Below are positions 1 through 64,000 of a stretch of DNA of 64,000 bases, piece after piece (the stretch's first letter is position 1; every line of letters begins with the position of its first letter). The stretch lies in NCBI RefSeq assembly GCF_039533165.1, contig NZ_BAAATA010000012.1; one strand, 5' to 3'. The notes beneath the pieces are model-generated. The model was not told the origin of the DNA, ran no database searches, and saw only the letters and a program-made list of their open reading frames with translations. The stretch is from Streptomyces thermolineatus (GTDB lineage Bacteria; Actinomycetota; Actinomycetes; Streptomycetales; Streptomycetaceae). Made by a program: the position numbers and the translations under genes.

Positions 1-493
1 AGCCGAACTGGCCGGCCTGGGCGGCGGCGGTCTGCCTGTCCGGGTCGAAGGCGGGGGCGCCGCGCAGGATCGGGTCGCCCCAGCGGACGACGACGTTCTG
101 CTCGTAGCCGGCCGGGACCGTCACCGCGTCGGCGGTGTTGGGGGCGACGGGTGCGAAGCGCAGGCCCCGGGCGCCGTCGGCGGCCGCGCCGGCGCCGGCG
201 GTCCCGCCCGGGGCGGACGGTCCGGCCGGCGCGGCGGCGGCGTCCGTCAGGCCGCCCGTGACCGCCGCGGTGCCCGCGGCCGCCAGGGTGACGACGGCGC
301 CGGCTCGGAGGACGGAGCGGCGCGACAGGGCGTCGGAGACGACGTCGCCGAAGTAGGCGTTGGCCGTGGTGTTGGGTGCCTCGTGGGCACAGGCGTCACC
401 GCACTTGAAACGGCAGGTCAGTGCCGAACGCCCGCCGACGTGGGTGGTGAGCAGCGGGAGCGTCCTGCGGCCTTCGCCGGAGCCTGGTCGCAC
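1..493 (-). CDS. PhoX-like (DUF839) secreted phosphatase, N-terminal part; gene continues beyond window start
   Basis: The minus-strand translation from the GTG at 493 has a perfect AGGAGG RBS 6 nt upstream. It reads VRPGSGEGRR...RRSVLRAGAVVTLAAAG (Tat-like) followed by GLRFAPVAPNTADAVTVPAGYEQNVVVRWGDPI, a motif typical of PhoX. The ORF is not in the supplied track because it runs off the window edge. Confidence 0.55.
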   Translation of the reverse strand, partial: MRPGSGEGRRTLPLLTTHVGGRSALTCRFKCGDACAHEAPNTTANAYFGDVVSDALSRRSVLRAGAVVTLAAAGTAAVTGGLTDAAAAPAGPSAPGGTAGAGAAADGARGLRFAPVAPNTADAVTVPAGYEQNVVVRWGDPILRGAPAFDPDRQTAAAQAGQFG

Positions 494-698
494 GTTTTCC
501 TCCTGGAACCGTGGTGGTGATCGGTTCGGACGGTAGTCGCGGACGGTCGGCGGCGAGCCTCTCCGGGGTGAACGGGGAGTGAATGCGGAGTCACTTCTGG
601 GGCAATGCGGTGACCGGCCGGTGACCGTCGGTCGCGGAAGCGGACCGGGCGCCGCCGAACGGCACCCGGTCCGCGTGCCGCACCGGGCGGCCGGGGGA

Positions 699-1778
699 TC
701 ACGCCGCGGCGGGCAGCTCCGGGTGCTCCTCCTTCTCCTGCGCGTCGAAGGAGGCGAGGGTCCGGGCGAAGTCCCTGGTGGAGAGCAGCAGCTTGTAGAT
801 GATGGCGAGCTCGAAGACCATCAGCAGGACGGCCGCACCGACGGTGACGGGGACGAGCGCGCCGACCGCGGGGCCGACGATGAAGACGGCCATCTGGAAC
901 TCGATGCCGCTCACCAGGTGGGTGCGGATGCGGCGGCGCAGCAGGAAGGTGCGGAACCGGGCGTACCAGGGGAAGCGGCTGCGGAACTCCTGGTGCAGGT
1001 CGACGACGCCGGTCGGCACCGGGGCGACGGCCGCACCGGGCAGACCGGCCCCCTCCGGCCCGCCGTCGGCCGCGGCACCGGCCACGGGCACGGCCACGAC
1101 ACCGGCGGCACCGGCGGCACCGGCGGCGTCGGCGGCGTCGGCGGCGTCGGCGTCGGCCCGGGTGCCGACCTCGGTGTCGGCCTCGGGGTTGTCGCGGAGC
1201 AGGTCCTCCATGAAGGCGACCTCCCGCTCGGCCCCGGCCCGGCGCGCCTGCCGGGCGCGGGCCTTGATCTGCTTGCGCATGCCGTGGCGGATCTTGAAGA
1301 TCTGCAGGGCGTCGACGTAGCGCAGCATGTCGAGGAAGACGACGGCGAGCGCCAGCCACACGTAGAGGACGTCCCCGGTCCGGACGTACTGGCCGCCCAT
1401 CAGGGCGACGGCGCAGAACAGCACCCGCACGCGGTCGAACACGTAGTCCAGCCACGCGCCGAAGACGGACCCGGTGCCTGTCAGGCGGGCGAGCTTTCCG
1501 TCCATGCAGTCCAGCACGAAGCTGACGTGGTACAGCGCGGCCCCGGCCAGCAGCCACCGCCAGTCCCCCTGCGCGAAGCAGGCCGCCGCGCCCAGCCCCA
1601 GGACCAGCGCGGCCCAGGTGATGCCGTTGGGGGTGACCCAGCGGGCCCGCCGGGCCGTGAAGCGGACCAGTGGAGTGGCCACCGGGTCCACGAGGAGCAC
1701 GGTCCACCACGCGTCCCTTTTCTTCTCGGTGACGCGGCGGACCTCGGCGAGCGGGGGTATGTCGTGCAGCATGGTCAA
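699..1778 (-). CDS. CDP-alcohol phosphatidyltransferase family membrane protein
   Basis: The motif DCMDGKLARLTGTGSVFGAWLDYVFDRV matches the D-G-x2-A-R...G-x3-D-x3-D signature. Hydrophobic segments are present. The C-terminus is Ala-rich with a TM segment. Confidence 0.7.
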   Translation of the reverse strand: MTMLHDIPPLAEVRRVTEKKRDAWWTVLLVDPVATPLVRFTARRARWVTPNGITWAALVLGLGAAACFAQGDWRWLLAGAALYHVSFVLDCMDGKLARLTGTGSVFGAWLDYVFDRVRVLFCAVALMGGQYVRTGDVLYVWLALAVVFLDMLRYVDALQIFKIRHGMRKQIKARARQARRAGAEREVAFMEDLLRDNPEADTEVGTRADADAADAADAAGAAGAAGVVAVPVAGAAADGGPEGAGLPGAAVAPVPTGVVDLHQEFRSRFPWYARFRTFLLRRRIRTHLVSGIEFQMAVFIVGPAVGALVPVTVGAAVLLMVFELAIIYKLLLSTRDFARTLASFDAQEKEEHPELPAAA

Positions 1779-2033
1779 CTTTCCTGCATGGAACGGCGTT
1801 TCACGCCACGCTAGGAATTCCGTTCACCAAAGAGCAAGATGCCGGCCATACAACCTTCTTCCCTCGTCAGAGGTCTTGTGATCAACAAGGGTCCACGGAA
1901 TTCCCAGGCGTCCGTGCCGTTTCCGCGCTCTTTTCCGCGCCGCGGCGGCCCCCTTTTCTCTGCTGCCCTCCCCCGTCCCCCCGCAATTCCCCGCGCCCGG
2001 CTCTTTCCCGGCGCGGTCCGCCCGGGTGCGAGA

Positions 2034-2975
2034 ATGACCGGGCAAGGACGGCGGCGGGGCCCACGGAGGTGGCGGGTGGCAGGGACGGAGCGGGGCACGG
2101 CGGTGCTGCCCTTCACCGAGGCGCGGGCCCGTTCGGTCCTCGCCGCGCTTCGCGGTGCGGACGCCGCGGCGGACGCGAGGCTCGTCGCGTTCAGCGAGAA
2201 CGCGGTGTTCGCCCTGCCGGACGGGCAGGTGGCCAAGGTCGGGCGCAGCGCGGAGCTGCTGGACCGGGCCCGCCACGAGCTGCGGGTCTCGCAGTGGCTG
2301 GCCGGCCGGGACGTGCCCTCGGTGCGCCCGGCGGACCCGTCGGCCCACCTGGTGGACGGGCACCCCGTCACCTTCTGGAAGCGGCTGCCGGAAGCCGTGC
2401 GCCCCGCCCGCCCGGCCGACCTGGCCCCCCTGCTCGCCCTCGTGCACTCCCTGCCGTCACCGCCGTTCGACCTGCCCCGCCGGGAACTGCTGGGCGGCGT
2501 GGAGCGCTGGCTGCGGCTGGCCGGGGACGCGATCGACCCCGAGGACGCGCGGTTCCTGCGCGAGCGCCGCGACGGCTTCGCCCCCGCCGCGGCCGCCCTG
2601 ACCCCGCACCTGCCGCCCGGGCCGATCCACGGGGACGCGCTGCCGCGCAACGTCCTGGTGGGCCCGGACGGACCCGTGCTGGTGGACCTGGAGACGTTCT
2701 CCCTGGACCTGCGCGAGCACGACCTGGTGGTCCTGGACCTCAGCCGGGACCGCTACGGCCTCCCCGCCGCCGAGTACGAAGCGTTCACCGCCGCCTACGG
2801 CTGGGACGTGCGCGAGTGGGAGGGGTGCGCGGTGCTGCGCGGCGCCCGGGAGACGGCCAGTTGCGCCTGGGTCGCCCAGCACGCCCCGGCGAACCCCGGG
2901 GCCCGGGCGGAGTTCCGCCGCCGGGTGGCCTCCCTGCGCGACGGCGACCCCACCGTCCGCTGGTACCCGTTCTGA
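2034..2975 (+). CDS. phosphotransferase (APH/choline-kinase-like) family protein
   Basis: IHGDALPRNVLVGPDGPVLVDLETFS is a Brenner/APH catalytic motif. The ATG at 2034 is in frame with ORF 1839..2975. Confidence 0.6.
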   Translation: MTGQGRRRGPRRWRVAGTERGTAVLPFTEARARSVLAALRGADAAADARLVAFSENAVFALPDGQVAKVGRSAELLDRARHELRVSQWLAGRDVPSVRPADPSAHLVDGHPVTFWKRLPEAVRPARPADLAPLLALVHSLPSPPFDLPRRELLGGVERWLRLAGDAIDPEDARFLRERRDGFAPAAAALTPHLPPGPIHGDALPRNVLVGPDGPVLVDLETFSLDLREHDLVVLDLSRDRYGLPAAEYEAFTAAYGWDVREWEGCAVLRGARETASCAWVAQHAPANPGARAEFRRRVASLRDGDPTVRWYPF

Positions 2976-3050
2976 GCCCTCCGGGCCCACCCCGCCCCCG
3001 CTCCCGCCCCGCCCCCGCCCGGGCCGGTCGGGGCCGGCGCGGGCGTGCGG

Positions 3051-3569
3051 TCAGCGGCCCGCCGCCGTCTCGATCCAGGTGAGGATCGCCCGGACGGTGT
3101 CCGGCTCGAGGTCGGCGATGGCGCGGATCGCGCTCCCGTCGCCGGGCATCGGCGGGATGCCGGCGGCGATCAGGGCCGAGTGCAGCGCCAGCCGGTGCTG
3201 GTCCTGCGGGGCGAGCAGCGACCTGCGGCGCGCCGCGCCGTCCTTCGCGGCGGGCCGTGCGGACGGGGCCGCGCCGCCGCCGGGCGCGGAGGCGGGCACG
3301 GGGGCGGGCGGAGAGGCGGGGCCGGCGGGGGCCGCGGGGCCGGCCGGAACGGGCGGGGCGAGGTAGTAGCCTCCCCCCGCGGTCTGCGGGGCGGGGCCGG
3401 AGGGCGCCTGCTGCCCGGAGGGCGCTGTGCCGGCGGGCGCCTCCCCGGACGGCGCCGCCCCGGGGGGTACCGTGCCCGCGGGCAGGGTCTCGGGGCAGGT
3501 GCCCAGGAGGGCGTCGAGGTCCCCCAGAGGCACGAAAACGGTGTCGTTCCATGGATGGGCCATGGTCAT
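3051..3569 (-). CDS. hypothetical Pro/Ala-rich protein
   Basis: The ORF starts MTMAHPWNDTVFVPLGDLDAL, followed by a long P/A/G low-complexity tract and a conserved-looking C-terminal segment DQHRLALHSALIAAGIPPMPGDGSAIRAIADLE. No family is recognised. Confidence 0.35.
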   Translation of the reverse strand: MTMAHPWNDTVFVPLGDLDALLGTCPETLPAGTVPPGAAPSGEAPAGTAPSGQQAPSGPAPQTAGGGYYLAPPVPAGPAAPAGPASPPAPVPASAPGGGAAPSARPAAKDGAARRRSLLAPQDQHRLALHSALIAAGIPPMPGDGSAIRAIADLEPDTVRAILTWIETAAGR

Positions 3570-3770
3570 GGCGGCCTCCCGGCAGCTGAGGAAACGACAG
3601 GACCCCTTGTCAACCCCGCAAGGGGCCGACTGGTTCTGCCGGTTCCCAGGATTCACGCGATGGGCGCAACGCGGCGCCGGGACATTCGCACCTGTGCTCG
3701 GAGAGCACCAGCCGGAACGATTCCCCAACGGCGGGCCCCGGGACGGGAGCCGCCCCGGGACGGGGGTGCG

Positions 3771-5051
3771 TCAGGACACGGGGCGCGAGTCGGCCCAGAA
3801 CCCCTCGAACTCCTCGCGGTAGACGTCGAAGAGCCCGTGCTCGCCCCCGCTGTCGCCGTGCACCAGGTCCCGGGACCGCCCCCGGCCGCCGCGCAGCACC
3901 AGCACCGGCGCCTCCATGCCGCGGGCGCGGCGCAGGTAGGACTGGACGACCGCCAGCCCGTCGGAGCCGTCGCCGTCGACGAGGTAGGCGGTGAAGCGGG
4001 GGGTCTCGTCGAAGACCCGGATCTCGAACGCCCCGGTGTCGTGGACCCGGGAGCGGACCCGGCGCATGTGCATGATGTTCATCTCCACCGACCGGCTCAG
4101 CTCCCCCCTGCCGAGGCCGAGTTCGCGCTCGCGGCGGCGCACGGCGCTGCTGGCCGGGTTGAGGAAGAGCAGCCGGACCCTGGCCCCGGACTCGGCCAGC
4201 CGCACCAGGCGCCGGCCGGAGTAGTTCTGCACCAGCAGGTTCAGCCCTATGCCGATGGCGTCCAGGCGGCGCGACCGGCCGAAGAGGTCCTCCACCGGCA
4301 GCTGCCGCTGCAGCCGCACCCGGTCGGGGTGGACCGCCACGACGTCGGCGTAGCGGTCGCCGACCAGCTCCTCGACCGCGTCCACCGCGAGCCGGTCCGA
4401 GGAGGGCGTGCCGCCGGCGGTGCCCAGCAGGCCCAGCAGCCGCTGGGCGGCCCGCTCGGCCTGCGCGAGCACGGTCCCGGACAGGTTGCGGTTGCGCGAG
4501 ACGACGTGCCGGGCGACCTCCAGCTCGTCCAGGGCCAGTTCCAGTTCGCGCCGGTCCTCCAGGAACGGGTCGAAGCAGGGCCAGTGCTGGACGACCAGCT
4601 CGCGCAGCTGCGGCAGGGTGAGGAAGCTGATGACGTTGTCGTCGGCCGGGTCCAGCAGGTACCCCTTGCGCCGGCTGACCTCGCGGACGGCCGCGGCGCG
4701 CTGCACCCACTCCTGCCCCGCGGGCCCGGCCGCCGCGACCACCCACTCCTCGCCGTGCACCGGCTCGTACACCGGCCGCAGCACGGCGGCCACGACGGCC
4801 CGCAGCCGCTGCTCGACCAGGTTCAGCCAGACGTACGCCCGCCCGGCCCGCCGGGCGCGGCTGCGCACCTCTGCCCAGGCGTCGGTGCCCCAGTCCAGTT
4901 CCGCTCCGATCTCCGGGGGCCGGGCGACGGCCACGGCGGCGGCCGCCGGCTCGCCGCTCGGGTAGGGGTCTCCCTGGTCTCCGCCACCGGGGAGCACCAG
5001 TCCTCCCGAGGTCACCACCGCACCGCCCTTTCGACCCCCGTCCACGATCAA
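3771..5051 (-). CDS. hypothetical two-domain protein: N-terminal all-helical Swt1/HEPN-like domain plus C-terminal alpha/beta domain resembling the C-terminal domains of actinobacterial XRE-type regulators (DUF5919-like); start uncertain
   Basis: The N-terminal half reads VEQRLRAVVAAVL...EEWV...NVISFLTLPQLRELVVQHWPCFDPFLEDRRELELALDELEVARHVVSRNRNLS, a pattern reminiscent of Swt1-like HEPN, but no canonical Rx4-6H motif is seen. The C-terminal half reads VRLLFLNPASSAVRRRERELG...EIRVFDETPRFTAYLVDGDG...PVLVLRGG. The true start may be an internal GTG because the first ~50 aa are low complexity. Confidence 0.45.
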   Translation of the reverse strand: MIVDGGRKGGAVVTSGGLVLPGGGDQGDPYPSGEPAAAAVAVARPPEIGAELDWGTDAWAEVRSRARRAGRAYVWLNLVEQRLRAVVAAVLRPVYEPVHGEEWVVAAAGPAGQEWVQRAAAVREVSRRKGYLLDPADDNVISFLTLPQLRELVVQHWPCFDPFLEDRRELELALDELEVARHVVSRNRNLSGTVLAQAERAAQRLLGLLGTAGGTPSSDRLAVDAVEELVGDRYADVVAVHPDRVRLQRQLPVEDLFGRSRRLDAIGIGLNLLVQNYSGRRLVRLAESGARVRLLFLNPASSAVRRRERELGLGRGELSRSVEMNIMHMRRVRSRVHDTGAFEIRVFDETPRFTAYLVDGDGSDGLAVVQSYLRRARGMEAPVLVLRGGRGRSRDLVHGDSGGEHGLFDVYREEFEGFWADSRPVS

Positions 5052-5094
5052 GGAAGACTACTGCGACGGCGGCGGACGGCGCAGCCCGATGAGC

Positions 5095-6405
5095 CTACTG
5101 TCCTTCCTCCCAGCGGGGTTCGCCGTTGTAGCGCGGATCGTGCAGGTGGTCGGGCGTGATCGGGCTCATGGCGGTGACGTCGCGCGGGGCGATCTGGAAA
5201 CCCTGCCAGTGGACGGGCATCGGCGCCTGGTCCTCGTCGCGGGCGATGTGGTGGAAGCCGACGTTGACCCACACCACGGGCCTGGTCAGCTCCTGCCCGT
5301 CGACGAACCGGTCGACGGTGTCGGCGCACCTCGACTCGAACTCCCGGTTCCCGCTGGCGTACTTCTCGCACCCCTTGTACTGCGTGAAGTAGACGTCGTG
5401 CGAGGTGTACTCGTGCGGCGCGTACTTGTCGGTGTGCTGCTGGACGATCTCCCAGGAGCGGGGGTGGCCGTCCGCGTTCTTCCCGGTGTTGCTGACCACC
5501 CGCCACCAGCGGCTGGGAGCGGCGTCGCCGGCGGTCTCCTTCACCAGCCGCTTCCTGGTGGTCCTCAGCCGGGCCACGCCGTCGGCGCTGCGGCCGTTCG
5601 GCTCGGTGTCCCACTGCTCGACCTTGGCCTTCTCGGAGCCGTCGATGTCGAAGTCCAGCCGCCAGAAGACGTTGTGGTGGTGGCTGGTGGCCTTGTCCCG
5701 GTTGCCCTTGCCGAGCGGCATCCCGGTGGTGTCGCCGGCGTCGTAGTCGGCGGGCGAGAGGTTGCCGGTGGCGCCCTCCTTGGCCGTGACGGTGCCGTCG
5801 TCGGAGAAGTTCCACTGGGTGATGTAGTGGTAGTAGCCGACCGAGTTGACCACGTAGACGACCAGGTCGTCGCCCTGGGCGCTGTCGGTGCGGCCGGGGT
5901 CCTCGCCGATGTCGGAGCTGTTGCCGTGGTAGGCGAACCCGCGCGGCTGCGTGGTCACGCACAGCGCCGGGACGGGCCGCTCGCCCTCGACCCTGATGTT
6001 CTTGACGGTGCCGCCGGGGCAGTCGGCGGGCGCCAGCTTCTCCGGCGTACTGCCGAAGTAGAACGAGGTGACGTCGTTGTACTCCTGGGCGCCGTTGTCG
6101 TAGGGCACGTTGATCTGCGCGAGGCGGGCCGAGGCGAGCACCTTGATCGGCCTGCTCTCGTGCCTGGGCTGGTAGGAGACGTTCTCCAGGACCAGGCCGG
6201 CGGTGGGGCTGTTGTGCCAGCACATCCGCCACGTGGTGCCGTTGGGGAGCTTCTTGGCGATCGCCGATCCGGCGCTGCAGCCGGTGGCGGACGGCGGGGC
6301 GGGCTCCGGGGCGGCCTGCGCCGCGGGCCCGGCGGAGGCGCCGGTGGTCAGGACGAGGAGCGCCGGTGCCGCGAGGAGGGCGAGGCGCCGCACGGATGCG
6401 TGCAT
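5095..6405 (-). CDS. secreted copper amine oxidase-like protein (catalytic domain only)
   Basis: There is a signal peptide MHASVRRLALLAAPALLVLTTGASA. SHHHNVFWRLDFDIDGS matches the HxH...F..RLD...DG copper-site motif of CuAOs. VNVGFHHIARDEDQAPMPV matches the third His ligand motif (G.H..R.ED.P.MP). A TPQ-like region GYYHY deviates from the canonical NYD/EY. The protein is only 436 aa and lacks the N2/N3 domains. Confidence 0.5.
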   Translation of the reverse strand: MHASVRRLALLAAPALLVLTTGASAGPAAQAAPEPAPPSATGCSAGSAIAKKLPNGTTWRMCWHNSPTAGLVLENVSYQPRHESRPIKVLASARLAQINVPYDNGAQEYNDVTSFYFGSTPEKLAPADCPGGTVKNIRVEGERPVPALCVTTQPRGFAYHGNSSDIGEDPGRTDSAQGDDLVVYVVNSVGYYHYITQWNFSDDGTVTAKEGATGNLSPADYDAGDTTGMPLGKGNRDKATSHHHNVFWRLDFDIDGSEKAKVEQWDTEPNGRSADGVARLRTTRKRLVKETAGDAAPSRWWRVVSNTGKNADGHPRSWEIVQQHTDKYAPHEYTSHDVYFTQYKGCEKYASGNREFESRCADTVDRFVDGQELTRPVVWVNVGFHHIARDEDQAPMPVHWQGFQIAPRDVTAMSPITPDHLHDPRYNGEPRWEEGQ

Positions 6406-6561
6406 GGGACGTGACTCCGCTTCTTGGGATCCCCGGTCGGGGAGGAGACGGTGGGGTGCGCACCGGCGCCGGACGCCGCGCTCGTGCGGCGGGGCCGCGC
6501 GCCGCGGCCGTGCGCCGCGGCCGTGCGGCGGGGCGGGGCACCGGGCGTGCCGGGCGGCGCC

Positions 6562-7431
6562 CTACGGCAGGCGCAGGGCGGTGCGGGCGCTCAGGTCGAC
6601 GACCAGGTGGCGCACGTCGATCCACGGCCCGTCCGCCACCCGGGTGAACAGGCGTACGCACCGGTGCTCGCCGCACTTCGCGGCCGGCCCGGTCACGCCC
6701 TCGGGCGCGCGGTAGGTCAGGCCGCGGGTGTCCAGCTGGGCGGCCCGGGCGAGTGTCCGGCCGGTGGCGGCCCGGTAGTCCTCCTTCAGCCCCGCGCCGA
6801 GCGGGCTGTCCAGCAGGACGCCGACGGCCTCGGCCGCCTCGGCCCGCGAGGGCGGCGGCTGGGCGTTCCCGTTCCTCTCCGAGGCGACGACCTCGTGCTC
6901 CGTCAGGTCGACGGTCTTCTTCACCAGCGTGTCGTCGGAGTAGTCGTAGAAGTAGACCTCGGCGCGGCGGTGGCCGTCCCCTCCGGTGCCCCCGTCCCCG
7001 GAGGGCCGGGCGAGGGCGGTGCTGAGGTACTGGGCGTCCCCGTCCTTCCCGCGGACGTCCTCGGCGGCCGTGCGCAGTCCCCGGTCGCGCGCCAGGGCCA
7101 GGTCCCTGGCCGCCTCGATCTCGTCCGGGGTGAGGGCGTCGCGCCCGGTCCCGGTCTCCGCGGGCGGGGCGGGCTCCTCCACCACGCCGGGCGCGTCGTC
7201 CGCTCGGGACGCGCCGTCCGCACCGGGCGCGCCGTCCGCGGACGCCGCCCGCCCGGGCCCGTCCGCCCGTCCCGGCCGGCCGGTGCTCGCCGCGCCCGCC
7301 GTCCCGTCCTGTCCCGCCGCGTTCAGCGGCACGGTCACCGCCAGCATCGCGGCGGTGCAGGTGACCGCCAGTCCCGCCCCGATCGCCGCGCGCCGCAGCA
7401 CCGTGCGGCGGCGTTCCCCCCGTGGTTCCAC
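6562..7431 (-). CDS. hypothetical secreted protein (Tat-like signal)
   Basis: From the GTG at 7431 the protein begins VEPRGERRRTVLRRAAIGAGLAVTCTAAMLA. A Gly/Ala-rich linker follows. The C-terminal domain reads RAEVYFYDYSDDTLVKKTVDLTEHEVV...KCGEHRCVRLF. No family is recognised. It lies directly upstream of the amine oxidase gene on the same strand. Confidence 0.4.
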   Translation of the reverse strand: MEPRGERRRTVLRRAAIGAGLAVTCTAAMLAVTVPLNAAGQDGTAGAASTGRPGRADGPGRAASADGAPGADGASRADDAPGVVEEPAPPAETGTGRDALTPDEIEAARDLALARDRGLRTAAEDVRGKDGDAQYLSTALARPSGDGGTGGDGHRRAEVYFYDYSDDTLVKKTVDLTEHEVVASERNGNAQPPPSRAEAAEAVGVLLDSPLGAGLKEDYRAATGRTLARAAQLDTRGLTYRAPEGVTGPAAKCGEHRCVRLFTRVADGPWIDVRHLVVDLSARTALRLP

Positions 7432-7713
7432 TGCTTCCCCCGTGTCCGTCGTACGTCCGGCAGGGCCGGCCCTCTCCGGGCCCGTCGGACCCTGCCGTCC
7501 CTGGGGACGCAGCCGGGCCCGGGCGGGTTGCACGGGGCGGGTGGGCCGTGCGGGTCGCGTGGGGCACGAGGGGGGCTCACGGGGGCGCGCGGCGCGACAC
7601 CGAGGACGGAAGATGGGCGAAAAGCGCACGGATCGCCCCGGACTGGGTGAGGATTTTCCCGGAACCGGTGGCCGACAGGAGCACCGGCACCGGATGACGG
7701 GAAGAGACACAGC

Positions 7714-9852
<2,139 letters not shown>

Positions 9853-9883
9853 CGCCCGCGGGCGCGGCTCCGCCCGCCGGCGG

Positions 9884-9950
9884 CGGGTACGGGGGTACGG
9901 GTGGCGGGTACGGAAGTGCGGGTACGGGGGTGCGGGTACAGGGGTGCGGG
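9884..9950 (+). repeat. G-tract tandem repeat (GGGTACGGG-like units), G-quadruplex-prone
   Basis: At least 9 runs of G3-G5 are separated by 3-4 nt loops (TAC/TGC). The array lies in the glgX-treY intergenic region. Confidence 0.75.
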
Positions 9951-10070
9951 CGCGTCGGTGCCCGCGCCCGGCGCGTCCCGGCCCGGGCGCGCCCCCCGTT
10001 CGGCCGGAAAGCGCCCCCGCCCCGGGCCCCCGGGTGGTGAGCGGCCCGGCCACGGGGTAGTCAGAGCCTC

Positions 10071-12626
10071 ATGACGCCGACGCCCGAGCAGCACCGGCCC
10101 GAACAGCACCGGCCCGAACCGGCCCCCGCCGGAACGGCCCCGGCGGCCCCGGCGGTGCCCACCGCGACGTACCGGCTGCAGCTCCAGCCGGACTTCCCCC
10201 TGTCCGCGGCCGAGGCCGCCGTCCCCCGTCTGGCCGCACTGGGCGTCTCGCACCTGCACCTGTCCCCGGTGCTCCGGGCCTGTCCCGGCTCCACCCACGG
10301 CTACGACGTGGTCGACCACACCCGGATCGGCGAGGAGATCGGCGGCGAGGACGCCCTGCGCTCCCTGGCCCGCACCGCCCGCGCGCACGGCATGGGGCTG
10401 GTCGTGGACGTCGTGCCCAACCACATGGCCGTCCCCGTCCCCGAGCACCTGAGCGAACCGCTGTGGGAGGTGCTGCGCGACGGCCCCGGGTCCCGCTTCG
10501 CCGACTGGTTCGACATCGACTGGGCGGCGCAGGAGGGCCGGCTGCTGCTGCCCGTCCTCGGCGGCCGGCTGGGTCCCGAGCTCGGCGCCCTGGAGACCGG
10601 CACCGCCACCGTCCGGGGCCGGGAGGAGAGGGTGCTGCGCTACCACGACCACGTCTTCCCGCTGCGGCCCGGCACCGAGGACCTGCCCCTGCCCGGGCTG
10701 CTGGAGCACCAGTGGTACCGCCTGGCCTGGTGGCGGCTGGCCCGCACCGAGCTCAACCACCGCCGCTTCTTCACCATCTCCGACCTCATCGGGGTGCGCG
10801 TGGAGGACGAGGCGGTCTTCGCCGCCACCCACGGCAAGCTCCTGGAACTCGTCCGCGACGGGGTCGTGGACGGCCTGCGCGTGGACCACCCCGACGGCCT
10901 CGCCGACCCCCGCGGCTACCTGCGCCGCCTGCACGCGGCCACCGGCGGGCGGTGGACCGTGGTGGAGAAGATCCTCGGCCCCGGCGAACCCCTGCCCGCA
11001 GACTGGCCCTGCGCGGGCACCACCGGCTACGACGCGCTCAAGCACGTCGACGGCCTGTTCGTCGACCCGGCGGGCGCCGCCCGCCTGGCCGAGGTGTGGA
11101 CCGACTTCGCCCGCCTCCCCGCCACCCTGGGCGGCAACTGGGCGGCCACCGTCGCCCGCGCCACCGAGGAGGTCGTCACCGAGGACCTGGCGACCGAGGT
11201 CGCCCGCCTGGTCCGCGCCGCCGACCGCGTCTGCTCGAAGGATCCGCAGCTGGCGGACCACGCCCCGTGGGCGCTGCGCACCGCCGTGCGGGGGCTGCTG
11301 GCGGGCATCCCCGTCTACCGCCCCTACGTCGTCCCCGGCGAGCCCGCCCCCGAACGCGACGCCGCCCTGCTGGAGGCCGCCGCCGGGCCCGCCCGCGCGG
11401 CCTTCGCCGTCCCCGAGGAGGCGCACGCGGTCGACGTCGTGCGCGACCTGGCGCTCGGGCGGCTCGGCCGCGGCCCCGACCACGACGACTTCGCCGTCCG
11501 CTTCGCCCAGGTCTCCTCCGCGCTGCGCGCCAAGGCGGTCGAGGACACCGCCTTCTACCGCTGGCACCCGCTGCTGGGCGTGAACGAGGTCGGCGGCGAC
11601 CCGGCGCGCCCCGGCACCTCCCCGGAGGACTTCCACGCCTTCGCCGCCCGCATCCAGCGCGACTGGCCGGCCACCGCCACGGTGCTGTCCACCCACGACA
11701 CCAAGCGCAGCGCGGACGTGCGCGCCCGGCTGGCCGTGCTGTCCGAGGTGCCCGAACTGTGGCGCGAGTGGCTGGAGAAGGAGTCCGCGGCCGACGGGCG
11801 CGGCAGGCCCGCCGCCCCGGACCGCCAGGTGGAGTACCTGGTGCGGCAGACCGCGATCGGCCTGGGGCACTGCGACGCGGAACGGCTGGTGCCCGCCATG
11901 CTGAAGTCGGTGCGCGAGGCCCGCCTGCGCACCGGCTGGACCACCGCGGACCCCGACTACGAGGCCGCCGTGGAGGCGTTCGTCCGCGGCCTGTGCGAGG
12001 ACGAGGAACAGGTGGCCGCCCTGGCCTCGTTCACCGCCGTCCTGGAACCGTACGCGCACGCCAACTCCCTCGGCGCCGCCCTGGTCCACCTGACGATGCC
12101 CGGCGTCCCCGACCTCTACCAGGGCTCCGAGCGGGAGCTGCTCACCCTCGTGGACCCGGACAACCGACGCCCGGTGGACTTCCCCCGTCCCTTCGACGCC
12201 GACGGGTTCGAACGCTCCTTGTCCCTGGGCCGGGGGCCCACCGGGAACCTGTCCGACCGCAAGCTCCGGCTGACCGCCACCGCCCTGCGGCTGCGCCGAG
12301 AGCACCCCGAGTGGTTCGGCGCCGGAGGCGGCTACGCCCCGCTGCACGCCCGCGGCCCGGCCGCCGAGCACCTGCTCGCCTTCCTCCGCGGCGGCGGGGA
12401 CGGCGAGGGCGGGACGGACGGCGGGGCCGGCGGGGCGATCACCGCCGTCGTCCGGCTCTCCCGCGACCTCGCGCAGTCCGGCGGCTGGCACGACACCGTC
12501 CTGGACCTGCCCAAGGGCCCCTGGACCGACCTGATCACCGGCGCCGTCCACCCCGCCGGCCCCAACCGCGCCTCGGCCCTCTTCGCCGGCGGCCCCGCCG
12601 TCCTCCTCGTGCCCACACCCCGCTGA
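10071..12626 (+). CDS. treY: malto-oligosyltrehalose synthase TreY
   Basis: TYRLQLQPDFPLSAAEAAVPRLAALGVSHLHLSPV and VVDVVPNHMAV are present. The length is 851 aa. The gene sits immediately downstream of glgX as in the treX-treY-treZ arrangement. Confidence 0.9.
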   Translation: MTPTPEQHRPEQHRPEPAPAGTAPAAPAVPTATYRLQLQPDFPLSAAEAAVPRLAALGVSHLHLSPVLRACPGSTHGYDVVDHTRIGEEIGGEDALRSLARTARAHGMGLVVDVVPNHMAVPVPEHLSEPLWEVLRDGPGSRFADWFDIDWAAQEGRLLLPVLGGRLGPELGALETGTATVRGREERVLRYHDHVFPLRPGTEDLPLPGLLEHQWYRLAWWRLARTELNHRRFFTISDLIGVRVEDEAVFAATHGKLLELVRDGVVDGLRVDHPDGLADPRGYLRRLHAATGGRWTVVEKILGPGEPLPADWPCAGTTGYDALKHVDGLFVDPAGAARLAEVWTDFARLPATLGGNWAATVARATEEVVTEDLATEVARLVRAADRVCSKDPQLADHAPWALRTAVRGLLAGIPVYRPYVVPGEPAPERDAALLEAAAGPARAAFAVPEEAHAVDVVRDLALGRLGRGPDHDDFAVRFAQVSSALRAKAVEDTAFYRWHPLLGVNEVGGDPARPGTSPEDFHAFAARIQRDWPATATVLSTHDTKRSADVRARLAVLSEVPELWREWLEKESAADGRGRPAAPDRQVEYLVRQTAIGLGHCDAERLVPAMLKSVREARLRTGWTTADPDYEAAVEAFVRGLCEDEEQVAALASFTAVLEPYAHANSLGAALVHLTMPGVPDLYQGSERELLTLVDPDNRRPVDFPRPFDADGFERSLSLGRGPTGNLSDRKLRLTATALRLRREHPEWFGAGGGYAPLHARGPAAEHLLAFLRGGGDGEGGTDGGAGGAITAVVRLSRDLAQSGGWHDTVLDLPKGPWTDLITGAVHPAGPNRASALFAGGPAVLLVPTPR

Positions 12627-12732
12627 GCCCCGCCCCCCTGCGACGCCGTTCCGGGACCGCCCGGAACGGCGCTACCCTGCTCCCGTCGCGCTGCAGTGGG
12701 GCAGCGGGCGCTGTACGTCGTCGGGGGGTGGC

Positions 12733-14619
12733 GTGGCCGGGTCAGGTATTCGGCCGACCGAGGCGGGGGACCCGCAGTCGTTCGGCCCTTATCGCGTGCT
12801 CGGGCGCCTCGGCTCCGGGGCCATGGGACGGGTGTACCTGGCGTCCTCGCCCGGCGGCCGGCTGGTCGCGGTGAAGACGCTGCTGGCCGAGGCGGCGGTC
12901 GGCGACGCCGACCGGGAGCGGTTCGCCCGCGAGGTGAAGCTCGCCCGCCGGGTCAAGGACATCCACACCGTGGACGTGGTCGCCGCCGACGTCGAGGCGC
13001 GGCCGCCGTGGATGGCCACCGAGTACGTTCCCGCACCCTCGCTCGCCGAACTGGTGCAGCAGGCCGGCACGCTGCCCGCCGGCGCCGTCGAGCGGGTGGC
13101 CGCCGGCGCGGCGGAGGCCCTGCTCTGCCTGCACCGGGCGGAGGTCGTCCACCGGGACGTCAAACCGTCCAACATCCTGCTGCCGCCGGACGGCCCGCGC
13201 CTGATCGACTTCGGCATCTCCCACGCGGCCGACACCACGCGGACCATGCTCACCCTGGGCACCATCGCCTTCACCTCGCCCGAGCAGGCGAGCGGCGAGC
13301 CGAGCACCACGGCCTCGGACGTCTACTCGCTGGGCGCCACACTGTTCCACCTCGCGGTCGGCCGACCGCCCTACACCGAGGTGGGCGACACGCTGCGGCT
13401 GCTGTCGCAGGTCTCGCGGGGGCAGGTGGACCTGTCCGGCCTGCCGCCCGAACTGGAACCGCTGATCCTCCCGTGCCTGAGGACGGACCCGGAGGAACGC
13501 CCGGAGCCCGCGCGGATCGTCGGGCAGCTCGCCGGCGCCCTCGCCGGCGGGCCGGCGTCGCCGGGCGGCACGGGCTGGCTGCCCCCGGCGTGGGCCCGGC
13601 TCGTCGACGAGTACGGGCGCCGCGGGCAGGAGCTGCAAAGGGGCGCGGCCCGGGCGTCGTCGCCGGACGCACCGACCGAGAACCTCAGGAACCGCGGGGC
13701 CTCCGGCTCCCCCACGCGCCCCTACACCCGCCTCCACGACCACCCGCGCCAGGACGAGGAGCAGCAGCGCCCGGACGAGGAGCAGCAGCACCCGGACGGG
13801 GGCCGTCCGCGCCAGGACGGGGGCCGTCCGCGTCCGCAGGGGGTTCGGCCACGCCCCGAGAGGGTGCGTCCGAGCACCGGGACCGGCTCCCCGGCAGGGG
13901 CCGTCCCCGCGGCCGCCGAGGAGACCCGGAGGACCGAGAAGGCGCAGAAGGGCTGGGGAGGCGTTCTCCTCCTCGTCGCGGCCGTCTGGTTCTTCGCCCT
14001 CTACCAGCAGAACCAGGACGACGACCCGTCAGCGGGGGCGGCGAGCACGGGCTCGAGTGCGGGTTCGAGCGCGGGCACGGGCTCGCAGGGGTACTACACG
14101 CCGCCGCCCTCGCCCACCCCCGATCCGGAGGACCTCGCCTTCCGGGCGGTGAGCCCCGGCGACTGCCTCGACGCCTACCAGGACGGCGAGGACTGGAACA
14201 CCGACGTGCCCCGGACCGTCGACTGCGACGCGGCCAGCGCCTACTTCTGGGTGTCCGACACCTCGGACTCCTTCGGCTCGGACTGCCCGACGGGCGCGGG
14301 GCGCAGCTACTGGTCCCACGTGGGGACCACCGGCAGCACCACGCTGTGCGTGCAACGCCAGTTCCGCGAGGGCCAGTGCTTCGTGGTGAAGCAGTCGGAC
14401 AAGGGCGCCGTCCAGGACGGGCTGCTCACGAACGTGTGGAACTGCGACGCGGACACCGTCCCGTCGGGCTACAACCAGATACTCCGGATCACCGGCTACT
14501 ACAAGGCGCCGAAGACGATCCCGCGCGGGTTCTGCTCCGAGGACCAGTACGACCGGACCTCCTACTGGACCTGGGAGGTCGACGACGGCAAGTCCGTCCT
14601 GTGCACCACGGTCGCCTGA
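12733..14619 (+). CDS. Ser/Thr protein kinase with Cys-rich extracellular C-terminal domain
   Basis: The Gly-loop GRLGSGAMGRVYLA, VAVK, HRDVKPSNILL and DFG are present. A Pro/Arg-rich linker and a TM segment (VLLLVAAVWFFALY) follow. The ~200-aa extracytoplasmic domain contains 8 Cys. Confidence 0.8.
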   Translation: MAGSGIRPTEAGDPQSFGPYRVLGRLGSGAMGRVYLASSPGGRLVAVKTLLAEAAVGDADRERFAREVKLARRVKDIHTVDVVAADVEARPPWMATEYVPAPSLAELVQQAGTLPAGAVERVAAGAAEALLCLHRAEVVHRDVKPSNILLPPDGPRLIDFGISHAADTTRTMLTLGTIAFTSPEQASGEPSTTASDVYSLGATLFHLAVGRPPYTEVGDTLRLLSQVSRGQVDLSGLPPELEPLILPCLRTDPEERPEPARIVGQLAGALAGGPASPGGTGWLPPAWARLVDEYGRRGQELQRGAARASSPDAPTENLRNRGASGSPTRPYTRLHDHPRQDEEQQRPDEEQQHPDGGRPRQDGGRPRPQGVRPRPERVRPSTGTGSPAGAVPAAAEETRRTEKAQKGWGGVLLLVAAVWFFALYQQNQDDDPSAGAASTGSSAGSSAGTGSQGYYTPPPSPTPDPEDLAFRAVSPGDCLDAYQDGEDWNTDVPRTVDCDAASAYFWVSDTSDSFGSDCPTGAGRSYWSHVGTTGSTTLCVQRQFREGQCFVVKQSDKGAVQDGLLTNVWNCDADTVPSGYNQILRITGYYKAPKTIPRGFCSEDQYDRTSYWTWEVDDGKSVLCTTVA

Positions 14620-14626
14620 CGGGCCC

Positions 14627-14672
14627 CGGGGCCGTCCGCCCGGGGCCGTCCGGGGCCGTCCGGGGCCGTCCG
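14627..14672. repeat. 10-bp tandem repeat x4 (CCGGGGCCGT)
   Basis: The repeat was read directly immediately after the Ser/Thr kinase stop codon. Confidence 0.8.
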
Positions 14673-14765
14673 GCGTGCCGCCGCGCATGCCCGTCGCGGC
14701 GGCGGGTACGACCCCTCCCGTGCGGGGGCGTCGCGGAAGCGGCCGAGGAGTGAGGGGTTTCGGAA

Positions 14766-15140
14766 GTGATTCGAAAGCTGCAGGCGGTCGCGCTGGACTG
14801 CGCCGACCCGGTACGGCTTGCGGAGTTCTACGCGGACCTGCTCGGCGGCCGGGTGGTCCCGGACCCGGAGGACCCCGGCTGGGTCGAGGTGCACGGGTTC
14901 GAGGGGACGCCGCTGGCCTGCCAGCGGGTGGACGGCTACCGGCCGCCCGAGTGGCCCGGCCAGGAGCGCCCGCAGCAGATCCACCTGGACTTCGACGTGG
15001 ACGATCTCGACGGGGAGGAGAAGCGGGCCCTCGCCCTCGGTGCGACCGTGCTGGAGCGGACGGACCGGATCCGTCCGGAGGCCAACTGGCGGGTCTACGC
15101 GGATCCGGCCGGCCATCCGTTCTGCCTCTGCCTCCACTGA
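14766..15140 (+). CDS. VOC (glyoxalase/bleomycin-resistance) family protein
   Basis: The ORF is 124 aa. AVALDCADPVRLAEFYADLLGG...HLDFDVDDLD is typical of VOC family small proteins. It uses a GTG start. Confidence 0.6.
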   Translation: MIRKLQAVALDCADPVRLAEFYADLLGGRVVPDPEDPGWVEVHGFEGTPLACQRVDGYRPPEWPGQERPQQIHLDFDVDDLDGEEKRALALGATVLERTDRIRPEANWRVYADPAGHPFCLCLH

Positions 15141-15198
15141 GCCTGCTGAGCCCGCCGGGCCGGCCCGCCGGTTCGTCCGCCGCGGGCCGGCCCGGTCC

Positions 15199-15816
15199 CT
15201 ACGACGGCACGGCCGGCTCCTTGCGGGGCCGGTCACCCGCCGCGGACCCGCAGAGCCTGTCCACGTGCATGTCGAGGATCCGCCGGGCCTCGTCCTGGCC
15301 GAGCTGCCCGAGGAGCACCTGGACGGTGAGGCCGTCGGCGAGGGCGAGCAGCGTGCGCGCCTCCAGTTCGGCGTCCACGGCAGTGCCGGCGGCTTCCCGG
15401 ACCAGGCGGGCGAGCAGGCCCTGCACCGCCGGGTAGCCGTCCCGGAGGATCCCCGCCATCGCGGGGGTGACGGCGGCGCGGGCGACGAACGCCAGCCAGA
15501 CCTGCGCCTCCGGGCGCCGCTCGGCGCCGAGCAGGGCGAGGTCCCCGGCCACGCGGGCCAGGGCCGGGGCGGGCGGTGACGGTTCGTCGGCGGCCGCGCG
15601 CACCCTGGCGGCGAACGCCTCGCTGACGTGCGCCAGGGCGAGGGCGAGCATCTCGTCCTTGGTGCGGAAGCTGCGCTGGACGGCCCCCATGGACATCCCG
15701 GCCTGCCGGGCGACGTCGCGCAGGGTGACGCCCTCCAGTCCGTGCTCGTCGGCCAGCGCGTACACCGCCTCGATCACCCGGCGCCGTCGCTGTTCGTGGT
15801 CCACCTGCTTGGGCAT
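15199..15816 (-). CDS. TetR family transcriptional regulator
   Basis: The N-terminal HTH reads RRRVIEAVYALADEHGLEGVTLRDVARQAGMSMGAVQRSFRTKDEML. The gene is divergent from the amidase gene. Confidence 0.85.
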   Translation of the reverse strand: MPKQVDHEQRRRRVIEAVYALADEHGLEGVTLRDVARQAGMSMGAVQRSFRTKDEMLALALAHVSEAFAARVRAAADEPSPPAPALARVAGDLALLGAERRPEAQVWLAFVARAAVTPAMAGILRDGYPAVQGLLARLVREAAGTAVDAELEARTLLALADGLTVQVLLGQLGQDEARRILDMHVDRLCGSAAGDRPRKEPAVPS

Positions 15817-15855
15817 GCCGCCTCCACCGCCCGCCGCTCCGGTCCCGTTCTTTTC

Positions 15856-15904
15856 CGATGCAAGTGCATCGGATACCAGTGTACGATCCGATGCACTCGC
15901 ATCG
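15856..15904. promoter_or_regulatory. two tandem palindromic operator-like sites in TetR/amidase divergent intergenic region
   Basis: CGATGCA-AG-TGCATCG at 15856..15871 is a perfect 7-bp inverted repeat. CGATGCA-CT-CGCATCG at 15889..15904 is a near-identical second site. Both lie between the TetR start (15816, minus) and the amidase GTG (15927). Confidence 0.55.
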
Positions 15905-15926
15905 GAAAACGGAGGGCCGCGTCACC

Positions 15927-17381
15927 GTGGGAACCGAACTCTGGAAGTGGACCGCCGCCGAACTGGCCGCCGCGGTCGCCTGCGGGGAGATCAGCGCCGC
16001 AGAGGTCGTCGAGAGCCACCTCGCCCGGATCGCCGAGGTCAACCCGGTGGTCAACGCCGTGACGCAGACGCTCGCCGACACCGCGCGCCGCGATGCCGAG
16101 GACCTCGACCGGCGGCGCGCGGCCGGCGAGCGGCCGGGCCCGCTGGCCGGCGTGCCGTTCACCGTGAAGGAGAACATCGGCATCGGCGGGGTGCCGACCA
16201 CGCACGGCCTGGCGCACTTCCGGGGGATGCGGGCCGGGGAGGACGCCCCGCCGGTGGCCCGGCTGCGGGCGGCGGGCGCGATCCCCGTCGGGCACAGCAA
16301 CATGCCCGACCTGACCGTGGGCGGGATGCACCCGCGCAGCGAACTGTTCGGGGAGACGCGCAACCCGTGGCACCCCGGCCGCACCCCCGGCGGCAGCAGC
16401 GGCGGCGACGGGGCCGCCGTGGCCTCCGGCATGGCACCGCTGGGACTGGGCAACGACTCGGGCGGCTCGATCCGCATCCCGGCCGCCTTCTGCGGTACGG
16501 CCGGGCTGAAACCCACGTACGGCCGCTTCCCCTCCGACCATCGCATCGGCCCGGACGACCCGGCCCTGGCCTCCCAGTTCGTGCCGGTGGACGGCCCCCT
16601 CGCCCGCACGGTCGGCGACCTGCGCCTGGCCTACGAGGCACTGGCCGGAACGGACCCGCGCGACCCGCGCGCCGTCCCCGTGCCGCTGTACGGGCCGGAA
16701 GCCGGGACGCGGCCGAGGGTGGCGGTGGTGGCCGACCCCGGCGGCCAGGGGGTGCACCCCGGCGTGCGGGCGGCGGTCGCCGCCGCGGCGGACGCCCTCC
16801 GGGACGCCGGGTACGAGGTGGAGGAGATCCCCGACGTCCCCCGCATGGCGGAGACCCTCGCGGCGTACGGCCACATGGTCATGACGGAGTTCGCGCTCGC
16901 CTGGCCGCGGATCCGCACGGTACTGCCCGAAAGCAGCCGCGCCTACATCGAGATGTCGATGGAACGGACCCCGCCCGTCGAACTCCCCGAGTACCTGCGG
17001 CTGACCGGTGTCCGCCTGGGCCTCCAGCGGGACTGGGCCCGCCTCTTCCAGCGGTACCGGCTGGTCCTCGGGCCGGTGTTCACCGAGCCGCCGGTCGAAC
17101 CGGGCCTGGAGTCCGGCAGCACGGACGGGCACGAGCGGGTGACCCGCGCGATGCGGCTGTGCACCGCGACCAGCTTCGTCGGGCTTCCGGCGGTGGCCGT
17201 CCCCGGCGGGGTCCTCGACGGGCTGCCGCAGGGGGTGCAGCTGATCGGGCCGATGTACAGGGAGGACCTGTGCCTGGCCGGCGCGGAGGCCGTCGAACGG
17301 CGGATCGGCGTGCTGACACCCGTCGAGCCCCGGCCGACCCCCGTCGAGCCCCGGTCCGGCGGCACTGCCCTGCTCGCGTGA
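15927..17381 (+). CDS. amidase (amidase-signature family)
   Basis: The signature GGSSGGDGAAVASGMAPLGLGNDSGGSIRIPAAFCG is present. The GTG at 15927 has a GGAGGG RBS 10 nt upstream. Confidence 0.8.
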   Translation: MGTELWKWTAAELAAAVACGEISAAEVVESHLARIAEVNPVVNAVTQTLADTARRDAEDLDRRRAAGERPGPLAGVPFTVKENIGIGGVPTTHGLAHFRGMRAGEDAPPVARLRAAGAIPVGHSNMPDLTVGGMHPRSELFGETRNPWHPGRTPGGSSGGDGAAVASGMAPLGLGNDSGGSIRIPAAFCGTAGLKPTYGRFPSDHRIGPDDPALASQFVPVDGPLARTVGDLRLAYEALAGTDPRDPRAVPVPLYGPEAGTRPRVAVVADPGGQGVHPGVRAAVAAAADALRDAGYEVEEIPDVPRMAETLAAYGHMVMTEFALAWPRIRTVLPESSRAYIEMSMERTPPVELPEYLRLTGVRLGLQRDWARLFQRYRLVLGPVFTEPPVEPGLESGSTDGHERVTRAMRLCTATSFVGLPAVAVPGGVLDGLPQGVQLIGPMYREDLCLAGAEAVERRIGVLTPVEPRPTPVEPRSGGTALLA

Positions 17382-17429
17382 CCGCCCCCCGGCTCGCGTG
17401 ACCGCCCCCCGCTCGCGTGACCGCCCTCC
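17372..17429. repeat. 19-bp tandem direct repeat x3 (GCTCGCGTGACCGCCCCCC) overlapping amidase stop codon
   Basis: Units lie at 17372..17390, 17392..17410 and 17411..17429. The third unit is slightly diverged (CCCTCC). The first unit contains the amidase TGA. Confidence 0.8.
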
Positions 17430-17447
17430 GGCCGGTGCCGCCCCGCC

Positions 17448-17690
17448 TCACCCCGGTGCGGGCGCCTCCGGCTCCAGCAACCGGGGAACCTCCCGCCGCA
17501 GCAGGTCGACGAAGGCGCGCACCGCGCCCCGGAACTCCACCCGGGCGAACGCGACCGCGTCCCGCCGCCAGGGCTCCCGGAACGACACCGCCCGGGCCGC
17601 CCGGCGGGCCTGCACCGCGCTGCGCACGGCGAGTTCGGCGTTCGGCAGGAGGAGCACGGAACCGGACGGGTGCTGGGCGTCCACCTGGTC
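17448..17690 (-). pseudogene. LysR-family regulator C-terminal fragment (remnant)
   Basis: The minus-strand translation reads PSGSVLLLPNAELAVRSAVQARRAARAVSFREPWRRDAVAFARVEFRGAVRAFVDLLRRE. This fits the LysR C-terminal co-inducer domain ending. No N-terminal HTH is present. The upstream frame overlaps other genes. Confidence 0.4.
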
Positions 17691-17873
17691 GGACCGCACG
17701 TGTCGGAGATGATCACGCAGAGCCAGCTGATCGTCGGCCGGCATGCCGAGCCCGCCGACGTGGCCCGGCACATCCACCCCCACCCCACGCTCTCCGAGGC
17801 CGTCGGCGAGGCGTTCCTCAGCCTGGCCGGCCGCGGACTCCACCAGCAGGCGCCCCGGCTCAGCGCTCCGTGA
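17640..17873 (+). pseudogene. dihydrolipoamide dehydrogenase (pyridine nucleotide-disulfide oxidoreductase) C-terminal fragment
   Basis: The ORF 17670..17873 translation VHLVGPHVSEMITQSQLIVGRHAEPADVARHIHPHPTLSEAVGEAF matches the dimerisation-domain C-terminus (HAHPTLSEA motif) of Lpd-type flavoproteins. The rest of the ~460-aa protein is absent. Confidence 0.5.
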
Positions 17874-18084
17874 GCGGCGCGGCGGACGCGGCGAAGGCGA
17901 CGAACGCCGTCCACGCCTCCGGGGAGAACGCGAGCGTCCCGCCCTCCCGGTCCTTGGAGTCCCGCACGCGGACGGCACCGGGGGCCACGGCGACCTCCAC
18001 GCACTCCCCGCCGTCGCCGCCGCTGTAACTGCTCTTGAACCAGGTCGGTTCAAGGACTGCGCCTTCGGACCGATCGTTGCTCAC
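17860..18084 (-). CDS. DUF397 domain protein
   Basis: The ORF is 74 aa. WFKSSYSGGDGGECVEVAV...VRVRDSKDREGGTLAFSPEAWTAF is the classic DUF397 pattern. Confidence 0.8.
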   Translation of the reverse strand: MSNDRSEGAVLEPTWFKSSYSGGDGGECVEVAVAPGAVRVRDSKDREGGTLAFSPEAWTAFVAFAASAAPLTER

Positions 18085-18896
18085 AGTTCCCCCAATACCT
18101 GCTCGATGAGGCTCACCGACTCTTCCGGGCTGAGGGCCTGGGCGCGCAGGATCCCGTAGCGCTGCATGAGCACACTCACCTCGTCCTGCTCGGAGATCAG
18201 GAAACTGCCGCGCTGGCCCTCGACGTAGGCCAGGTTACGGCGATCCTGGGTTTCCAGCAGCACCATCGGGCCTTCCAGTCCGGCATGCGTCTCCCGACAG
18301 GTCGGCATGACCTGGAGGGAGACGTTGCGCATCCGCGAGCATTCCAGCAGACGCCTCAACTGCCCCTCCATGACGGCGGAACCACCGATCGGTCGTCGGA
18401 CCACCACCTCCTCGATCACGAAACCCAGTACCGGGCGCGGCGTACGCGTCAGCAGAGTCTGGCGGTCGAGTCGCGCCGCAACGCGCCGCTCCACCTCGTC
18501 GTCGTCGGGCGGAGGACAACTGCCGCCGACCACCGCCCGGGCGTACTCCTCGGTCTGGAGCACGCCCGGGACGGTCTGGTTGCTGTACAAATACATGCTC
18601 ACCGCGTCCGCCTCCAGCATCGCGAAGTCCTGGAACCAGGACGGGTAGCGCGCCTGGGCGAGGAAGGATGCGCCGATCCTGAGCACGCCGCGTGCGTCCA
18701 GTGCCTCGTCGGCCTGGTCCACGAAGCCCTGCTGGGGGATCCGCCGGCCCTGCTCGACGGCGGCCACCATCGCCTCCGAGTACCCCACCCGCTCGCCGAG
18801 TTCGGCGCGGGAGAGCCCCGCACGCCCTCTGAGCAGCTTCAGTTGGCTGCCGAAGTACTTGAGTGTCGTCGAGCCCGCGTCGTTCCTGTTTCCCAT
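18081..18896 (-). CDS. XRE-family HTH regulator with DUF5753 C-terminal domain (WhiJ-like)
   Basis: From the ATG at 18896 the HTH reads LKYFGSQLKLLRGRAGLSRAELGERVGYSEAMVAAVEQGRRIP. A DUF5753-like C-terminal domain follows. There is a 4-bp overlap with the downstream DUF397 gene. Confidence 0.8.
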   Translation of the reverse strand: MGNRNDAGSTTLKYFGSQLKLLRGRAGLSRAELGERVGYSEAMVAAVEQGRRIPQQGFVDQADEALDARGVLRIGASFLAQARYPSWFQDFAMLEADAVSMYLYSNQTVPGVLQTEEYARAVVGGSCPPPDDDEVERRVAARLDRQTLLTRTPRPVLGFVIEEVVVRRPIGGSAVMEGQLRRLLECSRMRNVSLQVMPTCRETHAGLEGPMVLLETQDRRNLAYVEGQRGSFLISEQDEVSVLMQRYGILRAQALSPEESVSLIEQVLGEL

Positions 18897-19050
18897 TCCT
18901 GTCACCCCGTTCGCCGTCGTGTGTGTCCTCCAACTCCGCACGGGCGCAGGGGGTGACGGCGAGCGGCGCGTACCGGTCGGCCGTCACCGCAGACAGCGGT
19001 GCGGGTCCTCGGGAGAGACCTGGCCAGGGTAGGCGGCCTTACGGATCTTT

Positions 19051-19587
19051 GTGCTGATGAAGACTGACATTCCCTCTTCCGTGACTCCGTGTTTCGCCAT
19101 CACCTCCAGCGAGCGGGCGTTCCCCCGGCATCCGTACTCCGTGCGGGCCGCACGGGACCACGTCGCCGCCGTGGTCTCCCGGCTCGCCCCACCCCCGCCG
19201 GGACCTCCGGCTCCTCCGGCCGGTGACGACCGGCTGGACGACGTCCTGGTGTGCGTCTCGGAGCTGGCCACCAACGCCCTGGTCCACGGCGCCCCGCCGG
19301 ACTGCGGTTTCCTGCTGCGGATCACCCTGGTCCGCACGTCCGCCACCGGGGCGGCGACCCTGCGCGTCGAGGTGCACGACGACGGGAAGGACCTGCCGGA
19401 GCAGGCCCCGGACCGGCTCTCTGTCTCCGCCCCCGGCCGGGAGGGCGTGCCCGGGACCGGCGGCCGCGGACTGCTGCTCGTCTCCGCCCTCGCCGACGCC
19501 TGGGGCGTCTCCCGCTTCCGCACCGGCCCGGGCAAGGCGGTCTGGGCCGAGTTCCGGTTCCCCCGGGGCGCGGGCGGAGAGCACTGA
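19051..19587 (+). CDS. ATP-binding protein (HATPase_c, anti-sigma-factor/Ser kinase-like) divergent from WhiJ-like regulator
   Basis: LDDVLVCVSELATNALVHG (N-box) and GTGGRGLLLVSALADAWGV (G-box) are present. The arrangement is the typical third member of XRE/DUF397/ATPase loci. Confidence 0.75.
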   Translation: MLMKTDIPSSVTPCFAITSSERAFPRHPYSVRAARDHVAAVVSRLAPPPPGPPAPPAGDDRLDDVLVCVSELATNALVHGAPPDCGFLLRITLVRTSATGAATLRVEVHDDGKDLPEQAPDRLSVSAPGREGVPGTGGRGLLLVSALADAWGVSRFRTGPGKAVWAEFRFPRGAGGEH

Positions 19588-19921
19588 GGCGGGCACCCGG
19601 CGCGCGGCCCGGGAGCGGCGGACGTTGTCGGACCCGTCTGCGACGGTGCGCGCGGGGCGGCGCGAGGAGCCGTCCGGATCGGCACCGGGGGCATGATGAC
19701 AAATCGCGACCACGGCTGGGCGGGTGTGACCTGGAAGGACCGGCAGGACCACGAGGTCGTCCGGCGGCGTCTCGACCACGGGGCCGATCCGGAGGGATGG
19801 GGCGCTGGGGCCTGTTGTGAATGTCCTGATCGCGCGGGGTCCGGCGCCCACTGGGGGTGTCATTGTCAGTGGTGCTGTGCATGATCGGCGCGTCAGCTTT
19901 TCGCGGAGGCAGGGAAGCACC

Positions 19922-20263
19922 ATGCCGATCACAAACCAGCAGGTAACGGAGCACGCGTTCCTGCGGCAGATGTACGACGACTCGTACTTCCCCGATCGTG
20001 TGGTCGATCAGGGGAAGGCGATCCTGCTGCGGCTGTGCGAACGCATCGAGGCCAAGCAGCCGCTGGACCTGGAGAGCCTGTACGCACTCACCCGGGCTGC
20101 GACGGAGGAGTTCAACCTGCTGGACAGGGAGTTCGTGGCGGCCGGGAGCGAGATCGAGACGGTGGCGCGGGAGTGGATCTGTGACGAGTTTTGCTTTGTC
20201 GCGTCGGCATACGGGTTCATGGACGCGGATGCGGAGGAGCTGACCTCCGGCCGGGACTGGTGA
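19922..20263 (+). CDS. hypothetical small protein (113 aa), markedly lower GC than surroundings
   Basis: The protein reads MPITNQQVTEHAFLRQMYDDSYFPDRVVDQGKAILLRLCERIEAKQPLDLESLYALTRAATEEFNLLDREFVAAGSEIETVAREWICDEFCFVASAYGFMDADAEELTSGRDW. A GGAGGCAGGG RBS is present. Composition is roughly 60% GC against >70% for the neighbours. Confidence 0.5.
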   Translation: MPITNQQVTEHAFLRQMYDDSYFPDRVVDQGKAILLRLCERIEAKQPLDLESLYALTRAATEEFNLLDREFVAAGSEIETVAREWICDEFCFVASAYGFMDADAEELTSGRDW

Positions 20264-20269
20264 ACGACG

Positions 20270-21202
20270 ACGGGAAGGCCGCCTCCGATCAGAGCCATTC
20301 GTTGAGGGCTGCGATCAGCACGGTCGCCTCGTGGCGGACGGCGAGCTTGTCGTAGCGGGTGGCCACGGCACGGTGCCTCTTGAGGCGGTTGTCCCGCGCT
20401 CGGCCGCGTGGCGCTGGCGGTGGTCGGCCGGGGCGAAGCGCGGCGGCCGACCACGGCGGGAGCCGAGTTTCAGGCGGTTGCGCGCCTGGTCGGCCTTGTC
20501 CGGGATGGTGCAGCGGATCCCGCGGCGGCGCAGGTAGGCGCGGTTCCTTCGGGAGGCGTACGCCTTGTCAGCACGCACTCGATCGGGACGGACACGTGGC
20601 CGGCCCGATGCGAGGCACGCGGACCTTTGCCGGCACGGGTTCGAACTGCGGTGAGTCCCCGCGCTGTCCTGCCGTGATCACGATCGGCATGGGCTTCCGG
20701 CCCTGCTCGAAGACCAGGTGCAGCTTGGTGGTGAACCCGCCGCGCGAGCGTCCCGGCCCGTGATCACGGGGTTCGGTGAAGACGCCACCTGGTGGTTCCT
20801 TCTGCAGGTCGCCCTGGCTGCGGGCTCCGGCCGCGTGCTGGTGGGCACGACGGACCGTGGAGTCGACGCTCGGGTCCCGGGTGATCGCCCCCTCCGCGTC
20901 AGCCGGGACCTGAAGCCGGGTGAGGACCCTGTGCCGGGTTCCGTCCCGCTGCCACCGGCGGAACAGGTCATAGACCCGGCCCCGCGGTCCGTGCTCGACG
21001 GGGACGCCCCGCCACGGAACACCGGTCCGGACCCGGAACCGTATGCCGTCGATCAGACGCCGCCGGGGCCGGACGGGCGGCCGCCCTGCCCCGGCGCCCT
21101 TCGGCAACAACGGCTCCAGCACCGCCCACTGCTCGTCCGTGGGATCTCCCCGACCCATGAACCTGATCATCCACAGCCCGAGAGCCGCTTTCGATGCACG
21201 GC
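20270..21202 (-). mobile_element. IS5-family (IS427/DUF4096-type) insertion sequence, ~0.93 kb, transposase disrupted
   Basis: The transposase N-terminus reads MIRFMGRGDPTDEQWAVLEPLLPKGAGAGRPPVRPRRRLIDGIRFRVRTGVPWRGVPVEHGPRGRVYDLFRRWQRDG. The DDE region reads DKAYASRRNRAYLRRRGIRCTIPDK. The canonical C-terminus RDNRLKRHRAVATRYDKLAVRHEATVLIAAINEWL* is only readable in a third frame ending at 20290. Boundaries are inferred from the transposase start and stop. TIRs and target duplication were not verified. Confidence 0.7.
20290..21170 (-). pseudogene. IS5-family transposase with frame disruptions
   Basis: The coding potential is split over three frames. ORF 20568..21170 is the N-terminal part. 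ORF 20315..20578 is the central part. A further frame carries the C-terminal NRLKRHRAVATRYDK...NEWL. The last shift looks like a 1-bp deletion within the conserved INRLK codons. The first shift could be a natural orfA/orfB frameshift site. Confidence 0.6.
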
Positions 21203-22231
21203 CTAGTAGTAACGCAGCAGCGCGCCCTGGCCGCGATGGTCGGAGTACTGCGGGGCCAGGGTGCCGGCGCCGCCGGCCGACTGGCGGGCGAGCGCGTAGT
21301 CGACGGTGACCTGGTTGTAGACGGCGTAGGTCTTCACAAACAGGAAGTCGATCCGGGTACTGGCGTGGGTCCAGTGATTGGCGTCCAGGCAGTTGTAGTC
21401 GCCCCCGCAAGCACGGTACATCGCGTCCTTCCAGCCCAGGTTCGCGACGGTGGTGCCGCAGGTACCGGGGTAGTCGACGTTGGTGCCCTTGTACCAGCAC
21501 TCCCAGGCGACCTGCCCGGAGGAGTTGAGGGTGCCGTCGAGGTGGTTCCAGTCCCCCGCCATGATCTGCATCGACGCCGAGCCGAGGCCCTGGACCGCCG
21601 AGCTGATGCTCTTCGTGTTCTCCCACGCGCAGTCGGCGTCGGGGTTGGACGCGTTGTCCGCGACGACGGGCAGGTGGACGGATGCCACGTTGATGAACTT
21701 GCTCGTGTCGAGGTCGTCCTTGAGGCGCAGCACCAATGCGTACCAGTTGCTCAGAGTGGTGCAGTCCGCGTCCGCGTTCGCCCGCGTCTTGAGCTGGACC
21801 TCCTGCATGGTGCCGCCGACGTACGACAGCCGACCGGTCCGGTACGCGATGGCGGATCCGCCGGTCTCCGCCGTCTCGTAGCAGTGGTAGTCGAGCCCCC
21901 CGGTGCTGTTCTGCAGGTCGGTCACGAACTGCTGGCAGCTCGGGACGCCCAGCGACGCCGTGCCGGCCTCCTGCAGCGTCACGATGTCCGGCACGTACGC
22001 GACCCGGGCCGGGTCGGTGATGTAGGCGATGAACTCGCGGTAGTCGGTGCAGGGGCTGGTGCCGCAGCTGCTCGAATCGGTGCGCATGTGGTGCGTGTTG
22101 AGGTTCCAGACCTGCAGCCGGTCGGTCGGCGCGCCTGTCTGGCCGGCGGCGTACGCGGTCCCGGCGTGCACCGTCACGATGCCGAGCGCGCCCATCAGTG
22201 CCGCGACGATGAAGGTCAGCAGAGACCTCAT
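21203..22231 (-). CDS. secreted endonuclease/exonuclease/phosphatase (EEP) family protein
   Basis: The signal peptide is MRSLLTFIVAALMGALGIVTVHAGTAYAAG. LQVWNLNTHHM, IVTLQE, MAGDWNHLD and SDHRG are EEP catalytic motifs. The 5' end of the gene is low in GC. The stop codon lies directly at the IS boundary. Confidence 0.65.
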   Translation of the reverse strand: MRSLLTFIVAALMGALGIVTVHAGTAYAAGQTGAPTDRLQVWNLNTHHMRTDSSSCGTSPCTDYREFIAYITDPARVAYVPDIVTLQEAGTASLGVPSCQQFVTDLQNSTGGLDYHCYETAETGGSAIAYRTGRLSYVGGTMQEVQLKTRANADADCTTLSNWYALVLRLKDDLDTSKFINVASVHLPVVADNASNPDADCAWENTKSISSAVQGLGSASMQIMAGDWNHLDGTLNSSGQVAWECWYKGTNVDYPGTCGTTVANLGWKDAMYRACGGDYNCLDANHWTHASTRIDFLFVKTYAVYNQVTVDYALARQSAGGAGTLAPQYSDHRGQGALLRYY

Positions 22232-22574
22232 GGACCGCTTGGCCCGTCGTACGCGTCGGTCCGCCGGCACTGCCGGGGCGACCGCCGCCACCCCTCTGAA
22301 TGCCTTGTTCATGTCAATGTTCACGAGCGGTCAGTCTGATGGACCGTCAAAGACAATGGCAACAGGACTGGCACGTTCCGCGCAAAGCCTGTCGGCGGGG
22401 CGAGCGGGGGTGACCGGGTGCCCCGCTCGTGCACGGCCCACGGCCGACCCGGCAGTCGTACCGGCGGCCGTAGCCCCGTCGAAGGCGCCGCTGGAAGCCG
22501 GTTTCCGGGCATGGGCCCCGAGGCACGGCGGAAACCGGTTGGCAGAGGCCGGAGTCCACGGCCAGGATCACGGT

Positions 22575-23177
22575 ATGACGGTTTTCCTGGCGACCGGCCG
22601 GATGGTGCTGCGCCCGTTCACCGGGGCCGACGCGGACCACTTGGCCGCCCTCGACGGCGACCCGGAGGTCATGCGGTTCCTCGACGGGGGCGGCCCGACC
22701 TCCCCCGAGGCGGTTCGGGCGCACGTCCTGCCCCGGCTGATGTCCCGCCACGCGTGGCCCGCGGTCCACGGCTACTGGGCCGCCGAGGCCGGGGGTGGCG
22801 AGGGGAGCGGCGGAGGCGCCGGCCGCGCCGGGGAGTTCCTGGGCTGGTTCGAGTTCCGGCCGCTGGACGAGGACGGCGGCGGCGGGACGGTCGAGCTCGG
22901 GTACCGGCTGCGCCGGGCGGCCTGGGGGCTCGGACTGGCCACCGAGGGGGCCCGGGCCCTGCTGCACAAGGGATTCACCGAGCTCGGCGTGGAGCGCGTG
23001 ACGGCCACCACGATGGCGGTCAACGTCGGCTCCCGCCGGGTGATGGAGAAGGCCGGGCTGCGGTACGTGCGCACCTTCCACCAGGAGTGGCCGCACCCGC
23101 TGCCGGGATCCGAGCACGGCGAGGTGGAGTACGCGCTGACCGCGCAGGAGTGGCGGCGGGAGGCCCCGCCCGCCTGA
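22575..23177 (+). CDS. GNAT family N-acetyltransferase (RimJ/RimL-like)
   Basis: MTVFLATGRMVLRPFTGADADHLAALDGDPEVMRFL is typical of the Acetyltransf_3 N-terminus. The acetyl-CoA motif RRAAWGLGLATEGARALL is present. Confidence 0.75.
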   Translation: MTVFLATGRMVLRPFTGADADHLAALDGDPEVMRFLDGGGPTSPEAVRAHVLPRLMSRHAWPAVHGYWAAEAGGGEGSGGGAGRAGEFLGWFEFRPLDEDGGGGTVELGYRLRRAAWGLGLATEGARALLHKGFTELGVERVTATTMAVNVGSRRVMEKAGLRYVRTFHQEWPHPLPGSEHGEVEYALTAQEWRREAPPA

Positions 23178-23343
23178 ACGCCGGAGCCGGCGAACCGCGG
23201 CGGCAAACCATAAAGGGGAAAGGGCGAAACAGACAGGTCTTCTACGCTTTGCCACCCCGGTCCCGCCGATGCGCCGGCAGGGCGGCCACCCGGCCGCCGT
23301 TGCTCAACGGTTGCTCAATTCCCTTGGGAATCAAGGAAGCAGC

Positions 23344-25500
23344 GTGGGACGATCAGTGACTTGCACCACACTGTGCGTTCCTGCGCCCGCGCGTGTCCGA
23401 GGGGAGACAAGCAGCGTGCCCGAACCACCCGAACACCCCGTCGGCATCGAGGGGATAGAGGCGCTCTACCGCGAGTGCCGGCAGCGTACCGGCAGCACCC
23501 GGCGACGGCGGGAGGGGGACCTGCCGGTCATCGTGCTGGTGGGCCGCCGGGGCAACGGCAAGACCGCCGTGCTCAAGTGGCTCCGGCACCGCGGGTCGCG
23601 GCGCCCCTGCGCGATGTACGACTTCCGCGACGCGGGCGCGGTGCGGCCCCACGAGGTGGCCCGGCAGATCGCCTTCGGCCTGTCCCAGCGCCTGCACCGG
23701 CAGCCTCCGCTGTACTTCCCGCGGCTGCAGCTGGGGCTGCTGGCGGTCGCCCCGGGGCTGACCCTGGACGGCTCCGACGCCCGGCTCGCCGGCGCACAGC
23801 TGCGGGAGGCGCTGCGGCGCGACGAGGCGCGGGGCCAGTTCGCCGACCAGGTGTCGAACGCGGTCGGGTTCCTGCAGGAGCTCAACCTGCTGCCCGTCCC
23901 CGGTGTCGCGTTCGCGGCCGGCCTGCTCCTGCGCGGCCGGTCGGTGCTGCCGCCCAGGGCCGTGTGGAGGACCGGCCTGGCCTGGTACAGCCGGCACCGC
24001 CAGCACGCGCCGCTGGACGCGCTGGTGCACCTGAACAAGCTGAGCAGGAGCACCTCGCCCGCCGACCTGGCCGAGGTCGACGAGCAGTTGTGCAGGGCCT
24101 TCCTCGCCGACCTGCGCGCCGGCTACCGGCGCGGCCGGCGGGACCGCAACTGCACGGTCCTGCTGGACAACGTCGACAGCCCCGGGGGCCGCCCGTTCCT
24201 GGACCTGCTGGTGCGGCTGCGCGACACCGACGCGCAGGACGGCCTGGACCCCGACCCGCTGGTCGTCCTCGCCACCGCCTCGACGATCCGCAGGGTGCCC
24301 GGAGTGTCCTCCGCCGGGCCGGGGCTGCCGCGGATCCGGCAGGCGGAGGCCGTCTCCTACCGGGACTGGGCCGACAGCCGGCCGGCCCGCCCGCACGACA
24401 GCACCTGGCGCTGGTACCCCGTGCAACTGCCCGACCTGACCGCCGCCGAGGTCTCCCGGCTGGGCGCGCGGCTGGCGCCGCGGCTGCCGGAGGCCACCCC
24501 GCTGGTACACCGGCTGACCTACGGCCACCCGTGGAGCGTGCACCTGCTGCACGGGGCGGTCTCGGAGATCATCGGCCAGGGCGGCGGCGACCCGGAGCTG
24601 CGCAGGATCCTGGAGCGGGAGGTGGAGCCGCAGGACGGCGCGGGCGGCACTGGCGCCCCGCACGGCGCGGGCGGCACCGGCGGCGCGGTGCGGCTGGAGC
24701 AGCACGCCCTGCACCACCTGCTGCAGGACCTGGGCGACCAGCAGCGCAGGGCCCTCGTCCTGTGCTCGGCGGCGCGGGAGTTCGACACGGCCACCGACGC
24801 CGGGCTGCTGACGCGCTTCACCGAGCAGACCCAGCGGACGCTGGGTCAGGAGGTCCGCTCCCGGCTGTGGCTCGTCGACCCGGTCCCGGAGGACGCGGGC
24901 ACCCGCGGCGGCAGGGGGTCCGGCTACCTCCTCGGCCCGGCGGCGCCGCACCTGCTGAGCAGCGGTCCGGTCATGCACACCTGGCTGCGGCTGCTCCTGC
25001 TCGGGGAGCTGGCCGGCCTTCCGGACTCCAGCCCGCTGAACTGGACCACGGCGCACGAGCAGCTGTGCGGCTGGCACCGGGACCACGACCGGCCCGTGGA
25101 CGCCCTGTACCACCGGCTGGCGCTCGGCGGGCTCGACGAGGTCGTCGAGCACCTGTCCGCCCGCATGTGGGAGCTGCCCGGCACCGCGGCCTGGCTGTAC
25201 GAGCTGTACGCGGTCACCGCGGCCCCGATGCGGCGGCCCGTGGACCCGGAGGTCTCGGCCGCCGAGCGGGCGGACGCCCTGGCGCGCGAGCTGGCGCCGC
25301 GGTCCTTCCGCGACAGCCGCTCCCTCGCCGTGCTGACCGCCGCGCTGTGGCTGGCGGCCGACCCGCGCAACCGCCTGCCCAACGCCGCTCCCGAGCTGAA
25401 CTACACGATCAGCTCGATGTTCCTGGAACTGGCCGTGACCTCCGACGCCCGCATCGCCGGGCTGCGGCACGAGGCCGCCCGGTACGACGTCCACCTGTGA
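23344..25500 (+). CDS. STAND-type P-loop NTPase (NB-ARC-like core) with C-terminal helical domain
   Basis: The Walker A is VIVLVGRRGNGKTAVLKWL and the Walker B is CTVLLDNVD. Sensor-like LVVLATASTIRR and a GxP-like HRLTYGHPWSVHLL follow. The ~330-aa helical C-terminal region has no recognisable effector domain. The GTG at 23344 has an AAGGAAG RBS. The ORF is open from 23269. Confidence 0.6.
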   Translation: MGRSVTCTTLCVPAPARVRGETSSVPEPPEHPVGIEGIEALYRECRQRTGSTRRRREGDLPVIVLVGRRGNGKTAVLKWLRHRGSRRPCAMYDFRDAGAVRPHEVARQIAFGLSQRLHRQPPLYFPRLQLGLLAVAPGLTLDGSDARLAGAQLREALRRDEARGQFADQVSNAVGFLQELNLLPVPGVAFAAGLLLRGRSVLPPRAVWRTGLAWYSRHRQHAPLDALVHLNKLSRSTSPADLAEVDEQLCRAFLADLRAGYRRGRRDRNCTVLLDNVDSPGGRPFLDLLVRLRDTDAQDGLDPDPLVVLATASTIRRVPGVSSAGPGLPRIRQAEAVSYRDWADSRPARPHDSTWRWYPVQLPDLTAAEVSRLGARLAPRLPEATPLVHRLTYGHPWSVHLLHGAVSEIIGQGGGDPELRRILEREVEPQDGAGGTGAPHGAGGTGGAVRLEQHALHHLLQDLGDQQRRALVLCSAAREFDTATDAGLLTRFTEQTQRTLGQEVRSRLWLVDPVPEDAGTRGGRGSGYLLGPAAPHLLSSGPVMHTWLRLLLLGELAGLPDSSPLNWTTAHEQLCGWHRDHDRPVDALYHRLALGGLDEVVEHLSARMWELPGTAAWLYELYAVTAAPMRRPVDPEVSAAERADALARELAPRSFRDSRSLAVLTAALWLAADPRNRLPNAAPELNYTISSMFLELAVTSDARIAGLRHEAARYDVHL

Positions 25501-25584
25501 TCGGCGGTCCGGCGGACCGCCGGACCGCGCGCCCCGCCCGGCAGTGAACCGCTCGCCGGGCAGCGCACCGAAGGGAGCGCCCCG

Positions 25585-27132
25585 ATGACCCCGTCCAGGT
25601 CCGTGCCGGACCCTCTGTCCGCCTTCGACGCCCCCTACGACCCCGTCCCTCCCTGGTGGAGGGGGTGGCGCGGGACCGTGGCGGTGCTGCTCGCCCTCGC
25701 ACTGGCCGCCGCCGGAGCCGTGTGGCTGGCCCTGCCGGAGGACACCTCCTGCGCCGAGGGGGTGGCGCGGGTCTCCCCGGAGGGGGAGTGCGTCGGGCTG
25801 ACCGACGGCAGCCACGCCTTCTCCTCCGACCTCGAGCACGTCTTCGGCCTGATCCGGAAGGAGAACGAGCGGGTCGTGGAGCAGGCCGGCAAGCCCGGCG
25901 GGGCGCCGTACGTCAGCGTCGTCTACCTGATGCGGATGGTCCCGGGCCCCGGTGACACCAACACCCTCGCCTCCGTCCGGCACGAACTGCAGGGCGCCCA
26001 CATCGCCCAGTACCAGGCCAACCACGCCGGGGTGCGCGGCGACTCCCCGCAGATCAGGCTGCTGCTCGCGCACACGGGGGCGGGCAAGCAGGAGCGGGAC
26101 TTCACCCTGGAGCGGATCCGGGAACGCAGGAAGCAGGACCGGATCGTGGCGGTCGCGGGCCTGGGCACCAGCACCGACGCCACCGAGACCACCGTGCGCC
26201 GGCTCATCCGCACCGGGCTCCCGGCCGTCGGCGCGGTGATCACCTCCAACAGCCTGGAGGGGATCAACGGCCTGGTGCGGGTCGCCCCCTCCAACGCGGA
26301 CGAGGCCGCGGCCGCCGCGCACTACCTGAAGGAGTCGCACCCGAGGGCGAAGGTGCTGCTCGTGCGGGACCGCCGCAAGGACGACCACTACAGCAAGACC
26401 CTCGCCGAGTCCTTCGAGAAGAACTTCCCCGCCGACCGGATCGTGCAGCGGATGGAGTTCGACTCCTCCCGCAGCAGCGTGTCGACGTACTTCACCATCC
26501 AGACGGCGAACCTGTGCCAGGCGAAACCGGACGTGGTCTTCTTCGCCGGCCGCGGGGTCGACCTGCCCAGGATGCTCAGCCCGCTGTCCGGCCGGCACTG
26601 CAAGGACCGCGAGCTGACGGTGATCTCCGGCGACGACGCCTCGCAGACCGCCCAGGCCGAGGGGTTCGACAAGGTCACCGAGGCGCTGCAGCGGGGCAGG
26701 ATCCGTCTGGTCTACACCGGGCTGGCCCACCAGGACGCGTGGAAGAAGGAACCGGGCGCCTTCGACCCGGTGGCGGTCGGCGTGTTCGGCAAGGACGGCC
26801 GCTTCCGGAAGGCGTTCCCCCGCGAGGGGCTCGACGACGGCCAGGCGATCATGGGGCACGACGCCGTCGTCACCGCGGTCGCCGCGATCCGCGAGGCCAC
26901 CCGCGGGGTCCCGGCCCAGAAGATCACCGGGAGCGACGTCATGCAGCTGCTGTCCGCCCTCCAGGGCGAGACCGCCGTGGCCGGTGCCAGCGGGCTGATC
27001 AGCCTGGCGCCCAACGGCAGCCCGGTCGACAAGGCGATCCCGGTCATCGAGATAGACGGCCGCGGCCGGGTGTCCACCGTGGCGGTCTCCTCCCGCACCG
27101 GCGAGCCGCCGCGCGGCACCCCCGGCGGGTGA
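25585..27132 (+). CDS. membrane-anchored periplasmic-binding-protein type 1 (Leu/Ile/Val-binding/Peripla_BP_6-like) domain protein
   Basis: An N-terminal cytoplasmic segment precedes a single TM (GTVAVLLALALAAAGAVWLAL). The extracytoplasmic domain has PBP1 features (IVAVAGLGTSTDA, AVGAVITSNSLEG, KVLLVRD, DVVFFAG). The RBS is AAGGGAG. Confidence 0.6.
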   Translation: MTPSRSVPDPLSAFDAPYDPVPPWWRGWRGTVAVLLALALAAAGAVWLALPEDTSCAEGVARVSPEGECVGLTDGSHAFSSDLEHVFGLIRKENERVVEQAGKPGGAPYVSVVYLMRMVPGPGDTNTLASVRHELQGAHIAQYQANHAGVRGDSPQIRLLLAHTGAGKQERDFTLERIRERRKQDRIVAVAGLGTSTDATETTVRRLIRTGLPAVGAVITSNSLEGINGLVRVAPSNADEAAAAAHYLKESHPRAKVLLVRDRRKDDHYSKTLAESFEKNFPADRIVQRMEFDSSRSSVSTYFTIQTANLCQAKPDVVFFAGRGVDLPRMLSPLSGRHCKDRELTVISGDDASQTAQAEGFDKVTEALQRGRIRLVYTGLAHQDAWKKEPGAFDPVAVGVFGKDGRFRKAFPREGLDDGQAIMGHDAVVTAVAAIREATRGVPAQKITGSDVMQLLSALQGETAVAGASGLISLAPNGSPVDKAIPVIEIDGRGRVSTVAVSSRTGEPPRGTPGG

Positions 27133-27180
27133 CGCGGCCGGACGGCCCGGCGCGCACCGTGGCGGTCCGGGCGGCGGCCG

Positions 27181-29079
27181 GTGATCCTGGAGGACCGCCG
27201 GCCGGGCGGCCTGGAGGAAGGGAGCGCACAGGTGGCGTACGAGGTGTGGGCGCCGGAAGCGCGCCGGGTGGAGGTACGGATCGGCGGCGGCGCGGACAGC
27301 GGTGACGGCGGCAGCGGCGGCGGCAACGGCACAGACCATCCGATGCGGCCCGTCCCCGGCCGGGACGGCTGGTGGCGCTCGGCCGACGGCCTGCCGCGCG
27401 AGCACGGCACCCGGTACGCGTTCCGCCTCGACGGCGGCCCGCTGCGGCCCGACCCGCGCTCGCGCCGCCAGCCGGACGGCCCCGACGGGCCGAGCGCCGT
27501 CGTCGACCACTCCGCCTTCCCCTGGACCGACGCCGGCTGGACCGGGCGCCCCCTGGCCGGCGCCGTGCTGTACGAGCTGCACGTGGGCACCTTCACCCCC
27601 GAGGGCACCTTCGACGCGGCGGCCGGGCGGCTGGACCACCTGGTGCGCCTGGGCGTCACCCACGTGGAGCTGATGCCGGTGTGCTCCTTCCCGGGGGTGC
27701 ACGGCTGGGGGTACGACGGGGTGTCGCCGTGGGCGGTGCACGAGCCCTACGGCGGCCCGGACGGCCTCAAGCGCTTCGTGGACGCCGCCCACGCCGCCGG
27801 GCTGGCCGTCGTGCTGGACGTGGTGCACAACCACCTCGGCCCGTCCGGCAACCACCTCCCGGCCTTCGGCCCGTACTTCACCGACACCCACCACACCCCG
27901 TGGGGCTCGGCCGTCAACCTCGACGCCCCCGGCTCGGACGAGGTGCGCGCCTACCTGATCGGCAGCGCCCTGTCCTGGCTGCGCGACCACCACCTGGACG
28001 GCCTGCGGCTGGACGCCGTGCACGCCCTCGCCGACACCCGGGCGGTGCACTTCCTGGAGGAACTGTCGGCCGCCGTCGACGCCCTGTCCGCCTCCCTGGG
28101 CCGCCCGCTGGTGCTGATCGCCGAGTCCGACCGCAACGACCCGCGCACCACCGCCGCCCGCGAGGCCGGCGGCCTGGGCCTGCACGCCCAGTGGAACGAC
28201 GACTTCCACCACGCCCTGCACACCGCCCTGACCGGCGAGTCCCGCGGCTACTACGCGGACTTCGCCCGAGCGCCGATGGCCGCGCTGGCCCGCACCCTGA
28301 CCGGGGTGTGGTTCCACGACGGCTGCTTCTCCTCCTTCCGCGGCCGCGCCCACGGGCGCCCGGTGGACCGGCGCACCACCCCCGCCCACCGCTTCCTCGG
28401 CTACGCCCAGACCCACGACCAGGTCGGCAACCGGGCGGTCGGCGACCGGCTGTCCGCCTCCCTGCCGCCCGGCCTGCTCGCGGCGGGCGCGGCACTCGTC
28501 CTCACATCGCCGTTCACCCCGATGCTGTTCATGGGCGAGGAGTGGGGCGCCGGCACCCCGTGGCAGTTCTTCACCGACCACACCGACCCGGAGCTGGCCG
28601 AGGCGGTGCGGCGCGGCCGCAGGCGGGAGTTCGCGGCGCACGGCTGGTCCGAGGAGAACGTCCCCGACCCGCAGGACCCGGCCACCCGGGACCGCTCCTG
28701 CCTGGACTGGTCCGAGCCGGGGCGCGCCCCGCACGCCGGCCTGCTGGAGTGGCACCGCACCCTGCTCGCCCTGCGCCGCGCGCTCCCGGAGCTGACCGAC
28801 CCCGACCTGACGGCGGTGTCGGTGGACTTCGACGAGGCCGCCCGGTGGATCACCGTCCGACGCGGAGAGGTGCACACCGTCGTGAACCTCTCCGGCACGC
28901 CCGTCGGGATCCCCCTGCACGGACACGGCGGCGGGGACGCGGGAGGAGGCGGGACCGTCGAGCTGCTGGCCGCCTTCGCGGACTCCGGCGCGGACGTCCC
29001 CCCTCCCTCCCCCGGCGGGCCCCTGCGCCTGCCGCCCCGGTCCGCCGCCGTCCTGCGCCGACGGCCCGTCCTGCGCTGA
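27181..29079 (+). CDS. treZ: malto-oligosyltrehalose trehalohydrolase TreZ
   Basis: YEVWAPEARRVEVRI, GAVLYELHVGTFTPEGTF, GVTHVELMPV and VVLDVVHNHLGPSGN are present. The protein is 632 aa and uses a GTG start. Confidence 0.9.
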   Translation: MILEDRRPGGLEEGSAQVAYEVWAPEARRVEVRIGGGADSGDGGSGGGNGTDHPMRPVPGRDGWWRSADGLPREHGTRYAFRLDGGPLRPDPRSRRQPDGPDGPSAVVDHSAFPWTDAGWTGRPLAGAVLYELHVGTFTPEGTFDAAAGRLDHLVRLGVTHVELMPVCSFPGVHGWGYDGVSPWAVHEPYGGPDGLKRFVDAAHAAGLAVVLDVVHNHLGPSGNHLPAFGPYFTDTHHTPWGSAVNLDAPGSDEVRAYLIGSALSWLRDHHLDGLRLDAVHALADTRAVHFLEELSAAVDALSASLGRPLVLIAESDRNDPRTTAAREAGGLGLHAQWNDDFHHALHTALTGESRGYYADFARAPMAALARTLTGVWFHDGCFSSFRGRAHGRPVDRRTTPAHRFLGYAQTHDQVGNRAVGDRLSASLPPGLLAAGAALVLTSPFTPMLFMGEEWGAGTPWQFFTDHTDPELAEAVRRGRRREFAAHGWSEENVPDPQDPATRDRSCLDWSEPGRAPHAGLLEWHRTLLALRRALPELTDPDLTAVSVDFDEAARWITVRRGEVHTVVNLSGTPVGIPLHGHGGGDAGGGGTVELLAAFADSGADVPPPSPGGPLRLPPRSAAVLRRRPVLR

Positions 29080-29097
29080 CGGGCCCGGGCCCGTTTG
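29079..29097 (+). terminator. possible intrinsic terminator/hairpin after treZ
   Basis: The palindromic GC stem ACGGGCCCGGGCCCGT is followed by TTTGAC immediately after the treZ stop. Confidence 0.3.
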
Positions 29098-29100
29098 ACT

Positions 29101-29120
29101 TAGGTATTTAAACATACCTA
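29101..29120. promoter_or_regulatory. AT-rich palindrome (TAGGTAT-TTAAAC-ATACCTA), candidate MarR operator
   Basis: The 7-bp perfect inverted arms have a 6-bp spacer. They lie 12 bp upstream of the MarR ATG. The AT-richness is exceptional for this sequence. Confidence 0.5.
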
Positions 29121-29131
29121 TCTTGGAAAAC

Positions 29132-29605
29132 ATGTCCGACAGCAGTGCGTCCGAACAGCGCATCGACCGCGTGGCCTCCGAGCTCGCGGCGTGCCTGCCC
29201 GCACTGCACCGGGCCCTGGAGCGGCGGATCGCGGCGGAGTACCCCCACCCCAAGCCGCCCGAGGGGCAGCTCGCGCTGCTGCGGTTCGTCGAGCAGCACG
29301 AGGGCGCCACGGTCCGCGAGGCGGCCGAGGCTCTGCTGATGAAGCCCAACAACGTCAGCGCCCTGGTCTCCCAGCTCACGGAGCGCGGAGAACTGGAGCG
29401 CCGGCAGGACAGCGCCGACAAGCGGGTCGCCCACCTCCACACCACCGAGCTCTCGCGGCAGCGGATCGCCGAGGTGCGCGACCTCGAGGAGCACCACCTC
29501 GGCCGGGCACTGCTGTCCCTCACCGACGGCGAGACGGACGCGCTCGGTTCCGCCGTCGGGGCGCTGAAAGCGCTGACGCGCCACCTCCACCCCGCGACCC
29601 GCTGA
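29132..29605 (+). CDS. MarR family transcriptional regulator
   Basis: LALLRFVEQHEGATVREAAEALLMKPNNVSALVSQLTERGELERRQDSADKRVAHLHTTE is a winged-helix MarR core. A TTG at 29123 is an alternative start. Confidence 0.8.
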   Translation: MSDSSASEQRIDRVASELAACLPALHRALERRIAAEYPHPKPPEGQLALLRFVEQHEGATVREAAEALLMKPNNVSALVSQLTERGELERRQDSADKRVAHLHTTELSRQRIAEVRDLEEHHLGRALLSLTDGETDALGSAVGALKALTRHLHPATR

Positions 29606-29846
29606 CGACAGCGGGCCGCGGGCCCGCGCGCGTTCCCGCGCCGAAGCGCTCCGCACTCCGCGTTCCGCTTCCCCTTACTCCCCTTTCCTCCCCTCCCGAG
29701 GGCGGTCCTCGTCCGGACGGCCCTCGTTCGCGGTCCCCGCCCGCCCCGCCCCTCGCCGGCCGGGCGGACGACCGGGCCTGCCGTGGAACTGCCCACCACC
29801 CCGTGCAGTTCGTCCGTCCCCTTTCGAGAAAGAAACGGCTCTCTTC

Positions 29847-31460
29847 ATGGCGTCCACCGACGTGGATAACCCTGCCCCGGCCACGGCTGCCCCCGTGCCG
29901 TCGAAGTCCGCGCGCCGCCGGGCCAACCCCTGGCTCGCCCTGGCCGCGGTGTCGTTCGGCCTGCTCATGGTGCAGCTCGACGGCTCCGTCGTCGCCATCG
30001 CCAACCCGGCGATCGGCAAGAGCCTCGGGGCCGACACCGCGGAGCTGCAGTGGGTCACCAACTCCTACCTGCTCGCGCTCGCCGCCTCGATGATCCTCGG
30101 CGGCAAGCTCGGCGACCGGTTCGGCCGGCGCTTCCACTACCTCGCCGGAGTCGGCGGGTTCGTCGTCGCCTCGGTCGCCATCGGCCTGGTCGGCAGCATC
30201 GAGGGCGTGATCGCCTTCCGTGCCCTGCAGGGCCTGTGCGGCGGCATCCTGATGCCCAACACCCTGGGCATCCTGCGCGCCGTCTTCCCCCCGAAGAAGT
30301 TCGCGCTCGCGGTCGGCATCTGGGGCATGGTCTCGGCCGTCTCGACCTCGCTGGGCCCGATCGTCGGCGGCCTGCTCGTCGAGCACGTCAACTGGGAGTC
30401 GGTCTTCTACCTGAACGCGCCGATCGGTGTCGTCGCCCTGCTGTTCAGCGCGGCGGTCCTCGCGGAGTCGAAGAACTCCACCGGCCACCACCGCTTCGAC
30501 GTCCCCGGTGTCGTCCTGCTCGCCGCGGGCCTGCTCGCGCTCGTCCTCGGCATCGTCAAGGGCGAGACCTGGGGCTGGACCTCCGCCGGGACCCTCGGCT
30601 CCGTCGTCGCCGGCCTGGTGGTCCTGGTCCTCTTCGGGTGGTACGAGACCCGGCAGGAGCACCCGCTGCTGCCGATGCGCCTGTTCCGCAACCGGTCGCT
30701 GACCACCGGCGCGGTCATGACCCTGCTGAACTTCTTCGTGATGCTCGGCGGCATCTTCTTCATCATGCTGTACCTGCAGAACGTGCGCGGCTACACGCCG
30801 GTCGAGGCGGGCATCAGCACGCTGCCGATGTCGATCGCCTCGCTGTTCGCCTCCCCGATCGGCTCCCAGCTGACCGCCCGCTTCGGTCCGCGCGTCACGA
30901 TCCCGCTGGGCCTGGCCCTCTCGGCCGCCGCCATGTTCGGCATGCTCACCTGGACCGTCGACTCGTCCTACGCGACGATGTGGCCGCCGTACATCGCGAT
31001 GGGCCTCGGCGTCGGCATCGTGCTGCCCGCCACGGCCGCCGCGATCATCGGCAACGCGCCGGTCGAGGACGGCGGCACGGCCTCCGGCCTGCAGTCCACC
31101 ATGCTGCAGATCGGCGGTGCCCTCGGCACCTCCGTCCTCGTCACCGTGATCGCCGGCAAGGTCGGTTCCTCGCTGTTCGGCGAGCTCACCCGCGCGGGCG
31201 TCCCGGCCGCCACCGCCCACGGCCTGGAGAAGGCCGAGGACGCCGTCACGATGGGCATCGCCCCGGTCTCCCCCGACATGCCGGCGCAGCTCAGGGCCGC
31301 GGTCGTCGAAGGCAGCGGCCAGGCGTTCGTCAACGGCCTGCACTCCGCCGTCACCGTGACGGGGATCCTCTGCCTGATCGGTGCCGTGGTCGCCGTCCTC
31401 GGCATCAGGGGCCGCGCCGAGGAGGGGCAGGAGGACGTGGTGGTCGTCGCCGCCCACTGA
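29847..31460 (+). CDS. MFS transporter, DHA2/EmrB-QacA (14-TMS) drug efflux type
   Basis: The ORF is 537 aa with many hydrophobic segments. LGGKLGDRFGRR is the motif A-like sequence. It is paired with the upstream MarR. Confidence 0.85.
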   Translation: MASTDVDNPAPATAAPVPSKSARRRANPWLALAAVSFGLLMVQLDGSVVAIANPAIGKSLGADTAELQWVTNSYLLALAASMILGGKLGDRFGRRFHYLAGVGGFVVASVAIGLVGSIEGVIAFRALQGLCGGILMPNTLGILRAVFPPKKFALAVGIWGMVSAVSTSLGPIVGGLLVEHVNWESVFYLNAPIGVVALLFSAAVLAESKNSTGHHRFDVPGVVLLAAGLLALVLGIVKGETWGWTSAGTLGSVVAGLVVLVLFGWYETRQEHPLLPMRLFRNRSLTTGAVMTLLNFFVMLGGIFFIMLYLQNVRGYTPVEAGISTLPMSIASLFASPIGSQLTARFGPRVTIPLGLALSAAAMFGMLTWTVDSSYATMWPPYIAMGLGVGIVLPATAAAIIGNAPVEDGGTASGLQSTMLQIGGALGTSVLVTVIAGKVGSSLFGELTRAGVPAATAHGLEKAEDAVTMGIAPVSPDMPAQLRAAVVEGSGQAFVNGLHSAVTVTGILCLIGAVVAVLGIRGRAEEGQEDVVVVAAH

Positions 31461-31691
31461 GCGGACGCCCTCCCGCCGGTCCCGGCGTGCGGCGGCCGGA
31501 CAAAGGCCCCGTCCGCTGCCCCTCGCCGTGACCGGCGCCCGACTCCGCGCCCCGGGCCGGAACCCGGGGAGCGGAGCCGACGACGGGACGGGGCCGCAGG
31601 AGCCGAATCCGGTGGGCCGGCACCGAACCGCCGTGTACCGTGGCGCTCTTCGGGCGGCGCAGGCCCCCGGAGTCCCGAACGGGTGCCTCCG

Positions 31692-32537
31692 ATGCCCTTC
31701 CCCGACTCCCCCTTCTCCGACTCCCCCGTCCCCGGCTCCCCCGCCGACCGCGCCGCGGCCGGGGCCGCCGAGCGGGAACTGCGGGCCGCGGTCACGCACG
31801 TGGCCGAGGTCTTCGCCGGCACGGCCGCCCACCCCGACGAGAAGGGCTGCTCGTACTGCTGGCCGGAGGAGGAGATCGCCCTGCTCCGCGACCCCGACGC
31901 GGCTCTCCCCGACGAACTCGTCGGCGCGGTCGCCCGCGAGGTGGGCAGCCACTGGGACGACCACCCGGCGGTGGTCCGCCGGATCCTCCCGCGGCTCGTG
32001 GTCCTCATGGTCCGCGGGGAGGCGAACACCGTGGGCATGGAGGCGGCCCAACTGGCCCGGGCCGGCATACCGTCGTGGCCCCGGGAGGAGGCGGAGGCCG
32101 TCAGGCGGTTCCTCGACGCCTGGTGGACCGCGACCCTGCGGCACCCCGACCCGCCGACACCCGCGGCGGACGTGTTCGAGACCTGCGCCATGGTCTCCGG
32201 CACCTTCACCCCCTGGCTCGACCGGTGGGCGCGGGAGCGCGGCCCGGCTGCCGACGCGCACCTCGGGCTCGCGGTGGAGGAGTGGGAGGACGACCTCTCC
32301 GCCGACAGCGGCATCTGCAGCGGCTTCCACGTCCCCTGGGCGGGCGGCGAGGAGCCGGTCGACGAGCTGCGGTCCTGGACGGCGGCGCACGCACCGGGCC
32401 GGCTCCGTGCCCGCGGCGCCGACCCGGTGACCGTTCACCGCGTCGCACTGCTCGCCCTGCCCGCGGAGGAGCGCTGGGAGGAGCGGCACTGGCCCCCGCA
32501 CCTGTGGCAGGCCCTGCTCGGGGCCCGGAGCTCCTGA
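31692..32537 (+). CDS. hypothetical protein
   Basis: The 281-aa ORF shows codon-usage periodicity consistent with coding. No recognisable family is seen. A GTG at 31683 is an alternative start. Confidence 0.4.
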   Translation: MPFPDSPFSDSPVPGSPADRAAAGAAERELRAAVTHVAEVFAGTAAHPDEKGCSYCWPEEEIALLRDPDAALPDELVGAVAREVGSHWDDHPAVVRRILPRLVVLMVRGEANTVGMEAAQLARAGIPSWPREEAEAVRRFLDAWWTATLRHPDPPTPAADVFETCAMVSGTFTPWLDRWARERGPAADAHLGLAVEEWEDDLSADSGICSGFHVPWAGGEEPVDELRSWTAAHAPGRLRARGADPVTVHRVALLALPAEERWEERHWPPHLWQALLGARSS

Positions 32538-32622
32538 CGGAACGCGGTCCGCGGGCACGGCGCCGACGGACCGGCCGTGGCCGGCACGAGCGGGCACCCC
32601 GGGCCCCCGCGAGCCGCCGGCG

Positions 32623-33285
32623 TCAGCGGTTGCGCGGGGTCACCAGGCCGGATTCGTAGGCGAGGATCACGAGTTGGGCGCGGTCCCGGGCGCGGAGCTT
32701 GGCCATGGCCCGGTTGACGTGGGTCTTCGCGGTCGTCGGGCTGATCACCATGCGGTCGGCGATCCGGTCGTTGGACAGGCCCTGGGCGACCAGGGCGACG
32801 GCCTCGCGTTCGCGGGCCGTCAGTTCCTCCAGCTCCGGGACGGGACCGGCGTGGAGCGGCTGGGTGACGTACCGGTCGATCAGCTTGCGGGTGATCGACG
32901 GCGCGAGCAGGGCGTCGCCGCGCGCGGCGACGCGCACGGCGTGCAGGAAGTCCTCCGGCACGATGTCCTTGACGAGGAACCCGGCGGCTCCGGCGCGCAG
33001 CGCGTCGAAGACGTACTCGTCGAAGCCGTAGTTGGTGAGGATGACGACGTGCACCCCGGCCAGGGCCGGGTCCGCGGCGATGCGCCGGGTCGCCTCGATG
33101 CCGTCGACGACCGGCATCCGGATGTCGACGAGAGCGACGTCGGGCAGGTGCTCCTTCGCCAGGGCCAGCCCCTCCCGTCCGTCGGAGGCCTCGGCCACCA
33201 CCTCGATGTCGTCCTCGAGGTCGAGGAGCGCGCGGAATCCGCTGCGGATCAGCGGCTGGTCGTCGACCAGCAGGACCCGGATCAC
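32623..33285 (-). CDS. two-component response regulator, NarL/LuxR family
   Basis: MIRVLLVDDQPLIRSGFRALL...DVALVDIRMPVVDG is the receiver domain. The C-terminal LuxR HTH is LTAREREAVALVAQGLSNDRIADRMVISPTTAKTHV. Confidence 0.9.
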   Translation of the reverse strand: MIRVLLVDDQPLIRSGFRALLDLEDDIEVVAEASDGREGLALAKEHLPDVALVDIRMPVVDGIEATRRIAADPALAGVHVVILTNYGFDEYVFDALRAGAAGFLVKDIVPEDFLHAVRVAARGDALLAPSITRKLIDRYVTQPLHAGPVPELEELTAREREAVALVAQGLSNDRIADRMVISPTTAKTHVNRAMAKLRARDRAQLVILAYESGLVTPRNR

Positions 33286-34409
33286 GGTGTCCGGTCCACG
33301 GGGAGCTCGGCCTGCACGGTGAAGCCGCCCCCGCTGCGCGGTTCCGCGCGCAGGCGACCGCCGAGGGCCGTGACGCGTTCGCGCATCCCGAGCAGCCCGA
33401 CGCCGGGCACCGGCACGGCGTCCGGCGTGGCCCCGCCGTCGTCGTCGACGCGCACGGCGAGGGTGTCCGGACGGCAGTCGATCCGGACCGACGCCGTGGC
33501 GGCGCCGGCGTGGCGGGCGATGTTGGTGAGCGCCTCCTGGACGATCCGGTAGACGGTCCGGTCCACCGCGGCCGGCACGCCCTGTCGTTGCCCCTCGATC
33601 GTCAGCGTCGCGTCCAGTCCGATGCCGCGGGCCCCTTCCACCAGTTCCCGGACGTGGTCGAGCCCGCGCGGCGGGGCCGTGTCGTCGTCGCGCAGCGCCC
33701 CCAGGGTCGCGCGCAGCTCCCGGGTCGCCTCACGCCCGGCCCCCTGGATCGCCAACAGCGCCTCCGGCACCTGTTCGCCGCGCCTGCGGGCCACGTGGAC
33801 GGCGGCTTCGGCCTGCACCTTGATGATCGAGATCTGGTGGGTGAGCGAATCGTGCAGCTCCCGCGCGATGCGCAGCCGCTCCTCGTCGGCGCGGCGCCGC
33901 GCGGCCTCCTCCCGGGTGCGCTCGGCCTCGTCCGCCCGCCGCTCGGCCTGCCGCAGCGCTTCGCCCGCGGCGCCTGCCGCGACCAGCCAGGCCAGTTCGA
34001 GGGCGCCCCGGGCCCGCGCGAACGCCTCGCCCGTGTCGTGCAGGCCCGAGGCCAGGGCCGCGAGGGGGAGAACGGCGACCACGGCCACGCTCGCCACCAC
34101 CGCGGCGGTGCGGTGTCCCGCCCGTACGGCCGCGTACACCGCGAACAGGTAGGCGACGGCAGGCACGTCGAAACCGGCCGCCTGGTAGCCCGCCGCGCAC
34201 AGGCCGGTGACGGCCAGGACGGGAACCGGGGCCCGCCGGCGGGCCGCCAGCGACAGGCCGCCGGCCGTCAGCAGTACGGGGCCGAGCAGCCCGGCGTCCG
34301 TGGCGGAGCGCTGACCGGACAACCCCGTGACCAGCAGCGCCGTCGCCACGCAGACGGCGATCGCCCAGTCCCTGGCACCGGCCGGGACACCGGACAGTCC
34401 TGCACCCAT
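33282..34409 (-). CDS. sensor histidine kinase (HisKA_3/NarX-DesK type)
   Basis: The H-box is ARELHDSLTHQISIIKVQAEAA. An HATPase_c C-terminus and N-terminal TM segments are present. There is a 4-bp overlap with the response-regulator gene. Confidence 0.85.
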   Translation of the reverse strand: MGAGLSGVPAGARDWAIAVCVATALLVTGLSGQRSATDAGLLGPVLLTAGGLSLAARRRAPVPVLAVTGLCAAGYQAAGFDVPAVAYLFAVYAAVRAGHRTAAVVASVAVVAVLPLAALASGLHDTGEAFARARGALELAWLVAAGAAGEALRQAERRADEAERTREEAARRRADEERLRIARELHDSLTHQISIIKVQAEAAVHVARRRGEQVPEALLAIQGAGREATRELRATLGALRDDDTAPPRGLDHVRELVEGARGIGLDATLTIEGQRQGVPAAVDRTVYRIVQEALTNIARHAGAATASVRIDCRPDTLAVRVDDDGGATPDAVPVPGVGLLGMRERVTALGGRLRAEPRSGGGFTVQAELPVDRTP

Positions 34410-34637
34410 GCGCGCACCCTAGCCGGGTACGGCTGCGGGCGGGTCACGCTTGCGGACGATCGCGGGCTACCGCGCCCGCAGTACCTTCCCGGCGCCTGCG
34501 GCGTCCGCGGCATCCGGGTGCGCCGTCGGCGGCAGCGCGAAGTGCCTGCGCCCGGGGGACGACCGGCGGCGCGTCCGGCGCCATGATCGGGCCACATCCG
34601 AACCCCGGAAACGAGACGCCCGAAAGAGGAGAAGGAC

Positions 34638-35087
34638 ATGAGCCCGTCGAGAGTCCCGATGCCGGTCCGGCGTGTGCTTGCCGTGGCCGGAACCGCCCTG
34701 CTCGGGGTGTTCGTGCTCGCCGCGCCGGCGGCCGCGAACGCCTCGGTCCGGTCGGCCGCCGACGTGTACACCATGAGTTCCGGGCGGCTCGGGGCCGCCG
34801 CGGCCGCCGTGCTGGGGCTTGCCGGCGCGGTCGTCGGCGGGCTGGCCCTGGCCCGCCCCGCCGGTCGTTCCGGCACCGGGTCCGGGCGGCCCGGGGCCGT
34901 CGCGGCCCTGGCTGCGGGGCTGGTCGGCACGGCCCTCGGCGGGCTGGTCGTGGCCACGGCCGACGGCGGCCTCGGCACCGGCAACGGGCTGGGCGGGGGC
35001 GTCGTGGCCCTGGTGGTGGGGCTGATCGCAACGGCCCTCGGCGGGCTGGCCCTGGTCCGCTCCCGCCGCACCGCCCGGCAGCCGTAG
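34638..35087 (+). CDS. small membrane protein (DUF6223-like), Gly/Ala-rich TM helices
   Basis: The ORF is 149 aa with a strong GAGGAGAAGG RBS and three hydrophobic helices. Such proteins are commonly adjacent to HisKA_3 two-component systems in actinomycetes. Confidence 0.5.
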   Translation: MSPSRVPMPVRRVLAVAGTALLGVFVLAAPAAANASVRSAADVYTMSSGRLGAAAAAVLGLAGAVVGGLALARPAGRSGTGSGRPGAVAALAAGLVGTALGGLVVATADGGLGTGNGLGGGVVALVVGLIATALGGLALVRSRRTARQP

Positions 35088-35098
35088 TCCCGCACGCC

Positions 35099-35234
35099 GG
35101 AAGCCACCCGCGGGAAGCCGCCCGCGGGAAGCCGCCCGCGGGAAGCCGCCCGCGGGGGGCGCCGGAGCGCCGGGGCCGGCGCAGCCGTCGCCGGGCCGCA
35201 GCCGGGCCGTCGCCGGGCCGTCGCCGGGCCGGGG
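35099..35234. repeat. two short GC-rich tandem repeat arrays in convergent intergenic region
   Basis: A 14-bp unit GGAAGCCGCCCGCG x4 lies at 35099..35154. An ~11-bp unit CGCCGGGCCGT x3-4 lies at 35187..35234. Confidence 0.8.
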
Positions 35235-35294
35235 GCGTACCGGCGCGGCCCGGGCCGGGCCCGCGGCCCGCCCGGGTGCGCATCCGCCCGGGCG

Positions 35295-36041
35295 TCAGCC
35301 GCGCCCGGGGAAACGCCCCGCCAGGAACTGCTCGAACGTCACCTCGCCCACGGCCCGCTCCGGTGCCAGATGACCGCCGGCCCGGAACGCCCGGTAGGCC
35401 TTGCCTGCCAGGGGCACGTTCAGCAGGGGGCGGCGCCGGCCGCTCGCGCGCAGGTAGGCCCGGGCGAGCTCCGGGAGCGTACGGACCTCGGGCCCGCCCA
35501 TGTCCGGGACCCGCCCCGCGGGCTCCCCGGCGGCGAGCCCGGCCAGCCGGGCGGCGACCTCCGCCGCCTCGACCGGCTGGTCGGCAACCCCTGCCGGGAG
35601 CAGCACGACCGGCGGCTTCGCCAGCCCCTCCAGGACCTGCAGCACCAGGTCGTGGAACTGCGTCGCGCGCAGCACCGTCCAGCCGAGCCCCGACTCCTCG
35701 ATCATCCTCTCGACGGCGAGCTTGGTCCGGTAGTAGCCGAACGGCACCCGGTCGACGCCGACGATCGAGATGTACGCCAGGTGCCGCACCCCGGCCCGGC
35801 GGGACGCCTCGATCAGGTGGCGTGCCGCCAGGTCGTCGCCGCCGCGCGGCATGGTCGCGCAGTGCACGACGGTGTCCACGCCGTCGACGGCCGCGGCCAG
35901 GCCCGTGCCCTCGCGCAGGTCAACGGCGTACGGCCGGGAGTGCCGGCTCAGCACGCGCACCTCGTGCCCGTCCGCGCGCAGCCGCTCGGTGACGAGCCGG
36001 CCGAGCGTTCCGGTTCCGCCGGTCACCAGGATCGTGGTCAT
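35295..36041 (-). CDS. NAD(P)H-binding oxidoreductase (NmrA/atypical SDR family)
   Basis: MTTILVTGGTGTLGRLVTERLRADGHEVRVLSR is a Rossmann GxxGxxG motif. Confidence 0.7.
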   Translation of the reverse strand: MTTILVTGGTGTLGRLVTERLRADGHEVRVLSRHSRPYAVDLREGTGLAAAVDGVDTVVHCATMPRGGDDLAARHLIEASRRAGVRHLAYISIVGVDRVPFGYYRTKLAVERMIEESGLGWTVLRATQFHDLVLQVLEGLAKPPVVLLPAGVADQPVEAAEVAARLAGLAAGEPAGRVPDMGGPEVRTLPELARAYLRASGRRRPLLNVPLAGKAYRAFRAGGHLAPERAVGEVTFEQFLAGRFPGRG

Positions 36042-36171
36042 CGCAGTCGCCGTCCCTTCGACGGGCGCGCTCCCCAATGGAGCGCGCCTCGTCCAAGGAG
36101 ACCGGCTGGCGGGCGGAAGTGTGACGGCCTCCTCGTGGCCGCCTCATGACCGCGCCCGCGCCCGTGCCGGG

Positions 36172-37569
36172 TCAGCGGCCCCAGGGGCCGGTGATCGCGA
36201 AGGTGACGCCCGGGTCGTAGACGTTGACGTACATGGTGCGGTTGCCGTCGGCGGGGCCGGAGAAGGTGACGCCGGCCAGTTCGCCCCAGGCCGGCTCGAG
36301 CGGGGTGCCGATGTCGATGCGGTTGCGCAGCACCGGGTAGACCTCGCCGTCGCGGGTGACGCCGAAGACGTGCTGGGCGCCGTCGCCGTCCTCGCAGACC
36401 ATCAGGCCGCCCTGCGGGGCGAGGCAGATGTTGTCCGGGGCCTCGCCGGGGAGCTGCACGTCCGTGGAGGGGCCGAATACCACCACCAGGGTCAGGCGGC
36501 GCTCGGCCGGGTCGTAGCGCCACACCTGCCCGTGGTGGTCGGCGGCCGAGCCCTCCTCCGCGCGGGCGAAGGAGGAGACGAAGTAGACGCTGCGGCCGCC
36601 CCAGTAGCAGCCCTCCAGCTTCTGGGCGTGGGTGATGCCCCCGCGGCCGAAGTCCTGGTGGCGGATCGGGGTGCGGGCCGCCAGCGGGTCGGGGACGTCG
36701 GCCCACTCGATCCGCTCGAAGACCGTCCCGGCCTCCCGGACGGCGGACAGGTCGGGCACCCCGGGGACGCGCATGGCCTGCAGCCGGCCGCCGGCCCGCA
36801 GGCTGCCGCGCCCGCCCAGCGGCTTCTCCGGCAGGAAGCGGTAGAAGAGGCCGAAGGGGCGCTCGAAGGCGTCCTCGGTCTCGTAGACGGTGCCGTTGCG
36901 CGGGTCGACGGCGACCGCCTCGTGCTGGAAGCGGCCCATGGCGGTCAGCGGCACGGCGCCGGTGCGGCGCGGGTCGTACGGGTCGACCTCGAAGACGAAG
37001 CCGTGGTCCTCGGTGTACCCGTTGGTGCCCGCCCGGTCCTCTGTCTCCTCGCAGGTGAGCCAGGTGTTCCAGGGGGTGGGGCCGCCGGCGCAGTTGACCG
37101 CGGTGCCGGCGATCGCGACGCGCTCGCCCGCCCGCCCGCCGGAGGCGGACAGCTCCAGGGCGGTGCAGCCGCCCTTGGCCTGCGGGTCGTAGGTCAGGCC
37201 GTCCACGACGGGGACGGGCGCACCGGCGTTGGCGCGGTTCTCGTGGTTGCGCACCAGGTGCACCCGGCCGCCGCGGCCGGGGAAGGCGGCCATGCCGTCG
37301 CAGTGGCCGGGGACCGTGCCCTCCCCGGAGGACATCCGATCGCCGGTGCGCGAGAGCACCCGGTACCGGAACCCCTCGGGGAGGTCGAGCATGCCGTCCG
37401 GGTCGGGGACGAGCGGGCCGTAGCCGGCGTCGCCCTTCCCGCGGAGGGAGTTGGCGGGCGGCAGTGCGCCCGCCGCCCCGGCGAAGAGTTCGGGGATGCA
37501 CCCGCTGACGGTGATCGACGCGGCCAGGGCCCCGGATCCGGCGAGCACCCGGCGTCGTGAAACGGACAT
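36172..37569 (-). CDS. PhoX-like/DUF839 secreted protein (Tat signal)
   Basis: MSVSRRRVLAGSGALAASITVSG is a Tat motif. The DUF839 body is LVRNHE...TCEETEDRAGTNGY...DNICLAPQGGLMVCEDGDG. The ATG at 37567..37569 lies inside the larger artefactual ORF. Confidence 0.7.
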   Translation of the reverse strand: MSVSRRRVLAGSGALAASITVSGCIPELFAGAAGALPPANSLRGKGDAGYGPLVPDPDGMLDLPEGFRYRVLSRTGDRMSSGEGTVPGHCDGMAAFPGRGGRVHLVRNHENRANAGAPVPVVDGLTYDPQAKGGCTALELSASGGRAGERVAIAGTAVNCAGGPTPWNTWLTCEETEDRAGTNGYTEDHGFVFEVDPYDPRRTGAVPLTAMGRFQHEAVAVDPRNGTVYETEDAFERPFGLFYRFLPEKPLGGRGSLRAGGRLQAMRVPGVPDLSAVREAGTVFERIEWADVPDPLAARTPIRHQDFGRGGITHAQKLEGCYWGGRSVYFVSSFARAEEGSAADHHGQVWRYDPAERRLTLVVVFGPSTDVQLPGEAPDNICLAPQGGLMVCEDGDGAQHVFGVTRDGEVYPVLRNRIDIGTPLEPAWGELAGVTFSGPADGNRTMYVNVYDPGVTFAITGPWGR

Positions 37570-37688
37570 GGTCTCTCCCTGCTGGCGGACAGGAACATGA
37601 CCCGGCCGTGTGTACCACGTCACAGGCCGGACCGGAACCGCGCCTGCCCCCGCACCGCGTCCGCGGAGGTTCGGTCCGGGCCGCCCGC

Positions 37689-38801
37689 CTACCGGCCCTC
37701 CGCCACGACCTTGCCGCTGTCGCGGGCCAGGGCGACCAGGCGGGATATCGCCCGGAAGTACTTCTTGCGGTAGCCGCCGCGCAGCATCTCCTCGCTGAAC
37801 ATCTCGTCGAACGGCACCCCGGAGGCCGTCACCGGCACCTCGCGGTCGTAGAGCCGGTCGGCCAGGACGACCAGCCGCAGCGCCGTGCCCTGGTCGGGCA
37901 CCGGCGTGACGCCGCGCAGGAAGACCGCGCTCACCCCGTCGGTCAGGGCGCCGTAGCGGCTGGGGTGGACGCGGGAGAGGTGGTCCAGCAGGGCGCCGAA
38001 GTCGTCGAGGGAGGCTCCGGGGACGCCGGAGGCGGCGGCGGTGACCTCCTCGTCGGTGTACGGGGCGGGGGCCGCGGGCAGGCCGCGGTGGCGGTAGTCC
38101 TCGCCGTCGACGCGCAGGGAGCGGAAGTGCGCGGACAGGCCCTGGATCTCCCGCATGAAGTCGGAGGCGGCGAAGCGGCCCTCGCCGAGCTTGCCGGGCA
38201 GGGTGTTGGAGGTGGCCATCAGCTTCACGCCGGCGTCGGCCAGTTTCGCCAGCAGGGTGGAGACCAGGACGGTGTCGCCCGGGTCGTCGAGCTCGAACTC
38301 GTCGATGCACAGCAGCCTGTGGTCGCTGAGCGCCTGCACCGCGTGCTGGAAGCCGAGCGCGCCCACCAGGTTGGTCAGCTCCACGAAGGTGCCGAACGCC
38401 TTCTGCTCGCGCGGGGCGGGGGCCGCGTGCCAGGTGGAGGCGAGCAGGTGGGTCTTGCCGACGCCGTAGCCGCCGTCGAGGTAGACGCCCGTGGGGCCGG
38501 CCGGGGCCGCGGGGGCGGCGGGGGCGCGGCGGAACCAGCGGCGGCGGCCGCCCTCCCCGGGGGCGCCGACGGAGGCGGCGAAGCCGCGCAGCACCCGCAC
38601 CGCCTCGGCCTGGCTGGGCTGCGCGGGGTCGGGGATGTAGTTGTCGAAGCGCACCCCGTCGAAACGCGGGGGCGGCACCATCTCGGCGACGAGCCGGTCG
38701 GCGGGCACGTGCGGTTCGCGGTCGCACAGGGAGACCGGGCCGGCGGCCGCGGGGGGCGGCGTCGGGCCGGAGGAGGGCGTGGGGGAGGCTGCGGAGGACA
38801 C
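37689..38801 (-). CDS. zapE: cell division protein ZapE (AFG1-like ATPase)
   Basis: GVYLDGGYGVGKTHLLAS is the Walker A and LLCIDEFELDDPGD is the Walker B. A GTG start at 38801 is proposed. The upstream part of the track ORF is Pro/Arg-rich and is probably not translated. Confidence 0.65.
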   Translation of the reverse strand: MSSAASPTPSSGPTPPPAAAGPVSLCDREPHVPADRLVAEMVPPPRFDGVRFDNYIPDPAQPSQAEAVRVLRGFAASVGAPGEGGRRRWFRRAPAAPAAPAGPTGVYLDGGYGVGKTHLLASTWHAAPAPREQKAFGTFVELTNLVGALGFQHAVQALSDHRLLCIDEFELDDPGDTVLVSTLLAKLADAGVKLMATSNTLPGKLGEGRFAASDFMREIQGLSAHFRSLRVDGEDYRHRGLPAAPAPYTDEEVTAAASGVPGASLDDFGALLDHLSRVHPSRYGALTDGVSAVFLRGVTPVPDQGTALRLVVLADRLYDREVPVTASGVPFDEMFSEEMLRGGYRKKYFRAISRLVALARDSGKVVAEGR

Positions 38802-38875
38802 AGCCCTCCACCTTACGTCCTCGTGTCCGCGGGCAGCGTGGGCCGTGCCACACCGGCCGTGCCACACTGCGGGGC

Positions 38876-39763
38876 ATGCGCCGCCTGTACCCCGTGCACC
38901 CCGCCCCCGACCTGCCCGCCTCCCCCTCCGCCGGGCCCACCGGCCGGGAGGCCGGCACCACCGGCCCCCTCGCCCCCGGCACTCCGGGCGTCCCGGGCAC
39001 TCCGGGCACCCCGGGCACCCCGGGCACCCCGGAGGACCTGGGCACCCTGGAGGGCCTCGCCGAGGCGTACGCCTACCCGCCGGGCACGGACGCCTCCGCA
39101 CCGTGGCTGCGCGGCAACATGGTGAGCAGCCTCGACGGCGCCGCCCACCACGCCGGGCACTCCCGGCCGCTGTCCTGCGAGGCGGACGTGCGGATCCTCG
39201 GGCTGCTGCGGGCACTGGCGGACGTGGTGGTCGTCGGCGCCGGGACGATCCGCACCGAGGGGTACGGGCCGCTGCGGGCCCGCAAGGCGTTCGCCGGGCG
39301 GCGGGCTGCGCTGGGACAGACCCCGGCCCCGGCGATCGCAGTGGTCACCTCCGGCTGCGACCTCGACTTCTCCTCCCCCCTGTTCACCGAGGCCCTCACC
39401 CCGACCGTGCTGCTGACCGGGACCGCCGCCCCCGAGGCCCGGGTGCGCGCGGCACGGGAGGCCGGCGCCGTGGTGATCACGGCCGGCGAGGGGACGGGCG
39501 TGGACCCGGCGCGGGCGGTGCGCGAGCTGGCCAGGCACGGCTGGGGACGGCTGCTGACCGAGGGCGGCCCGCAGCTGCTGGGGCAGTTCGCCGGGGCCGG
39601 GGTGCTGGACGAGCTGTGCCTGACGATCGCGCCCCTGGTCACCTCGGGCGACGCCTCCCGGATCATGAGCGGGCCCGGGCTCGACGAGCCCCGGCGCTTC
39701 TCCCCCGCCTCGATCCTGGAGGAGGACGGCTTCCTGTTCACCCGCTACGTCAGGAATCGTTGA
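38876..39763 (+). CDS. RibD C-terminal domain (dihydrofolate reductase-like) reductase family protein
   Basis: NMVSSLDG, VVVGAGTIRTEGYGP and LTEGGPQLLGQF are RibD_C motifs. The N-terminus contains a (GTP)n repeat encoded by the 9-bp tandem repeat at 38978..39031. Confidence 0.6.
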   Translation: MRRLYPVHPAPDLPASPSAGPTGREAGTTGPLAPGTPGVPGTPGTPGTPGTPEDLGTLEGLAEAYAYPPGTDASAPWLRGNMVSSLDGAAHHAGHSRPLSCEADVRILGLLRALADVVVVGAGTIRTEGYGPLRARKAFAGRRAALGQTPAPAIAVVTSGCDLDFSSPLFTEALTPTVLLTGTAAPEARVRAAREAGAVVITAGEGTGVDPARAVRELARHGWGRLLTEGGPQLLGQFAGAGVLDELCLTIAPLVTSGDASRIMSGPGLDEPRRFSPASILEEDGFLFTRYVRNR

Positions 39764-39867
39764 TTCCCGTCCGCTTTTCGGGGAAAACTGCCCCGCGTGC
39801 CCCGTCGATCCGGGGGCAGACGGTTCTCGCGGGGGCCGGCCGGCCACCGGGAAGGAAAGGCGTGCCC

Positions 39868-40335
39868 GTGTTCACGACGGTACTGATGATCGAAAGACCC
39901 CTCGCGCCGGAGGACGTGGAGACGGTCACCACCCTGCACGGCGACGAGCCGGTGTCGTTCGTGGTCCTCATGCAGCCGCGCGGCGACCAGGACCTCCTGC
40001 TGCGCGCACTGGACGACGTCGCCCTGGGCCAGCTGGACAAGGCCGTGCACGAGGACGACGAGCCCGAGGGAGAGGAGGCCACCACCGCCGCCGGACGCGC
40101 CCTCGCGCACAGCCTGCAGTCGCTGCGCGACGCCGGCTCCGAGGCCGTCGGGCAGATCGTCGACAAGCACCCGGTGGACCTGCTGCGCTCGGTCGTGGCC
40201 GAGACCGGCGCCGACGAGGTGATCGTGCTGACCGCCCCGCACCTGGTGGAGGAGTTCTTCCACCGCGACTGGGCCTCCCGGGCGCGCCACAAGGTGGGCG
40301 TCCCGGTGCTCAAGCTCTTCGCCCACAACGAGTAG
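39868..40335 (+). CDS. conserved hypothetical protein (155 aa)
   Basis: The GTG at 39868 follows a GGAAGGAAAGG RBS. The protein begins VFTTVLMIERPLAPEDVETVTTLHGDEPVSFVVLMQP. No family is recognised. It lies upstream of murC. Confidence 0.4.
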   Translation: MFTTVLMIERPLAPEDVETVTTLHGDEPVSFVVLMQPRGDQDLLLRALDDVALGQLDKAVHEDDEPEGEEATTAAGRALAHSLQSLRDAGSEAVGQIVDKHPVDLLRSVVAETGADEVIVLTAPHLVEEFFHRDWASRARHKVGVPVLKLFAHNE

Positions 40336-40401
40336 GCTCGCCGGGGCGCGCCCGCGCGGCGCGCCCCGTACCGCGACCGCTCGACCAGGGGAGACCCGCA
40401 G

Positions 40402-41796
<1,395 letters not shown>

Positions 41797-41831
41797 ACCG
41801 GACGGCCGAGCGACACGAGGAGGGACCCGCC

Positions 41832-42239
41832 GTGGGTTACGAGGTCGACAGGACCGAGCAGGAGTGGCGCGAGCGGCTGACGGAGGAGGAGTACCGGGTG
41901 CTCCGCCAGGCCGGCACCGAGCGCCCCTTCACCGGCGAGTACACCGGCACCAAGGCCGAGGGCGTCTACTCGTGCCGGGCCTGCGGGGCCGAACTGTTCC
42001 GCTCCGACACCAAGTTCGAGAGCCACTGCGGCTGGCCCAGCTTCTACGACCCGGCCGACAGCGACGCCGTGGAACTGATCGAGGACCGCTCGCTCGGCAT
42101 GGTGCGCACCGAGGTGCGCTGCGCCCGCTGCGGCAGCCACCTGGGCCACGTCTTCTCCGGCGAGGGCTACCCGACCCCCACCGACCAGCGGTACTGCATC
42201 AACTCGATCTCCCTGCGACTGGTCCCCGAGGAGGGCTGA
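41832..42239 (+). CDS. msrB: peptide-methionine (R)-S-oxide reductase MsrB
   Basis: YSCRACGAELF...HCGWPSF...RCARCGSHLGHVF is the SelR/MsrB zinc and catalytic motif set. Confidence 0.9.
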   Translation: MGYEVDRTEQEWRERLTEEEYRVLRQAGTERPFTGEYTGTKAEGVYSCRACGAELFRSDTKFESHCGWPSFYDPADSDAVELIEDRSLGMVRTEVRCARCGSHLGHVFSGEGYPTPTDQRYCINSISLRLVPEEG

Positions 42240-42327
42240 CGTACATAGGGGCAGTCCGTCCGCCCGGTCCCGCCGCCGCCCCCGTCCTGCGCCGGGGCCC
42301 GCGGCGGGACCCTGGCATTCTTGGACC

Positions 42328-43065
42328 GTGACCAGCACTCCCTCCACCCCCGGTACCGGCGCCGCCGGCGACCGCGCCGGGGAGCAGGCCCCCGCGCCGG
42401 GCCCCGTGACCGAGTTCGTCCTCCCGCTCGTCGTCCGCGTCGAACGGGCCGACCCCCCGGCGCGCACCGCGGCGCTGGAGACGGCGGCGCGCGCCGTACT
42501 GGCGTTCCTGTCCGACGAGCGGTCCACCGACGGTGAGTGGTCGCAGGCGGTGCGCGCCTGGGAGGGCGCCCGGATCCGCAAGGTGGTGCGCCGGGCCCGG
42601 GGCGCGGAGTGGCGCCGCGCGGAAGCCCTGGACGGGCTGACCCTCGACGGCGGAGGGGCGCAGGTGCGGGTCTTCCCGCCGGTGCCGCTGGACGGCTGGC
42701 CCAAGGACCTGGCCCGCCTCCAGGTGTCGGGGACGGAACTCGCGGACCCGTCCGTGCCGCCGGCCCCCGGGCCGGGACTGCCGGTGCTGTGGCTCAACCC
42801 GGAGCTGGGCATGACGGCCGGCAAGGCGATGGCTCAGGTCGCCCACGCCGCGCAGCTGGCCTGGTGGCGGCTGGACGGGGACGCCCGCGAGCGGTGGCGC
42901 GCCTCGGGGTTCGCGCTGGCGGTCCGCACGGCGCCGGGGGCGCAGGCCTGGCAGCGGCTGGTCGCCTCCGGTCTCCCGGTGGTGCGGGACGCGGGCTTCA
43001 CCGAGATCGCCCCGGGCTCGTGCACGGTCGTGGCCGAACACCCGGCACTGACCGACCGGGGGTGA
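42328..43065 (+). CDS. peptidyl-tRNA hydrolase PTH2-like domain protein
   Basis: The C-terminal region MTAGKAMAQVAHAA...DAGFTEIAPGSCTVVA matches the Pth2 family. The N-terminus is Pro/Ala-rich. Confidence 0.5.
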   Translation: MTSTPSTPGTGAAGDRAGEQAPAPGPVTEFVLPLVVRVERADPPARTAALETAARAVLAFLSDERSTDGEWSQAVRAWEGARIRKVVRRARGAEWRRAEALDGLTLDGGGAQVRVFPPVPLDGWPKDLARLQVSGTELADPSVPPAPGPGLPVLWLNPELGMTAGKAMAQVAHAAQLAWWRLDGDARERWRASGFALAVRTAPGAQAWQRLVASGLPVVRDAGFTEIAPGSCTVVAEHPALTDRG

Positions 43066-43102
43066 ACCGGTCCGGAGACGGACCGGGGTCACGGGCCGGG
43101 AG

Positions 43103-43678
43103 TCACGGGCCGGGAGTCACGGGCGGCCGGCGTCGGGACCGGCCGGCGGTGCGGGCCGCGGGCCACAGGCCGACGACCCGGTCGGCGACCTGCTCGACAG
43201 TCAGCCCGGTGGTGTCCACGACCAGGGTGCCGCCGGGGTCGGCCGCGGCGATGGCCTCCGACTGGGCGGTGGAGCGCTCCAGTTGGTCCTCGGTGCCGGA
43301 GCCGATCTCCCGGCGGCGGACCCGCTGCGCCAGCACCTGCGGCGAGGCGGTCAGCCGGACGACGGTGAAGGCCGCGCGGGGCACCGCGTCGGCGATCCAG
43401 GCGAGTTCCTGCCGCAGGTCGGCGAAGACCCCGCACAGCACCAGCCGGGTGTGGCCCAGGCCCAGGTAGGTGGACCACAGGGCGGCCAGGTTGGTGCGGG
43501 CCGGCTCGAAGGCTGGCAGGCCGGGGACGGGCCAGGGGTGCATCCGGTCCAGTTCGTCGGCGTCGACCGTCGCGTGGGCGATGCCGGACCGGCCGAGCAG
43601 CGCCGAGACCTCGTGGGCGGTCGAGGTCTTGCCCACCCCCGCCGCCCCGCAGATCACCAGCACGTCCACGTCCGCCAT
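43103..43678 (-). CDS. P-loop kinase/ATPase (AAA_33-like)
   Basis: [24 protein letters not shown] is the Walker A. The C-terminal VTPGPVTPGP tail is encoded by the 15-bp tandem repeat at 43087..43125. Confidence 0.55.
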
Positions 43679-43796
43679 GCCGAGCAAGTCTGATGCCGTC
43701 CGTAAGCTCAAATCAACCTCTGGAAACGAGACATCGGGATTGGGCGGCGGCCGCGGCGGCGATCACACCGGCAGGCGCGAAGGCGGAGGGGGAACC

Positions 43797-44660
43797 GTGG
43801 AACAGTTGGGCCTGGGGATCGGCTGGCGTCCGGAGATCGCGGACGCCGTGGAGGAGCTGGCCTCCGCGGAGGGGCCGGAGAGGGTCCGGTGGGTGGAGGT
43901 GGTGGCCGAGAACATATGCCCCGGCCACCTGCCCGACTCCCTGGTCCGGCTGCGCGGGCGCGGGGTGACCGTGGTTCCGCACGGGGTCTCGCTGGGCCTG
44001 GGCGGCGCGGAGCGGCCCGACCCGCAGCGGCTGGCGGCCCTGGCCGAGCGGGCCGAGGCGCTGGGGGCTCCCCTGGTGACCGAGCACATCGCGTTCGTCC
44101 GGGCGGGCGGGGCCGCGACCGGCTCCCCCCGCCTGGAAGCGGGCCACCTGCTGCCGGTGCCGCGCTCGCGCGACGCCTTGGAGGTGCTGGTGGAGAACGT
44201 GCGGATCGCCCAGGACTCGCTGCCGGTCCCGCTGGCACTGGAGAACGTCGCGGCGCTGTTCGGCTGGCCGGACGACGACATGGGCGAGGGCGCCTTCCTG
44301 GCCGAGCTGGCCGGGCGGACCGGCGTGAAGCTGCTGGTCGACGTGGCCAACCTGCACACCAACCGCGTCAACCGGGGCGAGGACCCGGTCGAGGCCCTGG
44401 ACGCGCTGCCCGACGGGGCCCTGGCGTACGTGCACGTCGCCGGAGGGGCCGAGCGCGACGGGATCTGGCACGACACCCACGCCCACCCCGTGCCCGGCCC
44501 GGTGCTGGAGGTCCTGGAGGCGCTGTGCGAGCGGCACCGCCCGCCGGGCGTCCTGCTCGAGCGCGACGACGACTTCCCGCCGCTGCCGGAGCTGGCGGGC
44601 GAACTGCGGTCCGTGCGGCGGGTCCTGGAGCGGAGCGGGAGGAGCAGCCGTGTCGGGTGA
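43797..44660 (+). CDS. DUF692 (MbnB-like, TIM-barrel) family protein
   Basis: [15 protein letters not shown]...VEVVAENI...[12 protein letters not shown]...LVTEHIAF are characteristic of the DUF692/UPF0276 family. The GTG at 43797 has a GGAGGGGG RBS. Confidence 0.65.
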
Positions 44661-45177
44661 GAAGCGTCCCGCGGCGGACGGAACGAGTGCCGGCGGGGCC
44701 GGCGGGACCAGTGGTGCCGGCGGGACCGGCGGGACCGGCGGGGGGACGGAGGGCGCCCGGCAGCGCCTGGCGCTCGCGCAGACGGCGCTGCTGTCGGCCC
44801 TCGTCGCGGGCACGCCCGTGCCCCCGGGCTTCGACCCGGCGCGGATAAGGGCCCAGAAGGCGGCCCTGGCCGCGAAGCGGGCGAACGTGGTGGCCAGGAT
44901 CGCCCCGGAGCTGCCGCGGATCCTGGGGGACGGGTACCGGCCGGCGTTCCTGCGCCACGCCCACCGCACGCCGATGGACGGCGGCTACCGGCACGACGCG
45001 CTGGCGTTCGCCCGGGACGTGCTCGGCCGGGCCGAGCTGACCCGGCGCCAGCGCGGGGAGCTGGCGCAGTGGCTGTACGAGCGGTCCGGTCCGGCTCCCC
45101 GCCGGGGCGGGCGGATCGTCCGGCTGCTGGCCGGCCTGCGGACGGTCCGCGCCGACCGGCCGGCGCGCCGCGGCTGA
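44650..45177 (+). CDS. DUF2063-like (putative DNA-binding) protein, short
   Basis: [45 protein letters not shown] resembles the DUF2063 N-terminal region. There is an 11-bp overlap with the DUF692 stop, suggesting translational coupling. Confidence 0.45.
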
Positions 45178-45255
45178 GCCGCCCGGAGCCCCCGGAGCCG
45201 CGCGGGGCCGCCCGGAGTCCCCGGAGCCGCGCGGGGCTGCCCGGAGCCGCCCACG
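45178..45255. repeat. ~30-bp tandem repeat x2.5 (GCCGCCCGGAGCCCCCGGAGCCGCGCGGGG) in convergent intergenic region
   Basis: The repeat was read directly. It lies between the DUF2063-like gene stop and the hemQ stop. Confidence 0.8.
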
Positions 45256-45437
45256 TCCGTCCGGGACCGCGCACAACGGCGGACGCCCCCGGCGGCCCGG
45301 TCCGCCCCCCGTCCCGTCCGGGGCCGGGGGAAGCGGGCCGGGCCGCCGGGGGCGCACCCGCGAACGGTGTCGGGGTGGCCGGGGGCGGGCCGAGGGGCCG
45401 GGGCGGGCCGGGGAGGTCCGTCCGGGCCGGGTCCGTC

Positions 45438-46175
45438 TCAGGCCAGGCCGGCGACCAGTTCGGAGACGGCCTTGCGGCGGCCGGTGTAGAAGGGGACCTC
45501 CTCGCGCACGTGCATCCGCGCCCGGGAGCCGCGCAGGTGCCGCATGAGGTCGACGATCCGGTGCAGCTCGTCGGCCTCGAAGGCCAGCATCCACTCGTAG
45601 TCGCCCAGGGCGAAGGAGGCGACGGTGTTGGCGCGCACGTCCGGGAAGCCGCGCGCCATCTTTCCGTGCTCCGCCAGCATCTGGCGGCGCTCCTCGTCCT
45701 CCAGCAGGTACCAGTCGTAGGAGCGCACGAACGGGTAGACGCAGATGTAGTCGCGCGGGGTCTCGTCGGCCAGGAACGCCGGGATGTGGCTCTTGTTGAA
45801 CTCCGCGGGGCGGTGCAGGGCCATGTTGGACCACACGGGTTCCAGGGCGCGGCCCAGGCGGGTGCGGCGGAACCGGTTGTAGGCGTCCTGCAGGGCGTCG
45901 GAGTCCTCGGAGTGCCACCAGACCATCACGTCGGCGTCGGCGCGCAGGCCGGAGACGTCGTAGGTGCCGCGCACCGTGACGCCCTTGGCGGCGAGCTGGT
46001 CGAACAGCTCCTGGACCTCGTCCGCCCAGCCGGCACGGTCCTCGGGCAGGGCCTCGCGCAGCCGGAAGACGGACCACAGCGTGTAGCGGATGACCTGGTT
46101 GAGGTCGCGGGCCTTGGGCCGCTCGCCCCGGTCGGGCGCGGCGCTCTTCTCGGATGCAGCAGTGCTCTCGGTCAT
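45438..46175 (-). CDS. hemQ: coproheme decarboxylase (HemQ/ChdC, chlorite dismutase family)
   Basis: YTLWSVFRL..., [24 protein letters not shown] and [14 protein letters not shown] are present. Confidence 0.85.
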
Positions 46176-46179
46176 GGCC

Positions 46180-47640
46180 CTATTGTCCCGCGCCGCCGCC
46201 GGCGCCCGTGCCCGGGGTGCCCCCCAGCAGCGCGTCGGCGGCGCGCCGCGCGGAGCCGATGCAGGCGGGGATGCCGACCCCGTCGTAGAGGGCTCCGCAC
46301 ACCTGCAGTCCGGGGAGTCCGGCGACGTGCGCGCGGACGCGGGCGACCCGGTCGAGGTGGCCGACGGGGTACTGCGGCAGGCCGCGGTCCCAGCGGGTGA
46401 CGCGGGCGGCGACCGGGGCCGCGGTCAGGCCGATCGCCTCGCCCAGGTCGTGCCGGGACAGCCGGACCAGGTCGGTGTCGTCGCGGAGCAGGTCGGCCTC
46501 CTCGCCGTGCCGCCCGACCGAGGTGCGCAGCACCAGCACGTCGGGGTCGGCGTCGCCCACCCATCCCCACTTGACGCTGGAGAACGTCGAGGCCTTGATG
46601 GTGCGGCCGTCGACCGGCGGCACCAGGAAGCCGCTGCCCCGCGGCTGCACGGCCAGGTCACGGCGGCGGAAGGCCATGGTGACCAGCGCCATGCTCGCGT
46701 ACTCCACCGGCGCCAGTTCGGCCGCGGCTCCGGGTGCCTCGGACGACAGCAGCCGGGAGGCGGCAGCGGCGGGGACGGAGAGCACCACCGCGTCGGCGTC
46801 GAGCACCTCGGTGCCGTGCGGGGCGGAGGTCTCGACCCGCCAGCCGGACGCGGTGCGGCGCAGGGCGCGCGCCTCGGTGCCGGTGCGCACCTCGGCCCCG
46901 GCGGCCCGGCAGGCCTCGGCGACGGCCTGCGGCAGCCGCCCGACGCCGCCCTCGATGCCGAGGAAGACCGGGCCCGCGTCCTGGGTGCGGGCGGCGGCCC
47001 GGTGGAGTTCCTCGCGGACGCCCGCGATCAGGGACCGGTGCGGCGAGCGGGCGATCTCGAACAGCTTGGGGACGGCGGCGCGCATCGAGATCTCGTGGGC
47101 GTTGCCCGCGTAGACGCCGCCCAGCAGCGGCTCGACCAGCCGGTCGACGACCTCGCGGCCGAGCCTCGCCTCCACGAAGGCGCCGACGGCGACGTCGTCC
47201 TCGACCGGGGTGCGCGGCAGCAGGTGGTCGAGCGGGATCCTGGCGAGCCCGGCCGGGGAGATCACGCCGGAGGCGGCCACCGGGCCGAGGTCCCCGGGGA
47301 CGCCCATGAGGTGGCCCTTGGGCATGGGCCGCAGCGCTCCCCTGGTCCACAGGGAGGCGCTCGCGGTGGCCGGGGGCTGCAGCGCGTCGGCCAGGCCGAC
47401 GGCGCGGGCCAGTCCGACGGCCTCCGGGCGGCGGGCGAGCATCGACTCGGCCCCCAGGTCGACCGGGACCCCCGCGATCTCGTCGGCGTACAGCTTGCCG
47501 CCGAGCCGGGAGGAGGCCTCCAGGACGGTGACCCGGGGCACTCCGCCCGAGGTCAGGAACCAGGCGGCGGCGAGGCCCGAGATGCCTCCTCCGACCACCA
47601 CGACGTGCCGGGGAAGCGGGCCCGTGTGCGCAGCGCTCAT
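46180..47640 (-). CDS. hemY: protoporphyrinogen/coproporphyrinogen III oxidase (HemY/CgoX)
   Basis: [16 protein letters not shown] is the FAD GxGxxG motif. The protein is 486 aa. The ATG is at 47640. It lies immediately upstream of hemQ. Confidence 0.8.
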
Positions 47641-47806
47641 GCCCCAACTCTTCCAGACGGGGCGGCGCCGCACGGCACCGGGGGCGCCTGCCGGAGGTGC
47701 CCGTTCCGCGTCCGGACCGTGACCTGTTCGGAACCCGCGTCCGGCAACCCGGACCCGGCGGGCCCCGTCGAACGGGGGACAGTCACGCCACCGACGCTGG
47801 GGGACC

Positions 47807-48952
47807 TTGATGAACCGACCGGACACCGCCGCCGCGCCCCGTCCGAGAACCGCGGCGGCCGGCGCCGCCGTGCCCGCCCTGCTCCTGGCCGCCGTACTGG
47901 CCCTGGCCGGCTGCGGGGCGGCCGACACCGGCTCCGCCTCGAAGTCCGACTCGCAGGCGGCGCAGGCCGACGCCCCCGGCCGGGGGGAGGGGGGAGCCGG
48001 GGCGGCCGCGCCGTCCTCGGCGCCCGGGGCGTCGGACGCGAAGGGCTCCCGGGCCGCGACGCCCAGGCCCGCGGCCTCCCACATCGTGCACACCGCCTCG
48101 CTGGAGGTGCGGGTCGACGTCCTGGAGAAGGCGGCGGACTCCGCCCGCACCCTGGCCGACCGCGCCGAGGGGTACGTCGCCGACGAAGTCACGCGCGGCG
48201 GCTCCGGGGACGAGGACGAGGACTACTCGCGGATGACCCTCAAGGTCCCGCCCGCGCGGTACTCGCAGCTGCTCGACGACCTGGAGGAGCTCGGCGAGGT
48301 CGAGGAGCGCAAGGTCTCCTCGGAGGACGTCACCGGCCAGGTGGTCGACGTGGAGAGCCGGCTGAGGACGCAGCGGGCGAGCGTGGAGCGGGTCCGCAAG
48401 CTGATGGACCGTGCCGAGGACCTCAGCGACGTGGTGACCCTGGAGGGGGAGCTGAGCAGGCGCCAGGCCGACCTGGAGGCGCTGGAGGCCCAGCTGGAGT
48501 CGCTGCAGGAGCGCACCGGCATGGCCACGGTCACCCTCACCCTCGTGACAGAGGGCGACAGCTCGCCGCGGGAGGAGGACGAGGGCGTCTGGGACGCCTT
48601 CACCGGCGCGCTGGCGGACGGCTGGCACGCCTTCTACACGGCCTTCCGCGGCCTGCTCGTGATCGTCGGGTCGGTGCTGCCGTTCGCGGTGGTGCTGGCG
48701 CCGGTGGCGTGGCTGCTGCTCAGGAGGCGGCGCGCGAACGCGCCCTCGGCCGTCCCCGCCGCCCCGTCCGCCTCCCCGGTCGTCCCCGCTCCTGCGGGCG
48801 CGCCCGGGGCAGGGGCGAAGACCCCGTCGGGGGCGGAGGCCTCCTCGGGGGCGGAGGCCCCGTCGGGGGCAGAGGCCCCGTCGGAGTCGGACGCCGGGGC
48901 CGCGCCCGGCGGCGCCCGGGACGGCGCCGCGGCCGAGGAGCGCCGCGGCTGA
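47807..48952 (+). CDS. DUF4349 domain lipoprotein
   Basis: The lipobox is LALAGCGA. A coiled-coil region follows (SRLRTQRASVERVRKLMDRAEDLSDVVTLEGELSRRQADLEALEAQLESLQ). A C-terminal TM and an Ala/Pro-rich tail are present. Confidence 0.55.
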   Translation: MMNRPDTAAAPRPRTAAAGAAVPALLLAAVLALAGCGAADTGSASKSDSQAAQADAPGRGEGGAGAAAPSSAPGASDAKGSRAATPRPAASHIVHTASLEVRVDVLEKAADSARTLADRAEGYVADEVTRGGSGDEDEDYSRMTLKVPPARYSQLLDDLEELGEVEERKVSSEDVTGQVVDVESRLRTQRASVERVRKLMDRAEDLSDVVTLEGELSRRQADLEALEAQLESLQERTGMATVTLTLVTEGDSSPREEDEGVWDAFTGALADGWHAFYTAFRGLLVIVGSVLPFAVVLAPVAWLLLRRRRANAPSAVPAAPSASPVVPAPAGAPGAGAKTPSGAEASSGAEAPSGAEAPSESDAGAAPGGARDGAAAEERRG

Positions 48953-48997
48953 CACCCCTCCCCCGTCGCCCCGCGGGGCGACGGGGGTCCGCGGGTC

Positions 48998-50062
48998 CTA
49001 CCGGACCTCGGTCACGGTGTGCACGAACTCGACGAGCCGGGTGAGCGCGTCCGGGTCGGTGGAGGGGAGCACGCCGTGGCCGAGGTTGAAGATGTGGCCC
49101 TCCAGCGAGGAGGCGGCGTGCAGCACCTCGCGGGCCTTGGTCTCCACGGCCTTCGTCGGGGCGAAGAGCACGGCCGGGTCGAGGTTGCCCTGCAGGGCCT
49201 TGCCCGGGCCCACGCGCTGCCCGGCCACGTCCAGCGGCACCCGCCAGTCCACGCCGACGACGTCCGCGCCGGCCTCGCCCATCAGCCCGAGCAGCTCGCC
49301 GGTCCCGACGCCGAAGTGGATGCGCGGCACCCCGAGGCCGCCGACGGCGTCGAAGACCTTGGCGCTGTGCGCCATCACCGAGCGGCGGTAGTCGTCGGGG
49401 GCGAGGGCCCCGACCCAGGAGTCGAAGAGCTGGACGGCGGAGGCCCCGGCGTCGATCTGCACCTTCAGGAAGGCGGCGGTGATGTCGGCGAGGCGGTCCA
49501 GCAGGGCGTGCCACAGCTCCGGCTCGCCGTACATCATGGCCTTGGTGTGCTCGTGGTTGCGCGAGGGGCCGCCCTCGACCAGGTAGCTGGCGAGCGTGAA
49601 CGGGGCTCCTGCGAAGCCGATCAGCGGGGTGGCGCCCAGCTGCTCGGTGAGCATCCCGATCGCCTCGGTGACGTAGGAGACGTCGTCCGGCTCCAGGGGG
49701 CGCAGCCGCTGCAGGTCGGCGGCGGTGCGCACCGGTTCGGCGACGACCGGGCCGACGCCGGGCTTGATGTCGAGGTCGATGCCGATGGCCTTCAGCGGCA
49801 CCACGATGTCGCTGAAGTAGATGGCGGCGTCGACCTTGTGCCGGCGGACCGGCTGCATGGTGATCTCGGCGACCAGGTCGGGGCGCATGCACGAGTCCAG
49901 CATGGCGATGCCCTCGCGCACCTTGAGGTACTCGGGCAGCGACCGGCCGGCCTGCCGCATGAACCACACGGGGGTGTGCGGCACCGGCTCTCGCCGGCAG
50001 GCCTTGAGGAATGCCGAGTCTGCGGTGGGTCGGCTGTCGCGGGGCTCCTGGTTCGCACTCAC
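48998..50062 (-). CDS. hemE: uroporphyrinogen decarboxylase
   Basis: [15 protein letters not shown] is the HemE signature. A GTG start at 50062 is proposed. The first 30 aa of the track ORF are unlikely to be translated. Confidence 0.9.
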
Positions 50063-50150
50063 GCACCGATCTTCGCACGACGGCCCACCGACCCGCCCAC
50101 GGTGCCGCTCCTCCGCTGCTGCGGGGGCCCGGCCGCCTAGTCTTCCGGTC

Positions 50151-50771
50151 ATGGCTGCGGCTCATGGACACCTCCCGGAGGACGACACGATCCCCGCCGC
50201 GTTCCGGCGGGCGGTCGCCGGCCTGCACTCGGCCCGGGTCCGTTCCGAGGTCGGGCTGGAGACGATGGGCGCGCCGAAACGGCTGGCCTCCTTCGCCCAC
50301 GCGCTGACCGCCTCGGTCACGGTGGACGACGAGGAGCTGGCCGACGGGCGGCTGGTGCTGCTGCACGAGCCGGACGGGCACGAGGAGTGGCAGGGGTCGT
50401 TCCGCGTGGTGACGCTGACCCGCGCCGAGCTGGAGCCGGAGATGGCCTCGGACCCCCTGCTGCCCGAGGTGGCCTGGTCGTGGCTGACCGGGGCGCTGCA
50501 CGCCCGGGGCGCACGGTTCGCCGCGCCGAGCGGGACCGTCTCCCACACCTCCTCCCACTACTTCGGCGCGCTGTCGCAGAGGCCGGCGTCGACGCAGATC
50601 GAGATCCGGGCGTCGTGGACCCCGCTGGAGGGCCCCGACGGGGTGCCGGACACCGCCGCGCACCTGGCGGCCTGGTCCGACCTGCTGTGCACGGGCGCGG
50701 GGCTGCCGCCGGCGCCCGCCGAGCAGGGGATCGTCCCGATGCCCGCGCGGCGCGACCGCTTCACCCGCTGA
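50151..50771 (+). CDS. DUF3000 domain protein
   Basis: The ORF is 206 aa and is a conserved actinobacterial family divergent from hemE. It uses an ATG at 50151. Confidence 0.55.
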
Positions 50772-50979
50772 GCCACGGGGTCCCACCCGCCGGGCCGCGG
50801 GGCCCCACCCGCTGACCCCCGGGACCCCGCCCCGCCGGGCCCCGCCCCTCCGAGCCGCGCGTCTTTACCCACTGGGCCACGCGCCACACCCGTCGGCCGA
50901 CAGCGGTCATCCCAAAGAGGGAATTGTCCCAATTCATGCGCAGACGGACACGATCTTTCCCTCAAGGATCGGGCGTCAG

Positions 50980-51729
50980 GTGCCGAAGCAGGAAATGACC
51001 CTTTCCACCGCGGAGGTCCGAAATTCCCCGACGGACTTCCGCGACCGCCACGAAACAGGAGGCCCGGTGTCGGTTCTTCTCGAGCACCCCACAAGCCTGG
51101 TCGCCTACCGCCCGAACAAGCCGACGGCCATGGTTGTCGTGGGCGACCCCCGAGTGCGCAGCACCGTCACCCGCCATCTGTGGGCCCTGGGTGTCCGTGA
51201 CGTGATCGAGGCGTCGTCCATCGCCGAGGCCCGGCCCCGGGTCGGAACGCCCCGGGACATCTGCGTCGCCGATGTCCACCTCCCCGACGGATCCGGTCTG
51301 ACCCTCCTCGCCGAGACGCGCGCGGCGGGCTGGCCCAACGGACTCGCCCTGTCCGCCGCCGACGACATCGGCGCGGTGCGCGACGCCCTCGCCGGCGGCG
51401 TCAAGGGCTACGTGGTCACCGGCACCCGCAACAACGTCGGCCACCTCACCCGCCCCGGTGCCGCTCCGATCGGGGCGGCCGCGGCCGCCCGGATGCGGCG
51501 GGCACCGGGCGCCGCCGGGCAGCCCGGCGGCTACCGGGAGCTCTCCGGCCGCGAGGTCGAGGTGCTCCGGCTGGTCGCCGAAGGCCAGTCCAACAAGGCC
51601 ATCGGCGTCTCGATGGGCCTGTCCGCACTCACCGTCAAGAGCCACCTCGCCCGCATCGCCCGCAAGCTGGGCACCGGTGACCGGGCCGGAATGGTCGCCG
51701 TCGCCCTGCGCACCGGCATCATCCACTGA
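50980..51729 (+). CDS. LuxR-family response regulator, possibly atypical (WhiI-like); start uncertain
   Basis: The receiver-like segment reads MVVVGDPRVRSTV...CVADVHLPDGSG. The C-terminal LuxR HTH is LSGREVEVLRLVAEGQSNKAIGVSMGLSALTVKSHL. The acidic pocket position (VGDP) looks degenerate. An internal ATG at ~51130 is an alternative start. Confidence 0.6.
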   Translation: MPKQEMTLSTAEVRNSPTDFRDRHETGGPVSVLLEHPTSLVAYRPNKPTAMVVVGDPRVRSTVTRHLWALGVRDVIEASSIAEARPRVGTPRDICVADVHLPDGSGLTLLAETRAAGWPNGLALSAADDIGAVRDALAGGVKGYVVTGTRNNVGHLTRPGAAPIGAAAAARMRRAPGAAGQPGGYRELSGREVEVLRLVAEGQSNKAIGVSMGLSALTVKSHLARIARKLGTGDRAGMVAVALRTGIIH

Positions 51730-51807
51730 CCTCCTCCCCCTCCCGGGCGTCCGCCGACGGAACGTTTCCGTCGGCGGACGTTTGCCGTGCACAGCTACCC
51801 TTGACGG

Positions 51808-53046
51808 GTGACCGACGCCCAAGAGACCGCAATAGACGAAACCCCGGCGCCGGTCCCGCTGCTGGATCCGCGCGAGGGCATCCCGCCGGTGATCGCCAGC
51901 CAGGAGGCCTTCGCCGCGACGGTGGACGCCTTCGCATCGGGCACCGGCCCGGTCGCTGTCGACGCCGAGCGCGCTTCCGGCTACCGCTACGGCCAGCGGG
52001 CCTACCTGGTCCAGCTGCGCCGTGCCGGAGCGGGTACCGCGCTGATCGACCCCGTCGCCTGCCCCGACCTGTCCCCCCTGGGCCGGGTGATCGGCGACGC
52101 CGAGTGGGTGCTGCACGCCGCCGGCCAGGACCTGCCCTGCCTGGGCGAGGTCGGCATGCGCCCGGCGGCCCTGTTCGACACCGAGCTGGCCGGGCGACTG
52201 GCCGGCTTCGCCCGGGTCGGCCTGGGCGCCATGGTGGAGAAGGTCCTCGGCTACACGCTGGAGAAGGGCCACTCTGCCGTCGACTGGTCCACCCGTCCGC
52301 TGCCCGAGCCGTGGCTGCGCTACGCCGCGCTCGACGTCGAACTGCTGGTGGACCTGCGGGACGCGCTCGAGGAGGAGCTGGCCGGCCAGGGCAAGCTGGC
52401 GTGGGCCCGGCAGGAGTTCTCGGCGCTGGCCGCCGCCCCGCCGCCGCTGCCGCGCGTGGACCCCTGGCGCCGCACCTCCGGCGTGCACAAGGTGCGGCGG
52501 CGCCGGCAGCTGGCCGTCGTGCGGGAGCTGTGGACGACCCGGGACCGGATCGCCCGGGAGCGGGACGTCTCCCCCGGCCGGGTGCTCCCCGACGCCGCCA
52601 TCGTGGCGGCGGCCCTCGCCGTTCCGGCGGACACCCGTGCGCTCGCCGCGCTGCCCGGGTTCAACCAGCGCGCGGGCCGCGCCCGGCTGGAGACGTGGCA
52701 GGCCGCGGTGGACCGCGCGAAGGCGCTGGCCGAGCGGGACCTGCCGCAGCACACGGCCCCCGCGCACGGCCCGCCCCCGCCGCGCGCCTGGGCCGACAAG
52801 GACCCGGCCGCCGCGGCGCGCCTGTCCGCCGCCCGGGCCGCGGTCACCGCGCTGGCCGAGGAGCTGGGAATGCCGCAGGAGAACCTGGTCTCCCCCGACT
52901 CGGTGCGGCGGGTGTGCTGGGAGCCCCCGGCCGACCCGACCCCGCAGTCCGTCGCACAGGCGCTGACCGCCCTCGGTGCCCGCCCCTGGCAGGTGGAGCA
53001 GGTCTCCGCGCTGCTCGCCGGCGCCCTCGCCCGCGGCGCGGGCTGA
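51808..53046 (+). CDS. rnd: ribonuclease D
   Basis: The DEDDy exonuclease motifs are AVDAERASGYRYGQRAYLVQL and HAAGQDLPCL. The YAALDVELL region and a C-terminal HRDC-like region are present. Confidence 0.8.
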   Translation: MTDAQETAIDETPAPVPLLDPREGIPPVIASQEAFAATVDAFASGTGPVAVDAERASGYRYGQRAYLVQLRRAGAGTALIDPVACPDLSPLGRVIGDAEWVLHAAGQDLPCLGEVGMRPAALFDTELAGRLAGFARVGLGAMVEKVLGYTLEKGHSAVDWSTRPLPEPWLRYAALDVELLVDLRDALEEELAGQGKLAWARQEFSALAAAPPPLPRVDPWRRTSGVHKVRRRRQLAVVRELWTTRDRIARERDVSPGRVLPDAAIVAAALAVPADTRALAALPGFNQRAGRARLETWQAAVDRAKALAERDLPQHTAPAHGPPPPRAWADKDPAAAARLSAARAAVTALAEELGMPQENLVSPDSVRRVCWEPPADPTPQSVAQALTALGARPWQVEQVSALLAGALARGAG

Positions 53047-53230
53047 ACCGTCCCGCTCCTTCCGGGCCGGGCCCGCCGGGCCGGCCCGGAGCGGGGACGC
53101 CGGTGTGAGGTGCGCCGCTTCGGGGGTGGGGGGTGGGCACACTGGTTACCCGCGAGTAGCATGACCGTGGAGCCGCCGCACGTTCCCGCGGTGCGCCCAG
53201 CAGTGCCCCCGCATCTGGAGGAGAGCCAAC

Positions 53231-54451
53231 GTGCCTCGTACCGCGAGGGACGTCGTCTTCGTCGACGGCGTCCGCACCCCGTTCGGCAAGGCGGGCCCCA
53301 AGGGGATCTACCACGAGACCCGCGCCGACGACCTGGTGATCAAGTGCATCCGGGAGCTGCTGCGGCGCAACCCGGACCTGCCCCCGGAGCGCATCGACGA
53401 GGTCGCCCTCGCCGCGACGACCCAGATCGGCGACCAGGGCCTGACCCTCGGCCGCACCGCCGGCATCCTCGCCGGCCTGCCGCAGTCCGTCCCGGGCTTC
53501 TCGATCGACCGCATGTGCGCCGGCGCGATGACCGCCGTGACCACCACCGCCGGCGGCATCGCCTTCGGCGCGTACGACGTGGTCGTGGCCGGCGGCGTCG
53601 AGCACATGGGCCGCCACCCGATGGGCGAGGGCGTCGACCCCAACCCGCGCCTGGTCTCGGAGAAGCTGGTCGACCAGTCCGCCATGTTCATGGGCATGAC
53701 GGCGGAGAACATCCACGACCGCTTCCCGCACCTGACCAAGCAGCGCGCCGACGAGTACGCGGTCCGCAGCCAGGAGAAGGCCGCCAAGGCGTACGCCGAC
53801 GGCAAGATCCAGCAGGACCTGGTGCCGGTCGCGATCCGCCGCACCAGCCCCGAGGCGGGCGAGACCGGCTGGGGCCTGGCCACCGTCGACGAGCCGATGC
53901 GCCCGGGCACCACGCTGGAGAACCTGACCGGCCTGAAGACCCCGTTCCGCGCGCACGGCCGCGTCACCGCGGGCAACGCCGCCGGCCTCAACGACGGCGC
54001 CACCGCCTCGATCCTGGCCGCCGAGGACGTGGCCCGCGAGCTGGGCCTGCCCGTCAAGATGCGCCTGGTCTCCTACTCCTTCGCGGGCGTCGAGCCCGAG
54101 GTCATGGGCATCGGCCCGGTCCCGGCGACCGAGAAGGCCCTGGCCAAGGCCGGCCTGACGATCGACGACATCGGCCTGTTCGAGATCAACGAGGCGTTCG
54201 CCGTCCAGGTGCTCTCGCTCCTGGACCACTACGGCATCGCCGACGACGACCCCCGGGTCAACCAGTACGGTGGCGCGATCGCGTTCGGCCACCCGCTGGC
54301 CTCCTCCGGCGTCCGGCTGATGACCCAGCTGGCCCGTCAGTTCGAGGAGCAGCCGCACGTGCGCTACGGCCTGACGACCATGTGCGTCGGCTTCGGCATG
54401 GGCGGAACGGTCATCTGGGAGAACCCGCACTTCGACGGAGGCAGCAAGTGA
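53231..54451 (+). CDS. fadA: acetyl-CoA C-acyltransferase (3-ketoacyl-CoA thiolase)
   Basis: VFVDGVRTPFGKA... is typical of the thiolase N-terminus. The C-terminal motif is GLTTMCVGFGMGG. Confidence 0.9.
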   Translation: MPRTARDVVFVDGVRTPFGKAGPKGIYHETRADDLVIKCIRELLRRNPDLPPERIDEVALAATTQIGDQGLTLGRTAGILAGLPQSVPGFSIDRMCAGAMTAVTTTAGGIAFGAYDVVVAGGVEHMGRHPMGEGVDPNPRLVSEKLVDQSAMFMGMTAENIHDRFPHLTKQRADEYAVRSQEKAAKAYADGKIQQDLVPVAIRRTSPEAGETGWGLATVDEPMRPGTTLENLTGLKTPFRAHGRVTAGNAAGLNDGATASILAAEDVARELGLPVKMRLVSYSFAGVEPEVMGIGPVPATEKALAKAGLTIDDIGLFEINEAFAVQVLSLLDHYGIADDDPRVNQYGGAIAFGHPLASSGVRLMTQLARQFEEQPHVRYGLTTMCVGFGMGGTVIWENPHFDGGSK

Positions 54452-56574
54452 CCACCACCGCCGAACTTCTTCAGGGAGCGGCCGCGCTGTTCCCCGACGA
54501 GGTCGTGACCCGCGCCGACGTGCGCCACCTCGACCTCCCCGGCGCCGGGCGCTTCGCCCTGATCACGCTGGACAACGGCCTGGACCACACCAAGCCGACC
54601 ACCTTCGGCCCGCAGTCGCTGGGCAACCTCGACAAGGCGATCGACCAGGTCGAGGCCGAGGCCGCCAAGGGCGAGATCGTCGGCGTCGGCATCACCGGCA
54701 AGCCGTTCATCTTCGCCGTCGGCGCCGACCTCAAGGGCGTGGAGCTCCTCACCGCCCGCGAGCAGGCCCACGCCATCGGCAAGGGCGGGCACGACGTCTT
54801 CAAGCGCCTGTCCTCGCTGGCCGTGCCGACCTTCGCCTACTACAACGGCGCGGCGATGGGCGGCGGCGTCGAGGTCGGCCTGCACTGCTCCTACCGCACC
54901 GTCTCGGCCGCGGTCCCCGCGTTCTCCCTGCCCGAGGTCTTCCTCGGCCTGGTGCCCGGCTGGGGCGGCTGCGTCCTGCTGCCGAACCTGATCGGCGCCG
55001 ACCGCGCGGTCTCGGTGATCATCGAGAACTCGCTCAACCAGAACAAGCAGCTCAAGGGCGTGCAGGTCTACGAGCTCGGCATCGCCGACGCCCTCTTCGA
55101 GGGCGCCGACTTCCTCGAGCAGTCCCTGCTGTGGACCGCCTCCGTCCTCAAGGGCGAGATCGAGGTCGCGCGCGCCGACGTCGACCGCGGCGAGGCCTGG
55201 GACCAGGCCGTCGCCCGCGGCCGCGCGATCGCCGACAGCAAGGTGCACGGCGCCGCCCCGGCCGCCTACCGGGCGCTGGACATCATCGCCGCGGCGAAGA
55301 ACGGCGACCTGCGCGCCGGCTTCGACGCCGAGGACGACGCGCTGGCCGACCTCATCATGGGCGGCGAGCTGCGCAGCGGCCTGTACGCCTTCAACCTGGT
55401 GCAGAAGCGCGCCAAGCGCCCGGCCGGTGCGCCGGACAGGTCGCTGGCCCGCAAGGTCACCAAGGTCGGCGTCGTCGGCGCGGGCCTGATGGCCTCGCAG
55501 CTGGCGCTGCTGTTCGCCCGCCGCCTCGAGGTGCCGGTCGTGCTGACCGACATCGACCAGGAGCGCGTGGACAAGGGCGTGGGCTACGTCCACGGCGAGA
55601 TCGACAAGCTCCTCGCCAAGCGCCGCATCAACGGCGACAAGGCCAACCGCCTCAAGGCGCTGGTCACCGGCTCCCTGGACAAGGCCACCGCCTTCGCGGA
55701 CGCGGACTTCGTCATCGAGGCCGTGTTCGAGGAGATGGGCGTCAAGCAGAACGTCTTCGCCGAGGTCGAGGCCGTCGTCAAGCCCGAGGCGATCCTGGCG
55801 ACCAACACCTCCTCGCTGTCGGTCACCGAGATGGCGTCCAAGCTCAAGCACCCCGAGCGGGTCGTGGGCTTCCACTTCTTCAACCCGGTCGCCGTCCTGC
55901 CGCTGCTGGAGATCGTCCGCGGCGAGCGGACCGACGACGCCTCGCTGGCCACCGCCTTCGGCGTGGCCAAGCAGCTGAAGAAGACCGCGGTGCTGGTCAA
56001 GGACGCCCCGGCGTTCGTCGTCAACCGCGTGCTGACCCGGTTCCTCGGCGAGGTCCTGGCCTCCATCGACGAGGGCACCCCGGTCGAGGTCGCGGACCGC
56101 GCGCTGGCCCCCCTGGGCCTGCCGATGTCCCCGATCGTGCTCCTGGAGCTGGTCGGCCCGGCCGTCGCCCACCACGTGGCCGGCACGCTGAACGCCGCCT
56201 TCCCCGACCGCTTCGGCGTCTCGGAGAACCTCGGCCGCATCGTCGCGGCGGGCAAGCGCTCCATCTACACCTACGCCTCCGGCAAGCCCGAGGTCGACCC
56301 CGAGGTGGCGGCGCTTTTCCAGGTCGGCGACAAGCCGCAGACCGAGGAGCAGGTGCGCGAGCGCGCCGAGAACGCCATCGCCGAGGAGATCCGGCTCATG
56401 CTGGACGAGGGCGTGGTGGCCGAGGCCCAGGACGTCGACCTGTGCCTGATCACCGGCGCGGGCTGGCCGTTCCACCTGGGCGGCATCACCCCGTACCTGG
56501 ACCGCGAGGGCGTCTCCGAGCGGGTGAACGGCAAGCCGTTCCTCGCCCCGGGCGTCGCCTCCGTCCCCGCGTAG
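54448..56574 (+). CDS. fadB: fatty-acid oxidation multifunctional protein (enoyl-CoA hydratase / 3-hydroxyacyl-CoA dehydrogenase)
   Basis: The crotonase fold is FAVGADLKG...AAMGGGVE. The NAD-binding motif is VGVVGAGLMASQLA. The protein is 708 aa. The GTG overlaps the fadA stop. Confidence 0.9.
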   Translation: MTTTAELLQGAAALFPDEVVTRADVRHLDLPGAGRFALITLDNGLDHTKPTTFGPQSLGNLDKAIDQVEAEAAKGEIVGVGITGKPFIFAVGADLKGVELLTAREQAHAIGKGGHDVFKRLSSLAVPTFAYYNGAAMGGGVEVGLHCSYRTVSAAVPAFSLPEVFLGLVPGWGGCVLLPNLIGADRAVSVIIENSLNQNKQLKGVQVYELGIADALFEGADFLEQSLLWTASVLKGEIEVARADVDRGEAWDQAVARGRAIADSKVHGAAPAAYRALDIIAAAKNGDLRAGFDAEDDALADLIMGGELRSGLYAFNLVQKRAKRPAGAPDRSLARKVTKVGVVGAGLMASQLALLFARRLEVPVVLTDIDQERVDKGVGYVHGEIDKLLAKRRINGDKANRLKALVTGSLDKATAFADADFVIEAVFEEMGVKQNVFAEVEAVVKPEAILATNTSSLSVTEMASKLKHPERVVGFHFFNPVAVLPLLEIVRGERTDDASLATAFGVAKQLKKTAVLVKDAPAFVVNRVLTRFLGEVLASIDEGTPVEVADRALAPLGLPMSPIVLLELVGPAVAHHVAGTLNAAFPDRFGVSENLGRIVAAGKRSIYTYASGKPEVDPEVAALFQVGDKPQTEEQVRERAENAIAEEIRLMLDEGVVAEAQDVDLCLITGAGWPFHLGGITPYLDREGVSERVNGKPFLAPGVASVPA

Positions 56575-56714
56575 GGCGCGGCGGGCGCACGCGCCCGGAC
56601 ACGGCAGAGCCGGCGGGCCGCCGCCGGGAGGTCTCCCTCCCGGCGGCGCCCCCCCCCCTTCCGTGCACCACCGCCCGGGCCGGCCGGGCCGGTCGACCCC
56701 GGTCCGGGGGCCGG

Positions 56715-57890
56715 TCAGCCCCGGTCCGCGGAGCCCCGTTCGCCGGGGGCCCGGTCGGCGCGGGACTTCCCTCCCGCCGGGTACGGCGCCGCGCCGCCGC
56801 GCGCGTTCCAGAAGGCCACGGTCAGGTCCTTCGCCAGAGCCCTGCGCTCGTGCGGGGCGGGCTCCCCCGGGCCGTTGCGCACCAGCCGCGCCACCGTCTC
56901 CTCCACCGCGGCGAGCACGTCGTCCAGGACCATCGTCCGGAACCTCGCGTCCAGCGCCGCCACCCGGGTGCGGTGCATCACCTCCGCCACCTGCGGCGCG
57001 TACTCCAGCCGCAGCGGGCGGGCGGCGAACACCTGGAGGCCGGCCGGACGGGCCTGCGCCGCCAGCAGCCGGGTCAGCTGCTCGCCGACCCGCTCCGCGT
57101 CCCGCAGCGTCGGCCCTCCCACGCCCCGGAAGTCGTCGGCGGGCGCCTGCGAGAAGACCCGGCAGACCGCCGACTCGACCAGTTCGCGCAGGTACGCCTC
57201 GTGGTCGTCCACCGAGAAACGGGCCCTGGCGCTGTCGCGCACCCGCCACACCAGCAGCACCACGACCTGCAGCGGGACGCCCTCGGAGTCCACGGCCGGC
57301 ATCGGACGGCTGCGCCAGTGCCGCAGCCGCACGTCCACCCGCTGCCGGGCCGCCACCGGGTCGAGCCACAGCAGGCCGGTGCGGCGCACCGTGCCCCGGT
57401 AGGCGCCGGAGCGGCTGAGCACCCACACGCTGCCCGCCCGGCCCCGAACCAGACCGCCGGAGACCAGCAGGACGACGACGGACGGCAGGACCAGCGCCGC
57501 CCACAGCACCGCCCCGGTGAGCCCCCCGTGGCCGGGGGGCGGCAGCGCCGCGGTGGGCAGGGCCCGGTCGAGCGCGCCGATCCGCCACAGCGCCCAGCAG
57601 AGCGTGACGACGGCGGCGACTCCGCACAGCAGGACGGGCGCCCCGGGCAGGCAGCGGGCGGGGCGCTCCTCGACGCCGGCGACCGGCGTGTCCCCGAACG
57701 GCTCGGACCGCACCGCCGGGGCAGGGGCCGCCGCCGGCGCGGGAACGGCCGCCGGGGCGACCGCGGTGGCGGGGCCGGGAGCGACGGCGGGGCCGAAGCC
57801 GGGCACGGTCGAGGGGCCGAAGCCCGGCGCCGGGCCGAAGCCGGGGCCGGGGCCGGGGCCGGGGGCCGGGGTGGGCAAGGACGGTCTCAT
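56715..57890 (-). CDS. SPFH/band-7 domain membrane protein with long Pro/Gly-rich N-terminus
   Basis: The TM is LLCGVAAVVTLCWALW. The SPFH-like core is VDSEGVPLQVVVLLVWRVRDSARARFSVDDHEAYLRELVESAV. Confidence 0.55.
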   Translation of the reverse strand: MRPSLPTPAPGPGPGPGFGPAPGFGPSTVPGFGPAVAPGPATAVAPAAVPAPAAAPAPAVRSEPFGDTPVAGVEERPARCLPGAPVLLCGVAAVVTLCWALWRIGALDRALPTAALPPPGHGGLTGAVLWAALVLPSVVVLLVSGGLVRGRAGSVWVLSRSGAYRGTVRRTGLLWLDPVAARQRVDVRLRHWRSRPMPAVDSEGVPLQVVVLLVWRVRDSARARFSVDDHEAYLRELVESAVCRVFSQAPADDFRGVGGPTLRDAERVGEQLTRLLAAQARPAGLQVFAARPLRLEYAPQVAEVMHRTRVAALDARFRTMVLDDVLAAVEETVARLVRNGPGEPAPHERRALAKDLTVAFWNARGGAAPYPAGGKSRADRAPGERGSADRG

Positions 57891-58939
57891 GGGAACAGCC
57901 GCCTCCAGGTCTCGGGGCCGGGGAAGCCGTCGGCGTCCGGGCCGGACCATCCCTGGGCCCGCTGGAACGCCGCGACGTTGCGACGGTCGGCCTCGCTCCA
58001 GGTGCGGGAGGGGCCCTGCCGGTAGTGGGCGGCGAACCCTCGGTGCACCAGGCGTTCGCCGAGGAGCAGCACGTGGTCCCCGTGGCGGCCCGGGCCGAAG
58101 CGGCCGGCGCCGGGAAAGGCTCCGCCGTACGGGGGGCCGCCGTGGTACGAGGAACCGCCGTCGTACGGGGAGCCGTCGTACGAGGGGCCGTCACCGTCCG
58201 GGGGGCCGTCGGCCCCGGAGGAGGAGCCGGTGTCCGGCGGGCGCTCCTGCGCGCCCTCCTCGACCACGTGCTTGTAGCGGTAGGGGAGGTACTTGCCGGA
58301 GTCGTCCCAGTAGGCGTACGGGGTCGCCTGCTTGCGGGCGTGGGGACGGGCGGCCTCGTAGGCGACGTACCAGGAGCGGGAGGAGTCGGCCCACCCGCCG
58401 AAGAGGGTCACGTGCGAGCCGTCCCGGGGGTTCGCCGGGTCGTGGTGGAGCAGCATGTCCCCGGGGCGCAGGTCCTCGCGGGCGATCCGGACGGCGTACT
58501 CGTCCAGGCTCCCGGTCCACTCGTTGGACCCCAGGCCCCAGGCCATGGAGACGAAACCGGAGCAGTCCTGCCGGTAACCGTCCGACCAGGTGCGGGACAT
58601 GCTGTACGGGACCGCGGCGTCGGTCCACCGGGAGGCCCGCTCGATGATCTGCGTGCGGGTCAGCCTCATGGGGGTGTGGGCGGCCGGGGCGGACGCCGTC
58701 CCGGTCCGCTCGGTCGCGGGGGCGGCCGCTTCGGGAGCGGCCGCGGCGTGCGCCGCGCCGGTGCCGACGGCCGTTCCCAGCACCGTGACCGCCACCGTCG
58801 GCACGGCGGGACGCCACGGCACCGGGACGGGGGCCGGCGGGGCCGTCCGGGCCCACCGGTCGGCGAGGCGGCCGCGGGCGCAGTCGTCGCACGGGCAGTC
58901 GGACGGAGGGTCCGTCTCGAGGAACTCCGGCATCTCCAT
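57887..58939 (-). CDS. secreted NlpC/P60-family cysteine peptidase with C-terminal peptidoglycan-binding (PG_binding_1-like) domain
   Basis: The catalytic Cys context is [15 protein letters not shown] and the His context is [11 protein letters not shown]. The C-terminal PG_binding_1-like region is [17 protein letters not shown]...[27 protein letters not shown]. There is a 4-bp overlap with the SPFH gene. Confidence 0.65.
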
Positions 58940-59001
58940 GGTCCCTTGTTACCCGGATCATCACAGGATCCCGGGGCGACACCAGCGCGCATCCGTGTGG
59001 A

Positions 59002-59042
59002 CCTGACGAGGCGTCGGAGGATCCTTCCGACGCGGCGTCAGG
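59002..59042. repeat. 41-bp near-perfect palindrome centred on GATC
   Basis: The sequence is CCTGACGAGGCGTCGGAGGATCCTTCCGACGCGGCGTCAGG. It lies between the NlpC/P60 gene start and the Tn3 transposase fragment. Confidence 0.8.
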
Positions 59043-59370
59043 TCGGAGCGACCGTCCGGACCCTGTTCTCCCGAAGCCACGACGAAGTCAGGTGACGATC
59101 CACCGGCACGTCGAGAAGAAGTCGCTGCGCCTCTACGACCGGCTCAAGTCCTGCTCTGTCTCCGAGGTGGCGGCGATGATCGTGGGCGTACTGCGGCACT
59201 GCACGGATGTGGAGATCGACCGGCAGTACACCGACACGCACGGCGCCTCCGTCGTCGGGTTCGCCTTCGCCCACGTGCTCGGCTTCAACCTGTTGCCCCG
59301 GTTGAAGAACGTCGGCTCGACGCGGCCGTGCCGGCCGGCGGCCGGGGAGGACGAGAAGTGGCCGAGCCCG
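59040..59370 (+). pseudogene. Tn3-family transposase (TnpA) internal fragment
   Basis: The translation [50 protein letters not shown] matches the highly conserved Tn3 TnpA catalytic-core segment (CTD.EI...Y.DTHG...F...HLLGF.LLPRLKNI). Only ~100 aa of a ~1000-aa protein are present. Confidence 0.6.
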
Positions 59371-59451
59371 GCGCCGGGCCAGGTCACCGGCCGAATCCCC
59401 TGTGCCGATGTTCCGTCTCGCCCTCGAGGGACATCGGCACAGGGGTGCCGT

Positions 59452-61335
59452 TCAGAAGCCGTGGTGGACGGTCCCGGCTTTGGCAACGGCGCCGTGCTCC
59501 AGGCCCTGTGCCTTGAGGATGGCTGCGTATTCACCGCTGGCGATCAGCTTGTCGAGTGCCTTCATGAGTGCGTCGCGCAGGGCCGTGTCCGAGCTGTCCA
59601 CGGCCATGCCCAGCGGGATGTCATCGGTCAGGTCGACTTTGGTCAAGTGGAGTTCGCCGTCGGAGGCTCGTACTTGCTCGACGGCGAAAGGAAGTGCCGT
59701 GATCCTCCCGTGCAGTGTGTCCGTGCGGAGAGCCTCGTCGATCGAGTGCTTTCCGCACAGCTCGGTAGACGTCTTCTTGACCGCCTCCTCGACAAAGCCG
59801 TGGTTCAGGAATGAGAAATTCTTGCCGCAGAGGTCGGCCTTCGACCGGATGCCCTGAGCGGTCTCCCACGGGGCGACGACGGCGTACCCGACGTCGAAGT
59901 AGTGGATGAGGACCAGGTCCTGCTCGTCCCCGTCGAAGTCGTCCGGGCCACCCGGCATGGCCAGGTCGAAGGTTTCCGCAGGCGGACCCGGGGCCAAGGC
60001 ATTTTCGTCCTCCCGGTTCAGGAGGCCGTTGATCATGTCGCTGGGACTCTCGATGTAGAAGAGCTCCACTTTCAGGCCGAGCTGATCACCGAGTGCACGG
60101 GCCAGGTCGGGGCCGATGGTGGGGGTGTCGCCGTCGGACGGGGGTACCGTGCCGTCGTTCACCGCGACCTTGAGGGTTCCCGGTTCCCAGAGGCCGAGTT
60201 TGTTCGTCCGGGCGCTGCTGCGGCTCGGGTCCTCCGACCCTTCCGCGTCGCCGGAGGGGCCTTTGGCGAGGTAGACCGCCGTTACCGTCAGCGCCACGGC
60301 CAGTGCCGCCGCCCCGACGGCCGGCCAGGTCCGCCGGCGCCGGAGCGAGGAGGAGGGCGAGGAAGAGGACGGTACGGAAGACGGGGTGTCGGGTTCGGCA
60401 GCCGGGGCGGTGGTCCTGGCGGTCGGGGCCGGCGGGCCGGCCTCCGGGAGCCGCACGGTCGGTCCCGTGCCCTCCGCGACGGCGGCCAGCATCGCGTCGA
60501 GTCGTTCGGCCGAGGGCCGTTGCGCCGGATCGGCGACGAGAAGCTCCGTCAGCACGGGGGCCAGGGCACCGGCCCGGACAGGCGGTGGTACCTCACCGTC
60601 AAGGACGGCCGCCATGGTGGCAAGCACGGTCGGCCGTCGCATGGGGCTGTGGCCCTCGATGCAGATGTACAGCATGATGCCCAGCGACCAGAGGTCCGAG
60701 GCGGGGTCGTCGTCCTTGCCCCTGATGCGTTCGGGTGCGATGTACTCGGGCGTTCCGATGAGCTCGCCGGTCGCGGTAAGCGCCGTGGATGCGCCCGTGG
60801 CGAGGGCCGGGTCGGTCCGCTGGAGGACGGCGATGCCGAAGTCGGTGAGCACCGCGTTGCCGTCCGGGCGCAGCAGCACGTTGGCGGGTTTCACGTCGCG
60901 GTGGCAGATACCGGCGGCGTGTGCGGTACGCAGTGCGGCCAGCACTTGCCGGCCGATACGAGCGCCCTCCCGGGGTTCCAGTCGCGTCCCCCGGTCCAGG
61001 AGGTCCGCCAGGCTGCCGCCGGACACCAGCTCCATCACGAGCCAGGGGAAGGAGCCCTCGGCGCCCTCCACGACATGATGGATCGTCACCACGTGCGGGT
61101 TGCTGATCCGGGCCAGTGCACGGGCCTCACGCAGCACGCGTTCGCGCAGCACTCCGGAGGCCCCGGCGCCCTCGGGAGCGAGATACGGAGCCGGTGGGGT
61201 GACCTGCTTGACGGCGACCTCGCGGTGCAGCACCAGATCACGCGCCCGCCATACGGTGCCCATCCCGCCGCTGCCCAGCCGCTCCACCAACTCGAAGCGA
61301 CCGTCTATGACTTCACCGCTCCGGCCCTCAACCAT
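59452..61335 (-). CDS. Ser/Thr protein kinase with extracellular solute-binding-protein family-3-like sensor domain
   Basis: The kinase core is [31 protein letters not shown] and DFG. A TM ([20 protein letters not shown]) follows. The C-terminal domain is like SBP_bac_3 ([12 protein letters not shown]...GYAVV...ALPFAVEQV). The sensor-domain DNA is visibly lower in GC than the kinase domain. Confidence 0.8.
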
Positions 61336-61717
61336 GTGTGCAGAGTAGTGGGCCCGTCCGTGCCCCGGGCACTACATCGGCCACACGTACCGCAAGGCGT
61401 CTCGGCTCATCCTGCGGTTCGATCGCATTCCGTCGCCGCCCCGGCTTCGGCGCGAAGACCGTCGACGAATACAACGGCCCCGGCCGAGCCGTGGTCGTCT
61501 TTCACCGGTTCTGCCGTTCCACGCAGTGCAGCCCCGGGCGACCGGTCGTCTCCTCACCGGCGATCACTCCCCAGGCCGTTGAGTCCGCGGTCGGAGCGAG
61601 GGCCGACGGGACGGGTTCAGGGTGGGACAGGTTCGGGGTGGGGCGGTACGGGGGTGGGGCCGGGGCGCGCGGCCGGCCGGCGGGAGGCGGCTCCCGGTGT
61701 GTGCCACAGTGGCGGGC

Positions 61718-62146
61718 ATGGAGAACGCCGCCGCCCAGCCCGCGTGCCCTCCCCCGCTTGTCGTGGTGGACGGGGCCAACGTCGTCGGTTCGGTGCCCGA
61801 CGGCTGGTGGCGCGACCGCGCCGCGGCGAACGCGCGCCTGCGCGACGAACTGGCCGGCCTGCCCGCGCGGGGACTGCCGGACCGCGAGAACGTGCCCGGG
61901 TGGGCCGTGGGGACGCCCGTCGAGGTGGTGCTGGTCGTGGAGGGGGCCGCGCGCGGCGTGGCCGGGGTGCCCGGGGTGCGCGTGTCCGCCGCCCCCGGGG
62001 AGGGCGACGACCACATCGTGGAGGTGGTGGCGGGGCGCGAGCCGGGGCGCCGCTGCCTGGTCGTCACCGCGGACCGGCTGCTGCGGACACGGGTCCGCGC
62101 CCTCGGCGCGGAGACCTGCGGCCCGAGGGCCGTCCGCCGCGGCTGA
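61718..62146 (+). CDS. NYN-domain (YacP-like, PIN-like nuclease fold) protein
   Basis: LVVVDGANVVGSVPDGWWRDRAAA...VEVVLVVEG...GDDHIVEVVAG...RCLVVTADRLL matches the NYN/YacP pattern. Confidence 0.55.
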   Translation: MENAAAQPACPPPLVVVDGANVVGSVPDGWWRDRAAANARLRDELAGLPARGLPDRENVPGWAVGTPVEVVLVVEGAARGVAGVPGVRVSAAPGEGDDHIVEVVAGREPGRRCLVVTADRLLRTRVRALGAETCGPRAVRRG

Positions 62147-62466
62147 GCCCTCCCGCGGCGGGTCGGTACCGGTGGGCTCGTGTGTTGAGGAATGAATCTT
62201 CGCCCACCGTTCGGATCAAGGCCGGAGGTCTCAGCGACCCCGGTGACCGGAGGCTCATCGGCTCCAGATCCCACCAGCCTCGGTGACCGGCCCAGTGAAG
62301 GTCTTGTCATGACGGTCGAGGACCTTCGCGATGACGGAGCCGCGACCTGGAGGACGAGCCGGCGGATCGTGGAAGCCCTGCCGCGCTGCGGCGAGAAATC
62401 GATCTCGCGCAGGCGGCCCCGCGAGGTTCCCAGGATCCGGAAGAATCCGGGGAGTGCGACTGGAGA

Positions 62467-63162
62467 TCAGGACACGGCCCAGGCTTCAGCACGCCAACCC
62501 GGTGTCTCCTTGTCCAGCCATTCCTCAACAGTCCTTCGCCAGGGATCCGAAGGATCGCTGGCGGCGACATCGGCCCACGTGTCCTCCGCCATGTCCGGGT
62601 CGACGAACAGGCTGTCGAGGTATGCGTTGAAATCCTCGGCCACCTTCGCGAAGACAGGGCTGTCCAGATACCCGGGGAGGGGGACGGCGTGGACGAACGC
62701 ATGGAGCCGGCCATGAGTGGCCGGGTTCAGGTCCAGGAAGAGGGTGTCGCCGCCACCGTTGCGGGCGATGGGCAACAGACCGGTCGAAGAGACGTTCTCG
62801 GCGAGCCACACGTCGCGGCTGCGCCGGTACTCTCCCAGAAGGGTTCCCCAGCCGTACTCGCCGGCGTCGTCACGGCCCAGCCGGTGGAGATCACCGAAAC
62901 CCTGGAGGGGCTCCGGTTCGCACGCCGGGATACGGATTGTGTAGTCCAGCCTTTCCCCACCCGCACTCTCCAGGAACGCACGATATGCAGGCGGCAGGGG
63001 CGCCCCGGTCTCCCGTTCAAGTGCGTCGCACTCACCCGGGTCGAACGGCCTGAACGGACCGCCCACCAGGCGACCCCGGTACCAACGCGAGAACCCCTCG
63101 GACACGGACAGAGTGTCGCATCCCGCTGTGACGCCCCCCAAGCCACTGTTCACCTCTCGCAC
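62467..63162 (-). CDS. SMI1/KNR4 (SUKH-1) family protein, candidate polymorphic-toxin immunity protein
   Basis: FDPGECDALERETGAPLPPAYRAFLESAGGERL...GLLPIARNGGGDTLFLDL is the classic SMI1/KNR4 signature. Confidence 0.75.
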   Translation of the reverse strand: MREVNSGLGGVTAGCDTLSVSEGFSRWYRGRLVGGPFRPFDPGECDALERETGAPLPPAYRAFLESAGGERLDYTIRIPACEPEPLQGFGDLHRLGRDDAGEYGWGTLLGEYRRSRDVWLAENVSSTGLLPIARNGGGDTLFLDLNPATHGRLHAFVHAVPLPGYLDSPVFAKVAEDFNAYLDSLFVDPDMAEDTWADVAASDPSDPWRRTVEEWLDKETPGWRAEAWAVS

Positions 63163-63246
63163 ACAGCCGTCATTCCCTCCCTCCGTACCTCACGGACGGC
63201 TCACACCCTGCGCCGGGAACCACGGGGAGACCCGCCCGGGCACGAA

Positions 63247-63294
63247 AGGCCGGACGTGGGAGGCCGGACGTAGGAGGCCGGACGTAGGAGGCGG
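63247..63294. repeat. 14-bp tandem repeat x3.5 (AGGCCGGACGTAGG)
   Basis: The repeat was read directly in the intergenic region upstream of the SMI1/KNR4 gene. Confidence 0.8.
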
Positions 63295-63310
63295 CCCCGG
63301 CGGGCAGCGG

Positions 63311-64000
63311 TCAGCGTGGGGCGGTGTTCCGGGCGTAGAGCACGGCGCCGTCCGCCTCGGCGACCCGGTGGTAGTGCTCGTCCAGCAGGCGGCGCACCGT
63401 GGGGATGTGCTCCGGGGCGTACGGGGCGCCCCGCGAGTCGTCGACGACCAGGGCCGGCGGGTGCTCCGCCATGTCCTCCCGGAAGTCCTCCCAGGCGCCC
63501 GGCACCGCGTACCGCTCCCCCACCCGGGCGTCGCCCCGGCCGCCGCTGAAGTTCGTCAGGAAGCCCGCCGTCAGGTGGCGGCCGGCGGGGCGGCGGCCGG
63601 CCAGCCAGTACTGCTCGGGACGCATCCCCCAGACCAGGATCCGGTCCCGCTCCCCGGTGTGCGCCCGGACCTGCTCCGCCACCGCCAGGGAGTGCCGCAG
63701 TCCCTGCGGCTCGGCGAGCAGGCCCCACCCCAGGAACACCGCGGCCGCGGCGGCGCTCCACGCCAGGGCCGGCCGCCGCCAGCGGGGCAGGGCGTCCAGT
63801 GCGCACGCCCCCGCCAGGACCAGCGGCGGCAGCAGTTGCAGGTAGTAGTGGCCGAAGAACTGGAAGCCGGTCGTCACCGCGGCCGCCGAGGCCGCCAGCC
63901 ACAGGAGCGGCGCGCCGCCGACGGCCGGGGCGTCGGCGGCCGGTCCGTCGGCGGCCGGGGGCCGCCGCGCCGCGACCACGCCGGCCGCGACGACCGCCAG
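63311..64000 (-). CDS. membrane glycosyltransferase (GT39/GT83-like) C-terminal portion; gene continues beyond window end
   Basis: The C-terminal TM helices and soluble tail are visible (LLWLAASAAAVTTGFQFFGHYYLQLLPPLVLAGACAL...ILVWGMRPEQYWLAGRRPA...). This is partial and the family assignment is tentative. Confidence 0.4.
   Translation of the reverse strand: MAVVAAGVVAARRPPAADGPAADAPAVGGAPLLWLAASAAAVTTGFQFFGHYYLQLLPPLVLAGACALDALPRWRRPALAWSAAAAAVFLGWGLLAEPQGLRHSLAVAEQVRAHTGERDRILVWGMRPEQYWLAGRRPAGRHLTAGFLTNFSGGRGDARVGERYAVPGAWEDFREDMAEHPPALVVDDSRGAPYAPEHIPTVRRLLDEHYHRVAEADGAVLYARNTAPR

What the first reader, a model, noticed from the sequence alone, without database searches (positions are those of the whole stretch)
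23344..27132. STAND-type NTPase plus membrane-anchored PBP1-like protein: candidate uncharacterised two-gene sensing/defence module
The first gene encodes a ~720-aa P-loop NTPase with the STAND/NB-ARC core order: Walker A GRRGNGKT, Walker B VLLDNVD, a sensor-like VVLATAST and a GxP-like TYGHPW. It has a long C-terminal helical (TPR-like?) sensor region. It has no recognisable N-terminal effector domain. Antiviral STAND (Avs) proteins and STAND regulators normally carry one (nuclease, protease, HTH). The second gene starts 85 bp downstream with its own strong RBS. It encodes a type-II membrane protein whose whole extracytoplasmic part is a Leu/Ile/Val-binding-protein-like PBP1 fold, not an ABC-transporter operon component. 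A cytoplasmic STAND switch coupled to an externally facing ligand-binding membrane protein has not, to my knowledge, been characterised. The pair sits at the distal end of the accessory island next to a GNAT and an IS.
Basis: partly seen in the sequence, partly recalled or inferred. Interest (0 to 1): 0.75.

Follow-up and report, generated by a model that had tools for sequence, protein, structure and literature searches.

The report
Split membrane receptor: STAND-like NTPase plus PBP1 sensor
Two adjacent Streptomyces genes, a cytoplasmic NLR-like ATP switch and a membrane-anchored outward-facing ligand-binding protein, form a strictly conserved pair that some relatives encode as one protein, so they most likely make an undescribed type of transmembrane sensor whose signal and output are unknown.

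Summary

The pair is a unit:
- The PBP gene lies directly downstream in 77 of 77 species-level genomes.
- The same holds for seven more distant loci, including Crossiella and Nocardia.
- No third gene is conserved alongside them.
- Both proteins sort into the same major clades.
- Twelve relatives are single chains of the form NTPase-linker-TM-PBP1.

I read this as a split STAND-like receptor whose sensor is outside the cell. The defence reading is not supported: there are no PADLOC hits, flanks are heterogeneous and some are core-genome, and no viral copies were found. One link to conflict systems exists, because the same PBP1 clade is fused to a caspase behind an EACC1 gene. It is also fused to a Ser/Thr kinase. 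Ligand and output remain unknown. I found no description in the literature. Novelty: new variant of a known kind. Interest 0.66.

The parts
23416..25500 (+). STAND-like P-loop NTPase gene (694 aa from GTG 23416; the open frame extends up to ATG 23269)
23542..23565 (+). Walker A, GRRGNGKT
   Evidence: G43, G46 and G48 are invariant. Lys49 is K in 64 and R in 12 of 76 orthologues.
23713..24135 (+). Family-specific helical insertion of about 140 aa between strand 2 and Walker B. It includes the invariant FPRL motif and a conserved, moderately hydrophobic, low-confidence loop (residues 150-180).
   Evidence: DSSP helices 102-239 and pLDDT below 50 at residues 149-174. Conservation. Hydropathy is below TM level.
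24157..24177 (+). Walker B, VLLDNVD
   Evidence: D251 is invariant and D254 is present in 74 of 76.
24517..24534 (+). GxP motif of the helical lid, TYGHPW
   Evidence: G370 and H371 are invariant; P372 is present in 64 of 76.
24970..24990 (+). MHD-like motif at the end of the winged-helix domain, VMHTWLR
   Evidence: H521 is at least 80% conserved and W523/L524 at least 95%. The position follows a strand and opens helix 522-534. The analogy to the NB-ARC MHD motif is from my own knowledge.
25042..25497 (+). C-terminal helical domain of about 150 aa. In fused relatives it is joined through a linker to the TM helix.
   Evidence: Eight helices, residues 543-688, pLDDT above 90. No Pfam TPR hit. 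Fusion architecture.
25501..25584 (+). 84-nt intercistronic spacer with GC-rich stem-loops and the RBS GAAGGGAG
   Evidence: MFE -59.8 kcal/mol, z -4.1.
25585..27132 (+). Membrane-anchored PBP1 protein gene (515 aa)
   Evidence: GC3 0.975. 100% identical to a protein annotated in S. thermolineatus as an ABC transporter substrate-binding protein. AF2 pLDDT 92.8.
25585..25665 (+). Cytoplasmic N-terminal tail with the juxtamembrane Pro/Trp/Arg motif (PPWWRG)
   Evidence: The motif is conserved across all clades and corresponds to the [F/W]xPP-basic linker of the fused proteins.
25666..25731 (+). Single TM helix (signal anchor, N-in)
   Evidence: AF2 helix 28-49. No lipobox. The equivalent helix is internal in the fusions.
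25747..27099 (+). Extracytoplasmic PBP1 (Venus-flytrap) domain with two conserved Cys pairs (C56/C69, C311/C339) and invariant S196, D262, Y269, R323 and D426
   Evidence: Foldseek: LivK 3td9 E 1.7e-18, TM-score on target 0.78; mGluR ligand-binding domains E 1e-16. Profile match to LivK/LivJ. Conservation.

Best explanation
The two genes encode the two halves of a single-pass transmembrane receptor.

The sensor half is the PBP1 protein. A small extracellular ligand, probably amino-acid-like or carboxylate-bearing, would be bound by its Venus-flytrap ectodomain. The protein is held in the membrane by one N-terminal helix, with a short Pro/Trp/Arg-rich tail in the cytoplasm.

The switch half is the cytoplasmic STAND-like NTPase. 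It has an NBD carrying a family-specific helical insertion, then a GxP lid, a winged helix with an MHD-like His, and a 150-aa helical C-terminal domain. In fused relatives this C-terminal domain is joined directly to the tail and TM helix.

Inferred mechanism: ligand-induced closure or dimerisation of the ectodomain is transmitted through the helix and tail. That shifts the NTPase between an ADP-locked monomer and an ATP-bound oligomer, as in other STAND proteins.

Output: the protein has no effector domain. The output is therefore probably recruitment or release of a partner encoded elsewhere. Ser/Thr kinase signalling is one candidate, given the kinase-fused relatives. The conserved helical insertion could also act as the output surface.

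Shown: the fold of both proteins, the topology, strict gene linkage, shared clade structure (co-divergence), and repeated fusion. Inferred: physical contact in the split form, direction of signalling, ligand class, oligomerisation and output.
For: Linkage. The PBP homologue lies immediately downstream on the same strand in 77 of 77 species-level genome loci. No third gene is conserved; the next most frequent gene cluster, the one holding treZ, occurs in 13 loci.

Linkage also holds at about 30% NTPase identity. The loci are Crossiella equi, Nocardia callitridis, Streptosporangium, two more Streptomyces loci, one metagenome contig, and a kinase-fused variant. Four of these seven have overlapping stop and start codons.

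Co-divergence. The five multi-member clusters defined by NTPase identity have the same membership as those defined by PBP identity. Pairwise identities correlate with r = 0.80.

Fusion. Twelve full-length single-chain proteins have the order NTPase-linker-TM-PBP1. One of them passes the Pfam thresholds for both AAA_22 and Peripla_BP_6. Fusions are seen in independent assemblies, including a RefSeq Actinophytocola protein. They are scattered among split forms in a crude NJ tree.

The fusion order matches the topology predicted for the split pair: the NTPase C-terminus meets the cytoplasmic N-tail of the PBP. The [F/W]xPP-basic linker motif is retained on the PBP side.

Sensor modularity. The same PBP1 clade (42-47% identity) sits behind one TM helix on a Ser/Thr kinase, a caspase and a coiled-coil protein, so it behaves as a portable extracellular sensor.

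Pocket. Residues aligned to LivJ T102, Y150 and Y202 are T220 (nearly invariant), Y269 and R323 (both invariant). The LivJ residue roles are from my own knowledge.
Against: - No effector or output domain is present, so half of the pathway is undefined.
- No complex prediction or experiment shows contact between the split proteins.
- The Trp/Arg-rich juxtamembrane motif also occurs in the kinase-, caspase- and coiled-coil-fused PBP proteins. It may be a generic membrane-interface feature rather than an NTPase docking site.
- The Walker A Lys is Arg in 12 of 76 orthologues and the sensor-1 Arg is not conserved. Some members may bind nucleotide but not hydrolyse it.
- The ligand class rests on a weak profile alignment to LivJ (E 0.01).
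Confidence: 0.6

Rival explanations
1. It is a conflict system for anti-phage defence or programmed cell death, of the kind described in multicellular actinomycetes. The external PBP1 domain would sense an infection- or damage-associated cue. The STAND NTPase would oligomerise to trigger growth arrest or death through an unlinked or built-in effector, for example the conserved hydrophobic loop of the NBD insertion.
For: The fold is STAND/NLR-like. A paralogous PBP1 ectodomain (42% identity) is fused to a caspase directly downstream of an EACC1 gene. [quoted passage not shown] 2020, who noted TM plus PBP domains in that position. The family is confined to filamentous Actinomycetota in every case where I recovered an organism name.
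Against: - No PADLOC family matches either protein.
- No effector domain is present in about 190 of 192 family members.
- Flanking genes are heterogeneous: amino-acid permease 6, LysR 6, and only sporadic defence hits among 106 neighbours.
- The Nocardia copy lies in the core pyrG-recN-nadK region.
- No viral copies were found.
- Pocket-position residues are invariant rather than diversifying.
- The pair is inherited as one unit per locus with shared clade structure.
Confidence: 0.17
2. Signalling runs inside-out, or the system is an assembly device. The cytoplasmic NTPase would use nucleotide-dependent oligomerisation to cluster or reposition the external PBP1 domains, for example to scaffold a cell-envelope or uptake process. 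It would not be receiving a signal from them.
For: There is no output domain on the cytoplasmic side. Overlapping stop and start codons at four of the seven distant loci suggest fixed stoichiometry. The strongly conserved NBD insertion could be an oligomerisation surface.
Against: The same PBP1 clade is attached to classical input-output enzymes (kinase, caspase), where it sits in the sensor position. In the fusions it occupies the C-terminal position held by the sensor in STAND proteins. Its cleft positions are conserved like a ligand site.
Confidence: 0.12
3. The adjacency has no functional meaning. The second gene is an orphan substrate-binding protein of a branched-chain amino-acid ABC importer, as annotated in public records, and the first is an unrelated ATPase.
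For: Public annotation reads 'ABC transporter substrate-binding protein'. The fold is nearest to LivK/LivJ.
Against: - No ABC permease or ATPase genes lie in the window's neighbourhood. Neither ABC_tran nor BPD_transp appears among the 25 commonest Pfam families of 106 flanking proteins.
- The protein has a TM anchor rather than a lipobox or cleavable signal.
- Linkage holds in 77 of 77 genomes and in distant genera.
- Covalent fusions exist.
Confidence: 0.03

Closest known systems
Canonical STAND/NLR-type NTPases (Apaf-1/CED-4, plant NB-ARC NLRs, MalT, AfsR, bacterial Avs)
   Different: - No Pfam STAND family passes threshold.
- There is a 140-aa helical insertion between strand 2 and Walker B.
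- There is no N-terminal effector or HTH.
- The sensor is not a cytosolic TPR, WD40 or LRR array. It is an extracytoplasmic PBP1 domain across a TM helix, here encoded by a separate gene.
MalT controlled by the maltose ABC transporter (MalK-MalT; PDB 8bob)
   Different: MalT has a LuxR HTH output and senses cytoplasmic maltotriose. Its coupling runs through the transporter ATPase MalK, not through a binding protein tethered to the STAND protein. No transporter is present here.
Single-pass receptors with a PBP1 ectodomain: bacterial receptor Ser/Thr kinases (e.g. P0116) and eukaryotic ANF/natriuretic-peptide receptors; mGluR ligand-binding domains
   Same: A Venus-flytrap PBP1 domain outside, one TM helix, and a signalling module inside. 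P0116 carries the same PBP1 clade at 47% identity. mGluR ligand-binding domains are Foldseek hits at E 1e-16.
   Different: The cytoplasmic module here is a STAND-like NTPase rather than a kinase or cyclase, and it is a separate polypeptide in most genomes.
GlnH-GlnX-PknG amino-acid sensing in Actinobacteria, and other SBP-stimulated receptors (review PMC8050422)
   Same: An extracytoplasmic solute-binding protein passes information through a membrane element to a cytoplasmic signalling protein in actinomycetes.
   Different: In that system a free lipoprotein SBP binds a separate four-helix-bundle membrane protein, and the output is a kinase. The review lists chemoreceptors, sensor kinases, GGDEF/EAL proteins and Ser/Thr kinases as partners. 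It does not list STAND NTPases.
EACC1-caspase two-gene membrane conflict system (Kaur et al. 2020, eLife, 'System 4')
   Same: A relative of the window's PBP1 protein (P0117, 42% identity) is the caspase-TM-PBP1 protein downstream of an EACC1 gene.
   Different: The window has neither an EACC1 gene nor a caspase. Its partner is the NTPase. That paper does not describe an NTPase-PBP pair in the passages I found.
Pfam nSTAND5 / nSTAND6 (novel STAND clades)
   Same: Weak P-loop-region similarity: nSTAND6 at 13.9 bits in the window's protein, and nSTAND5 at 25.5 bits in homologue P0010.
   Different: Both are below the gathering thresholds (27.7 and 34 bits) and cover only about 35-60 residues around the P-loop.

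Membership tests
STAND NTPases (defining features recalled from Leipe et al. 2004) | P-loop NTPase core with Walker A and Walker B | tested here: met
   GRRGNGKT and VLLDNVD are present. G43, G46, G48 and D251 are invariant in 76 orthologues. K49 is K in 64 and R in 12.
STAND NTPases (defining features recalled from Leipe et al. 2004) | Helical lid after the NBD carrying a GxP motif | tested here: met
   In TYGHPW, G370 and H371 are invariant and P372 is present in 64 of 76. The motif lies between helices 360-368 and 372-387.
STAND NTPases (defining features recalled from Leipe et al. 2004) | Winged-helix domain after the lid, with a conserved His (MHD-type) | tested here: inconclusive
STAND NTPases (defining features recalled from Leipe et al. 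2004) | Closest structural relatives are STAND rather than other AAA+ proteins | tested here: met
STAND NTPases (defining features recalled from Leipe et al. 2004) | Match to a curated STAND sequence model (NB-ARC, NACHT, nSTAND and similar) | tested here: not met
   Only sub-threshold AAA_22 (21.1 against 27), AAA_16 (17.6 against 32.6) and nSTAND6 (13.9 against 27.7). NCBIfam gave only far-sub-threshold matches.
STAND NTPases (defining features recalled from Leipe et al. 2004) | N-terminal effector or adaptor domain | tested here: not met
   Only about 37 residues precede strand 1. Among 192 relatives, only P0041 (kinase domains) and P0236 (REC plus LuxR HTH) have N-terminal domains.
STAND NTPases (defining features recalled from Leipe et al. 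2004) | C-terminal sensor made of superstructure-forming repeats | tested here: not met
   Only a 150-aa helical domain is present, with no TPR, WD40 or LRR hit. In 12 relatives the C-terminal sensor position is taken by TM plus PBP1.
STAND NTPases (defining features recalled from Leipe et al. 2004) | Nucleotide-dependent oligomerisation switch | not testable with these tools
   This needs biochemistry, for example SEC-MALS or cryo-EM with and without ATP and ligand.
Type 1 periplasmic binding proteins (PBP1; Peripla_BP_6 / ANF_receptor, LivJ-like) | Two alpha/beta lobes joined by a hinge (Venus-flytrap fold) | tested here: met
   AF2 pLDDT 92.8. Foldseek: LivK 3td9 E 1.7e-18, TM-score on target 0.78-0.81 for several LivJ/K-type proteins, and mGluR ligand-binding domains E 1e-16.
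Type 1 periplasmic binding proteins (PBP1; Peripla_BP_6 / ANF_receptor, LivJ-like) | Match to the Pfam model above its gathering score | tested here: not met
   The window's protein has no PBP hit at E<=1. Homologues of 50-57% identity carry PF13458 or PF01094 in precomputed annotation. Fused relative P0160 scores 45.5 against 31.7 bits. A family profile matches LivK at E 1.4e-4.
Type 1 periplasmic binding proteins (PBP1; Peripla_BP_6 / ANF_receptor, LivJ-like) | Works as the substrate-binding subunit of an ABC importer (operon with permease and ATPase; cleaved signal or lipobox) | tested here: not met
   No ABC genes lie near the pair in the window or among the commonest families of 106 flanking proteins. 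The protein has a TM anchor and no lipobox, and the equivalent helix is internal in the fusions.
Antiviral STAND (Avs) and other catalogued defence systems | Match to a defence-system model | tested here: not met
   PADLOC gives nothing for the PBP protein. For the NTPase it gives only a 27-residue P-loop match at E 0.06.
Antiviral STAND (Avs) and other catalogued defence systems | Defence-type effector (nuclease, protease, TIR and similar) and a large phage-protein-binding sensor | tested here: not met
   No such domains are present.
Antiviral STAND (Avs) and other catalogued defence systems | Enrichment next to known defence genes | tested here: inconclusive
   Defence hits among 106 flanking proteins are sporadic: JetA in 2, mad genes in 2, and others in 1-3. 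I did not compute a background rate. The Nocardia copy is in a core region.
Antiviral STAND (Avs) and other catalogued defence systems | Protection against phage | not testable with these tools
   This needs phage challenge of deletion and expression strains.
EACC1-caspase two-gene system (Kaur et al. 2020) | 5' EACC1 gene followed by a caspase-domain gene | tested here: not met
   The window's upstream gene is a GNAT acetyltransferase, and no caspase is present. The feature is met only by paralogue P0117 in S. pathocidini.

The most novel reading that the evidence does not exclude
This family would be a 'transmembrane NLR': a STAND/NOD oligomerisation switch whose ligand sensor lies outside the cell as a Venus-flytrap PBP1 domain. 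It would combine in one pathway the logic of surface receptors (an external ligand-binding domain and one TM helix) with that of cytosolic NLRs (nucleotide-driven oligomerisation). It is widespread in filamentous Actinomycetota and exists in both split and fused forms. In the strongest version it links an extracellular cue to a developmental, cell-death or immunity decision through a still unidentified partner.
Probability: 0.45. Interest if true: 0.85.

Novelty: new variant of a known kind. Interest (0 to 1): 0.66.

Why it matters
STAND/NLR proteins are understood as cytosolic sensors, and reviews of solute-binding-protein signalling list four receptor classes with no STAND NTPase among them. 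A STAND-like switch wired to an external PBP1 sensor would add a fifth class and extend NLR-type signalling across the membrane. The family is large, at 986 clusters of 50% identity, and the members I looked up are named 'hypothetical protein' or 'ATP-binding protein'. Its partner is systematically mis-annotated as an ABC transporter subunit, so correcting that has immediate annotation value. The fused single-chain versions, such as Actinophytocola WP_460394622.1, are ready-made constructs for testing how ligand binding outside controls a NOD module inside. The kinase-, caspase- and NTPase-linked versions of one PBP1 clade would allow a single ligand to be traced into three kinds of output.

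Tried and rejected
- **Direct family scans.** Pfam, NCBIfam and PADLOC scans of both proteins gave no hit above threshold. Single-sequence and profile searches of PDB sequences gave only P-loop matches for the NTPase and weak LivK/LivJ matches for the PBP.
- **Foldseek against PDB for the NTPase.** All E-values were 1e-3 or worse and the TM-scores were poor, so it did not resolve the C-terminal domain.
- **afdb50 fold library.** It was not available.
- **KAP-type NTPase with TM helices inserted in the P-loop domain.** I considered this because of the long Walker A-B spacing. I rejected it because family-averaged hydropathy peaks at about 1.3 over 15 residues, which is no TM segment, and there was no KAP hit.
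- **Lipoprotein or cleaved signal peptide for the PBP.** I rejected this because the residues before the conserved Cys (DTS, STD, DTR) do not fit a lipobox, and the helix is internal in the fusions.
- **A third conserved gene or linked effector.** None was found in 8-kb flanks of 77 loci or beside the fused genes.
- **Sigma-70 promoter and intrinsic terminator scan.** It gave nothing usable.
- **Literature searches.** I searched for nSTAND6, for STAND combined with periplasmic binding protein, and for locus tags of homologues. Nothing on this pair was found.
- **Viral contig scan.** No relatives were found.
- **The juxtamembrane Trp/Arg motif as evidence for NTPase docking.** I downgraded this because the motif also occurs in kinase-, caspase- and coiled-coil-fused PBP proteins.

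Full report
**1. What is in the sequence**

The window has about 74% G+C, so long ORFs occur in many frames. Third-position GC singles out three consecutive + strand genes:
- 23269(max)..25500 (GC3 0.95)
- 25585..27132 (GC3 0.975)
- 27181..29079 (GC3 0.97)

The 2148-aa antisense ORF 23353..29799 is an artefact.

The third gene is a GH13 enzyme with CBM_48, Alpha-amylase and DUF3459 domains. By my own reading of that architecture it is TreZ-like. A MarR gene and an MFS transporter gene follow it. Upstream lie a GNAT acetyltransferase (in ORF 22047-23177), an endonuclease/exonuclease/phosphatase-family gene on the minus strand, and an IS5-type transposase fragment.

The second protein is 100% identical to a Streptomyces thermolineatus protein annotated 'ABC transporter substrate-binding protein'.

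**2. Gene 1**

*Start.* The family N-terminus (consensus MxxxxxxPxG...) aligns from codon 50 of the longest ORF. That codon is GTG 23416, preceded by GAGGGGAG. The protein is therefore most likely 694 aa, not about 720.

- Walker A, GRRGNGKT: the three Gly are invariant. The Lys is K in 64 and R in 12.
- Walker B, VLLDNVD: D251 is invariant and D254 is present in 74 of 76.
- Strand VVLATAST.
- TYGHPW: G and H are invariant.
- I add an MHD-like V-M-H-T-W-L-R at the end of the winged-helix region, with the His at least 80% conserved.

*Family models.* No curated sequence model reaches threshold. Pfam gives only sub-threshold AAA_22, AAA_16 and nSTAND6. NCBIfam and PADLOC give nothing meaningful.

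*Peculiarities.* There are three. A 140-aa helical insertion lies between strand 2 and Walker B. It carries invariant FPRL and a conserved, moderately hydrophobic, low-confidence loop that is not a TM segment. Only about 37 residues precede strand 1, so there is no effector. The helical domain after the winged helix is only about 150 aa, with no TPR signature.

**3. Gene 2**

The model has pLDDT 92.8. It shows a 27-residue N-terminal tail, a helix at residues 28-49, a Cys-bracketed hairpin, and then a two-lobed alpha/beta domain.

Foldseek gives LivK (3td9) at E 1.7e-18, several LivJ/K-type proteins with TM-score on target of 0.78-0.81, and metabotropic glutamate receptor ligand-binding domains at E 1e-16.

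The window's own sequence has no Pfam hit at E<=1. Homologues carry PF13458 or PF01094, and the family profile matches LivK and LivJ.

Two Cys pairs (56/69 and 311/339) are conserved, as are S196, D262, Y269, R323 and D426. In the HMM alignment to LivJ, T220, Y269 and R323 fall on LivJ T102, Y150 and Y202. From my own knowledge, those are ligand-contacting residues. This suggests a conserved small-molecule site, possibly one that binds a carboxylate.

The residues before the first conserved Cys do not form a lipobox. The anchor is therefore a signal-anchor TM helix.

**4. Is the pair a unit?**

A pattern scan of one genome per species returned 77 loci from Streptomyces, Kitasatospora, Embleya, Actinacidiphila and Streptantibioticus. 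In all 77, a homologue of gene 2 lies directly downstream on the same strand.

Clustering about 700 flanking ORFs finds no other conserved partner. The next most frequent gene cluster, the one holding treZ, occurs in 13 loci. By tblastn, treZ lies directly downstream in 16.

The five multi-member groups defined by NTPase identity have the same membership as those defined by PBP identity. Pairwise identities correlate with r = 0.80. In one clade of 29 loci, however, the PBP has diverged much further from the window's (33% identity) than the NTPase has (about 55%).

Linkage persists at about 30% NTPase identity. The loci are:
- Crossiella equi
- Nocardia callitridis
- a Streptosporangium locus
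- two further Streptomyces loci
- one metagenome contig
- a variant with kinase domains fused to the NTPase

In each, the downstream gene matches the PBP profile at E 1e-110 to 1e-190. In four of the seven the stop and start codons overlap.

**5. Fusions**

A profile search of 1.8 billion representatives found 986 clusters at E<=1e-3 and 467 at E<=1e-30.

Of 192 family members examined, twelve are full-length single chains of 1078-1192 aa. Their order is NTPase, a 30-50-aa linker, a basic cluster, a TM helix, then PBP1. One of them passes the Pfam thresholds for both AAA_22 and Peripla_BP_6.

Fusions occur in independent assemblies, including a RefSeq protein of Actinophytocola sediminis and a Streptosporangiaceae MAG. 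The two whose flanks I read stand alone, flanked by unrelated genes. They are interleaved with split forms in a crude NJ tree, which suggests repeated fusion or fission.

The fusion order is exactly what the predicted topology of the split pair requires. The linker motif [F/W]xPP followed by basic residues is retained as the N-tail of the split PBP proteins.

Only two relatives have N-terminal domains. P0041 has protein kinase domains, and P0236 has REC plus a LuxR HTH.

**6. The PBP1 clade as a portable sensor**

Proteins 42-47% identical to gene 2 carry other N-terminal cytoplasmic domains ahead of the TM helix: a Ser/Thr kinase (P0116), a caspase (P0117), or a coiled-coil region (P0113).

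The caspase version lies directly behind an EACC1 gene. [quoted passage not shown] 2020, who mention TM helices with a downstream extracellular PBP domain in that position.

These proteins share the Trp/Arg-rich juxtamembrane segment. That motif alone is therefore not evidence for NTPase docking.

**7. Interpretation**

The best-supported reading is a split, single-pass receptor. An external Venus-flytrap sensor is coupled to a cytoplasmic STAND-like nucleotide switch. In effect this is a STAND protein whose C-terminal sensor has been moved across the membrane and, in most genomes, onto a second polypeptide.

Shown:
- the folds
- the topology
- linkage
- co-divergence
- fusion

Inferred:
- contact in the split form
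- outside-in direction of signalling
- an amino-acid-like ligand
- ATP-dependent oligomerisation
- output through an unlinked partner or the NBD insertion

The defence reading has one real lead, the EACC1-caspase paralogue, plus the NLR-like fold. Several results count against it:
- There are no defence-model hits.
- There is no effector domain.
- Flanks are heterogeneous: amino-acid permease and LysR are the commonest neighbours, with only sporadic defence genes.
- The Nocardia copy has a core-genome location.
- No viral copies were found.
- The pocket positions are invariant.

The ABC-transporter annotation is contradicted by the anchor, the genomic context and the fusions.

**8. Comparison with known systems**

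A 2021 review of solute-binding proteins in signalling lists four partner classes: chemoreceptors, sensor kinases, GGDEF/EAL proteins and Ser/Thr kinases (GlnH-GlnX-PknG). It does not mention STAND, AAA or other NTPases.

The STAND and conflict-system papers I could search do not describe an NTPase-PBP pair.

I therefore rate it a new variant of known kinds: STAND switches, and PBP1-domain receptors.

**9. Limits**

- No multimer prediction could be run.
- The genome scan used two clade-specific peptide patterns. The 77 of 77 result therefore applies to that clade, and the wider family was only sampled.
- The representative library carries no taxonomy.
- The NJ tree is crude.
- Residue-level pocket mapping rests on a weak alignment and on remembered LivJ residue roles.

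Noticed in passing
window 25500-25566: A very stable GC-rich double stem-loop lies directly after the NTPase stop codon and before the PBP RBS (MFE -59.8 kcal/mol, z -4.1 against shuffles). It could set the relative expression of the two genes. Four of the seven more distant pairs instead have overlapping stop and start codons.
   Followed up: partly
window 27181-29079 (+): A GH13 gene (CBM_48, Alpha-amylase, DUF3459), TreZ-like by my reading, lies 48 nt downstream of the PBP gene. A homologue occupies the same position in 16 of 77 related loci, across two of the clades. This junction therefore looks ancestral. The upstream flank (GNAT, EEP, IS fragment) has no counterpart in any other locus.
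   Followed up: partly
L001-L017, L019, L021, L022, L041, L046, L047, L055, L057, L065, L069, L076, L077 (29 loci): In this clade the NTPase is the closest to the window's (46-55% identity by tblastn), but the partner PBP is only 31-35% identical. In other clades the PBP is 49-58% identical. This points to accelerated divergence or an old replacement of the ectodomain. Several residues I take to be pocket residues stay invariant.
   Followed up: partly
L081 7617-10340 (Streptomyces pathocidini): An EACC1 gene is followed by a caspase-TM-PBP1 protein whose ectodomain is 42% identical to the window's. S. pathocidini assemblies also encode an NTPase-PBP pair, but it was found on a different assembly, so presence of both in one genome was not verified.
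   Followed up: partly
window 23560-23562 (Lys49 codon) and orthologues: The Walker A lysine is replaced by arginine in 12 of 76 orthologues. A more distant paired relative (L084 upstream gene) has GPPGSGAS with no Lys-Thr. Some members are probably nucleotide binders rather than hydrolases.
   Followed up: partly
window 18084-19587: A divergent gene pair encodes an HTH_31 plus DUF5753 regulator (minus strand) and a small HATPase_c_2 protein (plus strand). From my own knowledge this resembles the WhiJ/AbaA-type clusters common in Streptomyces. A DUF5753/DUF397 pair also lies near the fused gene in L087.
   Followed up: no
window 20568-22324 (-): An IS4/5-type transposase fragment (DUF4096, within ORF 20568-21626) lies next to an endonuclease/exonuclease/phosphatase-family gene (21203-22324). 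GC3 falls to low values around 19900-21100. This suggests a decayed insertion immediately upstream of the GNAT gene.
   Followed up: no
window 23353-29799 (-): A 2148-aa antisense open frame spans all three + strand genes. Its codon-position GC pattern (0.92/0.57/0.77) shows it is a by-product of high G+C, not a gene.
   Followed up: yes
P0236 (metagenome, 1068 aa): A relative of the NTPase carries an N-terminal receiver domain, a LuxR-type HTH and an uncharacterised region of about 200 aa ahead of the NOD module. It is the only family member seen with a DNA-binding output. Its contig is too short to show whether a PBP gene follows.
   Followed up: no
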